DNA of 63,421 nt, filler included, from Licmophora abbreviata (taxonomy: Eukaryota): NCBI GenBank assembly GCA_900291995.1. It is 11 parts of 11 records of this genome, joined end to end, with 100 filler letters (N's around TTAATTAATTAA, not from the genome) between each part and the next. Parts side by side here need not be neighbours in the genome. Positions count along the whole stretch, not along the records: positions 21,893 to 26,261 come from OLMU01000216.1; 10 more parts are not named here. One strand, given 5' to 3'. The notes beneath the pieces were generated by a model, which saw nothing but the letters and a program-made list of their open reading frames with translations, was not told the origin of the DNA and made no database searches. The position numbers were made by a program, and so were the translations under genes. Positions 1 through 63,421 of this stretch are shown here, in pieces. How positions within the stretch are numbered: the first letter of the stretch is position 1; the number at the start of each line of letters is the position of its first letter.

Positions 1-204
1 AATGACGAAATGGCGCGCCTGCGAGCATCATCCGCAAAATTTGCGATCAAAAGCGCAAGCAAGAGGACAAGTTGAAAGTCACAAGAACACAAGAAGCCTT
101 GCGATTGCCTCGGCTAAGCGTAAGGAGGCATCTTTTCGTGACTTCTCCAGTGAACCCGAAGCCTTCGCCGCTGTACTCATCAGTCAAAAGGCAGCGCTTC
201 CAAG

Positions 205-2484
205 ATGGCCCCATCGGTGGAAAATAGGAGGGTAGTGACCCCGATTGTCGTTTCACAAGCCGGACAGAATGCACCGCCAACAAAAAAGCAGTCGCCGACT
301 CGGCCTCCCAAGACTTCGATCAAGAGCAGCCTGCGGGTCCATGCACACTCCAATCGAGGTAGAAGTCTAATAGGAGATGGAAAGCAACCATCTGACTCGC
401 ACCGAGCTCGGTCATCGAGCCTGGGGAAGCGATTTGTCTCGTTAGCGCGGAAAAGGAGTCTGACGCCCAGAGACAAACATGGTGAAGGAGCTGACGACGT
501 AATGGATGCCGAGAAAGATCCGGTCATTGATCTACTCGAGGCTCGAAACACGCAGAAGGTTCGCTTTAGTCTCGTCGGGACGCCCAGGGAGAAAGGCGTT
601 CCTACTGGACCAGGATGGGGGGAGACCCCGGATGACGAGAATCCCTCCACATTCAACATCAAGGCCTTCATGAAGCGAAATCTCTTCGGGAAAAGCAACA
701 AGTCCAAAATCTCATCAAACCATGCTTCGAAGGAGTCGTCACAATTGGTATGGGAGAGTCGAGACAGCGCCGAATTCGTACAGAGTTCGACTAGCTCCAA
801 TGGAGCCGGATCTGAATTCACTCTGACGTTCGTAGAGAACCCAGACAAACGCGCCGAGATTACAAAACTGATCAACAAAGGACGTCTTGCTCAGCACTCA
901 TACTTTCGGTACGAGTATGCCGTCAACTGCTTTGTGAAGGCGCTCAACAAACTCAATGACGCCAAGTACCCGGACGAGCATCCTCTCATGCGCAAGACGC
1001 TACGATCGCTCAATAACGCACACCACTCTGTGAGCTCCTTCAATAACTCTGCAAACATCGTCAAGATAGGGATTCGATACGAAGAGTCAGGAGATCTTGT
1101 GCGAGCTCTCAAGATGTATACCATCGCCTATCGCATCCGCCGAGATAATTTGAGTCGCGCACACCCAAGTCTATCAGTGCTGCTCAACATCTTGGCAAGT
1201 ATTCAGGCCAAGCGGGGCGAATTGAAGGAAGCAATGCAAATCTACGAGCTCTCTTTAAAGGATGTACCGGCATGCGGGATTTCGACGACGGAGGAAGAAA
1301 TGGAGCGTGAGCCGACTGGGAGCTTGCTCGTTCGGGCTGTCACTTTTCGTGAGATGGGAGAACTGCAGGAGAAGCTGGGCGACGAATCAATGGCGGTGTC
1401 CATGTACCACAAAAGTCTTGACTGTGCATCGCGGTGGCGTGATGCACATGAGACAATGTCCAAGCAGTCACAGTCACCTCAGGGCTGGGTCAACGACGAC
1501 GACAGCTCGACAGAGCCATTCCCATCGACAGACACGCCTATGTGTTCGCTGCAGAACGTACAGATGGCGCGATCGTTTCAATCGCGTGACGGCATCGATG
1601 GCGAAGTGGGTGAAATGGAGCTTTTTATCGATTCTCCAAACGGTGACGTTGGTCGTGCGGGAGGGGGCACGGTATCAGAGTACTACGACTCTTTCTTTCC
1701 TCCTCATCTTTCCAAGACCATCGAGTCAAGTAGACAAACGCGTAGAGAAGAGGCGACACGCGCCAATACTGAACTTGCTTTGACGCTACATCAGGTTGGG
1801 CAGATGTACCGGCGTCTGACGCAGTACGATCGGGCACTGGACGCCTTCCGCGCTGCACACCGTGGAATGAAGTACTCGTTTGGAGAGAGCAGCCCAAACG
1901 TAGCGGCCGTCCTTGGGAATATTGGGAATCTACAAAAGGAGATGGGACTGTTGGATGACTCTTATCAAACATATCAAGAGGTGCTGTCGATCGAATCGCG
2001 TCGCCTCGGGGTGTCGCATCCTGAAGTCGCAATCTCCTTGCACAACGTAGCCACAATCGAGGCAGCCAGAGGGAACTATGTCCACGCTCTGGCCATTTAC
2101 AAGAAGGTCTTGAATCTGCAGAAGCAGCTTTTTGGTGATCGGCACAACTCCGTCGCTGTTACTACAATATGCATGGGCGATGTTCACGAACGGCTGGGTG
2201 AGCTGAAGAAGGCCGTGGAGTTCTACGAAGACGCGCTCAAAGGGATGACAGCGACACTCGGTCGACATCACATTGAAGTCGCGAGGATGCTTCACAAGAT
2301 GGGGAAAATTTCTGTCCGGCAGGAAGAGTATCATCTTGCAGACTCATTCGTCACCCGTGCTCTTCTTCTGTATCGGCTGAACAAAGTGAGCGCCGACCAC
2401 GAGTGGATCGTGGGCGCGCATCGCCTAGCAGCCGACATTGACGCGGCGATCGCAATGGGGGGAGGAAGGCTTTTCGAATGTTGA
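205..2484 (+). CDS. TPR-repeat protein (kinesin light chain-like TPRs) with disordered N-terminus
   Basis: 759-aa ORF with repeated HPxVAxxLxNIG-type motifs (HPSLSVLLNILA, SPNVAAVLGNIG, HPEVAISLHNVA, HNSVAVTTICMG, HIEVARMLHKMG). Confidence 0.85.
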   Translation: MAPSVENRRVVTPIVVSQAGQNAPPTKKQSPTRPPKTSIKSSLRVHAHSNRGRSLIGDGKQPSDSHRARSSSLGKRFVSLARKRSLTPRDKHGEGADDVMDAEKDPVIDLLEARNTQKVRFSLVGTPREKGVPTGPGWGETPDDENPSTFNIKAFMKRNLFGKSNKSKISSNHASKESSQLVWESRDSAEFVQSSTSSNGAGSEFTLTFVENPDKRAEITKLINKGRLAQHSYFRYEYAVNCFVKALNKLNDAKYPDEHPLMRKTLRSLNNAHHSVSSFNNSANIVKIGIRYEESGDLVRALKMYTIAYRIRRDNLSRAHPSLSVLLNILASIQAKRGELKEAMQIYELSLKDVPACGISTTEEEMEREPTGSLLVRAVTFREMGELQEKLGDESMAVSMYHKSLDCASRWRDAHETMSKQSQSPQGWVNDDDSSTEPFPSTDTPMCSLQNVQMARSFQSRDGIDGEVGEMELFIDSPNGDVGRAGGGTVSEYYDSFFPPHLSKTIESSRQTRREEATRANTELALTLHQVGQMYRRLTQYDRALDAFRAAHRGMKYSFGESSPNVAAVLGNIGNLQKEMGLLDDSYQTYQEVLSIESRRLGVSHPEVAISLHNVATIEAARGNYVHALAIYKKVLNLQKQLFGDRHNSVAVTTICMGDVHERLGELKKAVEFYEDALKGMTATLGRHHIEVARMLHKMGKISVRQEEYHLADSFVTRALLLYRLNKVSADHEWIVGAHRLAADIDAAIAMGGGRLFEC

Positions 2485-2535
2485 GGATGAGCTTTAAGTT
2501 GCACTACATAAAGATAGAAGCATGTGTTGTCTTTT

Positions 2536-3759
2536 TTAGTTCTTGCACCGAAACACCACCTTGTGTCGGATTGACGTTCGTGACTGGTTGCTATCGAACG
2601 CTAGCCCATCCTGGATGTGCGACAAAGGGAACTCAGTCACAGGGGGGCATTGCAATCCTTTGGATAAAACAGCGTTGGAGAGCTCTTCCAACAAGTCGGC
2701 TCGCGCTTCGAATGTATTCTCGACTATCCATCGGCTGTGCCAATAGCCGACTAGCCGAAGATCACTGAATATGAAGTGTGCTGTCGACGTAGTCACTGGT
2801 CTTCGAGACATTCCTCCGTACGTCACCATTGTCCCTCCTTTCGCCAGACACCGCGACACGAGAGAAGCGCTCTCTCCTCCGACTGCGTTGAGTCCTAACT
2901 TAGGGAGCTCATCGGTTGCCGATAAGTCGCGAAGCTCCGATTGAAATTCGTTCAGAGCTTTCTTGTCTACCAAGTCTTCTTCCGCAACGACTTTGGTACA
3001 TCTTCCTTTACCTAACAGATGATCCACTAGCTCCGACCACTTCTCACCAGATCTCTCTCCTCTTCTCACAATACTGACTACCGAGACATCGTGAGCGATC
3101 GCTCCCAGCTGACTGACCATAAATCCAACTCCAGCGTTTCCAGCATTCTGCAGAATGACTTCACCGTACGGGACAGCGACAAAGTCGCGGATTAAACGAA
3201 GGGCAGTCCCTCCTAGTTGAGGTAGCGTTGCAGCTCCAGCGCCCAAGGCATCCTTTAGTTCCATGCCTCGTTCAAGCGGAGTCAGCGAGGTGGCGGGCGC
3301 CCAAAACGACGTTCTAAACGTGCCGAGCCCGGGCGTTCCCACGGTAACCACGTCACCTACGCTCATTGCAGAAGTCTCAGAAGTTGTATGTGTAACAACT
3401 CCCCATCCTTCAGATCCCATGACGATCCTTCCCGGCTTGAATCGACTCATACGAACGTCCGCGATATCGGAGCCAGCGGGTTTCTCTGAAGGAGATGGGT
3501 ACTTACCCTGGACGGAGTTGAGGTCTGCAGGATTCAATGGCGCATGCCACATTTCTACTCGCACCATATCTGAAAGACGACTTGGAAAAGGAGGAGGCTC
3601 GTCGTCCGAGATGCCGATGGAACTTTGAAAGGCAAGAACCGCTGATGGGTCGCCATGCGAAGCAAACGAGACTTCGTGGTAGCATCGTCGCCTCTGCGCC
3701 AGAACGGCCGGTCCATCGGTGCGCAGCCTGACCTGCCGAATCATGAAGATGCGTTTCAT
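2536..3759 (-). CDS. MECR: Mitochondrial trans-2-enoyl-ACP/CoA reductase (MDR family)
   Basis: Motifs APLNPADLNSVQGKYP, GSEGWG, QNAGNAGVG, LGLNAVGG, GGTMVTYGGMS; Arg-rich mitochondrial-type presequence. Confidence 0.9.
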   Translation of the reverse strand: MKRIFMIRQVRLRTDGPAVLAQRRRCYHEVSFASHGDPSAVLAFQSSIGISDDEPPPFPSRLSDMVRVEMWHAPLNPADLNSVQGKYPSPSEKPAGSDIADVRMSRFKPGRIVMGSEGWGVVTHTTSETSAMSVGDVVTVGTPGLGTFRTSFWAPATSLTPLERGMELKDALGAGAATLPQLGGTALRLIRDFVAVPYGEVILQNAGNAGVGFMVSQLGAIAHDVSVVSIVRRGERSGEKWSELVDHLLGKGRCTKVVAEEDLVDKKALNEFQSELRDLSATDELPKLGLNAVGGESASLVSRCLAKGGTMVTYGGMSRRPVTTSTAHFIFSDLRLVGYWHSRWIVENTFEARADLLEELSNAVLSKGLQCPPVTEFPLSHIQDGLAFDSNQSRTSIRHKVVFRCKN

Positions 3760-4252
3760 CGAAACAAGAGGACTTCAGAGTCGATTGGAGGGACTTCATC
3801 TACGAGCATCCACAGCTACAACTGTATACTGATCACTCATCACTCACAAAAGAAGTCTCTACTTCGGGGTTTCACCAGTTTTACAGTTTTAACTTCGCGT
3901 ATCGAAGGCGCGCAAACGGATCACGAGTCCCGAATCGAATGGGTCCCGAGTACGCGAGGTCGGAGGTCTCTAAACAATGCGCGCGCTGAGCGACTGTCAA
4001 CTTCTCAGTAAAAAACATTGGCGACGAATTCAGACTGCACCGCGACGGCTGCCTGCTGTTGAGGATACAACCTTGACTTTGAGCTTCAATCGGCGAGGCT
4101 GCGCCTGATCAATCCTGGATAGACTATGAATCTTCTGCCTTAGCATCGTTAATCTTGCAAGTGAAAGGCAGTTCGTAGAGTCAACTATTTTGGCGATACA
4201 GAATGACAAGAAAAGCATTTGAAATCGCTAGTTTCTACGTTTAATTTGTAGA

Positions 4253-7200
4253 ATGGGAAATGATCAGTCTGGGGAGTCTGGGACTCCAGCAACTTCTCCC
4301 CGCAACATGCAGCAGCAAGATGAGGGAAAACAAAGTATGGGATCCAGCGAGACTTCAGAAAAGTTCTACTCTCCTGATAGGAGTATTCAGCGCTCGGTGT
4401 CGGCAGCAAGCGATGGTCGCTATCGCCGCCCTCAAGCTTCGCCGCGAGATGAACTGCTACAACCGGTAGAGGTGCAGTACGAGAACTCGGGAACAGACCT
4501 ATCGCCTTCAACGGCTCAGCAGTACCGTTCGCCATCTCGGCCAATTGTGGCAGAACAAGTCGAATCCCATCTCACCCATGAGGAGCCCTACTATCGCCCC
4601 CTTCGGCACGATACGCTCGTCAATACGAACTCGGCAGAACCGGAAAACAAGGCTTGGATGGATCCGGTCTTGGCAGCTGCAGCTGCCGGAGCTGCCGCAA
4701 AACAGTCAAAAATCGACGGTCAACGCCCCGATCGACAACATTTGCTGGCTGATGTACTGCCGTTTCGTTTGACTGTGGACGACGAGTGGAGGTCTTCATG
4801 GCAACGCTTCCAGAAGGTTGCCGCGACCACTGCGGGTTCAGTAGCGCACGTGGCGACACCCATGGTTAAGGACGTGGTTGCGGTGATCAAAGACTCTTCT
4901 TCTGGAAACACATCATCGACAAGAGAAATGGTCAACTCCTACCAGACAGCCATGCGAAAGGAGAGTGAGTTTGACGCCCATCGGCTTGACGAGGAGTTGT
5001 ATACTGTGGAAGAGATTTCTGTTGAAGAAGCTACTACACGACCTGTCCAGGATGTTCAGGAGGCTAAAACGTGCAGCGGATTTAAATTTGCGGCAACGAT
5101 TTCAGAGGACTGTGTCACCGCGATGCCAAAAGTTACACCTCGCAAGGAACCTATTGATTTCAACGACATGGAAACGCCAATACGAAAGCACACGGCGCCC
5201 AAAGTAGACATGTCCCCTGGCGCATTTAGTGGGAGCTTTGCTTCCGAGCATGCGGTTGCAGCAGCCCCGTCGACGGATAGTTTCATGTCCCCTGCTACTG
5301 CCGCGACATTTCTCTCTCCGGACCAACCTGCTTCGCCAGGTTCGCTCGCGTCGTCCGGGAAGATTGGCTCGACTGTCAGATCCCCTAAGTCGACCTTTTC
5401 TCCTCGTCGCGTTGTTTTTCGGGATACGGATGGAACCCCATTGGGAAAGTCGAGTCAACTCGTGGAGATGGTATCGAAAAGACTGGTGGAAGATGCGGAG
5501 CATGTTTTGCGACGGGGGAGAAGCAACCGAGCGGACGCTAGTCGTCCAGGAGCGTTGGCACCTCGGAATGCCGAAGAAGATTGGTTGCAGTCACAGACTT
5601 CTTTTGATACGGACAATAGTATTATTGCACGAGAACGGCGACGAGAAGCAGATTTTGGGCTAGGCTCCCCTGTATCGTCGTCAAATCAATCAACTTCTCA
5701 AAGTGGTCTGCCACCTCGACAGTCCGGGGCCCCGCCTTCGCAGATTGTAAATTTGTGGGATATGGTCCCGCAGCAGGACGTCGATTCATCGAGGAAGGTG
5801 GAGCCAGACAAGGAGGTATTACTGGAGAATGCCCCGTCAATTTGGAGGACATCAAAAGAAGGGTCCAAGGCTGGCTCTGAGTCGCACGATGGGTCGTCGT
5901 GTCAAATAGCTTCCGATAGCTTTCCCCGGCTAAAGGTTTCGACGAGCGACGCTGCATCACTTGTTTCCGATACAGAAAGAGTTGCAACGAAGAAAAACTT
6001 CCGACGGCGAAAGCTTTCTCGTAGATCGCGGAGATCCTCGGCTTTTGATCGATCGGTTGCTGACTCAGAGCACTCTTCATTGGTCCTTCGCGAGTCGATG
6101 AGCATGGACCAGCGATCCTTGACCGAACAAGACGAGAGGAGCATACGATCAAGTGCTCGAATCCAACCCGATCTGGTCGATGGAGTATGTCCCACCGAGG
6201 ACAATAGAACCATAGAGACGACTGGACCACTGGATCCTGATATCATGCTTGAGGAGGAGCTGGTAGCCTTCTCATCGCTGACCGACGTAGACTTCTTTGA
6301 CGAGGCGACTGTTGAACCGCTCACAGAAGCGCTCGAATGTCTCGCAACTCTACGCTGGAGACAGCTCAGTGCGAACTGGCGACACGATGAAGTGTTTAAG
6401 GCAATGGTGACTCGACCTTGCTCGCTGCATTTTCGTGAGAGGAATGCAGATCCTCTTGAAAAAAGGGACTGGACAAACTTGTCTTCTGCTACGATGGCAG
6501 GAGCAGGTGAGGCCTCTCCACTGGACCGTCACTTTTGTCCGTCTCGAAACATATCAAAACAGGCTGGTAATCTAAGTGGCTTTGGGCCCTTGCTTTCAAC
6601 GGGCGACCTCCCTACTCTTTCGTCGTTCCTTTCCAAGCTTTCTACCACAAACAACATCCAGCGACGACCTCTCGGCGGACATGTTCTTCAACATGAGCTG
6701 AGAGACGGTGTCGAACGGAACGTATCCGTGCTCATAACGTCTGCGAAGAAGAATCGTGCTGCTTTTTCTGAACTGTTGGCTTCGCTAGCTCGGCATGCAG
6801 GCTTTGGTTCTCGAGAAATATTTGGTGTGACGTTATCAGTGCGCGTCAAATCTGAGCTAGCAATCCTGAGCAAGGCAGATCGGAAGTACCGCGGAGATGT
6901 ATGGCAGGTCAAAGACGTACTGGCAGGACAGGCTATTTTCCTGGATGAAAGCTCTCTTGTCTGCGCGCTCGCCTCCCTCAATGCTAGAAGCTCAGGAAAA
7001 TCAAGATTTCCAACAGAACCGAATGGAAGGTTTGGAAGGGTGCAGATTCGGCGCATCAAAAATTTGTTCAAGAGTGATTCTGAATGGGGACGCCTGCCTA
7101 CTGGTTACAGACATCTGCTAGTTTCTGTTCAATTCGAGGATGGATTCCTTGCCGGTAAGTCAACCTTCGTGCGCTGCATCCACCCATCTGAGTCGAGCGA

Positions 7201-10179
7201 GTCTGACTGGTCTCTTCGCTCTACAATCAAACCTACAGAGATTCAATTCCAACTCGCCCATATGCACCGTGTTCTGGGACCCAAAGGACGAATACTCCAC
7301 CGTGAGATTGTAGAAGTAGAGTCAAGCTGTGTGTTGAGCGGAGATGACGGCTCCTCTACTGTTTCAACCCGTAGCGATGTTGCCCTTCTTCAAAGGATTG
7401 TGCGTCACGGAAAGCAGAGAAGCATCAGTGAAGGGTCTCCTCAAGTTGACCCAATTTCTCGTTCAGCGCCCCCCTCGAAAGCTTCCCGTTCCTCCGAGCG
7501 TGAACAGCTGGACGTCGAGACCGGAGACGCGCTGTCAGGCGGGAGACGAGCTGTACCAGGGACCAGCATAGGTAGTATCGCCGGACTTGCCGCAGATGCC
7601 GTGCAGCAGAAAGAAAATGAAGCTGCTCGAGCGACGGTGGGAGTTGATAGTGAAGAAAAGCAGTCTTCAGAGGAAACTTCCTTTTCCCCTCCGGGGGGCA
7701 TCGCCGCAATCGCTGCATCTGCCGCTCGAAATCCCGGGAAGAACGATGCGGACGAAGCTACCACGGGGGCGGAACCGGAAGAAGAGAGAAAGACTAAGAA
7801 ACCTGCAGTGTCTCCTCCTGGCGGTATCGCCGCACTCGCGGCCGCTGCCGCCCGAAATCGGGACAAAACGGGAAACCACGGGGAGCTAACGATTGTTGAG
7901 GCCGACCGTGTAGACGAGAAGCCGGTCGTACCTTTAGCACCTCCTGCTGGTGGCATCGCTCAGCTTGCCGCTACAGCCGCTCAAATACGAGGCAGGAAGG
8001 AAAAAGAAAGCTCCCACGGGACTTTGGGTGGTGATTCGGAACATATGAAGCCTATCGAACAGTCTTCTGCTTTGCCTGTTGGGGGTATTGCCGCGCTTGC
8101 AGCCGCCGCAGCTAGAAGCAGGACAAGAAAGGCCTCAAACACACCGAAGAGACTGTGGGGGTGGACCCTGAAGACGATCATCGGGCCAAGGAGAATTCAG
8201 CATCTACGGCTGGTGGTATTGCCGCAATCGCGGCAGCTGTCGCTCGCAATAGGAAGATTGAAAGTGGATCGAATCCAGGGAATGCGGCAAGCGAAGATCC
8301 CCCGGAAGATTTGTCGGCTCCAGCTATCGGGGAGATCGCAGCTTCGACCACCCACAGTCGCACGAGCAATACGAACGAGCTCACTGTGCAGAGTTCAGAG
8401 CAAGAAAATAAATCGCCTGCCGATCGGTCGGCCCCGGCTGTTGGTGGCGTAAAGTCTCCATACGAAGATAAGAGCTCTTCAGAGACTCCCTGTGCACAGA
8501 GGCATGATGACAGCATCAACTGGCCGAAGCGAAGAGACCTTATTCGTAGAGCATTGTCTGAAAGTTCTTCAGCAGATATTCTCGTTGGTGTACTCATCGT
8601 GGGGCTAAGGGAAGCTTCTGAAGGTTCACGTCATGTTTCCACCCTTTGTAGTTTGCACTCGTTATGCAGCTTTGCGTTGACTCGTATCGAACGGAGCGCA
8701 CATACTATGAGCGAGGAACGAAAAAAACAGGGATCCGCGCAAGATAATATGAAGGTCGACGACCGTGCTGACATCATGTTCCCCTCATGGATGACCCCAG
8801 AATTTCTTGCGAGAGTGGACAGGAGAGCCTTGCGACGAAGTCTTGTGATAGCCAACCAAGCGGTTTCAATAGGTATGACCGGTTGGTTAGAGTATGGAAT
8901 CAGCAGTTTTCTGGACCGGACCATTGGGCGCCCCCTTGATATACTGGGAATGTTGGCCTGCCACTATGCCCGCTCGAAGGATTGGACCATGGCTGGGGAT
9001 GTGTTGGGGACTCTAGTCCTTCAGTGCGAACAGCACCTACCGCTCTACCACCCGTTGACCTTGACAGCCCTCCTGGATCTGGCCACTACAAAATCCATTT
9101 TGTCGGACGCTAACTCTGCCGTATCACTGGTCCATAGAGCCATGTCTCGGTTTGCATTCTACCTGTCTGAGCGAGAGAACTCGTTTTTGACATTCCGAGA
9201 GAGTCTGAGTGAGGAATCGCAAGATGGACAGGTGCTTCTGGAGGAACACACTGGTTCCGACAATATTGTCATGTTGGAGTCTTTCGTGGCAACGCTTCGA
9301 AATTTGATGCAAAGAGAGTACTTACAAGTCAATACCGATACCCATGGCATCGCTATGCTGAACCACTGTCTGCTAGCAGACTCGCTTTCAGTGCTTGCGA
9401 ACTGTGTTGCGCTGAGCGAAGATGACTGCTCCGTGCTTCTACCATCGACTTATGCCGGCAGCTCTGCCTATTGGTCCGAAGCGTGTCGAGAATATCGGGT
9501 CGCCCTTGAAGGCTTTATCGGGCATGGCCTGGACATGACACATCCAAATGTTGTGACGACATGTTGCGCCATTGCTCGGTGTCTTCGAGAACTCGGCGAT
9601 CAGAATCGCTCTTTGCGTGTCCTCTCGGTGGCGCTTAGCGCAAGAAAGAGCAACCCACCCGCACAACATCCATCTTCCCCGCGCTCGCTCGATCAGGACA
9701 GGCTGCGTTACCTTCCACAGGTCACGTTTGCACCTCCAGGACACGCATTCGAACCTCACGCCAGTACTAAGATGGGACTAGAACAGTCCACAGCTCTTAG
9801 TCTGTGGTCAATGGCCGCTTACACGGTCGAGTCAAGCCCGGACGAACGAGGGCGTATCAGGGCGCTAAGTCTCCTCCACACAGCATCAGAATCTCTCCGA
9901 AGTACACTGAAACACACCAGAGACGTCGACGAGAGTCTCAATCCGTACCCCGTCGCCTGTCTCGAGATGCTGCAAGTAGTCGAAGCAGAAGCCAGCGAGT
10001 TGTTCCAGCCGATTAACACGGTTGGACCAGACAAAGTCGCCGATGCTCTCGGCGTCGAAACAAGTGGTCAACAAGGCGCTTCTATTGGACGCGAAGAGGA
10101 CGAAACTCTTCGATACGTTCGACGCAGGCTCGCAAGCAGACCGTCGACAGGGAAGCGGGCCGAATCTGCTATCGCGTAG
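4253..10179 (+). CDS. Large protein: disordered N-terminus, RelA/SpoT-like nucleotidyltransferase domain, GGIAA repeats, TPR-like C-terminus; one intron and one apparent frameshift
   Basis: ORFs 4253..8452 and 8155..10179 carry the same GGIAA repeat array in different frames; adding one G at 8121-8122 joins them. GTAAGT..CAG intron 7155..7238. Motifs RVKS, KD, GYRH, EIQ. Confidence 0.7.
7570..8350 (+). repeat. Intragenic tandem repeat, about 7 units of roughly 40 aa with core GGIAAxAAxAARN
   Basis: Translated units GSIAGLAADA, GGIAAIAASAARN, GGIAALAAAAARN, GGIAQLAATAA, GGIAALAAAAARS, GGIAAIAAAVARN, GEIAAS. Confidence 0.85.
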
Positions 10180-10371
10180 GGATCGACAACGGAAACGCTA
10201 ACCAAAAGTTAACAGAAATGATAAGCGTTGAAACACTGCTCGACGGCATGTTACTTGCACTAACTAGTACGAAGCTGTCGCAGCATAGTTCTCCAACGGC
10301 ACGGCACTCGACACCACCCACTGGTGATCGGCGCACGTGATGATCGCATGGAGTTTCCAATCGCACCCTTG

Positions 10372-11842
10372 CTATTGGTGTTGAGGACGGGCCCTCCATT
10401 CCTCTTCATACTTAAGAATATGCTTTCGTTTCAAGGGGATCTTCAAAGCTCTTTCCATGATGGTATCCCCGTCGACCTTGTCAGGCAAGTCACGAAAGTA
10501 TGCTAGAATCTCTTCAAAACTCAGTGCCATCAACGTCGGCATGGACTGTTGCAAAAGCGCCAGCATGACACGATAAACAATTTTCCAGCCTTCTCCTAGA
10601 AAGGCGTCCCATACCCGCGTCACCAAGTGGAATGGAAAGGAGCTCGTGTACAGCGTGAGTAGCCACTGCGTCGCGTACATGGTAATGTGAACATTTTCCT
10701 CTTCGAAATGCTTGGCAAGTTTTGGAAGGAACTGGTACGTTAGCTTTTCAGCAACGTAAAGAACGCAGTGCGTTTCTCTCATGCCCTCTCCAAACAACCC
10801 ACGCATACGACATGGTGGGTCATTCATGATGGCTGATGCAAAGGAAGAACGTGTGGAGTTAGCGCAAGACGTCCGCGAGTCGACACGAGCTACCAACTCT
10901 AAAACGTACCAACCAAAAGCCAAAAACTCTCTTCTTCCGACATGAAGGTGAGAAACATCCCGGCGATAAAATTCATGCCTTGACAGTAGCCGACTTCTCG
11001 ATCATAGGCACTGTAGGCCCGTAGCACTCGTCGCAAGGCCGCCTGCCCTCCCTTGCCCCACGGCGCCGAAAGCTCCTGCTTGTCCTCGTCCTGTTTTGAG
11101 ACCGAATGAGGCAGAATCGTCGTTCCATTGTCGTTGCTTCTTCCCTCCATCTCAGCAATAATATCGCGGACTTCAGGATCGTCTAGCACTCCTAGCAAGT
11201 CATCGTCGCTATCGGCACCCGAATCTTCGTGGAACATGCTGTGGCGCGGATAGGTCCGATGAATGTCTCGCTCAATGGTTTCTTGGGTCTGTTTGAAAGA
11301 GCGCGTATGTATCATTCTGTCGTCCGTCTTGCTGTAAGGTTCATAAGAAGGTTGATCTACTGAGCGAGCGCCGCCGTTGCTCCCATTGCGGTCGGAATGC
11401 TCGCCGTCGTCAAAGCTGAGATTCGCCGTCTTGTCTACGAGCTCTTGGTAGAGTCCGACGTGTTCGTCGCTCATTCGTTTCGGCACGTTACCCAGCAATG
11501 GCCAGACAGTGCCTCGGATGGCGTCAGGAACGCCCTTGCGTAGACGCTTGCATAGCAGTCTTCGTCGTTTGGACTTGGTTGTATTCCAGGATTTCATCAT
11601 ACCGTTCCATTTTTTGACACGTCTCTGACTGACTTTGGTCTCGTTTAGTGTAGGAAGCCGTTCCTCGACGAGAACGTCTTCAAAGACGTGTCCGTTCCTA
11701 TCCATATTGACAATGAAACCAAACTTGTCTAGCTTCTTTTCGTTGACGCTGGAAACATCCAATGAACGAGCGTGCCGCACGAAATCTTGATCCTGGGCGT
11801 GGGTAGACGACAGTCCGGAATGCCGCGATGGAATATCCAAAG
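10372..11842 (-). CDS. Rab GTPase-activating TBC-domain protein (5' end interrupted by linker)
   Basis: TBC motifs [43 protein letters not shown]; intron 10833..10909. Confidence 0.92.
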
Positions 11843-11942
11843 NNNNNNNNNNNNNNNNNNNNNNNNNNNNNNNNNNNNNNNNNNNNTTAATTAATTAANN
11901 NNNNNNNNNNNNNNNNNNNNNNNNNNNNNNNNNNNNNNNNNN
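11843..11942. other. Artificial contig/scaffold linker N44-TTAATTAATTAA-N44; same linker at 21793-21892, 26262-26361, 29577-29676, 37067-37166, 43368-43467, 51251-51350, 54545-54644, 58911-59010, 61195-61294
   Basis: Identical 100-nt N-padded spacer with stops in all frames, present ten times. Confidence 0.98.
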
Positions 11943-12179
11943 CCCGTCTTCTTCACATTCTGCCGGCGGGTGCGGGTTCGCACGAAGACCATCATGCGCC
12001 GGCGTGGGTGGGACGGAAAGACGAACGGAAGTGACTGAGTCACGAGTCAGTTCAATCCCGATTGAAGTACGCCGCCAAAAGAAGATCGCGACATTCAACT
12101 CACCATGCTCATGGATCATGGCAGACATAACGACGACGGCAACGACCACTCCTGTCATCGCATTCGAACGTACACGACC

Positions 12180-12766
12180 ATGAAACTATCCTTTGCATAT
12201 CTTCATCTTCTCTTTATTGGCTCCTTTTGGATATCCTTGGCGTTTCAGACACCGATTCCGCTCCGAAAGAGCTCATGTCCAGGCCATCGTGATGTTGTAA
12301 CTGGACGATCAATTGAATTGTTCCTTGCGGGTATGCATAGAGCTTCCGTTGACTCGAGAAGCGAAAGGACTGCTTTGTATGTGTCACGTGATAGCGACAA
12401 TGACTCGGATCAAGAGAGTGACGTTGCTGTGACGAGAACGACTGAAATGATATCGTCCGATGACATCGTGTCAGAAACGCGCACGCCAGCTCCGCTCTTG
12501 ACGGACGAAGAAAAGGACGGATTGAACGTACCGCAAGGCTTCTCTACCACTCTGTAAGTAGATCAGATGAAAACGTTGACCGGTCGTGCTACGACTTTAA
12601 TGGTATTCAACTCACTTGCATTGGAGATCATGCTTTTAGACTCTTGTTGGGATATCTTCTATTCGTCATTCTCGATACCATCTTTCACTTTACGCCGCAG
12701 AATCAAACGTATGGCGAGGCTGCTTCAAGTTTCATAAGAGGCATGATGGGAGATGGATCAAATTAG
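12180..12766 (+). CDS. Hypothetical protein, probably plastid-targeted, with one C-terminal membrane helix
   Basis: Signal peptide ending SLA-F; intron 12554..12639 (GTAAGT..TAG) joins an in-frame exon LLLGYLLFVILDTIF...GSN*. Confidence 0.65.
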
Positions 12767-13881
12767 GAGCGTAGCGAGCGAGAGTGGGTGTATCGAGACG
12801 AGGGTCATGGTTCGCCGCAACGTTGTTGTGATGTAGCTAGCGAGCTACAGTAGGGTCTAGGCTACAAGCCCCCTCCAGACTCACTTCTTCTAAGGAGGGA
12901 TCGAAAAGCGCAGACGAACAATATGAAATACGGGTGACGGCGGTGCCGCCGAAGGCATGACATAGCAGACTGCCCTTCCTTGCTGTACCTTAGTTCTCAC
13001 AAGTAGGATAGGGGTAGGGATCATTGCGATACATGGAGATGATGAGAGAGGTCTAAAACTCAAAGCTCGTGCTTTCATTAGTTTTGATTGGTTCGTTGGA
13101 GCTCCGTATCTTTGTCGTAGGATCCTACGCGAGCATCCTGTTTTGCTGCTGAAGAATGGTCGCGTCGACATCAACTGACATTTTTGTAATTATGTCAAAC
13201 CGTGATGAGCCGTGGAAGTGACCCAATCGCGCGGCACCGCGCACAGGAGGCATTCTCATCATTTTCTTCACTTTTTTCTGTGGAGGTCCAAAGCAAGGTA
13301 TGACGCCTCCGCACGAGTCAATGGTTGTTGTTTTGAGCGCGCTCTTTTCTTCTTCGATTGTGTCATTGATGAAGCTTCGAATGAGTAAAGTTTCCTCTGG
13401 ATTCTGTGCTGCTTGGATGCGTTTTCGGCCAACTGCTTCGGTCGCTGCCGCGCTGTGATGGTTAGGCTGTCGAGCTCGACCTCGTGTGTTGTCTGTCTGT
13501 CGGTGGGTGAATCGTGCACTTTTTCTGAACCAGCTGGCTTTGTTGCAGTTGGTGGGAGTTTTGTTGACGTGGCCGTGGTCTTGTTGAAGTTCGATTGAAT
13601 CTGTGGCTGTGAGCTTGTCGGCGATCTTGCGTGTGCTTCTCTCCCCACCGAGTGTGATGGGTTTGATGAGTGGATCTTTGAAGTACCCGGCGCTGCTTCC
13701 TTCTCCGAAAATCGATTCGATTCATTCGTCAAGTGCTGGTCCACGTTAGCGTCGGTCTTGCTCACATAACTATTGCTTGCATTCACCGCTTTCACCACCC
13801 TGCACTAAAGGGCACCCCAGAAGCTTGATTTTGTGAATTCCGCCAGTCGACAGATTTTTGACGAGTAGTTTGAAACACATC

Positions 13882-16307
13882 ATGACACCCAGAAATCCAC
13901 GCAACAGAATACTTGTGGGGTGTTGCCTACTCGTAACCTTGCGCGTGGCTACACCGTTCTCATTGTCGGCGACGAGACCGACAGCAGCTCTTGTCAACCC
14001 TCTCGCACCGTCGACAAGCCGAAAACGTTCTCGACCGGGGGTCGTCGCTCGGCGCATGGTGGACGACGATTCCTCTGTGATTGACAATGACTTCCTGTCG
14101 ACGCCTCTTGTAGACAATCTTGTGGACGATTCACAGCTCTTTGAGGAGCTTGCGTCAGTCGCCGTCGAGCCTGTCCTGGGAGAATCGCAGGATGTGGCAA
14201 AAGATCTATTTGTGGCCGCACTGAGCGACGAGGGCGCCACTGAGTTCGTCGATGTCGACACCGGAAGTGTGACGGAGATTCCCGGTTCCAGCGTTGACCA
14301 GGATACCATGCTTGCGAGTGAAACTGTCAGCGCGATCCTCGCGGCGTCAGAGGAAGCGACCCTGGCTGCGGAGGCGACGCTCCCACGGGAAGTGTCTGAG
14401 AGTGTCCCTCTCATTCCAACGCAACACCCAGCCAACGATACTGTGGCATCGTTTGTCGAGCGGGACTTTGTACCAGAAGTGACTGTGCCGCTCATCGTCC
14501 CCTCATCTGAGGTGGTCGGAGAGCCAGCGACGGTCATTCCTGATAATATTGACGCGCCTGGCGTCAAGAAGATTCTCAAGTTTGCGATTCCGGCTATTGG
14601 CGTTTGGCTCTGCAGCCCGTTGCTCTCTTTGATTGATACGAGTGCTGTCGGGCTGTTGTCAGGAACGGCGCAACAGGCTGCCTTGAATCCCGCTGTGGCG
14701 GTGACAGACTACGCCGCTTTGCTCATCGTAAGTCATTCGGCGGAAGATGACTGCCTAGTCTTATTTGAACCTTAGTCTTGATCTCACCCACCATGATGTT
14801 ATGTGCGTATCTCTCGTCTCAGGCATTCATGTACACTGGTACCACCAACCTTGTTGCGGCAGCACAGGAGAAGGATCGCGGCGTCGAGGGCAAGCCTCGC
14901 ACAACCAAGAACTTGATTGCTGCACTTCAGCTCTCTGGCTTTGTCGGCGCCGGACTTGGTACAATATTGTTTGTCTTTGCCCGAAGTCTTCTTCGCGCCA
15001 TCATTGGAAACGATGCCATCAACCCAGAAGTCTTCACGGCGGCCCTGAAGTATGTTCGTATTCGCGCGCTTGGAATGCCAGCTGCGGCAATCATTGGCTC
15101 GTCACAGGCCGCCTGTTTAGGAATGCAAGATATCAAGAGCCCGCTTTACGTTCTTGCAGCAGCTGCCATTGTCAACTTGTTCGGCGACCTAATCTTTGTC
15201 GGCCAGTCGCACCCGTGGATTGGCGGAACTGCCGGCGCTGCATGGGCGACTGTGTTTTCACAATTTTCCGCGGTTGCACTTTTCGTCCACTGGCTTTGTA
15301 ACAAACCCAAGCCAAGTCCGAAACCCAGGGTGGTCAACTTGACTGATTCTATCAACGAGCTCATGGGAAAGCCTACCAGCAAGGGTCAGTCGCGTCGTCA
15401 GAAGTTCCGACAGGACTTGCGCTCGCTTGGCAAGTCCCGAATCAGCGTTAGCGGTTCTCTCTCCCGCAAGATATCTTCTTTGACGAATCGCATTTCATCA
15501 TCCAAGAACGAAAATCAGACCAACGACTCGCCCAAGAAGGAGGAGTCTTTCTCCACACGAGGATTCCTCGAGGGCAAGTTCCAAGGACGGGACTTTTTCA
15601 AGTTGCCGTCGAAGGATATGGTGTCTGACTTTTCGCCCTACGTTTTACCCGTGACGAGTACGCAGGTCGGAAGAGTGTCTGGCTACGTCGCCATGTCACA
15701 CGTCGTGTCGAGTTCGCTCGGCACAGTCAGCATGGCCGCTCAACAGGTGATCGTCTCTCTATTTTACTGCCTGTGCCCCATTGCCGACTCTTTGAGTTTA
15801 ACCGCACAGAGCTTTTTGCCATCGATTACGGAGAAGCGCGTCAGCAGGGCTCGGGCCAGTGCATTGCGGCGAACTATCGGAAACTTTTATAAGGCTGGAG
15901 GTGTATTTGGCGCTGCTATGATGGGAGCTGTGTTGGCAATTCCGATACTGTCTGGTTTCTTCACTTCGGATCCCGCCGTGATTGCGCTCGTTAACAGCGC
16001 CGCGCCGCTTTTGCTGGTGTTCTTTGCGGTGCATGGTGTTATGTGTGCTAGCGAAGGCGCGCTGCTCGGTCAGAAGGATCTTGGATTTTTGGGCAAGGCG
16101 TACGCCGCGTACTTTCTTGCAGTGCCGGCTTTGATGCTGCGTGTCAAGAGAGCTGCTCTGTCCGGAGGCAACGTTGGCTTGAAGTCTGTGTGGGAAGTGT
16201 TTTTAGGTTATCAGCTTTTCCGCACAGTCGTCTGGGCTTTGCGAACGACGCAGCTTCAGAGACGGACAGATCGCGATGTGGCGATCGCCGAAGCGTCAGA
16301 GATATAG
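13882..16307 (+). CDS. MATE family transporter (copy 1)
   Basis: KFAIPAIGVWLCSPLLSLIDTSAVG and YVRIRALGMPAA motifs, many hydrophobic segments; intron 14728..14822. Confidence 0.92.
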
Positions 16308-16685
16308 AACGCTGTGTTTATATAGCTTAGAATTGTTCCAGCAACAAGTCAGTCTTTATGGATTGTAGAGGATTCTCTGAGATTTGCCAAGAAGCAGAGG
16401 CGACATCTTTTTTCTTTTTGGCGGGTCTGCACAGCGTACGGCGAGTGACGTTTCGAATGCCGTGAGTTCTTTGCGCGAGCGAAAATTCCAAAATTCCATC
16501 ACACAGTCGACTCGAAGTCGAAACGACGCCATGCACATTGTCACCGGAATGCAGAAACGACAGGCGGAAGGAAAGCATCGTGCTCCGTAGTACGCTCATT
16601 GTAGAGTTTGCAAGACGCTGTAAGGCTAAGAGAGCGAGATACAAAGAGCCAGAGTTTAAGCATCAAGAAATAGACGAGACGAGCC

Positions 16686-18852
16686 ATGCCAAACAAAGCC
16701 ATTCTGATTCTCGCGGCATCATGCTTTCTGACCGTGCTCAGTCCATCGACGTGCTTTGCACCCAGAATAAGAGGATCCAATGTAGAAATTAAGTACCTCT
16801 CGATTCGCCCGGCAATTGGACGAGCGCGACTGGTACGACTTATGACGGATTTCTCAATGGGTGCAACCTCAACCGGAGAAACTGCACAGGAGGACGACGG
16901 CGACTCGATTCGGAAAGAGATCACTTCGCGAGACATGGTCACTGGCATTACCACCCATCTTTCTGAAGAGTCCACTATATCAACTGAAATCGCAATGGAC
17001 GTACTCGCTCATCAGCAACATGCACACGACGAACCAAGTACAATGCTCACTGACCCTGTGGAAGCCACGAACGCCAACACCACGGAAAACACCACCACCG
17101 CAGCTGCCGTCGACACCATCGAGGCGCCAAGTGTAACCAAGATTCTCAAGTTCGCCATTCCGGCGATTGGAGTGTGGCTCTGCAGCCCACTACTTTCCCT
17201 CATTGATACCAGTGCCGTCGGGTTGCTGTCGGGCACCGCGCAGCAAGCCGCGTTGAACCCAGCCGTCGCGGTCACGGAGTACACCGCGCTTCTCATTGTA
17301 CGCGTGCTCATTGTAACTCTGACTACGATTTCTCCCATTACTAGTTTTGTGGCTCTCACACTTACTTGTTTCGCGTGCTGCTAATCTGCATCAGGCGTTC
17401 ATGTACACCGGGACGACCAATCTAGTGGCGGCGGCACAGGAAGACGATAGCGGTGACGAGAACAAGCCTCGAACGAGTCAAAATTTCATATCGGCTCTGC
17501 AGCTGTCGGGGTTTGTCGGAGCGGCGCTTGGAGCAATCCTGTTAGTGTTCTCAGTACCCATTCTTCGCACAATCATTGGCAACGACGCGATTGATCCAGA
17601 GGTATTCTCGGCGGCACTTCGGTATGTACGAATACGTGCACTGGGGATGCCAGCAGCAGCCATCATCGGTTCTGCACAGGCGGCCTGTCTAGGGATGCAA
17701 GACATCAAAAGTCCACTCTATGTACTCTTGGCGGCAGCCGTGGTGAACTTTATTGGCGACGTAAGCTTTGTGGGTCGGGCGCATCCTTGGATTGGAGGTG
17801 CCGCTGGCGCTGCGTGGGCAACCGCCTTTTCTCAGTATGCCGCAGTCGTTTTCTTTGTGCATTGGCTCTGTCATCGACCTGTTTCCAGTAATGTTAAAGG
17901 AAGACTCGGGTTTTTGTCAAGGCGATTGGACATGCAAAAGAAGAAGACTTCTACAGCGAACGAGGGGCACTACTCAACACGGGGATTCCTGGAAGGAAAG
18001 TTCCGCGGTCGATACTTTTTCCGCCTTCCCTCTCGAGATATGATATCAAATTTCACGCCGTATGTGGTCCCGGTGACGAGTACACAGGTCGGTCGGGTAT
18101 CGAGCTATATCTCGATGAGTCACGTGATTTCGAGTTCGCTTGGAACGACAAATATGGCGGCTCAGCAAGTCATTATATGTACGTATGGACTGCGAATGAG
18201 GTATTTGTCAAGCATCATGTCTCGGGATTTCTCTCATGTTACCGAGTCTCTCCGCTCTGTAGCATTATGGAACTGCCTGTACCCGGTTGGAGAATCGTTG
18301 AGTCTTACTGCGCAGAGTTTCGTTCCATCGCTTTATGCGAAGCATCCCAGCCCAAGCCGCTGCGCGGCACTTCGGCAGACCCTTCTCAACTTCTGGAAAG
18401 CCGGGCTTGTCTTTGGAGCGGGCTTGTTCGGAGCCGTCATGTGCATTCCTGTGCTCAATCCATTCTTTACATCTGATCCTGCTGTCATATCAGTGGTAAA
18501 CACTATTGTACCGCTATTACTAGTGATTTTCTCGACACTCGGCATTTTCACCTCGAGCGAAGGAATGCTCTTGGGGCAGCGGGATCTGGGCTTTCTTGGG
18601 AAGAGCTACGCCAGTTTTTTCTTCATCGTACCGTACTTGATGCTGCGAGTAAAAAAAGCGGCAAAATCTGGTGCCAATGTGAATCTGAGATCGCTGTGGA
18701 CCGTTTTCACGGCATATCAAATCTTTCGGACGGCAATGTGGATTTGTCGAGCCGCTTTGCTCCAGAACAGAACACGACGAGAGACCCAGGAAACGCTGAG
18801 AGAGCCAACAGATATAACTGAAGACGGTAGTCAGCGACACCGGTACAATTGA
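16686..18852 (+). CDS. MATE family transporter (copy 2, tandem paralog), probable plastid presequence
   Basis: Same core motifs as copy 1; signal peptide ending STC-F; introns 17298..17394 and 18179..18262. Confidence 0.92.
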
Positions 18853-18981
18853 AACAGCGAAACAAACGTGGTGGCACTGCAGAGACACTTCGGCAACGTT
18901 AATAATCACAATCTACATCGTGTACATTCTCTTGTGTCATTTGTATCGACCTTTTCACTAACTTGGCGACTGCATGAAGCG

Positions 18982-20972
18982 TCACTGCTCAAAGAAGCGG
19001 TCCCAGACCCAAAGGTTTGTCAACCACTTTTCGCCCTCCTGGACCGGATTTGCAGCGTGTTGCGACAAGTCGTCGCTGTTTCCGTCCGGGAGTTGATCAT
19101 AGAACAGGATAGCCTACAGAACGCAAAGATGCAGTTGTTAGGCAACGAGAAATCATGATTCAGCCTCTCTAGAGTAGCATCATGGTGTAGCTGACGAACT
19201 TGGTTTTTGAACTCACTTTTCCGACTTGCGGTACGGTATTCAACCCGCTCGACGTGTCCGCATTCACCCATCGTGGGAAGGACGTCGTACCTCCGACCAT
19301 TCCTTCATTCAAATAGAATAACAGGGTCGAGAATCTTTCATTCTGGTGTGGCGACTCGACATAGGCGTAACCAAAATCGTGGTGCTCGTTGTAGGATTGG
19401 TTCGGTGCGTAGTGCACTAACTGAAGTGACTCTGCAGCCGATACACTTGGATCATGGTCTGGATACTCGTCCGCATCTCGCATGCGGAAGAGAGCTTCGT
19501 CAATACGGAGCAAATCAGCCGCACGGCGGTATACCGAATCGATAATGGGACTCTTCTCACGTGAAAACCACGAGTTGAAGGATGAGCGCACGTCAAGCTC
19601 ATCCACTGTTCCGACGCTGGAAAGAGACAAGTCCTCACCCTGTGCCAACTGCAAAATGTGTTGCACTTCAACAGGCGAGAGAAAGTTCTGGATCTCGAGT
19701 ACCCTCGGTGCCACCGAAAGAATCTTTAGGGTTAAATTGAGAATGGGGTCGTTTATTCGATACTGCTGCAACAGTCGAGGATCATCGTCTGATAGCACTC
19801 GTCTCTTCCCTCTCGCCGTGATGGGTTTCAGTTCCTCTGCCGGCGGAGACTCGATAATGTGTGTTTCCCTCGTCGTCACCCAGTGCTCTTGCCCGAAATA
19901 CTGTGACAAAGGGCAGAAATGCGGAGGCAGAGAGTGTCAGTTGAAAACTCGTCGTCAAACTGATGGAATTCTTGGTTGACACTACAAAAGGCCGTCTACG
20001 TTTCACTCACCTCAGCAGGCCACATAAAATGAGACGGAGGCGAGCGAGGAAAGTTGACAAGGTACGAGCGCCCCGTAAAATTCAGATAGTGCTCGTTGAA
20101 GAGAACGGTACGCCGCAGTATGTTGTACATGTCTCGTTCCGTGTCAGTCAGTACGGATAAATTCTTATCGGTCGCGTCCTGATCGCCTTGTACAAAGTAG
20201 GGGTCGTAGTGATGGACCGAGTGCGGCGCGTGGGCAATCTCGAAGCGAATCAGGGGTGTCGCTGGGTCCGATACGTCGGCAAAGAAGAATTGGTGGCCGG
20301 GATGGACAGCAGTCCCCTCGTTGTGAAATGGCGCTGCGTCAAACATGGCAATAGCATCGGAACCATCGAGGGGATCCCAAAAGAGCGTGACATGGCGATT
20401 CGACATGTTGATGAACTTTCCAGCCAATCCTGGAAAGTCTGGTTGCTGTGCTGTAGGAGAAGGAGGATCTCGATCCTTGTAGAAGGTCGTCACATCTGTA
20501 TGTAGAATTGGGGAGGCGTCAATACAAGCGTGATGCCGTTATACTAGCATATGAGCGGCGGCCTTTACACATGGGCGTGTTTGGAACGAATCGAACCATC
20601 AAGAGGGAGTCGACTCGACTCACCTGGTTGGACATACGCCATGAACGTTTCCTGTCCATTTCCGATGTCAAACTTCATTTCGCGGAGGTTCGGATCGAGA
20701 CTGTTGTCTCTGTACGGAACAGAATACTGAGGAGTCTTCTGCTGCTGATGCTGTGATGACACAGTCTGCTGGTTCGCACCGCTCTCGCTAGCACCAGGAC
20801 TACACGTCCCAGTTTTGACGTCAGTTTCGGCACACTGCAGCGGCTCGGCCGAGCTCTTATTGACCGACACATTCCTATCGGTGTATACTGATGTGCTGGA
20901 AGCAAATAGGAGCCAAAGGAGGCCCGAGAGCAGTAGAAACGAGCAGCTGCGAGGCCTCGATGTCATGGTCAT
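18982..20972 (-). CDS. Prolyl 4-hydroxylase alpha-like 2OG-Fe(II) dioxygenase with signal peptide
   Basis: Motifs PRVLEIQNFLS, ESLQLVHY, HHDF, LLFYLN, GGTTSFP, HAANPV..GEKW; introns 20496..20623, 19901..20010, 19114..19216. Confidence 0.88.
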
Positions 20973-21202
20973 CGTCCCAAGTCTCAGAATGACATTCTAC
21001 TCCAAACTAATTGCAGTTGTGAGTCGAGTGAGTCATAAAGTTTAGTCGATGGAGTCAAAACTTGCATCCAAGATCGCCTCACTTTTATGAAGTCTGCAAA
21101 GTCGTATCTCAGTTTCAAACTTCGTACTTCGCGACGACCTCACATTTTGCTGTCGCCTTTCGACTGTCTGCGGCTTCAACGCAAACTAAGACCTTTACGC
21201 AA

Positions 21203-21238
21203 TTGATATTTGACTTGATATTTGACTTGATTTTTGAC
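21203..21238 (+). repeat. 3 x 12-bp tandem repeat TTGAT(A/T)TTTGAC in a divergent intergenic region
   Basis: Read directly: ttgatatttgac ttgatatttgac ttgatttttgac. Confidence 0.9.
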
Positions 21239-21267
21239 TTGTTTGCTTGCTTCATTCGTTCCATTCC

Positions 21268-21792
21268 ATGTCCCAGTATGACGGTGAGAGTGGCAGCATA
21301 CTACGCTCTCAAGTGGTGATCGTCGGCGCTGGCGCTTGTGGTCTGCAATGTGCGCACAGTCTACTGCTTGAAGAAGAACAAGACACAGGCAATGGTATCG
21401 AACAAGTCCTCATCCTGGAGGCTCGCGACCGCACTGGAGGGAGAATACACAGTGTCAAGTCAGAAGCGAGGAAACAATCCGGTGAACTTTCGCAGTTCAA
21501 TGTCGACCATGGAGCTGCATGGGTTCATGGGACGGGATATGATTGGCCCGGTGACGATATTGATTTCGCAGTTCAACATTCTCAATCGCCCGAGAACGCC
21601 ATTCCCGAGCCGAACCCAATGATGGAATTATTGGTCAATGCTGTCGGGGATGAAGCACTCATGTACGCGAAACACCTGATACCATCATGTCCACGAGGGA
21701 ATCCTTGGATACGACCGAAGCATGTCCTTCACGAGGTAGACGAAATCGTACTGTACGTCGGTGGACAACGACTCGACCCAGCTGACCCTCTC
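21268..21792 (+). CDS. Flavin-containing amine oxidase family protein (N-terminal part, truncated by linker)
   Basis: FAD-binding VVIVGAGACGL, LEARDRTGGRI, DHGAAWVHG. Confidence 0.88.
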
Positions 21793-21892
21793 NNNNNNNN
21801 NNNNNNNNNNNNNNNNNNNNNNNNNNNNNNNNNNNNTTAATTAATTAANNNNNNNNNNNNNNNNNNNNNNNNNNNNNNNNNNNNNNNNNNNN

Positions 21893-23368
21893 GCGCTTTC
21901 GATTCTGGTCGATCCAGGTGCAAATCTGACGAAAGACACGTTGACGACGCTGTGCCTTTTCGTCCTGCAAGCGCTTCAACTTGTCCGAGGCGAGCTTGAC
22001 CTCGTCGCGCGCCTCTGTGGCTTGGTTTTGTAGATCGCGAGTGGCTTTCTTGGCTTTTTCCATGGCGGGACGATGGCGTTGAAGCTCATCGCTCGCTTGC
22101 TTGGTAGCGGTGGAAAGTTCTTCCTGGGAAGGATGGTCAGCGATCGCCGTTTCGATATCCTTCAGCTTTTCTTGCTGACGCTCGACATCACGCACGGCCT
22201 TGTTCTGCTCTGCCTCGAACGAGTTCATTTGCGCCTGCAACTCCTCCAATTCATCCGCGTGTTTTTCGTGCTTCTGCTTTTGTTTCTGAATATCCTTCTT
22301 TCCCTTGGTAAGAGCCGAGTCGAGCGTCTTGTACTTGGCCTGCGCCCGTTCCGCCTTGGTCCTTAGTTCCGCAAATGCCTCTTCCAGTGGCTGCAGCTTG
22401 GCTTGGGCGTCACGCAGCTGGTTCTTCTTCTCGTCGCGCGTAGCCTTGAAGCCGACTGCCTTGTTGCGGGCATCGTCGTACTTGAGCCAAACATATTTTT
22501 TCTCCAAGAGTTCGACCTGTTCAATGGCCAGTTCTCGCTGTTCCATGCGTTGCTTTTCTCGCTCAAGCCGCTCGTTTTCCGCTTCGAGCTTCTTCAATCG
22601 ATCCTGAATCGTTTCGAGCGAAGCGCCGCCCTTGAGTAAGTCTTCCTCCATTTGGATCAATTTCTGATGTGTGTCGTACAAGTGCTTGTTGCCCGACATG
22701 CTCTTTTCCGTTTCACAGAGAAGATCTTGAGCATTGAAGCCACTAAAGTTTCCTACCCGATCTTGTGGAAGAAATGTACAGAGATTGTCGACGGAAATGT
22801 GATAGGTGTCTTGGACCAGCTCCTTGATCTTCTTGGCGGATACCTTTTCGCCATTGATGTAAAAGCTCGAAGTGCCAGTGGAGCGAGACTTGGCGTTGGC
22901 AGTATGCTTGTGTTCAATGACACGACGAAGAGTGTGTACTGGTTGATTGGGAAGGGGAGTCAGCTCGAGTTCAACGACAGCCCGGTCCTTCTCGTGCATG
23001 ATGAATGTGGCAATGTCATCCGCACGGCCGAGAAGCCTGGGCTCTCCGCCGAGTCCGAGGCAGATGGCGCAGAGAATTGTGGATTTTCCCGTTCCATTGG
23101 GACCGATCACCATGTTGAGCCTGGAGTAACGAGGAAGAGGGAAAAGAACGTAAGTGCACGGAGCAGACATGGCATTTCCGGTATAAAGTAGTACAGGCAG
23201 TCGCAATAACGACTACTTTCATCGCATCTATTTTCGCATTCGTTTCGTTACGTACCGCGGTCCAGGCTCTACGACGACATCACTATACGTGACAAAGTTG
23301 TGCATCTTGATGCGACGCAACGACCCTGGCTTGTACGCGCCGATCTTCTTCTCTAAAGACGACGCCAT
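21893..23368 (-). CDS. SMC5: Structural maintenance of chromosomes protein 5 (N-terminal part, truncated by linker)
   Basis: Exon 1 GSLRRIKMHNFVTY..PGPR; intron 23121..23255; LNMVIGPNGTGKSTILCAICLGLGG; NLCTFLPQDRV; coiled coil. Confidence 0.93.
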
Positions 23369-23396
23369 CGTGGATGCAGCACTCTTTAGAATCGGT

Positions 23397-23411
23397 GCGC
23401 CAAATTTGGAA
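23397..23411 (-). promoter_or_regulatory. Putative E2F site (TTTGGCGC) with adjacent CHR-like element upstream of SMC5
   Basis: GCGCCAAATTTGGAA on the + strand; identical 15-mer at 26712..26726. Confidence 0.45.
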
Positions 23412-23662
23412 GTTGTGAAGTGAAAAGTAAGTTCGGAAGGTTTTGGATAAATCTGGCTGGTTTTGCATTCTACTCAAATTCTGATCATTTTTTTCTATTT
23501 TTCTAATCGACGAGCTATTTGCGCCGGTATCTTTGAGAGGACCTCAAACACACGGACTCTCTTTCAATAACACCAAATCACCGCAATTTCACTGTAACAC
23601 GATGAGACGAGTCGGCATCACAAGGTATTCATCGTAGGGCCTTTTCACTTTATGCAAGCATC

Positions 23663-25274
23663 ATGACGCCGGAATCCAACAACAGCTCATCAAACTCCAA
23701 TAAAGTCAAGATTGTCGTGGGACACACATGTCGGAGGATTGGAGGGGACCAAAAAACGTCGAAAAACGCCACAAACAAAGGGCGCCGCGGCAATAGGTCG
23801 TCGAGATCGTCACCCCGACATGCGTGGACGGTGTATCTCGATGTTCTTGACGGAAATCGCGATCTCATTTCGCAAGTTCAATTTAATAGTGATTTGTTCA
23901 TGTGCAATGGCACTGTCACCAGTCAGTGCTACCAACGCCGTCTTAGAAGTAACACTGATGGCACGTACAAGACCGCCTGGCGCTTTCAGACGTCTGAACA
24001 AGTCAGCTCGAAAACAGGCGGCACTGTGACAATTCGCTACACTGGACGTGGAGGAACCGTGCGATCATTGACTCACACGCTTAGACTTCAGGAGGGAGAA
24101 TCCAAGGGCGCTCCTGTTGTCTTTGTAGAGCCACGACCGCTACTGCCTCTGAAGTTTGTCAAGATGGCAGACATCGATTTCGGTATCGAGCTAGAACTAT
24201 CCTGTGCCAAGGGGACTCCTCAAGAAGCCATCGCGACTCTCTTGCAGAAACACACAGGGGTATCTGTGTATCCAAGACATCCTCGGCAGTACTACGGCGA
24301 TCGGATGGATGGATGGAAGCTTGTTTCCGACGGAAGTATTGTCTGCAGTCGGCACTCGCCAGAGTGCAGTCGATTCGAGTTGGTCTCCCGTGTCTTAAGA
24401 GGGGGAGTAGGACTCAACGAGTGCAACAACATACTCAACGCCTTGAGTATATTGGACTCCATTAGTGTCAACAAGAGTATGGGATTCCACGTCCACGTTA
24501 GCGTCGAGACTCTATCGGTCCAACAGCTTGTACAGGTGCGGTTGGTTTGACGAAGCGAATGGCACACTCGTCGTGCCTCCATACATAGTCTACCGGTATG
24601 ACTTCAGACTTCATGTGACAACTCATGGGACTTATCTCTTTTTTCAATTATAGGTGTGTCAGAATTTCGTCAAGTACGACGACGTCATTGATACCTTCAT
24701 GCCGCCGTCTCGTCGTACCGGAAGCGACGAAAGCAAGCGGTACTTCAAGAGCAACAAGCGGGCTGTCATGGGTCAAACAGAAGGAACCAACGCAAAGCGG
24801 CACAAGAAGATTGGCGCATGTAAGAGTATACTGGAACTGTGCGATCTAATGAATCCAAATGACGATCGCTACTACAAGTTGAATCTGATGAATCTCAAAG
24901 TGGGAAAGCAGCCCACTCTGGAGTTTCGACAGCACTCGGCCACAAGCGACTACTCAAAGGTTGCCGCTTGGGTTCGATTCTGCGTGACGCTAGTTTACAA
25001 CTCAGCAAATGAAGCCAAAACAGCGCCTTGGACAGGCAAAGGGAACGACAAATTTGACGATTTGTTTGAACGGCTCATCCGAGATCGAGCTCTACGCGAC
25101 TTCTTCGCCAAACGACGCGAAGAGCTGCGTCGCGAGAAAGTGACCCCTTGTTGTAGGCATTGTGGCCATGGCATGGCACGTGAGCAGCAACGAGATGTAT
25201 CAGCAGCTGGTGGAGTTCCAGTGCATCGAAGGACTCAAGCAAATAGTCCGGCCCGCAAGCGAAACCGTCGGTAA
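23663..25274 (+). CDS. YEATS-like domain fused to a putative amidoligase (COOH-NH2 ligase, Amidoligase_2-like)
   Basis: N-terminal KIVVGHT..HAWTVYL..ISQVQF; then FGIELE, WKLVSDGSI, FELVS, GFHVHV, RYYKLNL, TLEFRQH; intron 24536..24653. Confidence 0.8.
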
Positions 25275-25317
25275 GCGTCGGATAAAGCGTACGGGTGAAG
25301 AAACGAGAAACGCGGCA

Positions 25318-25500
25318 ACCGCAAACGACCAACGAAGAAGCGTACACTCCAAGTTCTCTATGCATCAGATTGTTAGATATCATGGCTAAGAATAAGATGC
25401 AAGGCGTTATGGAACAGCCCCAGGATAGTTCGTTTACATCACGACGCTCGCTGAAATCAGTCCACACCAGCATGGAATTCCTCGTGCACCTTCTTTGGAA
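25318..25500 (-). pseudogene. Degenerate tandem duplicate of the PEX11 last-exon 3' end and 3' UTR
   Basis: Aligns by eye with 25509..25695 (shared accgcaaacgacc, aagcgtacactcc, catggctaaga, ggatagttcgt, gctcgctgaaatcagtccacac, cctcgtgca); indels break the frame. Confidence 0.75.
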
Positions 25501-25605
25501 TATCTGCGACCGCAAACGACCTGCCAAAAAGCGTACACTCCATTATCTCTATGCATTCGATTTACAGTAGATGCCATGGCTAAGAGTTTTAGAAGATGCA
25601 AGTCT

Positions 25606-26261
25606 CTAAGGATCAGCGTCGGGATAGTTCGTGTACAAGACGGTGCTCGCTGAAATCAGTCCACACAAGCAATGGAAACCCTCGTGCATCTTCTTGCCTC
25701 GAAAGCGCTTGTGCAGATCAACCCCAGGCGTGTTGCTGAAAACAATAACGTCACAGCAGCTCTATGTTACAAGACAAGCACGAGCAATGTTGAAGTTTGT
25801 GAGGATGACACAAAGTCGATAAAGCGCGTTGTTCGAATATGACGCCGAATGCCGCACCAGCATACCTTAAGAAGCGGGATGAAGAGGTCAAACTGCCTTC
25901 GCTTAAGGTCTTCCAGGACCTTCTGAAATTCTATTGTCTCGACACCGTCGTCGTTCGGAATACGATCCATCTGCTCCTGGAGAGGCTTGAGCTCATCCCG
26001 CTGAAACATCCAGTAGGATCTCGCAGCAGTCGCGAGACCCGCGATACACCCCGCAAAGTAGCTCCGGGCGGCAAATCTGGACGCTTCTGACGACATTCTA
26101 CTCCTTCGCTCTCCTCTCTCCTTCGATTCCAAGGAGTAGTCGTCGAGGAATCCGGACGACGCGATGAATGACACGTTGTCTGCTGCCCAGAAGCCGAAGA
26201 GTCCGACCATTTTCAAGGCCGCCCCAAAGACTTTCCATGCTGGAGACTTGATTGGACTCGG
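25606..26261 (-). CDS. PEX11: Peroxisomal biogenesis factor 11 (C-terminal part)
   Basis: LKMVGLFGFWAADNVSF; intron 25762..25865; last exon SCCDVIVFSNTPGVDL..GFHCLCGLISASTVLY. Confidence 0.75.
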
Positions 26262-26361
26262 NNNNNNNNNNNNNNNNNNNNNNNNNNNNNNNNNNNNNNN
26301 NNNNNTTAATTAATTAANNNNNNNNNNNNNNNNNNNNNNNNNNNNNNNNNNNNNNNNNNNN

Positions 26362-26586
26362 GAACGAGTTCCGTTTCAGGGCCAATAGTTGCTCTTGAGC
26401 AGTGAGTGGATCTTCGTACGCCTCGTCGCTCCTCTTGATCAATGCGTCCGGACCTTGGTTCTCTTCGGCGCCGTGCTCATTGCGAAGGTTCGAACAGATT
26501 GTGTCGTTTGTTCGTTGCTCCGCCAGAGAGACATTTCTGGTAGGTTCTTCTCCCCCAATAGTAGAGGCAGAGTTCGGGGGTGACAT
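26362..26586 (-). CDS. N-terminal fragment of a hypothetical protein, possibly the PEX11 N-terminus across the linker
   Basis: ATG-initiated open frame MSPPNSAS... running into the linker on the same strand as PEX11. Confidence 0.45.
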
Positions 26587-27142
26587 AACGATACACAAAG
26601 GAAGATCACTAGGTCCAAGGCACACTACCGGGGACAATCGATAGTAGCAACAAGCAGCCTTCTCGTCAGTTCGTCGGATGATGTTTGACAGCGTCAAGGG
26701 TGACGCGTGACGCGCCAAATTTGGAAATTGGAATTCGAAGCGCAAAGATAGATGACACGCAACGCGATGGTTTTCGGCGCGCGCTTTTTCTTTCGTGGTT
26801 AGTATCGGCGCTTCCGTGTGTGTGCGTGGTGTGGGCCGGTCATCAATTCCAATCGACTTGCGCGTTCGTCGTCCAGAACAAGAGCCACTCCTGGGATTCG
26901 CTAGTGCACATGTACATCAATTTCCCCTTTGTATTCTAAAAGTAGTCTGCTTTGATAGCTGTGATTGATTTAACATAGTTAACGTGTACTTCTGTATCTC
27001 GAACGCCAACAGACGATACAATGCCATGTTGACTCTCGAGTGTGTATTATGTCCAAAATTAGTCAAGCGGTTGCTCCAGCACATCCGTGTGTGTAAAATG
27101 CGCTCGGCCCGTGTTCGACTTTCCATCGCGCATCCTCTTCTC

Positions 27143-28289
27143 CTAGCCTACGAAATGGGGCGTCACTGTCACAGCGGCCGTCGGCTCCGACTTGGCGTGA
27201 TACCCGCCGCCATTGTGCTCACCTTTGACCGGCGCCTCGTTGTGATTGACGTGAATCATGCCACCTTGTATGGGAAACGCAACATTGTCAATCACAACAT
27301 ACTGACCGCCTGCATCTATGCCTCCCATGGTTCCGAAAACCGGCACCATTCCCGTTCCGTTAAATCGCGGAGAACATCTCTGTGGGAGCGGGTAAGAGTG
27401 CCCCGACGCAAGCATGACCTCAGCGAGCCCGCTCGTCATTTTAGTAGCTGGGACTGATGACGCTTGATGCATCGACTCATCAGAGCCACTGCCTCCCGAA
27501 TCTGATGGATACAAGATTGGTTGTGAGGGCGCCGTTGGAGATGGCGTTATGTATGTTGGTTGCTTGGCCGATGAAGCCGAAGCAAAGTTTGGGAACTGAT
27601 TCGTCTGCTGGATGAGCTGAGGTTGTGCGTGCACCGTAGTGGTAGTATCTACGTGATGCATCGGTCGGACCGTGTGCACCGCAGCCGATGGTGGCATGGT
27701 GACGCCGGCTCCGACAGCATGCGACACGAGTTCGGCCCGGTACTTTTGGAAGAGCTCCGGCGTCACGTGCAAACTAAAGTTGATCCGAAACAAGAAGTCC
27801 ACCTCGAGACCGTTCATTTCGGAAACCAGCACACCTCCGACTTTGGCGTAGTAAGCATTGTTGTAGTAGGCGTCGTCAAAGAACTTGGCGGCGAGCAGTA
27901 TCGCTGTAATAACGACGCGATGCACGTTGAGTTCCGTCAAAAGAAAGTTGTTTCGCTGGATAAGGCGATCGACGTAGATGAGCGCCAAGACATAGCACTC
28001 ATTCGAGCAAGAGGCATACTTGTGGATTCTGACACGAGGCAGAGCGTACAGATTGTCAGTGCATGTCTTCATTCGGTCGTGAGTCCTTTCTGCGCAGCAC
28101 TGCGACAACGTACCGTTCCAGATATTGCTCAATCCCGATTCCAGGAGCTTTCAGCGCGTGAAACTTTGTGACCTGGCCTGGATCCGCAACTGCGAGGGAA
28201 GCATTCGCTCCGACAAGACGTTCGAGAACTGCCGCCAAGACTTTCACCAACGCCGCTCCTTCGGCAGTTTGTTCCGGTGTAGTTTCCAT
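27143..28289 (-). CDS. P/U-type (PHO80-like) cyclin
   Basis: [56 protein letters not shown]; intron 28029..28113. Confidence 0.93.
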
Positions 28290-29418
28290 TTTGACTATCC
28301 CCAGTCAAAAGGAAGTAGCTTATTCAAATAGATGGCGCTTCACGCAACCGACGTGATATTTACTTCAAGTGCGTCATGTTTCCCTTTCAATACAAATGCT
28401 TTCGTGTTGTGTAATACTGTGTTCTGACGATGAATCAATCTTACGAACGCGTCCAAAATGTGTGGCGCGGATTCCAAAGGAAGAGGGATTCTGATGACAA
28501 TAAATGGGACAACGCACGGCATAAGTAAGAAATATCCAAGCGTGATGTCACAGCGAGCTCGACAGAACGAGTGGTAGCGATTGATCGGGATCCTGTGGAC
28601 ACAAGCTTCTTTCACAAGCACTCTTTGACGTCGACAAGCAGAGGGACGACACCCATCGTCATGCCTTAACCAGCGCTCGCTTTATAGAGCGCGCAAAGTA
28701 TTGAAAACAAGCCACTTGCGACTGACACTCGGGATGCGCCCATTGGTGGCGATGGCTCGACACACGGAATCAAGAATCTTTCTTCCCAAAGCGCAACGTC
28801 ATAGCTCGGTCGATTCGTTTAGTCAGTACAATTGCTACGTAGCTTTCTCCTTGAAGCCGCAAGTCGGAAGATTCCGATTCCCTGGCGTCTTTCCGCCAGC
28901 CGACAAGCAGGCAATTTGTGGGAAACAAGGTCGTCGGCTCTTCCCCAGAAATGACACCCAAAGGGCTTCGTTCTCGGCAGTCATGCTCTAAAACGGTCGC
29001 TGTACACATACCTGACTTATGTTGTCTCCAAATCCCGGGTTCTCTCGCCTCTTTGCGAGATAGATGGTCGAAGAGACGCGGAAGGATGATGCGGATGACT
29101 GGTGTGCGATTTCTGAGGCGACGAGCGAGACGAGAGAGGAAAAATCGAAAGGCGAAGAAGCTACTAGCTTGGCTTCTACGTACGTAGATTCTACGGCACT
29201 TCCTGGTACACACTCGCGGAGTTCTGACGTCGTTCTTCTGGGTTATGGGCCTAGATCTTGCTAGCTGGAGATCGGAAGCAATGTGCACACTCCGGGTTAT
29301 AGATGCGATATTCCTTTTTCTCAACTTGAAGACTTCGCATCAATCTAGCGATTGAAGATACGACCGTCACTTGTTTTCGCCACTGCCTTCCATCCGTCCA
29401 AAGTCCCACACGAGCAAG

Positions 29419-29824
29419 ATGCCAAAGTTGAACCACATTGTTCTTTTCGAATTCTCGTCGGCGGCGACGAGAGATCAAATCGAGACACTCATGACGGAGC
29501 TGCGCGCGCTGACCGCCATTCCCTGTGTGACGAACGCCTCTTGTGGTCCAACCGTCACTAACGATCGGAACAAAGGNNNNNNNNNNNNNNNNNNNNNNNN
29601 NNNNNNNNNNNNNNNNNNNNTTAATTAATTAANNNNNNNNNNNNNNNNNNNNNNNNNNNNNNNNNNNNNNNNNNNNATATAGTCATGTGTTGGTCGTCAC
29701 GCTGGACAGTCCCGACAACTTGTCCGTTTACGCAAACCACGAACTTCATCAAAAGGTTTTCAAAGAGAACATCAAGCCGATCATTGAAAACCTGATAGCG
29801 ATGGACTATGAGGTAGTAGAATAA
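29419..29824 (+). CDS. Stress-responsive A/B barrel (Dabb) protein, split by a linker
   Basis: HIVLFEF at the N-terminus; removing the linker gives an in-frame RNKGYSHVLVV..VYANHELH..IAMDYE*. Confidence 0.88.
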
Positions 29825-30574
29825 AGAGTGACGGTGTTCATGCGTCGGCATTTGTTCGTGCGATGAAACTGGATGCTGATCAGATCTGGTATTGGAGTCG
29901 AGTAGGGGAGTCGGACAGGTTGGAAGCTTCTCACTGCATGACACCCATCACAAGGCATTTCCTTCTTGACAATTTCTGTTCAGTTATGAGAGAAGCTCCA
30001 GTAATTTTCATGTATAATATGCTTGCAGGTTCAACTCCGAACCGGTTTGGCATAAAGAAATAAAGAGGATAGCTACCAAGTAGACTAGCGATCTTTCGAT
30101 CTTTCGTACGACGTATGCAACATATTGAAATATACTCGAAGGGGCTAGACATCTGTGCAACGACTGGTCCAATGTACAAGTATGCAAAGTCAATGAGGCG
30201 ACCGTTAGGCCCACTTCTCTGTTCTAAGGATCCAACATGAACGTCGAGAGTGTTATAAGAAGCATGCATTGGACGAACTTCAAACTCTTTGACAACAACA
30301 TGTTGTTGAAGAAGACAAGCTTCCTGAAAACTCCCGATTCCTCTCGCGTGATGGGTCTGTGCGGTCTCCCACAAGGACCACGAAATTTTGCGCGCCGCAA
30401 TGAATGTCTGACGTCTGACACACAACATCCTCGGCCATCATCGCGACGAAGGCTATAATCCTCCAACTCTCTGCTTAGGTCCTGTCATTGAAGCCTCGTA
30501 GAGCCTCGTGACTGCCTGCACTGGTACAAGCATAATTCGACAAAGAGAGAATTCGAATTTGGGAAAGAAACAGC

Positions 30575-32699
30575 ATGAAGTTGGAGATTGCCATCGGCAT
30601 GTTCTTGTTCGTCGCCGCTGCCCGACGGGCCACTGCCTTTGTGCCGTCCTCAAAACGACTGCTCAGTCGAAGCATCGTGGCACAGTCCAGATCAGTGTCT
30701 GATTCTCTGACGAAACGACCGACGTTCTCTCGACTCATGTCAGCCGTCGCCGAAGAAACCAAGACGTCAGAAGATCTTCAAGAGGAACTGCCAACGAACG
30801 AAAACGACGACCAACTCCTGCGGATTCGTCATTCATCGGCGCACGTTATGGCCATGGCGGTGCAACAGATCTTTCCTGAAGCTCAGGTTACAATTGGGCC
30901 CTGGATCGACAATGGCTTCTACTACGACTTTTACTTTCCGGAGACCACCGATAGCGCGACGGGCGAGACGATCCCGTCACGCAAGTTGACTGATACCGAC
31001 TTGAAGCAAGTGAAAAAGGCAATGGATAAGATTATTTCCAAAAATTACCCCATTACTCGCGAAGAAGTCACAAGGGAAGAAGCAGAGCGTCGTATTAAGG
31101 ACATTCAGGAACCATTCAAGCTAGAAATTCTCGAGCGCCTGGAAGAGCCGATTACGTTGTATCATATTGGTGAAGAATGGTGGGATCTCTGCGCTGGACC
31201 TCATGTCGAAAGTACTGGAAAGATACCTAAGAAAGCGGTAGCTTTGCAGAATGTTGCTGGTGCCTACTGGCGAGGGGATGAGAATCGGGAAATGCTGCAG
31301 CGAATCTACGCGACCGCATGGAAGGATCCCATGCAACTTAAGCAATACAAGAAGATGGTAGAGGAAGCTAAGAAGCGCGACCATCGCATGCTAGGACAGA
31401 AGCTGAATCTCTTCTCTATCCAAGAGGACGCTGGCGGGGGACTTGTGTTTTGGCATCCCAAAGGGTCAGCGGTTCGTACCTGCATTGAAGACTTCTGGAA
31501 GGAGGAGCACTCCGATAATGGGTACGACATTGTCTACACTCCCCACATCGCCAACCTGAACCTCTGGAAAACTTCAGGGCACTTTGACTTTTACCGGGAT
31601 GGAATGTTTCAACAGATGGAAGTCGAAGACGAAGAATACCAGATCAAACCGATGAACTGTCCTTTCCACTGTCTCATGTACAAGGACCAATTGCGCTCGT
31701 ACCGCGATTTGCCGATTCGATGGGCCGAACTGGGAACCGTGTATCGGTAAGCTGCGGACTGTTTTACATGATACAATGGAGATTACCAAAGCTCAGTTTG
31801 TCTCACTTGATTTTCATTCCCACAGCTACGAGCGGTCTGGAACGTTGCATGGACTCATGCGCGTCCGAGGATTCACACAGGATGATGCTCATATCTTCTG
31901 TCTTCCCGACCAGTTGCAAGACGAAATCGTGCAGGTACTTGACTTGACAGAGACAATTCTGTCTCGCTTTGGCTTTGACAAATACGATATCATGCTATCG
32001 ACGCGTCCGGAGAAGTCAGTCGGTTCTGACGGAATCTGGGACGCGGCAACGACGGCTCTAGAAGGTGCGCTCAAGACCAAGGGCTGGGACTATAGTATCG
32101 ACGAGGGCGGTGGAGCGTTCTACGGCCCCAAGATTGACTTGAAGATTCGCGACGCGATTGGTCGCCAGTGGCAGTGCTCGACGGTACAGTGCGATTTCAA
32201 TTTGCCCGAACGATTCAACCTGGAGTACGTCTCGGCAGAGCAAACGCGAGAGCGCCCCATCATGGTACATCGCGCTATCTTTGGCTCGGTGGAGCGGTTC
32301 TTCGGCATTCTGGTAGAGAATTGTGCAGGTGACTTTCCACTGTGGTTGGCGCCCACGCAACTCAAGCTCCTGCCTGTGACGGATGCCGTCCAGGACTTTT
32401 GCAGCGAGGTAGCCAAGAAGGCTGCCAAACAGGGTATCCGTGTGGAAGTGGATCGCGGCAACGAGCGACTGGCGAAGCAGATTCGTAATGCGGAGCAACA
32501 GCGTGTGCCAATCATGGCAGTCGTCGGTATGAAGGAGATGGAGACGGGTACGCTAGCTATTCGAAGCCGAAAGGAGGGCGACCTGGGTTCGTTCACTGTG
32601 AACAAGCTGTTCGACGAGCTCACCAGTTGTATTGACGTCGCGACGGAGATGGTCACAAAAGGCGACGTAGAGGAAGAGGCTGAGGGCGAAACGGAATAG
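30575..32699 (+). CDS. thrS: Organellar (bacterial-type) threonyl-tRNA synthetase with bipartite presequence
   Basis: ATA-FVP presequence; [52 protein letters not shown]; intron 31747..31825. Confidence 0.96.
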
Positions 32700-32882
32700 A
32701 GTCAGACGGTCGCAAGTGAAGAGCTGGGCATCTTTTGGAGTTTACGGATGCCGGTGGTCATATAGTCTACCTGGTGGCTGGAGTACTACGGGAGGTAGTT
32801 AGCTCCTCCAACGGTGAGGCGTCGTGGCTCTACAATAATGCCGTGAAGTGTTTCCAAACTAGTGGTGTCACATATTGAATGC

Positions 32883-33513
32883 TTAGTTACTCGACTGTTT
32901 CTTTGCTTGACTTCCCTCTCGGAATCCATTCTTGAATCGACGTGAAACGGTCTTCATGTAACGCATACGGCCCGTTCCCTGGGAGCGACGACGCTTAGCC
33001 TTTTCACCCCAATTGTAGCTACGCATTTTCTTATTGGGGTATCCACAGGAAGAGCAACGGCCTTTTTGGATGTGATAGGAGACCTTTCCACACCGACGGC
33101 ACGCCGTGTGAGACTTATTGTGCCTCTCTCCAAATGAAGTGGTACCCTTGGTCTGTAGGAATCAAAAATAAAGTAGAAGGAAGAGAGTTATTAGACGACG
33201 CTCGACTGATGCGACTATAGTGCACTAAAATGCGGCGGTATCGCATCGAGAAACGAAAGTTGAAAGACGACGACCATCCCGAAACATCCCCGTCGAAGCC
33301 GGACTCCGCCGTCCTTGATGGCTAGAGTCGGCACTGCAACGGGTCATGAGACGGCGGACAAACGAGGGCGTGCAGAGAGCCACGACGATTTCTCGGAGCC
33401 TTGACCATTCGCACCGCTTTCTTTGCCTCAATGATTGCAACAAGACTCTACTCCAGCCTGAGTCCATACAGAAGCTGGAGAAACCTCTCATAACAGCGAC
33501 AAAAACGCACCAT
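32883..33513 (-). CDS. RPL37: 60S ribosomal protein L37 (eL37)
   Basis: Manual translation of 33152..32883 gives [39 protein letters not shown]...[17 protein letters not shown]. The ATG-only exon 1 at 33511..33513 (followed by GTGCGT) is the best candidate but is inferred. Confidence 0.95.
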
Positions 33514-33709
33514 CTTGCTTCTATTGGTCGACAGCAAAGTGTGTCGCAGCTTGTGCGGCCTTCCAGAATTCGTCGTACTCAACTGCGTAGAAAGTTAGGA
33601 TCAAGTAAGTGGTTTGGCGGTAATCGGGAAATCGACCCCATCGACTAAACCTGATGGTTTTTGCCGCGCACCATGGGCAAAAGATTCGAAAGATCGCTGC
33701 TCGAAGACC

Positions 33710-34967
33710 ATGACGCCCTTGTTGTGTATCGCTCGCTCTCTGGCAGCAAAGAGGGCTGTTCTGAGGACAGTCCTACCTGCTACTACCTCTCGCCACCTCA
33801 ACATTGCCGCGAGACCGTCTGACTTGGTCGGAAACACGCCGCTGCTCGATCTCAACAAGATCTTGGAGCAGCACGGTGTCGATGGTGAGTGCGCACAGTC
33901 CAGTCGCATCTTGGAGAGAAACGGACTCAATGCGCCACTCTATCTCACCTTTCGACTCTTCCTACATGTCTGTAGTCAGCAATGGCGTTCGGTTGGTCGG
34001 TAAACTTGAGTCCTTAGGGCCGTGTAGCTCCGTCAAAGACCGCCTCGGCAAGAGCATGATTGACGAGGCAGAGAAACAAGGCCTGATAACGCCTGGGAAA
34101 ACCACGCTGGTCGAACCTACTTCCGGTAATACAGGTATCGCACTTGCCTTCATTGCTCGAGAGCGAGGATATCGTTGCATTCTCACCATGCCAGAAACCA
34201 TGAGTATCGAACGACGCATGATGCTCATGGCTTTGGGAGCCGAAGTCGTTTTGACGCCTAAAGAAACCGCTGTGCCTGGAGCTCTGGCCAAGGCGAATGA
34301 GATACTGGAAGAATTGGGAGAGGGAAATGGATATATGCTTAATCAGTTTACCAATCCTGCCAACCCCAAGGTCCATCGAGAAACGACGGGACCCGAAATT
34401 TGGAGAGACACGGACGGACTCATTGACATATTCGTCTCGGGGATTGGTACGGGAGGCACCGTGACTGGCGTAACGCAGTTTATCAAAGGATCCAAAGACT
34501 TTGGGTTGCCTCCGCTCAAACCAGAACTGCAGACCGTTGCTGTTGAGCCGATGGAACAGATGCTCGTGACGGACGCCAAGGGCGGCGAGAAGCTTGGTGC
34601 GCAAGGACCTCACAAGATTCAAGGCATGGGCGCAGGCCTTGTTCCTGATGTTCTTGAGTTGGATATATTGGACGAAGTTGTCCCCTGCCATTCCGATGAT
34701 GCTGCGAAGGTAGCAAATGATCTGTGGATGATTGGATTGCCAGTGGGAGTTTCGGCCGGCGCGATCGTCCATGCCGCAACGAAAGTATGTGCGCGACCCG
34801 AATCGGCCGGAAAGCTGTGTGTCGCCATTATTCCTTCTCACGGCGAAAGGTATTTCACACACCCAATGCATGCTGAAGTCAAAGAAAAAGCAGAAGGCTT
34901 GGTCAAACAGCCGCTCCCCGAACCATTCGACAATACGGAATACGGATTTGCGACTCCGCGTGGATAG
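33710..34967 (+). CDS. cysK: Cysteine synthase (O-acetylserine thiol-lyase), probable mitochondrial presequence
   Basis: VGNTPLL, SSVKDR, EPTSGNTG, GIGTGGT, HKIQGMGAG; intron 33885..33975. Confidence 0.95.
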
Positions 34968-35124
34968 TGTGCGACGGATGTGCAACAGACGACAATGTAT
35001 TGAAGAGTACAGTATGGTAGCGGACACCACAGTATTATATTATTCTACGCGTTTGAGCATAAAGGTGTGTGTGCTATGCGTTTAGTTGTATGAAAAGAAC
35101 CATGACAGTCAAATGCTGATGCGT

Positions 35125-37056
35125 CTACTTGGTCAACAAGGCGTTCGAATACTCCATGGGGCACTGCTCAGTACGAAACGTTGGGAGAAAGTCATCCGTC
35201 GGCTCAGCTAGTTTCTGCCGGATCAACTCGGACTTTTCTTTGGCTCCTTGTAACCCCATCTTTCGAATAACGTCTAGCGTTTGCGTCTCCCCCAACCTCA
35301 CGTGAGCAATTGTCCAATTTCGACTCTGGTACGCATTCGCGTTGAGCTCACGCACTTTGTTGAGCTCTGTTTCCTCGTCTGTCTGATAGTGCATCAGCTT
35401 TATGCCTGTCAGTCTCGCCAAACACATGAGTGCGCGAAACTCCAGCTCGTCAGAGTCGGGTCCGACAAAAGTGATCTCCGTCTCGTTCTTCAGACCATCC
35501 CGTAGCCGTTCGACTGCGGTACCGTTGAAGTCTTCGTGGTGCAGTGCGATGAGTCGACAGGTGGAAATAATGTTTCGACCATTGAAACCAAGCTTGCGTT
35601 TATGGAATCTAGGAGGCTGCAACGGGATGGGTACCTCCGTCGTCTTGCCTGGTCTTGACATCTCGTTGCGAGGTCCCACATTGTAGATCCAACGCTCTGG
35701 CGTGTTGGCGAGTCGAACGAGATGTTCCAACTTGAGCCGTTTCAGCTCAAACGCTTCAGGCTGCTTGTCCGCTTCAACACACTCTGGGTAACCATCATCA
35801 AATGCTAAGTATCGAACCATCACTTGCCGCATGGTCTCTTTCAATGCTTCGTCTGGTCCAGAGAATGGAATGTAGGAGAACTGTCGTATTCCAAAAGCCT
35901 GTGGCTTATGCATCGCTGCAATACTGGCCTGCGTATGGCCGCTCCCATCGCCATTGACGAATCCAAACTTCGCAAAAAGATGAGAGTCAGTGTATTTACC
36001 GTAACTGTCCATTACTTCGTATCCTCCGGGGATTCCCCCCGACGCGGCTCGGACGACAAAGGCACGTTTGCTGTTGTCATACCGCCACTCGACATTCGGG
36101 ACGGCGTGGTGATTGTACATGTCCAGCAAGGGTACCATGGCGTGACAACCTAGCTTCAAGTCGACACCAGCTTTGACTCTGTACATTTCAATTTCGTCCT
36201 CGAACGACAAATCAGCATATGCCCCTTCCTCGTCGCCTGCCGGCCCTGTGCCAAAACTACGACTCAGTACATGGACGCGCATTGTCTTGTAGTCTTTCTC
36301 GCTGACTTTCGACGCAAAGGAAGTTGAAACCTCGGTAAACGCTTGGTACTCGCTCGCTACCATCGCTTGATATCCCATGGCCACGGCGTAGCTACTCGAA
36401 CGACTTTCCAGATCGCTCAAGTCGTCCAACGTCCAAAGTACCGGATGGTACTCTAGCAACTCTTCGTAAGTAGGAAGAATGTTCAAGTAGGAACGCATTG
36501 AATCATGCTCCGCTTCGATTTGAAATCGCAGCGCAAGATATGCCGCCAGGAATGCTCCGCTCTCTAATGGGTTCTTGGAGTTGGCGTGTCTCGCATCGAA
36601 CAACTCTTGTTGCACAAACTCATCCCGCATGGCATCCAAATCCCATAATTGAAGGCTTCGGGGCACTTGCAATACGACTTCCCCCTTGTGAATGGTTCTC
36701 AATGCTATCTGGGTACGTCTCGAAGGCAACAACGCGGAATGACAGTACCCTTTCTCGTCGCGACACACAAAGTAGTGAAGGAACTTATGTACTTCGGTCC
36801 AGTCCTTGCGCGAGTAATAGAAGCTTCCAACGATTGCAAGAACAGCACCCAGAGCACCGGACACCCAGGAGGAGTAATTGATGGGCTTCTTTCTTTTAGA
36901 TCTCGACTGCAAGCTGCTCTTGGGCGGTTTCTTGAGGAGTGTAGGAGCAGAGTCAGTTCTGGTATTGGTGGACGACTTTGCGCCCTCGCGAGTGTGTCCA
37001 TAAGAGCCGCTGGTGGATTCAGATTCATTGGTCTTTTTACGATTCTTTCCCGTCAT
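35125..37056 (-). CDS. SET-domain methyltransferase (SETD3/LSMT-like) with an N-terminal membrane anchor
   Basis: IHKGEVVLQVP, VLSRSF, MVPLLDMYNH, DSYG, LFAKFGF; hydrophobic stretch near the N-terminus. Confidence 0.85.
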   Translation of the reverse strand: MTGKNRKKTNESESTSGSYGHTREGAKSSTNTRTDSAPTLLKKPPKSSLQSRSKRKKPINYSSWVSGALGAVLAIVGSFYYSRKDWTEVHKFLHYFVCRDEKGYCHSALLPSRRTQIALRTIHKGEVVLQVPRSLQLWDLDAMRDEFVQQELFDARHANSKNPLESGAFLAAYLALRFQIEAEHDSMRSYLNILPTYEELLEYHPVLWTLDDLSDLESRSSSYAVAMGYQAMVASEYQAFTEVSTSFASKVSEKDYKTMRVHVLSRSFGTGPAGDEEGAYADLSFEDEIEMYRVKAGVDLKLGCHAMVPLLDMYNHHAVPNVEWRYDNSKRAFVVRAASGGIPGGYEVMDSYGKYTDSHLFAKFGFVNGDGSGHTQASIAAMHKPQAFGIRQFSYIPFSGPDEALKETMRQVMVRYLAFDDGYPECVEADKQPEAFELKRLKLEHLVRLANTPERWIYNVGPRNEMSRPGKTTEVPIPLQPPRFHKRKLGFNGRNIISTCRLIALHHEDFNGTAVERLRDGLKNETEITFVGPDSDELEFRALMCLARLTGIKLMHYQTDEETELNKVRELNANAYQSRNWTIAHVRLGETQTLDVIRKMGLQGAKEKSELIRQKLAEPTDDFLPTFRTEQCPMEYSNALLTK

Positions 37057-37718
37057 GATGGTCGATNNNNNNNNNNNNNNNNNNNNNNNNNNNNNNNNNN
37101 NNNNNNNNNNTTAATTAATTAANNNNNNNNNNNNNNNNNNNNNNNNNNNNNNNNNNNNNNNNNNNNCTGGCTCTTCCAAAGCAATACCATGGAGTAGGTC
37201 TACCCGTGGTAGGTCGACTCGTCGTCGAAATTGAAATGGCCGGCGATTTCAGAATGGCGGGAAAACTCTTGCAATATAACCGTACCGCGCGCAGACAGCC
37301 ATCTTTTTCGCCAGACTGCACAGACAGACTGACAATCTCAGAGAATGTCGTTTTGTATACTAAATGCATCGCAAGTTGCAGAAAGTCAGCTGTCTTTCAG
37401 AGACATCAATTGAGAGGCGGGCGCGACCAGGCGTCACGACGGCGTCACCTCCAAGCTGTTTTGATGTAGATGAAGTCTTCCTCCAAAAGATACTGTATCT
37501 TGTGTTGTTGCATTCTGTTCGTTGGCATCACAATCTTCTTTCCCGCTGAACCTTAGGCAACGCCGACGCAAAAGTAGATTCGAGACTGCGATCCTCTCGT
37601 CCGCTTCGAATCCTCTGTCGCTGCAATCCTTTCCTGACAGCGTACTTCGATATCTTGACATCAGTTTGAGTTCTGAAATTCAGAATTACGAGCGTACCAG
37701 ACACACAGAACCTTCAAC

Positions 37719-40700
37719 ATGCGTTTCCTTTTCCTGCAATTGGCTCTTTTCCACTACTGCGTTGAAACGGCGCTCTCCTTCACGCCAGCCACTCGCTCCT
37801 TTGCAAAAACCCACCACAAGAACAAGAACTTTCAACTCAATGTTGCCTCGTCGCCCGACGCTCTGAAGGAAGACAAGACAGCTGTGGCGTTTGAGATCCA
37901 AGATGAATCACATATTCTCGGACAGCCCATCCCGTACGAGCAACTTACGATCGGGGTGCTCAAGGAGACTGACAAGGGAGAAAACCGTGTCTCTCAGTCT
38001 CCAGACACGGTTACGTCGCTCGTAAAGGCTGGATTCAATGTGGTTGTGCAATCGGGAGGTGAGTGCGGTCGGAACGGAATATCTTTCCTACTCTGCAGTT
38101 CGTAGCACTCGGATGTGTATCTTACAGCTAAAATGCTCATGTCTTGCCTTGCTGCAGCCGGAGAACAGGCGTCGTTCAGCGACGCCGCCTTTCTTGACGC
38201 AGGCGCCATTGTCTTGAAGGGCGACCAGATCTTTGCGGAAGCTGACATTATTACCAAGATTAATCTCCCCACGGCCGACGAGATTCCAAAGCTCGCTGGC
38301 AAGACCCTCATCAGTACCATATCCCCCGCCATTAATCCGGATCTATACAAACAGCTCACTGCCCAGAATACCAATGTCTTTGCACTCGACTGTGTGCCGC
38401 GCATGCTCAGTCGCGCTCAGACCTACGACATTCTCAGCTCGCAAGCCAACATTGCGGGATACCGAGCCATTATTGAAGCGGCAGAGGCCTTCCCTCGCTT
38501 CTTTGCAGGGCAAATGACCGCAGCCGGTAAAGTGCCTCCTGCCAAGGTTCTCGTGCTTGGAGCTGGTGTTGCGGGACTTGCTGCCATCCAGACAGCCAAG
38601 AACATGGGAGCAATCGTGAGGGCGTTCGACGTTCGTCCCGTCACCAAGGAGCAAGTCGAGTCTATGGGAGCCACGTTCCTGGAGGTTCCCATTCAGGAGG
38701 ACGGCTCCGGGTCTGGCGGATACGCCAAGGAAATGTCGGACGAGTTCAAAAAGGCACAGGCACAAATGATGCTCGAGCAAGCCGCGGAAGTGGATGTCAT
38801 CGTTACGACGGCACTCATTCCTGGACGCAAGGCGCCTATTCTCGTAGACCAGGAAATGTTGGACGTCATGAAACCTGGATCGGTCTGTGTGGATCTGGCG
38901 GCTGCAAATGGTGGAAATGTGGCGCAGACACGTCCCGATGAAATTATCACGACATCCAATGGCGTCAAGATTATTGGTTATACCAACTTGCCATCCCGTT
39001 TGGCATCGACGGCTAGTAATCTGGTACGTTTCGGTGCTTGACCTGTCGACTGAATGGGACTGCCACGCATGCGTCATTACATTGTGCTCACGAACGATTC
39101 CACGGTCTTCTTCACCATATCATAGTTCGCCAACAATGTTGCAAAGTTCATTTTGAGCGTAGGACCTCAGACGACAAAGGAAAAGGGTGTCTTTCAGATC
39201 GACCTGGACGATGATGCAGTCCAGAATATGCTTATTTCATACGGTGGTGAAGCGCGTTGGCCTGACAAGATTACTCCATTCTCTCCTCCCCCGCCGCCCC
39301 CGAAACCCGAAGCTGAAATGGAGAAGGAGCTGACAGAGGAGGAACAGGCTGCTCTCGCGGATGAACACCAGAAGGCCGATTTCCTACGAAACACTGGACT
39401 TGCCAGTGTCGCTGCGGCCACTCTCATGGCTTTCGGCTTTGCGGCCGACTCTCCCGAAAGCATCTCGCTTATGGCCACCTTTGCGCTTGCTGGCCTTGCT
39501 GGATACCAAGTCGTCTGGGGAGTGGCGCCTGCGCTTCACTCGCCTCTTATGGCCGTGACGAACGCCATCTCCGGTATGACGGCTGTCGGTGGCATGTTGC
39601 TTCTCGGACATTCCTTCACGGAGGGAGGGGGCCTCGTTCCTGAATCTCCTGCTGCGTGGATGGGTGCCGTTGCGACTGCACTGTCATTCATCAACATTGC
39701 TGGAGGGTTCCTAGTGTCGGGAAAAATGCTAGACCTCTTTCGCCGACCGACCGACCCGAAGGATTACTTCGAATTCTACTCACTTCCGGCTGCATTGGTG
39801 CTGGGAGGTCTGGCGACGGCTGGATTTGGTGGGATTGGTGAGCTCGGCAATGTATCTGGGGCTGCAGCGATTGCTTCGTCCATTTGCTGCATCGCTGCCA
39901 TTGCTGGACTTGCCAACCAGGACAGCGCTCGCACTGGCAATCTTTTGGGAATGGCAGGCGTTGGATTTGGATTGGCGTCGACTACCGCCGACATGTCACT
40001 TGCTGGAGCTGGTCCCGCTGCCTTTGAGCAAGTCGGATTGCTAGGTGGCCTGGGATCGGCGATTGGCGCTGCTGCTGCATCCAAAGTGGGCCCAACCGAA
40101 CTCCCTCAGACAGTAGCCGCATTCCACTCGCTTGTAGGATTGGCTGCGATGGCCGGTGCCGCAGGAGAGTTCCTCGGGAGCGGAGATCTCAGTGTTGGTA
40201 CTCTAGCGGCCGTCTACCTTGCCACCTTTATCGGAGGCGTTACAGCCACGGGCTCCATGGTTGCGTTTGGCAAGCTCTCTGCAATGTTGGATTCTGCGGC
40301 GCTGAAGCTGCCTGGACGGGATGCGCTGAACCTTGGGATGTTGTCTATCTGCGCCGCTGGTATGGGGCTGTTCCTCGACCCCGCCCTTGGCCAGGCCTTG
40401 ATGAACGTCGACCCCGCGACTATCCAGCTTGGAAGTCTCTCTGTGGTGGGCGTAGTATCTGCGCTGATGGGTCTTCACCTCACCGCTAGCATCGGAGGCG
40501 CCGACATGCCCGTCGTGATTACTGTCTTGAACTCTTACTCGGGATGGGCTCTTTGCGCCGAAGGGTTTATGCTTGGTAATCCGTTGCTTGCTCAAGTTGG
40601 AGCTCTGATTGGTTTTTCGGGTGCCATTCTAACCTGGATCATGTGCGAAGCCATGGGACGCGATGTGGTGTCTGTCATTCTCGGTGGTGCAGGAACTGAA

Positions 40701-41462
40701 GCACCCCAGAGTGGAGGGTCAACGATGGAGATGGAAGGTGAGGTCACAGTCACGAACGTCGATGAGGTTGTCGAGAATCTAATGAACTCCAAGGAGATCA
40801 TGATCATCCCTGGATACGGACTCGCTGTCGCGCAGGCGCAGTTTGCCGTCGCTGAAATTGCTAGCAAGCTCAAGGGCATGGGCAAGAACGTTCGCTTCGG
40901 GTGAGTATTGATGTCGTTTTCTGCCGCTGTATGTCGTTTGAAATGTACTCTGGTGACGGAACTAACCACAGTCGTTTCTGATCTGCACCCTGAAGTATTC
41001 ATCCGGTGGCAGGCAGGATGCCGGGGCAGCTCAATGTGCTCCTCGCAGAAGCCGGCGTTCCGTACGACATGGTTTTTGAAATGGACGAAGTGAATGACGA
41101 TTTCCCGACGTTGACATTACGCTCGTCATCGGTGCATCCGACACGATTAGCAGGTATGTGAAAGCATGATTTTATTTGATATGCGGCCACTCAGTTCGAC
41201 CGATTTCTCACCAGGCTACTGTTTATTCTTTTTGGTCAATGACAGCGCGGCAGAAGACGACCCCAACAGCAGCATCTACGGAATGCCCGTTCTTCGTGTC
41301 TGGAAAAGCAATCAAGTTTACATTCTCAAGCGTTCCATCGGGAATACGGGCTACACCGGCGATCAGAACCCTGTGCTGTTCAAGGATAACAGCGATGTTC
41401 TCCTCGGCGACGCGAAGGACACGTGCCAAGCTCTGCTGTCCGAAATTACTAAGCACAGCTAG
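37719..41462 (+). CDS. NNT: Proton-translocating NAD(P)+ transhydrogenase, fused alpha-beta type
   Basis: [69 protein letters not shown]; introns 38059..38157, 39024..39125, 40901..40995, 41154..41245; apparent 1-nt deletion near 41104-41106. Confidence 0.95.
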
Positions 41463-41564
41463 TATATCCATTTGAGTCTCGCAAGCCAGTGTTATGCATC
41501 AGTGCATTCAGAATACTATGACGCCCAATTATATAAGTCGCTTTACGTCTATTCCGTACGATCG

Positions 41565-42819
41565 TTAGATGTCGCCTAGCGTAGATCCTCCCATTTGAGC
41601 CATAGCATCGGCAGGTCGTGCCGCGGCAGCAGCTTCTGCTGATGAGCCGACGCCTTCGGTTGATGGGACAGGCGGGACGAGTACCACATTACGGAAATCG
41701 ATTTCGCTCTCACTTTGCATCATGGCGACAATATCATCCAGCGCCATCAGATTGATAGCGGGTTCCACGTTTTTGACATCCGCCGGTGCCTGTTGCATGA
41801 ACTGCTGCCACGTGCCGACCATATTCTGCAAACTAAAGTACATGGGAAGAAGTGTAACAGGCTCGCCACTCTCTCCTTCAGGCTGCTTTTGCATGCGCAT
41901 CTGGGCAATCATGAAGACCGGGATTTCGTTGTAGGTCGAGTTGAACTTGGGCGATTCCGTCATGGCCTTTTTGATGGCCGCTTGAGCGAGCTCGGGCGTC
42001 AGCTGTTCTCCGCCCTTCAACTTTTCTCCTTCCTCTGGATCCATAGTAAGCAACATGCGGGCTCCAAGCAGGTCACGAGTGTCGGGAACGAGCCGGTATT
42101 CAACGCCTTTCGTCGCCTGACCGTCGCCTGCCTCACCGGGCGACTTCAACTGTCTCATGAGCAAAAGGAGGAGAAGAAATGAGATCCGCCATCACAGGTG
42201 GTGAGAGAGATTCCAAGTGCGCGAGGTCAATGCATAATCTTAGGTTTAATCTGATGGCTCACCATGACTTCCCGATCCTTTTCTCCCTGCAGGATGTTAA
42301 ACCAAATCTTGCCCAGAGAGAATGCCGAGACACGCAAGTCCATTTGTTCATTTTGCCCCTTGAGCTGATTCAGAGTAGCATTTGCCATGACGGGGGACAT
42401 GAAGAAATAGAATACACTGTGTTGATCATCTGGCTTCAAGACGACGCCTGCGCCGTTGGAATCGGTGACTGCAAAGACTGGGATGTGTTCGAGCCACTGT
42501 TCCACTTCTTCTTTAGACATGGGCGGATACTTGGTCTTTACTCCAGCGTCGCCCCCGTCATTCCTGTGCGAATCGATAGAAGCAACAGTGTGTAAGAGAG
42601 AGATGGCGGACTAGACAGGCGAAACGAAGCAAGAAGCGGCGCTCGCGCACATACAACCTACTTTTCTTTCCCGCCAAACAGTCCGCCGCCACGCGGAATG
42701 CCGAAGACGGCTTTCGGCGCAATTTCGGCCAATCCTCGACTGAACGCGGAGGAAGCTCTTCCCGAGCACACACTGCCGAGGAGGAGGAGCGCACCGAGGA
42801 ACTGTGTGGCCGTAATCAT
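41565..42819 (-). CDS. TIC22: Tic22-like plastid protein import component
   Basis: LEHIPVFAVTDSNG, SAFSLGK, YRLVPD, IPVF, LPMYFS; signal peptide; introns 42564..42661 and 42150..42262. Confidence 0.8.
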
Positions 42820-43467
42820 GGTCGATGTATGTTTTGAAGGAGGCGTCGTGACACTGTCGTGTTCGTCGTCGTTGTGAGCCTTTCGATTTGATTTTGGTGT
42901 TGATGGCGGCACCCATTTTTTTCTATCTCGGAAATCTACACGTGGAGTGCTTTGGTGGTACATCTTTCTCTCCGGGTGATCGACCTAGAGGTGCTCCGGG
43001 GCTCGAGCCGGCCGGGCATCATCATTGGCACAGCCTTTTACTCTTGTTTCTCTCCGCCGGTGGCGGTTCAACCAGCAGAGCACGGACGGACACGTCAACA
43101 CAAACTAGTGCCCAGGAGCACGGGGCCTTTTGTCGGTGTTCGGAAGCAGCAGCACTTTTGGAGCATGATGACGGCAAGAACGGACAACGGCGCTACCAAT
43201 GGCGTCGTGACTGCCTCGAATGGGACGGGCAAGCATGTTCCAGCCTCGGAGCAGAGCAATGGAAGAAATCCGGTATCGGATTCAGCCTCGAATCCGGTCA
43301 AATCTACCGCTACCGGCTGCTCCGACGTGTCGCCTCCGGTCAAGCGCCTCAGCCACAGGTCCAAAATNNNNNNNNNNNNNNNNNNNNNNNNNNNNNNNNN
43401 NNNNNNNNNNNTTAATTAATTAANNNNNNNNNNNNNNNNNNNNNNNNNNNNNNNNNNNNNNNNNNNN

Positions 43468-44852
43468 CCGCCGAGCGCCTTCTTCACTCTCGGGACCATC
43501 CTCTCCTTGCAGTTCTTCGGGGGTGTGCACAATGTCGCCCACGTGTCTGCGACCATCCTCAGCTCCGTCCTTACGACCCTCGATACGGCTTCCGCACTCT
43601 TGCGCCACATGCGCGACCTGGGCCAGTCCCTAGTCTCGGGAGACCTTCGCGAACCGAAAGACTACCTCTACGCCTCCGCATGGTCCCTCATGCTGCTCTG
43701 CATCGGTTACGTCTTGATATACTCCCCTCTTCGGGCCGGCATGTGGACGGGAAAGCGGGCCAAGCGGCACTTGATCCATCGATACATGGGGCTCTTCTTT
43801 CTTACTCAGTATACTCTCACGTGGATTGAATTCGTCACTAACTATGGCGCTGCCACGACTAGCTATCTACCTCATACTGTCGCTCTCAATGGTTCGTGCG
43901 GCGGTATCGTCACTATGTGTTCATTTCACCTTTCGAACTAGGACGCGCAGACTCACCATCCTTATGTCCTCTTTTCCCTCACTGCGTACCGGTACTGCTT
44001 ACTCAATACAGGAATGATACAGGGATGGTCTGCCTATTTCTCGTTCAAAGTCTTGCCTGAATTAGACGATGCGGGGTACTATTCCGATAAAGCTGTTCTC
44101 TCTCGTAGCTTTGTTCACGAGAATACCTTTTTCCAGCTTATGGTTGTCTTTGGCTCGCTCTACTACAACGACTCGGTTCGCGCTAGCCTACGGACCTCAA
44201 CGGCAGGTCGTGTGCTCGAGCTTATGTTCGTCTTTCTGCCTTATATTGTCGTGCGCCCGTGGTTTCCGATAACGCGATTCAAAAATGCTGGGACATCCAT
44301 GGCGGGACGAACGAAACAGAATGCTGCCTTTTACAGAATCGGGACACACATGATCAAACTCTTCTACCTTTGGGCCAAGTACTTTTTGGGATTCTACATG
44401 AACTTCTTAGTCTTTCTCGGGCTGGCGTCGGACGAAAACATGAAAGTCATCCGTGGACTCTTCCTACTCAACACCGGCACCGTCAGCATTGCCATCTTTC
44501 TGCATACGCTGCGGTTCAAGAAGGTACTTCCCCCGCGGTTGACGTTCTCACTGTATCTCTTGCAGATCTATGCGTAAGTTTTTGTGATGGGTGTCCGACG
44601 ATTGCGTGTATAAAAACATGCAACTGAGTAGGTTGAGGTGCTTGCTAACCTCTTCATCTTCGTCGTCATACTTTTGTGTGTAGAACGTTCTCGGCGATCC
44701 CTTACGCGTACGACTTGTTCATTCCACACTTGCGCTTGTGTGGGCTTGCATTCCTCGGCGTTCTTTGCAACATGACGCGGAGTCGCAAGATGCACGCAGT
44801 GTGGTGCGCAGCTTGCATATACCTACTTGTCTTTACTGACTATGAGTGGTAA
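43468..44852 (+). CDS. Hypothetical multi-pass membrane protein (N-terminus probably at 43165..43367, before the linker)
   Basis: Three exons joined in frame via introns 43892..44011 and 44574..44683; many hydrophobic aromatic-rich segments. Confidence 0.7.
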
Positions 44853-45625
44853 CCTACTGTAGCCGCGCTGTTTGTAGAGGGGTGTCCTTTTTTACTTGTT
44901 ATTATAGGTAAGACAATACAAGCTAGTAGCTATCAGGTGGGAGGCACAAGCCTTCGTACTTTCATAGTTATCAGCATCGGAGGGCTACTCCTGGTATGAC
45001 AGTATCATACTGGAGAATAGATCTAGCGAACAGTAGCTACAATGGGCACGGAGGCACGGAGTGCGTCCCGTAGGCTTCACGCAGTTAAGTTGGGATGTCG
45101 GTACCAACGCATGGACATACCTATAAAATCTGCCGCACGGGCACTCGGGTGCAGCATCAGCAGAGACTCAGTATGTTAACTACTGTCGGGTACTGGACAT
45201 ATAGTTGAAGCGCTGGGTGGCGCTCGTCCGAGTGTTGCGCTTCAGTGGTTAGCTCAACGGTCATGCGCTCTGTAGAACGTAAAATTTGGGAGTGACTTGT
45301 CCGAAGAGTCGTGTGAGATTTATTATACATGTATACGAAGTCGAATATAGTATGACAAACTTACCAAAATGGGACTGTCACATCCCAGCGTTGCACTACC
45401 TAAACGTTTGAAAATAAATATTGATCGAATTATTACGAACACTAGGACACACTGCTCGTGGGAGGCCATTTGTGCGCACAACACACCTCTCGCGGCTTTG
45501 CGGTTGAGCGACGATGGTGTTGGTCTTGTTTTGCCTGGTTTGAGATCTGTGTTTGAGACGTATCCAAGTCTTGGTTTCATTCCCATTGCCTTTGCGGATT
45601 GTTCGAGAAGGAGAGAAGTGTTGAA

Positions 45626-46948
45626 ATGACGGAATCGACACAAAATTTGACAGAGGAGCTCCTCACGTCCATTGGCACTACATTGCAAGCTTCCTACGAC
45701 GATATCATGAGTCTTGTCGACACCATGCCGCCGCAAGCTCGCAGTATCACGCCTACTCAAACTACATCAACGGAGAGCGACAAGGAAAACGCTGCCTCGG
45801 GTCGTTCGTCCCCAGCTGTAGGACGAGCCGGCGATGCATCTCCCAGTGCTGTGTGTCTCCCTCGTCGTCTTTCTCGGGTGATTGTCACTACACCCGAAAA
45901 GACTAGCCCGAAACGAATAGTGGCAGGGCGGCCCACCACGGTCGTGCTTCCAACTTTGGAGCCTCCATTGGTCACGAAGACTTGTGAGAAGGCGAAGCAC
46001 CGCTCGCGACCCACGAGCAGCATCATTCAGCTACCTCCCATGCAAAAGCCATCGTTTCGTCGCTACGCCAGTGCTCCCGCCGAGTTTGTCGCGAAACAAG
46101 TGTTGACTGAACCGTCTCCGCTGCGGTTAGAGGCTTGGACTGAACCACCTGCGTCCTCCTTTCGTGTTCGAGGCCAAAACTATCTTAAGGACGACAAGAA
46201 GGTCCCGTCGGAAGGTCCCGCCTTTCGTTTGTTGACAGTTGACCTCGTGAAGACCGATAAGCCTATGCTGGGCGGTATGTGCAGTCACCCCAACGAGCGG
46301 ATCCAACGAGCTCTGTATCGGGAGAAAGAGACGGGTGTTCGTGAGCTTCCTGATTTCGTTTTTGCTGTCAACCTTGCCGTTCCTGGCCCTCCGTGCTACA
46401 ATATTGTTTCCTACTTTGGAGTCGACGATATCGAGACGATCAAGACGAACAGCACTCCGTTCGGTCGTGTTGCTCGACAATTCTTCTTTGGAGACTCGGA
46501 TAATTTTCGTGACCAGACCTTCAAGTTGATCCCTCGCATCAAGGAAGGGAACTTCGTTGTAAGAAAGGCGGTCGGGTCTAAACCGTCCATTCTTGGGAAC
46601 AAGCTCAATCAGATCTATGTCCGGAACGATCGCTTCTTTGAACTCATTGTCGACATTGGAAGCGATAGTATCGCACAGAAGATTGTCAAGCTCAGCATAG
46701 GATATGTAAGTTCGGGGCTATCGCTGCTGTAGCATGTCGCGGTGGGTGTGCACTACTCGGAAATTGCGTGTACTGACACGCGGACATCGCTTACTCTCGT
46801 GGTGCAGGCTCGGTCACTAGTGGTAGACATGGCGTTTGTTCTCGAAGGCCGGGAGGAAGCGACTCTTCCTGAACAAGTCATGGGCTGCGTCCGCCTGAAA
46901 AACGTTGACTTCAAGAAGAAGGATGGCCAGAGAAGCTGTGCTCCTTGA
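45626..46948 (+). CDS. EDR2 C-terminal (DUF1336-type) domain protein
   Basis: WTEPPASSFRVRGQNYLKDDKKVPS, FKLIPRIKEGNFVVRKAVG, VDMAFVLEG..LPEQVMG; intron 46706..46807. Confidence 0.88.
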
Positions 46949-47200
46949 AAGGCAGCTGAGAGAACATCATACTGCTGTACCGCATAATTTGACGCGATGA
47001 TTGTCTTGTGAGGATAGAAGCTACGACTAGTAGAGAAGTCGTCAATTCAAATTTATCTGTGTATCGTAGGTGTAGATTGTGTTTGAGAAAGAAAGGAAGT
47101 ATACAAATATGATAGTGTCCTGCTGCTGGACTCGACTTATCACGGCACCTTTACCGGTATATAACAAACAATCCTGCGAAACCGAGCTTACAACGGTTCG

Positions 47201-47230
47201 ACCTAACCTAACCTAACCTAACTTAACCCT
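47201..47230 (+). repeat. Telomere-like (ACCTA)4 microsatellite followed by ACTTAACCCT
   Basis: Read directly: acctaacctaacctaacctaacttaaccct. Confidence 0.85.
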
Positions 47231-47522
47231 GACAGCCGGTAGCGCCAGTAGACCTATGTTGGAGAGCTGTGGTTCGAGAGTTCGAACAGCACAGCAGAGA
47301 AGAGGTCTCGTCGTTTTGTGGCAGGCCTCTCCGTTAGTCGAAGCAGTCGCGGCTGGAGAAACCCGGAAAGTCGTACGTCAGCCTTTGGAAAATAGTGCGC
47401 ATCTACTAGCATCGAAGCCTTTCTCGTACGTGTTCGATGCCACATCCACCCTTTTGCATCGAAGCTCTCCATTATCGTTCCTGAGCCATTGTTTGGAGAC
47501 TGATATCACCCCTGTTGAAACG

Positions 47523-48716
47523 ATGAAGTTTTCCCTTGTCCTCGCTTTCGGAACCGCTTCGGTGTCCGCTTTCGCCCCCGCCTTTGTGCCGCGTAATCGC
47601 GTCGGGGCGCCTGCATCCTCGAGCAGCCTGCAGATGGCGCTCAAGGACGGTGAGAAGCCCATTGTCATCGGTGTCGCTGCTGATTCTGGCTGCGGAAAGT
47701 CCACCTTCATGCGCCGCCTTACTTCCATCTTCGGTGGAGAAGGCGTCGGACCTCTCGGAGGCGGATTCGACAACGGCGGATGGGAGACCAACACTCTTGT
47801 CTCAGACCTCACCACTGTCATGTGCCTTGACGACTACCATCTTAACGATCGCGAGGGCCGCAAGGTCTCCGGATTGACCGCTCTCGACACCCGGGAGAAC
47901 AACTTTGACCTCATGTACGAACAGGTCAAGGCCCTCAAGGATGGAGAGACCATCTCCAAGCCCATTTACAACCACGTCAACGGAACTCTTGACACCCCAG
48001 AGACCATCGAACCTACCCCTATCATCATCATTGAGGGTCTTCACCCCATGCACGACGAGCGCGTCCGCGAGCTCCTTGACTTCTCCCTCTACCTTGACAT
48101 CTCTCCTGACGTCAAGCTCAACTGGAAGATCCAGCGCGATATGGAGGAGCGTGGACACTCCCTCGAATCCATCATGGCATCCATCGAGGCCCGCAAGCCC
48201 GATTTCGACCAGTACATCGAACCCCAGAAGAAGTACGCCGACTTGGTCATCGAAGTCCTCCCCACGGAACTCGACAAGGAGGACAAGAAGACTCTTCGCG
48301 TCCGAAGCATTCAGAAGGAGGGAGTCGCCGACTTCTCCCCGTGCTACCTCTTTGACGAGGGATCTACGATCAGCTGGGTTCCTGCGCCTGGAAAGCTCTC
48401 CTCGCCTGCCCCTGGAATCAAGCTTGCTTACGGAAAGGAAGAGTTTTTCGGAAACGATGTTCAGGTCGTCGAGATGGATGGTAACTTTGACAACATCCAG
48501 GAGCTCGTGTATGTGGAATCTGCTTTGAGCAACACCAAGACCAAGTTCTATGGAGAGATGACCCAGGCCATGCTCGCCCTCGCCGACGCCCCGGGAAGCA
48601 ACAACGGAACTGGACTTATGCAGACTCTTGCTGCCTTCGCCATTCGGGAACTGTACGAGAAGAAGGCCGCTGCCGCCAAGCTCTCTGCAAAATCTACGGC
48701 CGCAGCTGCTGCCTAA
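47523..48716 (+). CDS. PRK: Plastid phosphoribulokinase
   Basis: VSA-FAP presequence; AADSGCGKSTFMRR, CLDDYH, YNHVNG, WKIQRDMEERGH; strong C-ending codon bias. Confidence 0.97.
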   Translation: MKFSLVLAFGTASVSAFAPAFVPRNRVGAPASSSSLQMALKDGEKPIVIGVAADSGCGKSTFMRRLTSIFGGEGVGPLGGGFDNGGWETNTLVSDLTTVMCLDDYHLNDREGRKVSGLTALDTRENNFDLMYEQVKALKDGETISKPIYNHVNGTLDTPETIEPTPIIIIEGLHPMHDERVRELLDFSLYLDISPDVKLNWKIQRDMEERGHSLESIMASIEARKPDFDQYIEPQKKYADLVIEVLPTELDKEDKKTLRVRSIQKEGVADFSPCYLFDEGSTISWVPAPGKLSSPAPGIKLAYGKEEFFGNDVQVVEMDGNFDNIQELVYVESALSNTKTKFYGEMTQAMLALADAPGSNNGTGLMQTLAAFAIRELYEKKAAAAKLSAKSTAAAAA

Positions 48717-48980
48717 GCCGTATCGTTAAAGCAATGAAAAAACCTTTTACAAACTTCTATTCTGTTTTGTGCATGGCCGATGTGCGGCTGCAGAAGCTTC
48801 AGTGTTACACTAGCTCGTATATAAGAGACATTTGAGTCCTAGTGAACACTGACCTTTTGGAGTAGGCGGTCACATATCACACAGTACTTCTATTGCGCGC
48901 ACTGACGATCGTTATGACTGTCTGTACAACGACTTAACGAGTTCAGTAAGTGCGACTATATTTCAGCAAGCGGAGGACTA

Positions 48981-49508
48981 TCAAGCGATATCGTAATCCG
49001 TCATTTCAGTGTCTCCATCATGGACAGTCATTTCAATGTCTCCAGAAGCGATGAGGAGATCGTCCGACTCGAAGAGAAAGCATGAGCAGCACAACACGTT
49101 CATCGAGACACCAAACCCTATCGCTGCGGGTGTAAACAAGGCCGTTGCTAGCTCTGCATCTTCTCTGGCGAGAAAAGGCAGGAGGATAAAGCACAACAAG
49201 AGGCACAGGAACATCACGACGGAACTAACGATGACAGTAGTTCGGGGAGAAGGCCGGTGAAAGGACTTTGCGACAGCAACTGGCAAGGATTGCGCGTCGA
49301 CTCGTTCCCGAACAGGCCGTTCTTCCGGGATCGTTTCAGAACAAGTTTCGTACTTGAACATAGAAGAACCTACAATGTAAGCTGGAGCATCGGCATAGAC
49401 GACGGGCTGCGTGAACCCTGCGGCATCGCTATTTTCTGTATCTTCTTCCATGCATGTGGTCGAAATTGTGACGAGTGGCGGCTCCAGTTCTTCGTCTGGT
49501 GAGCTCAT
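48981..49508 (-). CDS. Hypothetical protein with two predicted membrane helices
   Basis: 175-aa ATG ORF with two hydrophobic segments and acidic termini. Confidence 0.55.
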   Translation of the reverse strand: MSSPDEELEPPLVTISTTCMEEDTENSDAAGFTQPVVYADAPAYIVGSSMFKYETCSETIPEERPVRERVDAQSLPVAVAKSFHRPSPRTTVIVSSVVMFLCLLLCFILLPFLAREDAELATALFTPAAIGFGVSMNVLCCSCFLFESDDLLIASGDIEMTVHDGDTEMTDYDIA

Positions 49509-50073
49509 GGCTTCGTATACACTCGCACTTTGAACTTGGTTGTGTTTGGACCTGTCCCACTGCTTTCAATGGCTTTTCGTTCAGCAGCCTTGCATCACTT
49601 GTGTGCTTCGGTAGACTATAGTATGTTCATTATACCGAGAACACTGTCTGTGCTGGATTTCTGGATTTGGGATATTGGATTCGATTCGTTCGATCGTGTT
49701 CTCGTTCTCTTTGATTCATTCAACGCTCGCGCCAGCCGCGCAGGGCACAGTTGCGTGTGTTCGAGCGTCTGCCGCGTGGCGCTCAGCCATCGTCAAAATT
49801 GCGCGCCGATGTGTCAAACAGTGATGCGGCGGCGACTGAATCAAAATCAATCACACAAATCAAATCGATTGTTGTCCACAAGGAGATGAAGAGTGAACTT
49901 CTAATCTAAACCTACATCAGTAGTTTAGTCAACGGAGAAGACGACCGAGGAAAATCACGACACATTGAACCCCGCCATTTGTCAAGACAAGAAGGAGTCA
50001 GCGAGAAAGATTCGGCGCGGAGAAACAGTCTACCGATACTGTTGTGAATCCACTATAGTTTTCACTGTTTGGC

Positions 50074-51887
50074 ATGTCCAATCTACTCTGGTTGGGCGTG
50101 ATATTTTCGGCCCTCGCGTTGCAAACATGCAACTGCGCAATCCAGGGACACCTAGCGCCAATGAAAAGTACCAGTAGACGCACGAAGCTGTCTCTGACAC
50201 GGTATCGCTGCATGTCAACCAGAGGTGGTGCACTCGACGACGAGGACTCAACATCGGGAGACGACCAGGAAGAAGGAGACGACGAGGACGAGGAAGAAAG
50301 CTTGCAATACGACGAGGGTGACAGTGCAGTTGTTGAAAGTCCGTTCAGCGTCGCGGACACTTTAGTAGACATGACAAAGCGGACGGTCATCTTGTTGGCA
50401 AAGGCGACAGTCGTCACGGCCAAGGCCATGGCCAGAGCTGTCGTCGCAGGTATCAGTGGCGAGAAGGTTACGGACCAGGATGAGGAAGGCGCTGACGTCT
50501 CGGTATTAAAAAAGATTATGAGGGCGTTCAGTAGAATGTGGACTGCCGCACTGACCCCGTCAGAAGGTACTCTTACGGAGGAATCAGCAATTTTAGACGA
50601 CTCAACTTCGAAAGCAGGTGGCGTCGAGGCAAAATCTCAAAATGAGCCATTGACTCCGACGGATTTTGGGATGTATCTATCCTCGGCCTACCACGTTTCG
50701 GCTGATAGGGAAGAGTCCGCGGTCATCATGGGAGGTACTATTGGTGACGCTCTCCGTGATGCCCGATCCAAAGCTCGGTTGCTGGTTGTCTTCATTCCAT
50801 CATCGCGACCTGCACCAAAAAAGAAGATTACATCGGACCAAGTGGCCATTCGCAGTCTTCTGAGCCGGGACGTTGCACGCGCTTCCAGTCGATCGTCTAG
50901 GAAGAGTGTCGATTATGGGTCGTTTGTCCTGTGGGGTGCAAAGACGGCTTCGCCAGAGGCAATGACAGCAATCAAGAGGTTGAAGGCAAAACAGCCCAGT
51001 GGCAAGAACCAGAGGCGACCGTTCCTCCTCGTCGCCTATCCAGCGCAGGTATGTGTATATATCAAAAGGACACATGTGCTGCTTCTCAATGATGGCGACT
51101 CACTCCTGACCCGGCACACGCGGTCATATATGCGCATTTTAGGTAATTGACTCTTCGGGAAAACCAAAGCTTGTTCCAAAGCTGCTGGCCCAGCACCATT
51201 GTAGTCCGCCGCCCTCAGCCGAATCTATGGGTGCTTGGTTGAACGCACTTNNNNNNNNNNNNNNNNNNNNNNNNNNNNNNNNNNNNNNNNNNNNTTAATT
51301 AATTAANNNNNNNNNNNNNNNNNNNNNNNNNNNNNNNNNNNNNNNNNNNNCACGCAAAGCAGTATGCGTCCATGCACCACGCACTAAAAGAGATGCACTT
51401 GTTCAAAGAACGGACCGAGGGGTATAAGAGTAGCGTCCAGAGTGATGTACAACGACGAGCATCCGAGGAGAAGGCTGAACGGGAACGAGGCGACAGAGAA
51501 AGAGCTGAAAAGGAGCGACGGGAAGCTTTGGAGATGCGAAGAGAGCAATTTCGACAATCACTTCCCGAGGAACCTGGGAAAGAGATTCCTGACGTCATGA
51601 CAATTGCTCTTCGATTCGCAGACGGCCAATCAGGGCAGCGTCGTTTTCTTCCCGATACCCCGATGCAAACCATCTTCAACTGGGTCGACGCGACTTATAA
51701 TATGGAACGCGAGCAAGTTATCCTGACTACAATGAACGGCCAAAGAGCCTTTGAATGGAAAGAGGGCGATTCTATGACCTTAGGCAGCTCTGGTGTGGGT
51801 CGAATGACAGGACTGAGAGTGTCCGAAAAGAAGCTCGAAGTCGGGGAGCCTGATACTGAATCCAACGCGAGCATCGTAAACCAATAA
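50074..51887 (+). CDS. UBX-domain Cdc48 adaptor (UAS-like + coiled coil + UBX) with signal peptide; split by a linker
   Basis: Signal peptide and RGG motif; ALRDARSKARLLVVFI; intron 51049..51142; after the linker LPEEP..IALRFADG..RRF..IFNWVD. Confidence 0.82.
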
Positions 51888-51909
51888 GCAAAACATAGAT
51901 ATGAACCGC

Positions 51910-53235
51910 TCACAATATCTGCGCCCCTACTTTCGCAACTCCTTCTGCTTTCATAAACTCTTCTCGCAGGCTGTAGATATACTGCATTGTCTCGATTTCG
52001 ACAGGCGTCATTGCAATCGTGTTGAAAAAGTCTACATGCAGTACGACTCGCTCCTCTGTTGGGTGTTCATTGAAGGTCTCGTGCTCGTACGTTGTATCAT
52101 ATAGCAGACACTCTCCCGCTTTCCAACGTCTGGTTTCGGGGCCAACTCGAATGTAGGCCGCCTGACCTAAAGATAGGGAGAGAAAACGCGGGTGACGATT
52201 GGATCTTCGACACATTGAACATACTTTGTAAGGCCCAGCCCTGCGCTACCCATTGTTCGTACCTTCTGGAATACTGATACCCATTTGACAAGTCAGCCAC
52301 ATATTATTTCCATCAGTATGGAGGGGAATCCCACTTTGTGGTTGTTGACGATTAAAGCCTGCGATCCGTCCCGCCAAGGGGACCGTCTCGAGTATCTTGG
52401 TTGTAACGGGACACAAATGGTAAGGAAAGTCAGGGATCCGATGCCCATTGTAAAAGAGAACCAAAGTCTTCCAACCGCTATCGTAGTTCATGCTTGTCAC
52501 AGATTGAAATCGGTCTTTGCCGCTGCCTTCGATATCCTCAACGAGGGCTTCGTACTCACTCCTAATTGTCTCATAGTTTTCGGACAATAGTTTACACAAT
52601 GGGAGCTGGTCGGGGTCGTGAAACGGCTCAGTAGAACGAAGACCTGGCATATAAGCATGAATCTCGTCTTCCGGACGATATGGGTCGTTGACGATTGCAT
52701 CTTCGAGCGGCAAGTCGCGGTCGAGGGTATGCCTCACGAATCCGGCAATCCGCTCAAACTGTTCATCTGGCACGTTCGGGAACCGGGAGCTGATTAGGGA
52801 CGGCATGAGCTCCCAAAATGGATCGGCGTCTGGGGACCCCGACAGAGGGGAGGACATCACAGCCTGTCCTATACGTGTTTTAGATGAGGCAGTCGCCAGG
52901 GATTGGAGTAGATCTTCCTGCTCGGTCTTGACAAAAGGTCGGTTCGCTGATGTCGATTGTTTCTTTTTGGATGGCGCGTCTTCCAGTTTATCTTTTAACG
53001 TTCGACCCTTTCGATTTTTTCCCGAACGTGGCGACTTGGATGCCTTGTATCCAAATCCCCCACTGCTTCCGAATCCCTTCTGAGCAGCATCGATTCTCGT
53101 AGGGGTACCGGTATCGACAGGTGGATGGATTCGAGGAATCATGTTTTTCCGTGATGGTGTCACAGGGACGAAACACTCAGATTCATCCACGAGAAACGCC
53201 AAAAAGAAAAGACAAAGGGTTCGGAGTACTCTCAT
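51910..53235 (-). CDS. Aspartyl/asparaginyl beta-hydroxylase-domain protein, probably plastid-targeted
   Basis: SEC-FVP presequence; IPLHTDG, WKAGECLLYDTTYEHETFN, RVVLHVDF; intron 52167..52262. Confidence 0.88.
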
Positions 53236-53578
53236 TGTAGGTACTGTACGTGGCGGCGCTTTGGCGTAGCGGCGTTGATGGTCGATCTGTCAGCTTGAGC
53301 GTCCAGGCGGTGACATGCCCATGGTGATGATGATGATGTTGGCGTCCTCCGTGCGAACAAGATCGACGCACGGACGCTGATGCCGTCGTGGGTACCGAAT
53401 CAATCCCCTCGTATAGTATCATCATAAGCCGTTCCAAGCTCATCAAAGTAGACTTTCGTATCTTTATCATTATAATAACAGTTTAAAAAGTACACCACAA
53501 GACCAGCGATTGTTCGAATGACAAGACACCATATTCTCTACTTTCATCCGTCTAGTCCATGTAGCTATTACTGTACCC

Positions 53579-54373
53579 TCATAGTTCGTCCTGCAGCGAA
53601 CCAGAACTCTCTTCGTCGACCGCAGATGGGACAACGGATAGCTCTAACACAGACGAGCCAGTCATTTCCAGCAACGTGTCGTCCATGCCGAGAAGTTCCG
53701 TCGCCGTTGGCTCCGCCGTAGCCAAGCACGTCACCGTATACTGGCCTCCTGGTTCCGGTGTCGGAAGGGACGTCCAACCATCCAGTTCCAACGGTATCGA
53801 CAGGATATGGAAACCTTCACTCATGGGCGAGTTTTCCTCCATTTGTGGCAAGAGCAAACTAAATGATTCCATGGCCTGCTTCATGCCCGCCACGGCATCT
53901 GACCTCTTTCTCGTCGGTAGTAACTCGTTGTGCATACCGTCTACCGTTACATCACTGGTAGTCACAAACATTTCGATACGAAAAATCGGTTCCACGGCAA
54001 ACGAAAAAGACGTCCATTGCCTTGCCAGGGGACAGATTTCCTTTGATATTTCATCATTGCCTGTCATGTTTCGCAATTGCAAGCCGGACATGAGATAGGC
54101 CGGAGAGCCACTCTTGATGAGCACGTCTAGACACGGCCGTACCTGCCAGACATCACCAGAAGACCATTCCAGCTCGTTCCCAGTGGAGCAAGAGCGAGAC
54201 ATTACTTGCCCCTCGGAACCAACAATCCATCTTTGAAAGCTGTCGACGTACGACACGGGCAGCGACTGCGTCATGCCCCCCTGCAGCCCGACAATGGTTA
54301 CAGTCGACGCCGACATGCTATTGCTCATCGCCACCGCCGTCTGCAGCAGAATCAAGCCAGAAAGAAGAATCAT
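53579..54373 (-). CDS. Hypothetical protein with signal peptide
   Basis: 264-aa ATG ORF with a hydrophobic N-terminus; no recognised motif. Confidence 0.6.
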   Translation of the reverse strand: MILLSGLILLQTAVAMSNSMSASTVTIVGLQGGMTQSLPVSYVDSFQRWIVGSEGQVMSRSCSTGNELEWSSGDVWQVRPCLDVLIKSGSPAYLMSGLQLRNMTGNDEISKEICPLARQWTSFSFAVEPIFRIEMFVTTSDVTVDGMHNELLPTRKRSDAVAGMKQAMESFSLLLPQMEENSPMSEGFHILSIPLELDGWTSLPTPEPGGQYTVTCLATAEPTATELLGMDDTLLEMTGSSVLELSVVPSAVDEESSGSLQDEL

Positions 54374-55228
54374 TCTTCAATCAGCACACAATCTAAGAAG
54401 CGCCGCATGTAAGATGGGTGACGGCTCGTGAACCCACCGCAATCATGCGATCGTCCATCATCGTCGTCTCATCGTGATGAGGTCTTCATCACAGGTCTTT
54501 CTTTGTCCAGGAATTTGGAATTTGAAACCGCGACGGAGTAATAANNNNNNNNNNNNNNNNNNNNNNNNNNNNNNNNNNNNNNNNNNNNTTAATTAATTAA
54601 NNNNNNNNNNNNNNNNNNNNNNNNNNNNNNNNNNNNNNNNNNNNTTCGCTTGACCGCGGCATTTCCTTAGGTTGCGAATTGCCAACGACTGCGTACCGTA
54701 TACGCACACTACTGGTAGCGGAGATCCGTTTGTGATTTTTTAAGATGCTACTATCTCTAGTTTACTACCGGTTGTGTTGCAGTACTCTACAACAGGGCGA
54801 AGAAATAATTTGGAATGCCCGAACGAATAGCGTTACGAGCAGTCTACCTGGTACCGGTATGATACTGCTTTCAATTTCCCTTCCCATCTCACCTTGACAG
54901 CGGGCTTCTATAGTTAATACCATGGGACTGAATGAATCATTCAAGTCTCAACCAACTTCAATAGACACAGCTGTGGACATGAGTTTGAAGTTCTATTGGC
55001 GTCAGCGCATCCCAATTCGAAGCCGAAATGTCTCATGCGGTACTCAGTATTTAAGACATGCTTGAAGTGTCCATCTGACCTGTCGTGTTGAACTTCAATG
55101 TGGCCCGTTCGATTCTACATGTGGTACCGACAGCGCATCGATTCAGAAGGGACTTCTATTTCTACATGGTCACAAAATTCCAATAAGAGAGTTCAGTTTG
55201 CCTGCTGCCTTCAGTTTGAGGAGAAAGA

Positions 55229-56524
55229 ATGCTGGACATGAATGTAAACATCGATCATAGTTCGGAAGAGCACGCCGCAGCTTCTGCTGTGGCCTCCTTG
55301 AGCGGCTGGAAACGCGAACGCGATGCTGCCGATGTGGCGGGAGGCTTGAACGTCCACAAGATGGCGCGTGTTGAAGATGCAACGGGAAAACATTCCAATA
55401 CCTCCTCCCTGTTGCTTGGCCGCGTCAACCCATCAGAATTAACAACCAGTCAGCCCTGTCCCCAGGGGCGTGAGCCTTTCTTTCAATACACGGATTACTC
55501 CCGAGAGATCGACCCCGACCCTCTCACCCCGTTGACAGCACCTGGACGTGTTCCGAACTTCCCAGCCAAAATGTATGCAATACTCAGTCGCCCAGATCTT
55601 TCCGATGTTGTCTCTTGGATGCCACACGGGCGCTCCTGGCGCGTTCTGAAGCCTCGCGAGTTCGAAATGCAGGTAATTCCTCGATACTTTGAGCATTCAA
55701 AGTTCTCCTCGTTCATTCGGCAAGCCAACGGATGGGGCTTCCGACGAATCACGCAAGGACGGGACCGAAACAGCTATTATCATCCTCTTTTCCTTCGCGG
55801 TCTCCCTCACTTGTGTAAGAAAATGAAGCGGCCCGGTGTCTCTGAGAAAGCGTCCGTCGATCCTGATCACGAACCTAACTTTTACCAGATGAGTGAAGTC
55901 CATCCGCTCCCCGAAAAAGCCACCGACGATTCAATCATGTTGCAGTGCACTGTGCAAGGCGGTCCAAAAGCACGCATGCCTGTCTATACCGGCTCCCTCA
56001 CCACAACGGAGAATGTTCCTGACCCGATCACCCCTGGCGTCGCCGCCAACACGCCTCTAAGTATTGGCAATGAGGCCCAGATGACTTTCCCGTCGTTCCG
56101 TCAACGTCTTGGAGCTTCCGACAACGACGTGCGCTTGGACAGCGCTCAAGGACGAGCTATTCCCAACTGTCAACAACCTCTGGCGAGCAGCATGTTCTTG
56201 CCTAATGTATCCTTCTTGAGAAGTCCTGTCACGACCTTAAGGCCGACGTCGTCTCTCCCAAACGACGCTCATGGTGCAGGCCTGACCACCTCTGACTATC
56301 TTGCGTTTGCTCTGCAGTCCGCTACCCCCATACCAACCTGCTCTGCGGCTCAAGCGGCAGCGTCGCAATTCGCCGCCGGCTTCGCTGCTGCCACGGCGCT
56401 CAGCTCCACTCCGGCAGTGCAACAACTGTTGGCAATGCAAGTTTCCCCAGGGCCAATACGCCGTTCGCGACCAATCGGGAATTGCAACGGAGCTAGCAAG
56501 GGGATCATGCATGCTTGTAAATAA
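55229..56524 (+). CDS. Heat shock transcription factor (HSF DNA-binding domain)
   Basis: FPAKMYAIL, SWMPHGRSW, YFEHSKFSSFIRQANGWGFRR, YYHPLFLRG. Confidence 0.93.
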   Translation: MLDMNVNIDHSSEEHAAASAVASLSGWKRERDAADVAGGLNVHKMARVEDATGKHSNTSSLLLGRVNPSELTTSQPCPQGREPFFQYTDYSREIDPDPLTPLTAPGRVPNFPAKMYAILSRPDLSDVVSWMPHGRSWRVLKPREFEMQVIPRYFEHSKFSSFIRQANGWGFRRITQGRDRNSYYHPLFLRGLPHLCKKMKRPGVSEKASVDPDHEPNFYQMSEVHPLPEKATDDSIMLQCTVQGGPKARMPVYTGSLTTTENVPDPITPGVAANTPLSIGNEAQMTFPSFRQRLGASDNDVRLDSAQGRAIPNCQQPLASSMFLPNVSFLRSPVTTLRPTSSLPNDAHGAGLTTSDYLAFALQSATPIPTCSAAQAAASQFAAGFAAATALSSTPAVQQLLAMQVSPGPIRRSRPIGNCNGASKGIMHACK

Positions 56525-57029
56525 TACTGCTACGATAAAGAATACTTCATGTACGTTTTCTTGCTAGCGCGTAGCATTCTAGCTACTCGTAGACGGATTA
56601 CGGAGAGCATTGCCCAATCTGCGGTATCCTGAGAGGAGATCACGGTGCACAGGATAAATCTAGATTTACCTTGGCACTTAAAAAACTGTCTCGATTCACT
56701 CATACTTTGAACTTGGTCGACAGCAGGCTCCTGTGGTACCGTAAGATGCAACTTGTATCATACTACTGGGACACCTGTAAGCGAGGATGGCACCGGATGG
56801 CTCGAGGCACGGCTCACTTAGACACTATGACATTGGCACGTCATCATGGTTAAGTAGGTGCCGCCTTTGAGTCTGACGCACTCAACAGTTGGCCAACATC
56901 CCACATTTTTGACACCCAGGGTGGCTAAGCGCAAATCAAATGGCGTGGATCCATTTTCGGCGGCATACCGTTGTCGCAGAAACAACCACACAGCCAGCTT
57001 GGGGAGGAGTAGCATTGATCGTCAGGAGT

Positions 57030-57687
57030 GATGATGTGCCAGAATTTTGCTCACTCGACGTTGGCGTGCAGCGGAACACGGACTGCAAGCAAGCAATCGA
57101 TGCACTCGTTAATACCTAGTTCCTCGGTATCATCGCTGTGGTCAACTCCTTCACGTTCCAAACACAATGAACAGAAGAAGAGCTGCTCTCGTTACGACGA
57201 GATCACCCGGGCTTCCGCGTTGGGAGAATTGTCTCGCCTGAACAGCGGCGTGTCGTCACTGTCTACACCAAGAGAGTCCACGAGCACTACCGACACAAAT
57301 AGAACAGCACCGCCAGCCTTCCTATCTCGTGTTATTTTCGCGTTACTTTCAACTCATCTGCTTGGAATTATCGAAATGACACAAAATATTTTGCAGCAGC
57401 ATGCGCAACGCTTTCCATCCCTCATGAAGCTTCAATTTATTCGTGTCCTGGTCGGCCACGAAGAAGATGCGGTGGTTGACTTCTCTACGTCAATGGAGGG
57501 GCACATATCCTTGCTTTCAAAAGGGCTACACCGCATCAATGAGACCTTCAATTATGGAAGCCACCGAAACGAGATCTCAGACAGCGACGTGCTTTCTCCT
57601 GCACGAGTGACATTCAGGTCGCCCTCACACGAGCATTCCCATGATGAGTGGGGTCATTTTGCCGACTTTGACGAAGAGGCATCCTAA
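57030..57687 (+). CDS. Hypothetical protein ending in DEWGHFADFDEE
   Basis: About 219-aa Ser-rich ORF; true start and exon structure uncertain. Confidence 0.35.
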
Positions 57688-58683
57688 CGACTGACCGGGG
57701 CGATTGGAAATTGAAAGAGTTGGGATGAGTCAGCTGCTTAAAGGGACTTTGGAAGGAAAGATGCGGTGGGAACCGCAAATACGGTGATCGATAGAAGCAC
57801 GATGTGTGATGCTAGCTATAACACTGTGCCCGGAGTAGGAATGAAAGTCCTTAACCTGAAGAACTGTAATGTAAAATAATCGTTTGGGTCATTTACAAGT
57901 GATAAAGTTCTTCTAGGAAGCGGTAACAGTACCTCGCAAATTCGGCTCTGGGACGCAGCGGCAGTCAGCACACGAGAAGTGGTACCACGTAAGACCGCCC
58001 TGATATTGGCATTTTGAACCTTCACATCCTCTCTGTGACTGCCAGCTGCACATGCACTCTAAAGTGAGAGAAAAGAAGGAAAGATGCGAACATCAATATG
58101 CGTGAGTGTTGCGTGAACCCCATTCTTGCCGGCGACACGAGCAGCCTACATTAACTCACCTCCAGTGGTTTCGGTGATACTTCCTGTCTCCTGTGAGCAA
58201 AACTGGAACGAGTAGGGAAAGACAAACGTTGAGCATGAGCATATCTGTGAATAGAAACAGTAGTTCCGCCCCATGTCCTGCCGCAATCGAACTCACACCA
58301 TCGGGAAGCTCGGGAGCAGTGTCCGGGGCGTGGTTGGCGCTTGCGCCGAACACGAGGAAGGCCATCGCGCACACAAGGACTAAAACGCGAATCATGATGG
58401 TGACTTTGGAAGGAGCAAGATGCATGGACAGTTCCAAGAGGCTTGACAGTGAGCCAAACAGGCAACTTGAAACTATGGTGGCCGTCACCACGGGGGCGTA
58501 ATCGGCTGGTCGCGACCGGCCCTCGACGGTGAAAAGAAACGAAGTTGTGATGTCGGTTCGTGACTGAAAAAGCGCGCGAAGGAGAATGAGAAAGTCAAAA
58601 GTGTCGTTTGAAACGTTTTGGGAGCGCGCGCGTACCTCGAGCATTCCAAGTTTGGAACGGGTGCCCGCTCGAAGCGAGACCCG

Positions 58684-58910
58684 ACATTCTGTGTCACCCG
58701 GGCGAGAATCGCACGGAACAATCTATCAGACAACATTTCTGGTGGAAAAATTTACGCGCGGACGTGCACGCAGAGTGCTCAACGTGTGCCACGTGTCAGA
58801 AATCGAAACGATCCTATACGAAATATGGCAAACTACCGGAAAAGGAAGCAGAAGCTGAACCCTGGGAACGCTTATGTGTAGACTTGATAGGTCCATACAC
58901 TCTTAAGTCG
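58684..58910 (+). mobile_element. Ty3/Gypsy LTR retrotransposon integrase fragment
   Basis: HILCHPGENRTEQSIRQHFWW..CSTCATCQK (zinc-binding region) followed by PWERLCVDLIGP (start of the catalytic core). Confidence 0.88.
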
Positions 58911-59022
58911 NNNNNNNNNNNNNNNNNNNNNNNNNNNNNNNNNNNNNNNNNNNNTTAATTAATTAANNNNNNNNNNNNNNNNNNNNNNNNNNNNNNNNNN
59001 NNNNNNNNNNGCCATGGGTCAT

Positions 59023-59046
59023 GACGACGACGACGACGACGACGAC
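59023..59046 (+). repeat. (GAC)8 microsatellite
   Basis: Read directly. Confidence 0.9.
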
Positions 59047-59505
59047 GTACTCCTTCGGGAAGCTTAGGCGATTTCGACGGAGCCTGCATTGCCATGGCGC
59101 ACAGTGGGAACAAGAATAGACCCCGGACAAGAAGCATATTGTGCATAAAGACGACGACAGAGCGGAGACTGAGTGGAAATCGTTTGTCATTGAAATCGTC
59201 GTCGATCACATCTCTTGCGCATACTGCTGACGGCAGGACGGGATCATTGAATTGAATGAATCCTGAAAAGAAACTGGAACTCGCCGCACGGACCGTGCGC
59301 TCATCACGTCATAACCATATCATAGGAATTCCACACGTTGAACGCGTCGCATCCTCATCCATCACTGCGATGGACGCATCATAAAATATGATACTCTGTA
59401 TGACAGTACATCATTAGCAAAAATTCAAAGAAGCACAGAGTCGAGAAAGGGCGATCTTCAATCAATTGATTGCATGCATACGGGATAGTCCAGGGGGCAT
59501 CTGGC

Positions 59506-61194
59506 ATGAGAAATCGTCGGCCGAGTAGACGAAGCGCGCAGGAGATCCCGACCCACAATAACTCGTACACATCGCTCATCTGGCTTGTATTTGTGTTGAT
59601 AGATCAAGTCATGTATTCGAGGGGCTTTCAACAAGCTTCCTTGAAGAGTGTGCATCGGTCTATGCATGTATCGTGTACTTCCCGCTTGCTAGTTAGGAGA
59701 AGAAGTGATTCTCCTCGCTACTTGGAGAACGAGGACGAGATCAACCGATCCGATTCCCTTGATGACTTGATGGGTGAGGTGGATACCCTTTTGTCAGACC
59801 TACCGAGAAATACAAAGACTGATAGCGCGTGGAGGACAATTAACTGGAACACTGCGTCGTCGTCTGCCCCAACTAACTTTCCTCCAAGTTCATTCGACAT
59901 TGCCAACAAGGAAGACTTGCGACACACTCCCTGCAGTGTTCTACCATCTCCGGTCGAACATGTCTTGATTCGGGATCGCCTTGTATATATCAAACGGGAT
60001 GATTTATTGCGTCTCAAAGGTTCCAATGTAAGCGGCAACAAGGCTAGAAAGATGTTTGCGTTGAACAACCTGAGTGCTACCGACTTTCCAGACTGTGTCG
60101 TTAGCTACGGCGGTCCTCAAAGCAACGCCATGCTTGCGCTGGCGGCCATTGTGCACTCGAAAAATGTTGAGTTGGATGCCGCTTCTTCCGTCGATTCCAT
60201 TGGCGACGATGCTCTCATTGTGGACGAAATCGACCAGCTGGATGCCCCGGAGGCCGAGTCATCGAGTGATACAAGCGATGTAGCTGCAGGAGTCAAGCAT
60301 GTGTCCGATGCGACGAAGAATTCACAACCATCCAGTTTGAGGCGGAGGAGATTCGTGTATTACACCAAGCGATTGCCGCGCTTTCTTCGTAATCAACCTA
60401 ATGGTAACTTGTTCCGAGCGAAAGCGCTGGGTATGGAGATGGTTGAGCTTTCACACGAGGCATACAGCAAACTGTTCGGATCCGAAAACGGCGGTCGGCA
60501 AGAACCTCCGCATGACCTCGAACCACCAGTCCCTGGAAATAGTCTATGGGTGAGAACTATGGTCGAGAGTGAAAATCAGTTTGATGATCTGTGAATGATT
60601 GAAGTCTAATTATTTGTTTCCCTCTGTTATCGTCAGGTACCGCAAGGGGGAGCTTGTGGTGTAGCTCTTGCTGGTGGGCGCATGCTGGCTCAAGAGGTCG
60701 TCTCGTTTTGGGCTATACATGGGCATGGGAGACCACTCTCGGTTTGTCTTCCTGGTGGCACATGCTCCACGGCTCTTCTCCTTCATAGAGAGATTCGCGC
60801 AATCATCTCCGAGAGAATGCTCAATTCTTCGATTGACATTCGAGTCGTCGTGATCCCTTGCGTAGGTGACGATGCATACGCTCGGCGCCAGATGATAGCC
60901 CTGAACAGTGCGACAGGAGGCGGGATCGATGGTGGTCAGGAGGATATACCATCAATTCTTCCACCTTCGCCATGTGCAGAGTTTTCCGGCTATTCACGAA
61001 CGCGACAGCTGGGATATTTCAACTTCGGCGAACCAGCTCCTGAGATTCTACGCACGTTTCGTGAGCTCGAGGAGGAATACGACCTGTCTGTCGATCTTCT
61101 CTATGGCGCCCCATCATGGACTTTACTCTTGCAGCACTGGCGAACCGATGGCACGTCTTCTCAGTTTGACGACACGAATCCTCTGGCAGGACGC
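59506..61194 (+). CDS. PLP-dependent ACC deaminase / D-cysteine desulfhydrase-like enzyme (3' end truncated by linker; start codon uncertain)
   Basis: YIKRDDLL..SGNKARK, SYGGPQSNAM, VPQGG, PGGTCSTA, DLLYGA; intron 60550..60636. Confidence 0.85.
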
Positions 61195-61294
61195 NNNNNN
61201 NNNNNNNNNNNNNNNNNNNNNNNNNNNNNNNNNNNNNNTTAATTAATTAANNNNNNNNNNNNNNNNNNNNNNNNNNNNNNNNNNNNNNNNNNNN

Positions 61295-63369
61295 CGGGCT
61301 TGGCCCTGACTAAGATGGGGTCACAGCGCAACCTTATCCAGAAGAAGCGCCGAGCTAGCCTCAGTGGACCCGCTCTCATGAGTAGAGCTGAGCTGGTGAG
61401 ACGGAGCAGCGTCCTGAGCAACAGCACGAAGGACCTCTTGCTCGAAGGCGGTCCGATCGATCGTCCAGGGGAAGATGATATATTTCGTGGGGAAGGAATT
61501 AATGCCCTCAAGCTAGATACAGTCGCCTTTCCAGACATTCCCAAGGGCCCCAACATGAACGGACGGAGTGTTTCCTTGACAAAACTGGCGACGTTGAAGC
61601 GTCCGCCACGATCGCGGTTGAAGTCGGAAGGAAGTCGGAAGTCTGTAACATTCAAGGCCGACCATGAACTCCACGAGATCAATGACATTCCCGGCCGTGT
61701 CGTCGAAGCTGGCTATCGCCGACCATCGGATGCTAGCGACATATCGGAACTGAGTGTCAAGGATCCGTTCTCGTCGACAAGCACCATGTCATCGACAGCT
61801 CTGCTTGAGACAATCCCTTCCACGTCCATGTCGTCTATCCCATCCCTGCGACACGCTCATCCGGTTCGCTCCAACTCTATATCATCCATTCCATCGCTTC
61901 ATCACGGACATCCGATTCGCGGGGACTCACTTTCGTCGATACCATCGCTTCACCATGCGCACCACGTTCACTCGGAGTCGAACATGTCGCTGCCGAGTCA
62001 AACAAGCCCTCGGTCGCAGTCCATTTCAAGCTTTCAGTCGGACACAAAGGAAGTCCAGTCGAACGCTGCATGGACATCGCCACTGCCTAGCAAGGAAGGT
62101 GAGCAACGGCAACAACTTCTCCGCCATCCCGACCAGGAGCCGCGAAGAGCTATGCTATTTCGTCAGGCGTCAAGGAGCTTCGATAATGGACAAGGAATCG
62201 AAGTCAGCGAGGTTGATTCGCTTTCATCAGATCACCAAGTCGACACCCTTTCAGACGCCCGTAGGTTCAGCAGCATGATCTCGATGGGAGACTCGACGAA
62301 TGGTGGTCTTTCCGCTAGCTCGTTTGATGAAACATCCAACCGACGAAGTGTATTTCGCGAGATTCGCGCCACCCTATCGGATGAGAATTTGTCCAGCATA
62401 TTCCTCGGCACCTCAAGTAAGTTCGAACGATATGGTAGCTCGCTGTCCTTTGGATCAACTGTGAGTCTTCTCTAACCGCCTTGTGTGTGTGTTTCGGCAG
62501 AGGCACTCATCGAGGATTCGGTGCGATCCACTGACCTCCGCGAGGACGAAGAACGTGATGACTCATGGGACATGGATGGCAGCGACGACGAGGGACAATA
62601 CGACGCTTGGGATGTGCTGAAGAATGAGAATAATATTGACTACGGAAGTTCGATTCCGTTTTTGATCCTTGGTACCTCTGGAGATGACGCAGCCGCCACT
62701 CCACACGTGCTATCTCCTCCTCTCTTGGAGAGCCTACAAAACTTTCTGCCGTACTCTGTTTCGGAAGACAACTTTTGGATGAAGTACAGCTTGTTGCGCG
62801 ATGGGGCCTCATTGTACACGATGCTTCAGCAGATTCGTGGCGCCAGGCACACAATAATTGCTTTGGAAACGTGGGATGGCGAGGTCTTTGGTTCGTTCAC
62901 GTCGGCGTCATGGCGGAAAAACTGGAATTACTTTGGAACGGGCGAGGCGTTCTTGTGGCGAATGCGACAATCGCGCAAGACCGTTTGCTCTTCCATCATT
63001 GACCAAGCGCACATGGAGAGTGAGCTTGACGTGTACCCCTGGACTGGGGACAACGAGTGTGTGCAGTTGTGTACAAGCGAAATGATTGCAGTGGGGGGCG
63101 GAGATGTGGATCGGATGAAAGGCAATGTGGAGGGTGGTGACGAGAAGAATGCTCCAGAGTATGGCTTCGGGTTGACTATCGACAACGAGTTACTTTACGG
63201 AACGTCGACGGACTGTGCGACGTTTGGAAGCCCCCCTCTCAGTCTGGAACATAGCGACGGGTCCCGATTCGAAATCGTTAACCTCGAAGTCTGGACCATG
63301 ACGCCATGCATGCGACTGGAAGAAGCCGAGAAGCTGGAATTGGGAAAACTGTTTCTGGAAAGCAAATGA
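61295..63369 (+). CDS. TLDc-domain (OXR1-like) protein, 5' end truncated by linker
   Basis: YSLLRDGASLYTM, GEVFGSF, YFGTGEAFLW, IAVGGG, CATFGSP, LEVW; intron 62417..62500. Confidence 0.9.
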
Positions 63370-63421
63370 GACGAACATTGACTTCCTTGTATACGTATTC
63401 GGGTTTTGTCTGTTTCATGAT

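Follow-up and report, generated by a model that had tools for sequence, protein, structure and literature searches.

A YEATS-superfamily domain joined to an Amidoligase_2 domain in a diatom protein family, with a divergent member in Licmophora abbreviata

YEATS domains are readers that sit in chromatin complexes. Their reader pocket, which we take to be represented by S58, F59 and Y78 of AF9, combines a Ser/Thr-Phe pair after strand 3 with an aromatic-Gly pair before strand 6. Carboxylate-amine ligases of the glutamine synthetase (GS) fold have an established ATP-dependent chemistry that passes through an acyl-phosphate, and PafA joins Pup to lysine side chains. The amidoligase families were reportedly defined by Iyer et al. 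in 2009. Enzymes of the Amidoligase_2 family (PF12224) are widespread in phages and bacteria, and the family lacks an assigned reaction. Our literature search found no member with demonstrated activity, so its chemistry is read from fold and residue pattern; Klebsiella CfmP was set aside as irrelevant, being an ATP-grasp enzyme. The prokaryotic pYEATS domain (PF20305) is presented in one preprint as a sensor that binds ligands in bacterial conflict systems. Here, we describe a diatom family in which a YEATS-type domain is fused to an Amidoligase_2 domain. The fusion is already present in automatic annotation, and our literature searches on an amidoligase-YEATS fusion or on this diatom family found no paper.

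The analysed window is a stretch of 63,421 nucleotides from Licmophora abbreviata (assembly GCA_900291995.1), composed of 11 parts joined by filler, and the gene lies in the part derived from OLMU01000216.1. Positions 23663-25274 on the plus strand contain a single intact two-exon gene with a 497-aa product; the preliminary description had placed the gene at exactly these coordinates, and both its ATG and its TAA were located. The start codon at 23663 is the first ATG in frame past a stop at 23603-23605. Exon 1 (23663-24535, plus strand) encodes residues 1-291, comprising the YEATS-like domain, the linker and the first half of the ligase, and ends on a codon boundary just before a GT. It is followed by a phase 0 GT..AG intron of 118 nt (24536-24653, plus strand) and by exon 2 (24654-25274, plus strand), which encodes residues 292-497 and the TAA stop at 25272-25274. 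The intron, which had been suspected earlier, contains an in-frame TGA, and its removal joins Amidoligase_2 profile positions 3-127 to positions 134-244, restoring a profile that is cut cleanly between 127 and 134. The spliced product is colinear with 121 relatives and aligns without a gap at the exon junction. In the closest relative (P0003), the gene call diverges into unrelated sequence at the intron-site codon, as expected for an unspliced intron at the same site. Furthermore, MMETSP transcripts of relatives, such as P0031, carry both halves on one mRNA. The locus is an intact nuclear gene, and next to it in the window lie housekeeping genes of an ordinary kind, encoding an SMC and a cyclin.

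The N-terminal part of the product is a YEATS-superfamily beta-sandwich (residues 14-156; 23702-24130, plus strand), an assignment drawn from an AF2 model, Foldseek, VIA and hhalign. The AF2 model of the N-terminal 168 aa (pLDDT 82.6, pTM 0.76) matches the eight-stranded, Ig-like beta-sandwich of YEATS domains with solved structures. The motifs IVVGHT (residues 17-22), HAWTVYL (53-59) and ISQVQF (69-74), from which a YEATS strand pattern had been proposed, are present and sit on predicted strands E14-26, E52-64 and E69-76. Foldseek comparison of the model of residues 1-168 with the PDB returned 79 matches at E<=1e-3 (best 6e-5), all of them YEATS among the matches listed, and the best 50 VIA entries were also all YEATS (Z 9.9-11.4), with rmsd values of 2.6-3.6 Å across 106-117 residues in the best rows. 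A YEATS match at VIA Z values of up to 11.4, together with the Amidoligase_2 scores given below, is far beyond chance. The NCBIfam search gave no match. The strand 1-2 loop carries a basic, Ser-rich insert, read directly from the sequence (residues 27-52; 23741-23818, plus strand), which is longer than in relatives in the alignments and is modelled with low confidence (block means 57-64). This insert had also been noted in the preliminary description; that it acts as a nuclear-localisation signal is a guess.

At the sequence level, the N-terminal 168 aa have no Pfam match of their own when YEATS and pYEATS are sought at E<=1, and the window protein is missed by an HMM built from bacterial pYEATS. 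The family to which it belongs gives a clearer signal. The family profile aligns with six bacterial pYEATS proteins in hhalign (Prob 92.0, E 6.7e-7, 80 columns), and the HMM of those six proteins matches 46 of 122 family members (E<=1e-3) and none of 10 phage and bacterial ligases. A search for N-terminus homologues among 1.84 billion representatives found 17 proteins, 16 of them real, including 7 with pYEATS or YEATS Pfam matches and 8 with Amidoligase_2. P0006, a 4700-aa bacterial Ig-repeat protein from the representative search, was dropped as a low-complexity match. P0012 is the only one of the 16 to exceed the gathering cut-off of pYEATS PF20305 (28.9 against 26.9 bits), and no scanned family member reaches that of PF03366 (22 bits), the best homologue scoring 20.0 bits. 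Precomputed matches to PF20305 and PF03366 were recorded in 8 and 3, respectively, of the 120 relatives listed. Against solved YEATS chains, the family profile gives E values of 0.16-2.3, which are not significant alone. A word-indexed homologue search found nothing with the N-terminal 168 aa and only 2 proteins with alignment A1; single-sequence PDB searches gave chance-level matches only. In the A1 profile search of the PDB, AF-9 appeared at E 1-2 only; the designed repeat proteins heading that list were taken as spurious, reflecting a common 'PDGxxWRF' string.

The N-terminus is thus, as judged from sequence, nearer to prokaryotic pYEATS than to eukaryotic YEATS, and pYEATS is the best sequence-level relative of the diatom domain. 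Its LHxTF and GWGxF motifs align to LGxSF and xYGxx[VFI] of the diatom family. Bacterial pYEATS is shorter, whereas the diatom family adds a stretch with an invariant WRF and a long strand 1-2 loop, and the sampled bacterial pYEATS proteins, unlike the diatom family, have no ligase. Among eukaryotes, pYEATS-like proteins also form clusters in rotifers and ascomycetes. The eukaryotic YEATS domains (GAS41/YEATS4, YEATS2, AF9, ENL, Taf14 and Yaf9; PF03366) have the Ig-like beta-sandwich in common with the diatom domain, and their HxW and VxF strands align with it; GAS41 and YEATS2 show 18-20% identity to the window's own N-terminal domain in VIA. AF9 Ser58-Phe59 aligns to Ser/Thr-Phe in most diatom members, whereas AF9 His56 aligns to Gly (72 of 106 members) and AF9 Phe28 to Lys. 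Eukaryotic YEATS domains occur in chromatin complex subunits, while the diatom domain is fused to an enzyme.

The C-terminal two thirds of the protein is an Amidoligase_2 domain. Both exons score above the PF12224 cut-off of 22 bits: exon 1 with E 1.3e-14 and 55.2 bits (profile positions 3-127 of 245), and exon 2 with E 1.7e-7 and 31.8 bits (positions 134-244 of 245). The N-terminal part of the domain (from residue 171 to 291; 24173-24535, plus strand) contains GIELE, WK, DGS, FELVS, NKS and GFHVH, and the C-terminal part (24663-24992, plus strand) contains KYDD, PPSRR, KSN, YYKLN and EFRQHS. The preliminary description had proposed a YEATS fold and an Amidoligase_2 ligase on the same polypeptide, and both assignments held, the first in structure prediction, the second by the Pfam scores; the ligase motifs that it had cited lie at residues 174-178 (GIELE), 223-226 (DGSI), 239-242 (ELVS), 274-278 (GFHVH) and 381-385 (EFRQH). 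The residues in common with phage and bacterial ligases are conserved, with one exception. Over 121 diatom and 10 phage and bacterial sequences, the invariants E176, E178, K219, D223, S225, E239, N270, H276, H278, D304, R311, R312, R363, K366, N368, E381, R383 and H385 are kept, and the sole change is Asp300 for a Glu found in 121/121 diatom and 10/10 phage and bacterial sequences. Apart from this Glu-to-Asp change, the ligase site of the window copy is complete.

For the ligase half, the fold test used P0005 in place of the window protein. P0005 is the closest full-length relative, with 47% and 57% identity to the two exons, and its full-length model has a pLDDT of 91.4 and a pTM of 0.91. An exhaustive comparison of the model with 48,161 PDB representatives gave 27 rows at Z>=8, consisting of 8 YEATS chains (Z 11.1-13.4, over residues about 1-144) and 19 GS-fold ligases (Z 8.2-14.0, over about 143-448); the next row was at Z 7.8, and generic Ig folds did not exceed that value. 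The ligase matches include a YbdK-like protein (1tt4), GS, gamma-glutamylcysteine ligases (GCL), Dop and PafA, with about 230-250 aligned residues and just 8-14% identity. GS has a GS-type N-terminal domain, which the diatom protein does not have. A sequence search with the family profile found no GS-fold ligase of solved structure at E<=10.

In the N-terminal domain, family positions 64, 65, 97 and 98 (P0005 numbering) align to the YEATS pocket residues. Among the 106 members outside the window clade, these positions hold S/T in 93, F/W in 101, Y/F in 84 and G in 87. Nearby polar residues (K36, D39, Q94 and Q95) are strongly conserved in the same members, and family-specific Lys and Arg residues are conserved in the N-domain of most of the family; taken with the pocket positions, these Lys and Arg residues fit an amide ligand of acidic character, for instance a gamma-glutamyl or dicarboxyl-acyl lysine. 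The window protein has F79, M80, S115 and S116 at the four positions. By alignment, the main family carries the residues of a YEATS reader pocket and the window copy does not; the window copy belongs to a divergent subclade that has lost them. That subclade (with P0005, P0021, P0022 and P0023) is itself conserved, with a support of 0.92. The window copy keeps the fold core of the domain (W55, D60, F74, R107, F108, GRGG, F154 and E156), but it differs from the family at many other conserved positions (N to H, Y to C, K to P and D to A) and no longer has the near-invariant Pro75. Since the pocket positions of this subclade have changed, the window copy probably recognises something else or uses the domain as a scaffold only.

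Downstream of the ligase, the family carries a CCxxCx5C tail motif, with C in 116, 118, 114 and 110 of 121 sequences at the successive positions. In the window copy it reads CCRHC (C457, C458 and C461; 25149-25163, plus strand), identified by comparison with the family motif and corresponding to the CCxxC reported earlier at residues 457-461; Arg467 (codon CGT) stands in place of the fourth Cys. The phage and bacterial homologues compared lack the cluster, which is modelled without confidence in P0005 (pLDDT 44). Direct reading of the sequence gives a basic C-terminal tail, HRRTQANSPARKRNRR (25224-25271, plus strand), and P0075 and P0026 have comparable basic tails after their Cys clusters.

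The family comprises at least 336 proteins, and every named member is a diatom. Many paralogues are present per species, with three Seminavis robusta proteins among the best 120. Outside diatoms, the nearest relatives found were ligases of phages and bacteria, with 29-41% identity across the ligase domain; the closest come from phage contigs (375 of 381 candidates confirmed) and from bacterial loci of a prophage- or ICE-like type, with genes for terminase, ParA, DUF3408, reverse transcriptase and Dam methylase. These Amidoligase_2 proteins share the diatom invariants (GxExE, DxS, ExVS, GxHxH, RR and TxEFRQHS). They lack the diatom-specific Cys pair (C228 and C235) and the C-terminal Cys cluster, and consist either of the ligase by itself (about 300-350 aa) or of a fusion with DUF3489, SWIM or GATase. 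A YEATS-like fusion or adjoining YEATS-like ORF was found at 0 of 160 phage and bacterial loci examined, and a pYEATS match in 0 of the 5 bacterial genomes holding the closest ligases. A horizontal origin followed by intron gain is plausible on the sequence comparisons.

We consider it reasonably probable that the protein is a two-domain enzyme, a ligand-guided ATP-dependent amide ligase with a YEATS-type recognition module. The two domains are joined by a conserved linker and are modelled as one rigid unit. By analogy with the structural relatives, a carboxylate would be activated to an acyl-phosphate by ATP and a metal held by Glu/His, and attack by an amine would then yield an amide. The YEATS-like module would serve in ligand or substrate recognition and may keep part of the substrate or product, an amide- or acyl-lysine-like group, beside the ligase. 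A more specific proposal, which we regard as quite improbable, is that the diatom family is the writer and reader of a new lysine modification, ATP-dependent and CoA-free. The ligase would then couple lysines of target proteins directly to a carboxylate, for example that of a dicarboxylic acid or the gamma-carboxyl of glutamate, in a manner resembling PafA and Pup, and the pocket (Ser/Thr-Phe, Tyr-Gly and Lys/Arg in most members) would bind the same acidic acyl-lysine, which would allow spreading or proof-reading of the mark; where the pocket has been remodelled, as in the subclade of the window gene, other ligands would have taken over.

Among the alternatives to a ligand-guided ligase, one is that the enzyme makes a free gamma-glutamyl-type amide or similar small molecule, with the beta-sandwich having only a structural, oligomerisation or allosteric role. 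The best structural matches are indeed small-molecule ligases (the YbdK-like protein at Z 14.0, GS, gamma-glutamylmethylamide synthetase and 1-naphthylamine GS), the pTM of P0005 suggests a fixed, structural association, and the window copy keeps the fold core of its N-domain while the pocket positions vary freely. However, the strong conservation of the pocket-equivalent and nearby polar residues in the 106 members outside the window clade argues for a specific ligand site over a bare scaffold, and we consider the small-molecule reading doubtful. A role in conflict or defence, in which the family would be a diatom lineage-specific expansion of mobile-element-derived parts, is unlikely. The pYEATS-like domain would sense a virus- or stress-derived ligand, and the ligase would modify a viral or host target or a metabolite. 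The phage, prophage-like and ICE-like settings of the closest non-diatom ligases agree with such a role, as do the sensor function in prokaryotic immunity cited for pYEATS in the preprint, the large family with a ligand-binding surface that differs among subclades, and the decayed ligase site of some paralogues (P0016 and P0018), but the lack of a YEATS-like partner at all 160 phage and bacterial loci and the housekeeping SMC and cyclin beside the window gene do not.

The protein could also be a chromatin reader-writer, as the preliminary description suggested, its YEATS-like domain binding acylated histone lysines in the nucleus and its ligase placing glutamate or some other group on histones or on proteins close by. 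The fold matches to the histone acyl-lysine readers GAS41, YEATS2, AF9 and Taf14 (Z about 10-13) point in this direction, together with the Ser-Phe and aromatic-Gly positions kept in most members, the basic stretches in the insert and C-terminus of the window copy, and a RanBP2-type zinc finger in 19% of the members of another diatom amidoligase cluster. Nevertheless, the domain is nearer in sequence to pYEATS, a conflict-system sensor according to the preprint, and many paralogues per species would be unusual for core chromatin machinery. With Phe-Met and Ser-Ser in place of the pocket residues, the acyl-lysine reader idea is weaker still for the window copy, and we judge a chromatin role distinctly unlikely. 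That the window copy is a decaying or catalytically weakened paralogue, having lost the family function, appears very improbable: although it alone has Asp where 131 of 131 other sequences have Glu, has Arg for the fourth tail Cys, and has many family-conserved N-domain residues replaced, Pro75 among them, its reading frame is fully open, its splice sites are intact, all remaining ligase invariants are kept, the Glu-to-Asp change is conservative, and its subclade is conserved.

A rigid YEATS-amidoligase fusion conserved in hundreds of copies across diatoms offers a handle on both domains. The reader half gives a hint of the type of group on which the ligase acts or which it produces. The ligase half would be the first known case of an enzyme physically linked to a YEATS-type pocket. 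Paralogues of the main family that keep the pocket and the pocket-less subclade of the window copy provide a natural control. Diatoms are major primary producers, and several are transformable, which makes localisation, knock-out and mass-spectrometry work practical.

Two minor observations concern the 3' end of the locus. A second intron at GTGAGC near 25180, by which the fourth Cys would be regained, was considered and rejected, both because the CGT Arg codon stands exactly at the Cys position and because any such intron would be shorter than 40 nt. Downstream of the gene, Tandem Repeats Finder found no repeat, and a repeat search of this region recorded a two-copy duplication.

The gene at 23663–25274 (+) encodes a 497-aa protein in which a YEATS-like domain is fused to an Amidoligase_2 domain, and it is present as a single copy in the window. 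The coordinates of the preliminary description were exact: exon 1 (23663–24535, +) opens with the first in-frame ATG and remains open up to a GT, and exon 2 (24654–25274, +) is open to the TAA at 25272–25274. The proposed intron (24536–24653, +) is also present, comprising 118 nt with a GT start, an AG end at 24653 and an in-frame TGA. When the exons were joined by script, the product aligned with 121 relatives without a gap at the junction. In P0003, the closest relative found (48% identity over exon 1), the gene call departs from the family alignment at the exact intron-boundary codon of the studied gene, which we take to mean that the intron position is conserved and was left unspliced in that call. 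Both halves occur on one mRNA in MMETSP transcripts from relatives (e.g. P0031), which are annotated 'type:complete'.

The ligase half was detected as Pfam Amidoligase_2 (PF12224) in both exons, above a cut-off of 22 bits. Exon 1 matched profile positions 3–127 through residues 171–288 (E 1.3e-14, 55.2 bits) and exon 2 matched positions 134–244 (E 1.7e-7, 31.8 bits); thus, the intron divides one domain cleanly, at 127/134. Structural analysis used P0005, the closest full-length relative (47% identity in exon 1 and 57% in exon 2), which stands in for the window protein and was modelled from the 121-sequence alignment. The full-length model reached a pLDDT of 91.4 and a pTM of 0.91, the latter making the relative placement of the two domains confident. 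Comparison with all 48,161 PDB representatives using VIA-align gave 27 rows at Z ≥ 8, consisting of 8 YEATS chains (residues ~1–144) and 19 carboxylate-amine ligases (~143–448), followed by a generic Ig-like domain at Z 7.8. The ligases included the YbdK-like protein 1tt4 (Z 14.0, 241 aligned residues), glutamine synthetases (Z up to 13.3), plant glutamate-cysteine ligase (Z 12.2), Dop (Z 11.5) and PafA (Z 10.8). The ligase motif set described earlier holds at the level of residues common to all 121 diatom proteins and 10 phage/bacterial ligases. The window protein retains E176, E178, W218, K219, D223, S225, E239, N270, H276, H278, D304, R311, R312, R363, K366, N368, T379, E381, F382, R383, Q384, H385, K393 and W397. 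The sole changed invariant is Asp300, which is Glu in 131 of 131 others. Separately, three homologues, P0016 (769 aa), P0018 (686 aa) and P0020 (713 aa), keep the YEATS-like domain with decayed ligase motifs (no DGS, FELVS or GFHVH) and a long C-terminal extension, and P0016 and P0018 lack a Pfam Amidoligase_2 match. These may be pseudo-enzymes with a binding or scaffold role alone.

For residues 1–168, neither Pfam nor NCBIfam gave a match, and a word-indexed search returned no homologues. An exhaustive phmmer search against 1.84 billion representatives identified 17 proteins at E ≤ 1e-3 (best 5.4e-19), from which P0006, a giant bacterial Ig-repeat protein, was set aside. Amidoligase_2 was present in 8 of the remaining 16, and pYEATS and/or YEATS matches in 7. 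The homologue P0012 exceeded the pYEATS cut-off (28.9 vs 26.9 bits), and the top YEATS score among the 16 was 20.0, below the cut-off of 22. An AlphaFold2 model built from the 16-homologue alignment was all-beta (pLDDT 82.6, pTM 0.76). Foldseek returned 79 PDB matches at E ≤ 1e-3 (best 6.1e-5); those listed were YEATS structures (Yaf9, Taf14, ENL, AF9, GAS41, Sas5 and YEATS2) and one Mediator pre-initiation complex chain whose identity is not given by its title. With VIA-align, the top 50 were all YEATS entries (Z 9.9–11.4), the best rows showing an rmsd of 2.6–3.6 Å over 106–117 residues and 18–20% identity to GAS41 and YEATS2. An ESM Atlas feature search placed 28 of 30 matches in pYEATS/YEATS clusters (top 0.92), with a query recognition value below the strong-evidence level.

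Bacterial pYEATS proteins were taken from a sample of 401 genomes, 8 of which had a match and 6 a match above cut-off; the six ORFs were Pfam-confirmed and aligned. The 121-member family profile matched this set by hhalign (Prob 92.0, E 6.7e-7, 80 columns), and the HMM of the six matched 46 of the 122 family members at E ≤ 1e-3, including P0005. The window protein was not matched by this HMM at that threshold, nor were any of the 10 phage/bacterial ligases. Together, the Foldseek, VIA-align, hhalign and pYEATS HMM results make the YEATS assignment sound at the fold and family level. The preliminary description was correct in what it observed and in both domain calls. Judged by sequence, the N-terminal domain lies nearer the prokaryotic YEATS branch.

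A search with P0005 identified 336 proteins at E ≤ 1e-5, and the 120 listed all cover 87–100% of both domains. Every species-named protein among the listed matches comes from a diatom, including Seminavis robusta (three), Mayamaea, Thalassiosira, Fragilaria, Chaetoceros, Synedropsis, Attheya and Cylindrotheca. Precomputed YEATS or pYEATS annotations stand beside Amidoligase_2 in 10 of these 120, and an Atlas cluster of 62 corresponds to the family, auto-named 'YEATS domain-containing protein' and mostly Bacillariophyta. Pattern scans with the family confirmed relatives in 375 of 381 candidates on phage contigs and 150 of 162 in bacterial genomes. In the best 80 loci of each, only the ligase portion is represented, at 29–38% and 30–41% identity, respectively. 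In these best 160 loci, no ORF lying within 3 kb matched either of two HMMs, that of the diatom YEATS domain and that of bacterial pYEATS (E ≤ 10). Seven Pfam-scanned loci were prophage- or ICE-like, with terminase, ParA, DUF3408, reverse transcriptase, Dam methylase and DUF3489 fusions. Given the pYEATS-like N-terminal domain and the phage and bacterial ligase relatives, both parts have a prokaryotic or phage character, it seems, and their joining looks diatom-made. Horizontal transfer, as previously suggested, is plausible from the comparison with phage and bacterial amidoligases.

Several related arrangements were also observed. In an IMG/VR viral contig (L007) and a Fibrisoma montanum chromosome region (L089), the ORFs flanking the amidoligase are arranged identically and include a downstream YobI-like P-loop NTPase; the two are probably the same prophage. 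Another diatom fusion, P0119, combines an MsrB/SelR domain (PF01641) with Amidoligase_2. In the Atlas, a RanBP2-type zinc finger occurs in 19% of members of one diatom amidoligase cluster, and SWIM, DUF3489 or GATase fusions occur in bacterial and phage clusters.

The binding pocket separates this copy from the main family. An hmmsearch of PDB sequences with the family profile gave 11 at E ≤ 10, 10 of them YEATS proteins (eight AF-9 constructs, TAF14b and ENL; E 0.16–2.3, not significant alone). In this alignment (AF9 numbering from 7vkg_A, family numbering from P0005), AF9 F28 pairs with a conserved Lys at position 36, H56 with Gly, S58 with Ser/Thr at 64 and F59 with Phe at 65; by hhalign, the Trp-Gly of the bacterial pYEATS 'GWGxF' pairs with positions 97–98. 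The paired AF9 and pYEATS residues form the acyl-lysine pocket, and PDB titles such as 'F28R mutant' and 'Y78W mutant' are consistent with such a role. Among 106 family members outside the window protein's clade, the conserved residues are K at 36 (95/106), D at 39 (97), S/T at 64 (93), F/W at 65 (101), P at 67 (95), F at 70 (97), Q at 94 (104), Y/F at 97 (84) and G at 98 (87), replaced in the window protein by P, A, F, M, N, V, E, S and S, respectively; only the His at 38 (104/106) is kept. The fold-core residues W55, D60, F74, R107, F108, G128, G131, F154 and E156 are retained. In a FastTree phylogeny of 122 family proteins, rooted on the 10 phage/bacterial ligases, the window protein groups with P0005, P0021, P0022 and P0023 in a 5-member clade (support 0.92), nested within a 16-member clade (0.95) that has lost most conserved pocket-region positions. 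The main family keeps these positions and so has the look of a functional YEATS-type binder whose pocket is rather basic. With the positions changed and the fold core kept, this copy is predicted either to have changed its ligand or to have lost binding.

Cysteines also distinguish the diatom family. C228 and C235 (DNA about 24344–24367) are paired within an insert that precedes FELVS and is missing from bacterial proteins, C293 (24657–24659) lies just 3' of the intron, and a C-terminal CCxxCx5C cluster (C457–C461, 25149–25163) precedes a basic tail. They are (near-)invariant in diatoms and missing from phage and bacterial ligases; the last Cys of the cluster is Arg in the window copy, and the cluster tail was modelled with low confidence. 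They could bind a metal or serve as a lipidation signal.

The interdomain linker is conserved, with F135 in 108 and E137 in 112 of 121 proteins. Fusion architecture, both folds, a ligase residue set intact bar Asp300, this linker, diatom-wide expansion and the divergent pocket of this copy are established. On sequence and models, the most likely function would be a ligand-guided amide ligase. Like GS, GCL and PafA, it would form an amide by ATP-dependent acyl-phosphate chemistry, and its YEATS-like domain would hold a group of the amide or acyl-lysine type on either substrate or product. We rank this above three alternatives: a histone reader-writer, a function in defence, and a small-molecule enzyme whose N-terminal domain is purely structural. 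In PMC10580990, cell-wall modification or metabolite synthesis is only 'suggested' for phage amidoligase-GATase pairs, and a preprint lists pYEATS as a ligand-binding sensor domain in conflict systems. The histone-directed or defence functions advanced in the preliminary description are possible candidates for the family and are unsupported for the window copy. No paper in the literature searched mentions amidoligase together with YEATS; this fusion of known parts is already in automatic annotation, undescribed in that literature, and readily testable.

In the vicinity of the gene, an SMC-type ATPase ORF (21893–23212, −; SMC_N and AAA_23, an ATPase head with coiled coil) lies upstream and is transcribed away from it, with about 450 bp between starts; the two may have a bidirectional promoter in common. 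Downstream in the window, an ORF at 27143–28150 (−) encodes a PHO80-type cyclin (E 2.4e-30). The SMC-type and cyclin neighbours are ordinary eukaryotic genes. Other ORFs include a MatE-type transporter fragment (17323–18852, +; E 5.7e-11) and a weak 2OG-Fe(II) oxygenase match (19169–19936, −; 22.2 bits, below the cut-off of 27). Immediately 3' of the gene is a direct duplication of two ~195–200 bp copies (25315–25495 and 25506–25695), with three matching segments of 57, 79 and 24 nt at 82–88% identity and a spacing of 191–200 nt; it was not reported by Tandem Repeats Finder. Pairs of 44-N runs with 12 bases between them occur ten times in the window (e.g. 11843–11942, 21793–21892 and 26262–26361); the SMC ORF is broken by one pair and the ORF downstream of the studied gene by a second.
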